Shown piece after piece: positions 1 through 6,286 of a stretch of DNA of 6,286 nt. The notes beneath the pieces were generated by a model, which saw only the letters and a list, made by a program, of their open reading frames with translations, ran no database searches and had not been told where the DNA came from. Within the stretch, counting starts at the first letter, position 1. The number at the start of each line of letters is the position of its first letter. The translations under genes were made by a program, and so were the position numbers. The stretch spans positions 1 through 6,286 of the forward strand of contig BAAFSQ010000448.1 in assembly GCA_054661495.1 (NCBI GenBank), written 5' to 3'. Source of the stretch: Zygophlyctis sp. KS116. Lineage: Eukaryota > Fungi > Chytridiomycota.

Positions 1-2
1 TA

Positions 3-710
3 CCCAAGGCTGTATCTAAAGCTGAGACAGTACCCAAGACTTTAGGTCATAGAAAAGATGGATGGCTAGACCGTTTGTTTGGATTTCCCCAGCAGAATAT
101 TGGACAATCTTCCATGGGATGGAATGGCCAGCAGCAACCTGGAAGCTCCTTTGGCCAGCAACAACCTTTTAACGATTGGGCTGGACAAGCAGGCTCAATT
201 GGACAGCAGAAACCTGGAAGTTCATGGGGTCAACAACAACCTGGAAGTTCATGGGGTCAACAACAACCTGGAAGCTCATGGGGTCAACAACAACCTGGAA
301 GCTCATGGGGTCAACAGCAACCGGGTAGTTCATGGGGTCAACAGCAACCCGGTAGCTCATGGGGTCAACAACAACCAGGTAGCTCATGGGGTCAACAACA
401 ACCAGCCAGCTCATGGGGTCAACAACAACCAGCGAGCTCATGGGGTGGCCAGCGTCCTGGAAGCTCATGGGGTGGTCAGCAACCTTCTTCAGGATGGAAT
501 GGTCAATCCTGGACTGGACAACAGCAATCCGGAAATACATGGGGTGGTCAGCAACCTTCTGCAGGCTGGAACGGTCAATCATGGACTGGACAGCAACAAC
601 CTGTAAGCTCTTGGAACGGACAGCAATCATGGGCTGGACAAAGACCTCAAACCGCTGGAGTATCTCAGGGATGGACAGGACAATCTGGAGCTGGCTGGAC
701 TGGATTTTAA
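3..710 (+). CDS. 5'-truncated Gln/Gly/Ser/Trp-rich low-complexity repeat protein (WG/GW-repeat, prion-like C-terminal region); function unknown
   Basis: Frame 3 is open from position 3 (PKAVSKAETVPKTLGHRKDGWLDRLFGFPQQ...) to TAA at 708-710, so the TTG 'start' at 75 is an artefact and the gene begins upstream of the window. Differences between repeat units are mostly synonymous in this frame (Pro cct/ccg/ccc/cca; Gly gga/ggt; Ser agt/agc; Gln caa/cag), which identifies it as the coding frame. Confidence 0.8.
   Translation, partial: PKAVSKAETVPKTLGHRKDGWLDRLFGFPQQNIGQSSMGWNGQQQPGSSFGQQQPFNDWAGQAGSIGQQKPGSSWGQQQPGSSWGQQQPGSSWGQQQPGSSWGQQQPGSSWGQQQPGSSWGQQQPGSSWGQQQPASSWGQQQPASSWGGQRPGSSWGGQQPSSGWNGQSWTGQQQSGNTWGGQQPSAGWNGQSWTGQQQPVSSWNGQQSWAGQRPQTAGVSQGWTGQSGAGWTGF
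213..482 (+). repeat. Coding tandem repeat, 10 x 27 bp (consensus cctggaagctcatggggtcaacaacaa = PGSSWGQQQ)
   Basis: Units start at 213, 240, 267, 294, 321, 348, 375, 402, 429 and 456: 7x PGSSWGQQQ, then PASSWGQQQ, PASSWGGQR, PGSSWGGQQ. Confidence 0.97.
468..599 (+). repeat. Higher-order 72-bp-period duplication (WGGQQPS[SA]GWNGQSWTGQQQ x2)
   Basis: 468-527 and 540-599 encode near-identical 20-aa blocks separated by SGNT. Confidence 0.9.
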
Positions 711-783
711 CAAAATGCTGCTTCGTTCATGTCCGATTTATGGGCTGGTAGGTGTTAAGCCACGATTAAAAACATTTCTTTAC

Positions 784-3030
784 ATGATTTTTATATTTGC
801 AGTATTATTGATCAGTGAGTCTTCCATGAAGTAAACAATAGATCTGACTCATGTGGCGAGAGGCTTCTGTGTAGATGGACGATTTTGTGCCGAGGCAGAA
901 ATAGTTAATAATCGGATAGAGTACACGTTACATTCGTCAACTACTGGATGGATGGCACTCGGGATCGGATCCAGTATGCTCAGTGCAGATATTTTTTGTT
1001 TTTGGATGGGATCTACCGAGATCATATTGTCTAGAAGAACGGCTCGTGGATTCAGAATGCCAGCTCATAATCCTGATCGAGAAGGTGTATTAATGCTACC
1101 TTCAAAAACAGGATCGCCTCAATGGGCAAAGTTATCAGTCTCATTCAGCATTCCTGCAGGGAAAATTAATTCATCGTCCATGTTTATCTATGCACAAGGA
1201 AATTCAGTTGATAACCCCGACTCGGCTTCTTCTGATATTGGTTTCCATAACCTTAAAGGTGAAATCAGTGGACTTGTCGCTGAGCCTGCAAAACCTGCAG
1301 CTTTAAATTCTGATGAATCTAATCCAACTGGATCTCATTCTGATTCATCAACTATCACTGCTTCGAATTCTGATTCATCAATTCCTACTGTTTCGAATTC
1401 CAGTGCATCCGATAATGTAGATGTAAGTGAACCGAAAGATGATGATCTTGAATCCATTTCTCAAAATCATGCGCCAAACAGTTTTTGTGATTCCAGTCAG
1501 AGTTTTTGTATTTACGGCCGCCGTGATGATGGTAATGTGATTTGGACTATTCATACGATTTCCGACGGTTGGGTCGCATTTGGATTTGGGTCAAGTATGT
1601 TAAATGCAGATATATATGTGTTTTGGAGAAATGATGGTGGTTACATCTTATCTAGAAGAAAGTCCGATGGTTACTCCTTGCCTTTATTCAATTCTGAAAA
1701 GCATAGTATAAAAATTGTAAATTTGGATGTGCCTGCTCCTTCATGGAGCAAAATGGCTCTGTCATTTGTAGAACCTGTCGACTATCAAACAGAAAGTGCT
1801 CCTAAATATATTTACGCTTTGGGCACTTCTGTAGTGGATCCCAAGTCAGAGGAATCAGGTTTTAATCATCACTTTAAGAAGGGTGGGATTTCAGGCATTG
1901 ATTTTTTGTCTAAGAGCTCTACTAGTTCTTCTCTTTTGGGAAGTGGAAACACTGGCAACAATACCTCTTCGGATATTTTTCACAGCAAGTTTTGTGATTT
2001 TTATGCTAAACATCCGGGTACCACTAACATGTTTTGTCTTTATGGCCGACCCGTCAATGGTAGTATTTTATTTACAATACATTCTTCAGCGTCAGGATGG
2101 GCTGGATTTGGGGTCGGATCTACCATGCGAAATGCTGACATGTATGTTTTTTGGAAGAATTCAACTGGCAATGGATACACTGTCTCGAGACGAATATCTG
2201 ATGAAGTTTTTATGCCCAAATATAATAGTGACGGAGGAAAATTGCACATGGTACCGCTTGATATAGCATCACCCCCATGGGCGCAAATATCGTTCTCATT
2301 TGCTCTTGAAATTTCTGATAGCTTAAACCCAAATACAGAATATATTTTCGCACACTCAAACAATACTGTAGATGATCCAGATTCTCCTCAGTCAAATTTT
2401 TTGAAGCATAATAAGAAAGGGAAAATCACTGGAATTAACTTTTTGGCTAGAGGCAACTCAGATGAATCTGATGTCGACGATGATTATAAATTCTTTGTTC
2501 ATATTCATGGTATCCTTATGCTATGTGCTTGGTCAATAGCTCCTTTTTGTGGAATATTTGTCGCCCGTTATCTTAAAGGGGTTTTAGGAGTCTGGTGGTA
2601 TCGAATTCATGTTTTTTTGATGATGTTTGTTACTGGATTCTTAACACTTGGTGCATTTGCGCTGATTTACTCACATTCTTATACGCCTCTGCTTTCTACT
2701 GGCGTGCATGGAAAACTAGGTCTCTCTATAGTGATGATTATGTGTTTTCAAATAACCTTGGGATTTATTTGTGATGCCCTTTGGTCTCAAGAAAGAAAAA
2801 CTGTTCCTTGGTATGACAAATTGCACTGGTGGGTTGGACGTATCGTTACTCTCCTTGGACTTATTAATATATATTTTGGCATTCAATTGTACACAAAGAT
2901 GTTTGAAGAACCATTATCGATCACATATACTTATTGGATCAGCATGGTTCTGGGAATTGGATTCCTAATATTCGGACAGACTAAATTTGGGAATGACAGT
3001 AAGTCTTTTCAAACGATGATTAAATTATAG
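784..3030 (+). CDS. Triple DOMON (CDH-cytochrome-like, heme-binding) + cytochrome b561 protein (CYBDOM/ferric-chelate reductase-like); join(784..814,842..3030), 739 aa
   Basis: ATG at 784 plus removal of a 27-nt intron gives a signal-peptide-like N-terminus, MIFIFAVLLINLTHVARG-FCVDGRFC. Three repeats of FC..FC / GW.[AG].G.GS.M..AD[IM]..FW / [LV]SRR...[GE]...P / YI[YF]A-like / H..KG occur at about 865-1275, 1483-1910 and 1990-2450. A five-TM b561 domain (about 2490-2990) has four His: HGILM, WYRIH, VHGKLG, DKLHWWVG. Confidence 0.9.
815..841 (+). other. Spliceosomal intron, 27 nt (gtgagt...taaacaatag)
   Basis: Canonical GTGAGT donor and TAG acceptor. Removal deletes the in-frame TAA at 832 and joins a hydrophobic signal-like exon to the 853..3030 frame. 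Confidence 0.85.
1309..1398 (+). repeat. 3 x 30-bp degenerate repeat in the Ser-rich linker (SDESNPTGSH / SDSSTITASN / SDSSIPTVSN)
   Basis: tctgattcatcaactatcactgcttcgaat (1339) vs tctgattcatcaattcctactgtttcgaat (1369), with a more diverged unit at 1309. Confidence 0.8.
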
Positions 3031-3163
3031 ATCATCTGGGCAATTTAGATCCAATGGAATCTATATTCGAATAAATGTACTATAATTAACATGTTTGCGC
3101 TATTTTTAGACCGTCAGGGGCCTATAATTAGCAGTTGCCGCACTGTTTAAAATTTAAATTTAA

Positions 3164-4291
3164 ATGAGTGCTAGTACTTTTAGTAGTCTTTGTATTCCCG
3201 GGAAGTTCTGTGCCCATGGGTTTAAGCAAAAGGATGATATCTTGATAACAATCCAGGCTGCCACCAATGGATGGGCTGCAATAGGGACAGGGAGTTTAAT
3301 GGATGGATCAGATATGTATGTAGTAACTCAGATCAATAACAAGTGTACTGTAAGCAGAAGAAAAGGATCTGGTCACTCTACTCCAGCACCAGCATCTAGC
3401 CAGATTGCTAAAATTGTCGATCAGATTCCTAAAGAAGCTGCTCCAGAAAAGGCTGAATCTTGGGTCAAGCTTCAATGCACTTTTAGCAGACCAATCACTT
3501 CTGATACTACCATTGCCAGTTCAAGCGCTCCATATATTTGGGGAATGGGACCATTATCTGGAGAAAATATTCAAATGCATGGATCTTCAGATTATGGTAA
3601 GGCAAATGCCAACTTCTTAGAAGCTGGTCAGATAGCTGGTGGCTCTACCTCTACTCCGCCATTTGTAGATTCCTCTCCGGACAATTATAATCTTGTACTT
3701 TTCGCCCATGGAATTCTATTTTTCCTTGCATGGGCTGTTGCACCATTTATGGGGATCTTTATTGCCAGATACTTGAAAGACTTATTAGGAGTATGGTGGT
3801 ATAAATTACATCTATATATTATGCTTGGTGTAACTGGTGGGTTCTCTCTAATATCCACGATTCTTATTGTCTTGTATAAACAAGGAGGACATATAAAAAC
3901 CAACCATGAGGTATTAGTTGATATAATTAATATTTAGATTATTGGAGTAGCTATTTTCTTTCTTTTAGTACTACAAATTATATTAGGATTTGTATCAAAC
4001 CACTTATGGAGTCCGGATCGTACTAGTATTCCTTGGTGGGACAAGGCTCATTGGTGGTTTGGAAGATTAGTTGTAATCGTGGGTATTACTAATGTATTCT
4101 TGGGAATACTTGAATTCCATGAACACTTGGGAATTAAAAACCATGACAGTCTTTATATTACTTTTGGTGTGATTATTGGTTTGGGCGTAATTTCAATGAT
4201 TATTGGACAATTTACATTTGGCCAAATCCATCACTTAAAGGAACAAAGCCAGAATGATTATGATGATTATGATGATTATGGAAAGAAATAG
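3164..4291 (+). CDS. Single DOMON + cytochrome b561 protein (CYBDOM), tandem paralogue of the upstream gene; join(3164..3910,3938..4291), 366 aa
   Basis: DOMON motifs LCIPGKFC, GWAAIGTGSLMDGSDMYV, VSRRKGSGHSTP, YIWG, QMHG. b561 His residues in AHGILF, WYKLH, NHE|IIG, DKAHWWFG. Removing 3911-3937 gives TNHEIIGVAIFFLLVLQIILG, which aligns without gaps to GVHGKLGLSIVMIMCFQITLG of the paralogue and merges the track's 3164..3937 and 4079..4291 ORFs. The start codon is less certain. Confidence 0.88.
3911..3937 (+). other. Spliceosomal intron, 27 nt (gtatta...ttaatatttag)
   Basis: GT...AG, phase 0. The terminal TAG is the in-frame stop of the unspliced ORF, and removal restores colinearity with the paralogue. 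Confidence 0.93.
4256..4279 (+). repeat. 9-bp microrepeat (gattatgat x2.7) encoding the C-terminal DYDDYDDY
   Basis: Read directly: gattatgat gattatgat gattat. Confidence 0.8.
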
Positions 4292-4331
4292 AGAGTTACA
4301 TTGAATGTAGTGTTTGAGGTTGAGTTTGTAA

Positions 4332-5166
4332 ATGCAACAAGACGCAACTTCAATACAGGTATGCAAGTCAACTATTAAGCATAGTTTACAGTCGGCAAAC
4401 TCGACGCAGGAATGGCTATTTTACTTTCTTCTAATCATCATTTAATTGAGTTTCCTGCAACCATTTTACCGGTAAAAAACAATAATTTAAAAATTGTCAG
4501 GCAGGTGTCACGACCGGATCTATAGTCAACTTGACAATTGAAAGAAACAAGGATGAAGAGAAGAGGCAAAAGGCTGAATTTGTGAATATTCAAAAGGATG
4601 TGTATGATTTGTTTTCTAGAACTCCTAAAATCCCAATTATCACAATTAAATCTATTACTCAGACTTCTCTAGTAATTAAATGGGAACCGTTAGAGTTATA
4701 TTTTGCTGAACTTCGTGGAATTGATGTCTATAGAAACGGAATTAAATTGGCAGCCACTCCCTCTCCTAACGCTCATTCTGTAAAGTTATCAGGATTAGAT
4801 ATGAATCATGAGTATGAATTATGGATCATTGTTCGAACATCTGCAGGATCATTTTCATCAAATAAGGAATTAGTAAGAACTCATACTATTGATAATCTTA
4901 CTGGACTAAATCCTACATTTGGACTCTTTAATAATCCATCAGGTGTATCAGAACTTGTAGAGATTATTACTAGAATTGGAGCGTCTTATTCTGAAGATTT
5001 AAGTACAGACAATACACACTTGATCTGTACACTTCCAAGAGGACCTAAATTTGAAAGAGCTCAAGAACTCAACATTCCAATTGTTAGTCCTGAATTTTTA
5101 AAAGCCTGTGAATCTAATGGAAAGATTATGCCCTCCCACTTATTTTACATGCAAAGTGAAAATTAA
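4332..5166 (+). CDS. CHS5: Exomer core subunit Chs5 (CHS5_N + FN3 + BRCT); join(4332..4358,4385..4471,4501..5166), 259 aa
   Basis: The spliced N-terminus MQQDATSIQ|[29 protein letters not shown]|[23 protein letters not shown] matches the Chs5 dimerisation motif (TVGKLDA...HHxIEFP..LLP....GSI). FN3 motifs: [37 protein letters not shown] motifs: [25 protein letters not shown]. Confidence 0.93.
4359..4384 (+). other. Spliceosomal intron, 26 nt (cag|gtatgc...ttaagcatag)
   Basis: GTATGC donor and TAG acceptor; joins the ATG 4332 exon in frame to FTVGKLDAG. Confidence 0.85.
4472..4500 (+). other. Spliceosomal intron, 29 nt (gtaaaa...ttgtcag)
   Basis: Required to join IEFPATILP to AGVTTGSIV, which is contiguous in Chs5 homologues; AT-rich with GT-AG ends. 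Confidence 0.93.
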
Positions 5167-5172
5167 TTTTTA

Positions 5173-5769
5173 ATGTCAGAGTTTATACTATTTTTAGATG
5201 AATTAGAGACTCCTGCAACTCCTTTATTCCTAGAATACTTAAAGAGATCTAGATCGCAATACACCTGGGTAGGACTATCATCAACTCAAGCGGAATTTAC
5301 TTCAATTGTTAAGAAATGGGGACTATCGGCCCCCAATTCCTATGTCGATTTATTCGCAGAATGGTCTTGTTTACCCAGTCTACAATCGCTTTATGATCGG
5401 ATCACTGAAATTAGATCGGAGAGTGTTTGCATTGATGATATCTCAAGTTTATGTAATGTTTATGATTGGAAACAAGTACTATTATTCATTAATAATTTGT
5501 GGGACTGGTGTTGTTTAGTAATTTATTTATTTTAATATTAGGGAAATACAAGTCTAGTATTAAGTTGTCATTCAGATCTAACAGGTTCTGAAGATGTCGA
5601 TATCTTTTGTAAGAGTCTACAATACAATTGTACGACAAAAACCAGAATTTCAAAGCTCACCCAAGGACCAGTGGCGGGACTTACGGGACAGATAGAATCA
5701 GACAAGTTGATATTCTATGAATTAAAAGATTCTGGGTTTAGTAAATGGCTGACAAGGGGAAATGTATAG
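5173..5769 (+). CDS. ELP6: Elongator complex subunit 6-like (RecA-fold Elp4/5/6 family); join(5173..5517,5542..5769), 190 aa
   Basis: Motif order resembles ELP6 as I recall it: ILFLDELETPATPLFLEYL; WVGLS...F..IVKKWGL; VCIDDISSL; VLLFI; LVLSCHSD; L.QG....TGQI; FYELKDSG...RG. The second exon (GNTSLVLSCHSD...WLTRGNV*) is absent from the ORF track. Family assignment is by eye, with no HMM search. Confidence 0.75.
5518..5541 (+). other. Spliceosomal intron, 24 nt (gtaatttatttattttaatattag)
   Basis: Phase-0 GTAATT donor and TAG acceptor; removal deletes the in-frame TAA at 5533 and continues into the conserved Elp6 C-terminal half. Confidence 0.85.
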
Positions 5770-5844
5770 CTATTTACTCTTAAAAAATTTATTATTATTC
5801 TAGTATTTTATAGACCATTCCAGTCTCATCTACTGATCTAAGCC

Positions 5845-5910
5845 TAGACTTCCACTGGCCGTTGGACCGCGAGTCATTGGCGTTTGTGGCCACGTGGTGC
5901 CATAGATAAG
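5845..5910 (+). promoter_or_regulatory. Putative polyubiquitin promoter (GC-rich patch with CCACGTGG E-box/G-box)
   Basis: A GC-rich island in AT-rich intergenic DNA: GAGTCAT 5871-5877, ATTGG 5876-5880, CACGTG 5891-5896, GATAAG 5905-5910. These are short motifs and function is inferred only from position. Confidence 0.4.
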
Positions 5911-5914
5911 AAAA

Positions 5915-6286
<372 letters not shown>

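Follow-up and report, generated by a model that had tools for sequence, protein, structure and literature searches.

The fungus Zygophlyctis sp. KS116 carries, on one strand and only 6 nt apart, a gene for Chs5 and a gene for an Elp6-like protein. We read them as two separate genes giving two separate proteins in a packed genome, with transcription units that would overlap, and we put the probability of this reading at about 60%. The 24-nt GT...AG stretch that runs across their junction is most likely a chance by-product of coding sequence, and would not be a working intron. We prefer the separate-gene reading because the Chs5 stop and the Elp6 ATG are conserved in relatives and the spacer and frame between them are free to vary, because the 5' site of the candidate intron is poor, and because no fusion protein was found. 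Against it stand the good 3' half of the candidate, a score that tops those of the other tight junctions sampled, and the lack of a positive sequence signal for an embedded promoter. Chs5 is the core of exomer, a Golgi cargo adaptor, and Elp6 is a RecA/KaiC-like subunit of the Elp456 part of Elongator, which acts in tRNA modification. A splice switch that joined these two proteins would, if real, be unprecedented; the evidence presented below speaks against its being real.

The window, that is the whole stretch of DNA analysed, is a complete contig of 6,286 bases from an assembly of 12.7 Mb in 1,175 contigs. It holds six genes, every one on the + strand, and the intergenic spacers along it measure 73, 89, 40, 6 and 177 nt. 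Its features are, in order:

ending at 710, + strand: gene for a Trp/Gly/Gln-repeat protein
following the Trp/Gly/Gln-repeat gene, + strand: gene for a triple-DOMON cytochrome b561 protein
between the triple-DOMON b561 gene and Chs5, + strand: gene for a single-DOMON b561 protein
4332-4358, + strand: Chs5 exon 1, 9 codons from ATG 4332; the short exon and the intron position are also found in L002
4359-4384, + strand: Chs5 intron 1, 26 nt, GTATGC...ATAG; the L002 intron at the same place starts GTAATT
4385-4471, + strand: Chs5 exon 2, encoding the predicted CHS5_N domain (PF16892 match)
4472-4500, + strand: Chs5 intron 2, 29 nt, GTAAAA...GTCAG; position kept in L002, where it starts GTAAGC
4501-5166, + strand: Chs5 exon 3, predicted FN3 and BRCT domains, stop TAA 5164-5166; whole protein 259 aa
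5156-5179, + strand: candidate GT-AG stretch, 24 nt, spanning both the stop of Chs5 and the ATG of Elp6; probably a pseudo-intron due to chance
5167-5172, + strand: Chs5-Elp6 spacer, 6 nt, TTTTTA
5173-5517, + strand: Elp6 exon 1, 115 codons from ATG 5173; BLASTP match to exon 1 of L031
5518-5541, + strand: Elp6 intron, 24 nt, GTAATT...TTAG, with an in-frame TAA; position kept in all six lineages
5542-5769, + strand: Elp6 exon 2, 75 codons, stop TAG 5767-5769; whole protein 190 aa
downstream of the Elp6-like gene, + strand: polyubiquitin gene

An Rfam scan of the window returned no match. A scan of positions 4300-5950 for bacterial-type promoters and terminators, a type of scan not relevant to a eukaryote, gave counts at the level of shuffled sequence.

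Relatives of the locus were collected from metagenomes. A word search with Elp6 exon 1 yielded five metagenome proteins, whose contigs were used for comparison, and a metagenome scan with the Chs5 alignment yielded two loci, one of them L031, the key distant relative. Five further lineages are thus set beside the window: L002 (with L003 and L004), L005 (with L006, L007 and L032), L008, L009 and L031. One more metagenome contig, L010, comes from the window's own species, with 98% identity and an identical junction; that species, again at 98% identity, is present in ENA assembly ERZ19570925, and JGI samples 3300045541 and 3300045587 contain close relatives. Identity in Chs5 exon 3 is 84-88% among the closer lineages and 64% in L031. 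The lineages are well separated: the window differs from its closer relatives at about 46% of synonymous codons.

The names that the sequence-only reading had given to the two genes hold, Chs5 through its own Pfam domains and Elp6 through its orthologues. Protein searches were run exon by exon, not on joined spliced models. Exon 2 of the upstream gene (4385-4471) matches PF16892 CHS5_N with an E-value of 1.2e-15 (57.5 bits; the cut-off is 39.8), and exon 3 (4501-5163) matches PF16893 fn3_2 (5.6e-27), PF12738 PTCB-BRCT (1e-16) and PF00533 BRCT (9e-12). With CHS5_N and FN3 followed by BRCT all present, the domain predictions make the gene unambiguously Chs5; it is single-copy in the assembly. 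In Chs5, CHS5_N is the dimerisation and Arf1-binding segment, and FN3 and BRCT form the FBE module.

The downstream ORF gave direct Pfam matches to Elong_Iki1 alone, and weakly (21.6 bits by exon, 26.6 across the intron); its exons have no match above cut-off to PF09807 (ELP6). A search of the genome with PF09807 found nothing, and the same search of control genomes found nothing either. The identification is accepted by way of a chain of predicted orthologues. In the syntenic orthologue of L031, where Chs5 lies upstream, ubiquitin downstream and the Elp6 intron at the same place, PF09807 is above cut-off in both exons (5.3e-11 and 1.9e-8), and BLASTP of the window's exons against those of L031 gave E-values of 6e-12 for exon 1 and 9e-7 for exon 2. 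A group profile run against 1.84 billion representative proteins added eight distant matches, all of them PF09807 proteins (E 1e-12 to 2e-46). Against PDB sequences the Elp6 exon 1 profile had only insignificant matches, the best being FlaH, a KaiC-like ATPase (E 0.17). Elp5 was considered as the source of the Elong_Iki1 match and was rejected as the identity: most of the eight distant proteins, clear ELP6 members, show the same weak Iki1 cross-match. The sole match of a PF10483 search was the Elp6-like locus itself, and this search found no separate Elp5-like locus. Elp5 would be a minor alternative for the downstream ORF.

At the junction, the ATG at 5173-5175 opens MSEFILFLDE in the same frame as Chs5, 6 nt past the TAA at 5164-5166. 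Bases 5156-5179, gtgaaaattaatttttaatgtcag, begin with GT and end with AG, are 24 nt long, have a TAA 9 nt from the 3' end and finish in tgtcag. Joining 5155 to 5180 gives the in-frame sequence ...FYMQ-K-FILFLDE and a product of 444 aa (256 + 1 + 187), in which ...SHLFYMQK would be followed directly by FILFLDELETPATPLFLEYLK; free Elp6, after its initiator M, begins SEFILFLDELETPATPLFLEYLK. This layout had been read correctly from the letters, as had the three introns that served for comparison, 4359-4384 (26 nt), 4472-4500 (29 nt) and 5518-5541 (24 nt), and it is also right that a terminator and a promoter have no space in a 6-nt spacer. The dinucleotides of the candidate have simple coding origins: the AG belongs to TCA GAG, the conserved Ser-Glu pair at the start of Elp6, and the GT to AGT GAA, likewise Ser-Glu, in a tail of Chs5 specific to the window's species.

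The order DOMON-b561 genes, Chs5, Elp6, ubiquitin is found in all lineages as far as their contigs reach. In all six lineages the Chs5 TAA is kept, 2-3 codons past the last conserved BRCT residues; the protein ends in FYMQ[A/T]E, FYMQSEN or FYIKPN, and the stop comes two codons after FYMQ in four relatives and three codons after it in the window. The Elp6 ATG ahead of [x]SEF is likewise kept in the six lineages, with an even earlier ATG in L031. Between these two fixed points neither length nor exact sequence is conserved, and the frame of Elp6 relative to Chs5 shifts from lineage to lineage:

window: spacer 6 nt, frame offset 0
L002: spacer 22 nt, frame offset 1
L005: spacer 29 nt, frame offset 2
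L008: spacer 46 nt, frame offset 1
L009: spacer 21 nt, frame offset 0
L031: spacer 4 nt, frame offset 1

In the relatives, every GT upstream of the stop was combined with every AG downstream of the ATG, and no pair in the five other lineages was both in frame and of intron size. The GT-AG of L009 looks better than the window's (32 nt, GTAATT...GTCAG, score 14.7), but its splicing would shift the frame. Of the arrangement that the sequence-only reading had proposed to look for in related genomes, then, gene order, Chs5 stop and Elp6 ATG are kept, and the in-frame GT-AG is present in none of the five. The established introns behave differently from the candidate. The Elp6 intron lies at the same position in all six lineages, with lengths of 24, 26, 22, 28, 25 and 31 nt and always of the form GTAA...TAG; both Chs5 introns also occur in L002, and the conserved introns of both genes all start with GTA.

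Tight spacing of this kind is frequent in the genome. We scanned 200 kb for long ORFs whose stop is closely followed by the ATG of another long ORF, and about 12 junctions had no good intron explanation, with spacers of at most 53 nt. Seven of the roughly 12 have a spacer of at most 10 nt or an overlap, as in TAAtATG, TAAATG, ATGA or TGATG. Scaled from the 200-kb sample, this suggests several hundred tight junctions genome-wide. The lack of room for a terminator and a promoter is accordingly not special to Chs5 and Elp6, because tight junctions are routine across the genome, and we regard the junction between the two as ordinary, if extreme, gene packing in a compact eukaryotic genome.

Splice signals were scored against a sample of introns from about 206 kb, made up of 200 kb from the 20 largest contigs and the window. 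GT...AG segments were collected if they restored a reading frame with at least 50 codons both before and after the segment, and a position-weight model then served to refine the set, from which 189 were selected; the intron model is ab initio and the selected set includes some false positives. Intron lengths in the model have their mode at 25-29 nt, and 8 of the 189 (4%) measure 24 nt, which places the candidate within the genome's intron range, at its low edge. Position +3 is A in 175 introns (93%) and G in 6 (3%); in a model-independent subset, with a single possible GT-AG solution, the corresponding counts are 31 and 1 of 38. The 3' ends are TAG in 71%, AAG in 21% and CAG in 7%. GTGAAA, the 5' site of the candidate, is not of the GTA type, and its score falls within the bottom 1%. 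The 3' half of the candidate, with the TAA 9 nt from the end, is at the 63rd percentile. The total of 10.6 bits corresponds to the 10th percentile, the median of ORF-restoring intron candidates being 16.2.

How often such a score arises by accident can be gauged in two ways. Among 12,330 random GT-AG pairs inside long ORFs, about 0.9% score as high as the candidate or higher. At 12 other tight junctions the best in-frame GT-AG reaches at most 6.9, or there is none, so that the window's 10.6 is the highest sampled. Even so, the junction GT-AG appears to exceed chance expectation only weakly; a few look-alikes are expected genome-wide, because several hundred tight junctions are estimated in 12.7 Mb.

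The group profile had 11 matches among the 1.84 billion representative proteins, 82-271 aa in length and with alignments that start near the N-terminus. No Chs5-Elp6 fusion protein was found among these representatives, all matches being free-standing Elp6 proteins, and a literature search for Chs5 together with Elp6 returned one unrelated yeast screen. Two of the distant matches belong to deposited genome assemblies. In one of these more distant genomes, GCA_027603945.1 (L033), Chs5 and Elp6 are adjacent but stand head to head, their ATGs being 11 nt apart. Read-through from Chs5 therefore cannot account for Elp6 expression in L033, where the coding DNA alongside has to contain the Elp6 promoter. 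In the other, GCA_025399215.1 (L034), different genes flank Elp6. The deposited Chs5 model of L033 (484 aa) runs across the Chs5 stop into a NUDIX hydrolase gene.

On the separate-gene reading, extreme compaction of a 12.7-Mb fungal-type genome would have pushed Chs5 and Elp6 to within 6 nt of each other. Elp6 would be translated from its own conserved ATG, and its mRNA would probably start within the final stretch of Chs5 codons; the Chs5 mRNA would in turn end inside Elp6. The 3' end of Chs5 was inspected for the constraint that an embedded promoter might leave, and its synonymous sites show no clear excess of conservation over the rest of the gene. When the window is compared with its relatives, 13 of 25 synonymous sites are conserved in the last 30 Chs5 codons and 83 of 153 overall; among the three closest relatives the figures are 22 of 26 against about 72% overall. 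A bicistronic mRNA and an Elp6 promoter within the Chs5 coding sequence, both of which had been put forward beside the fusion, are compatible with the sequence, which alone does not separate them.

A bicistronic mRNA is the main alternative, although we consider it rather unlikely. Here one transcript would yield two separate proteins, Elp6 being reached by re-initiation at ATG 5173 after TAA 5164, or by leaky scanning. The same-strand order and spacers of 4-46 nt kept in six lineages would fit, as would the fact that a terminator and a promoter do not fit in the spacer. Some fungi make polycistronic transcripts on a wide scale (PMC4503453), and a 9-bp fungal intergenic sequence allows re-initiation on bicistronic mRNAs in yeasts and filamentous fungi (PMC10352335). 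The spacer considered here, however, has no conserved length, exact sequence or element, and in L009 the strong frame-shifting GT-AG over the junction would be part of any bicistronic RNA. Re-initiation after an ORF as long as the 259 codons of Chs5 is, moreover, usually inefficient. Since the genes are divergent in L033, Elp6 can be expressed with no need of Chs5 read-through. We rank the bicistron below separate transcripts because of these four points: the absent spacer element, poor re-initiation, the L009 look-alike and the head-to-head arrangement.

Two further possibilities accept that the candidate is occasionally spliced. In the first, which we hold to be improbable, the 24 nt would now and then be removed from read-through RNA as noise, owing to the likeness of tiny AT-rich GT-AG segments to introns, giving a rare and functionless fusion product. 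The 3' half does match introns well, and the shortness and simplicity of introns in this genome make look-alikes common, as the 0.9% of equally high random pairs indicates; but such splicing would require both sites on one RNA and would have to use a very weak 5' site. The second, more doubtful still, is that a recent spacer shrinkage of 15 to 40 nt, in the window's species alone, accidentally made a spliceable in-frame mini-intron, with a measurable Chs5-Elp6 fusion arising from read-through RNA. If true, the locus would show a conjoined gene at the moment of its birth and would offer a natural experiment on the minimal sequence needs of a tiny-intron spliceosome.

The least probable reading is the regulated switch of the sequence-only reading, in which splicing of the 24-nt intron would give a functional 444-aa Chs5-Elp6 fusion and retention two free proteins: the window and the 98%-identical L010 do share the GT-AG, the 24-nt length, the TAA 9 nt from the 3' end and the frame, and a score of 10.6 lies inside the low tail of ORF-restoring intron candidates, but the candidate is unconserved and an in-frame fusion impossible in the five other lineages, the GTGAAA site is rare and weak, the 1.84 billion proteins include no Chs5-Elp6 fusion, the stop and ATG are conserved as separate translation predicts, the two genes stand head to head in L033, and a link between a Golgi cargo-adaptor dimer and one subunit of the Elp456 ring seems to have no evident rationale.

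The separate-gene reading makes the locus a comparatively documented example of near spacer-free packing in an intron-rich fungal-type genome. It also carries a caution for gene prediction: tiny AT-rich GT-AG stretches that lie over stop/start junctions invite false fusions. In such genomes, the locus is suited to telling overlapping transcripts from true bicistrons by means of RNA.

Several known systems resemble the junction in part. In conjoined genes, of which human Kua-UEV and TWE-PRIL are examples, read-through is combined with the splicing out of the first gene's stop and the second gene's start. This is the mechanism that the sequence-only reading had invoked; the human cases use introns of normal size and have cDNA support, whereas the candidate intron considered here is 24 nt long, has a weak 5' site and is unconserved. 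The Chs5-NUDIX model of L033 involves the same kind of reading across a stop as the proposed fusion, as an outcome of annotation and not as a biological claim.

Microsporidia, in which gene packing is similarly tight, have lost almost all their introns. Unlike them, the window's genome is still rich in tiny spliceosomal introns (mode 25-29 nt), and overlapping transcripts are here inferred.

Fungal polycistrons and re-initiation at the short IGG intergenic sequence (PMC4503453; PMC10352335) share with the window same-strand neighbours, a very short spacer between stop and ATG, and two expected proteins. They differ in that the Chs5-Elp6 spacer varies in length and sequence among relatives. There is also a likeness to microsporidia (Encephalitozoon cuniculi and Antonospora locustae) and to nucleomorphs, for which overlapping transcription of adjacent genes is described and where, as in the window, spacers are too short for a terminator and a promoter; in compact microsporidian genomes, transcripts frequently run into the neighbouring gene, as stated in a passage of PMC2742732 that cites Williams et al. 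2005. By this likeness, unrelated neighbours such as Chs5 and Elp6 would be expected to share RNA and to keep their proteins separate, and the tight spacing is a habit of the genome as a whole, not of one gene pair.

Tight packing on a single strand seems to run through the entire contig: all six genes lie on the + strand, and over 708-5946 the stop-to-ATG spacers measure about 73 (4 if the start is ATG 715), 89, 40, 6 and 177 nt. The Chs5-Elp6 neighbourhood predates the relative orientation of the two genes, because in the more distant genome L033 (GCA_027603945.1, contig JADIIU010000014.1, 1234-3600) they stand head to head, with Chs5 on the minus strand and Elp6 on the plus strand. Only 11 nt (tttttcaaaaa) separate the two ATGs there, so that each promoter must, on this arrangement, sit within coding DNA of the other gene, that of Chs5 in Elp6 and that of Elp6 in Chs5. 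The gene model deposited for L033:1234-2989 is a 484-aa fusion of Chs5 and NUDIX. The Chs5 frame reaches TAA directly after BRCT (...GTFYISKSSF TAA), and a NUDIX ORF with its own ATG follows about 170 nt past this stop; the model is probably an annotation fusion over a short spacer.

Elp6 of the window (5173-5769) has diverged too far to match the Pfam ELP6 family. In its clade the protein is short (190-191 aa) and starts some 12-30 residues later than distant ELP6 relatives, six of eight of which span 248-271 aa, the remaining two having 199 and 214 aa. A search of the assembly with PF10483 and PF09807 found no second Elp5/Elp6-like locus. In four diverged metagenome lineages the word AAATTTT occurs 2-6 nt 5' of the Elp6 ATG, its window counterpart being AATTTTT:

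L002:3990-4000, AAATTTT word upstream of Elp6 ATG
L005:590-601, AAATTTT word upstream of Elp6 ATG
L008:762-774, AAATTTT word upstream of Elp6 ATG
L009:283-295, AAATTTT word upstream of Elp6 ATG

The word could be a motif of the start site or of the initiation context, or no more than AT-rich spacer. L009 also carries a strong 32-nt intron look-alike (271-302, GTAATT...AATGTCAG, 14.7 bits in the position-weight intron model) that takes in both the stop of Chs5 and the ATG of Elp6 and would shift the frame if spliced. Either no single RNA carries its two sites, or the spliceosome passes the look-alike over.

In the window, the triple-DOMON gene has a further segment, close to its 5' end, that is likely an intron:

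815-841, + strand, putative 27-nt intron starting GTGAGT

Its 5' site is of the rare GTG type, and its positions +4 to +6 match the consensus AGT; the candidate at 5156-5179, probably a chance pseudo-intron, differs in reading GTGAAA. Both this candidate and the conserved Elp6 intron at 5518-5541 are 24 nt long, a multiple of three, and contain an in-frame TAA. In Paramecium, 3n introns must stop translation if retained; the in-frame TAA in each of these two segments agrees with this rule.
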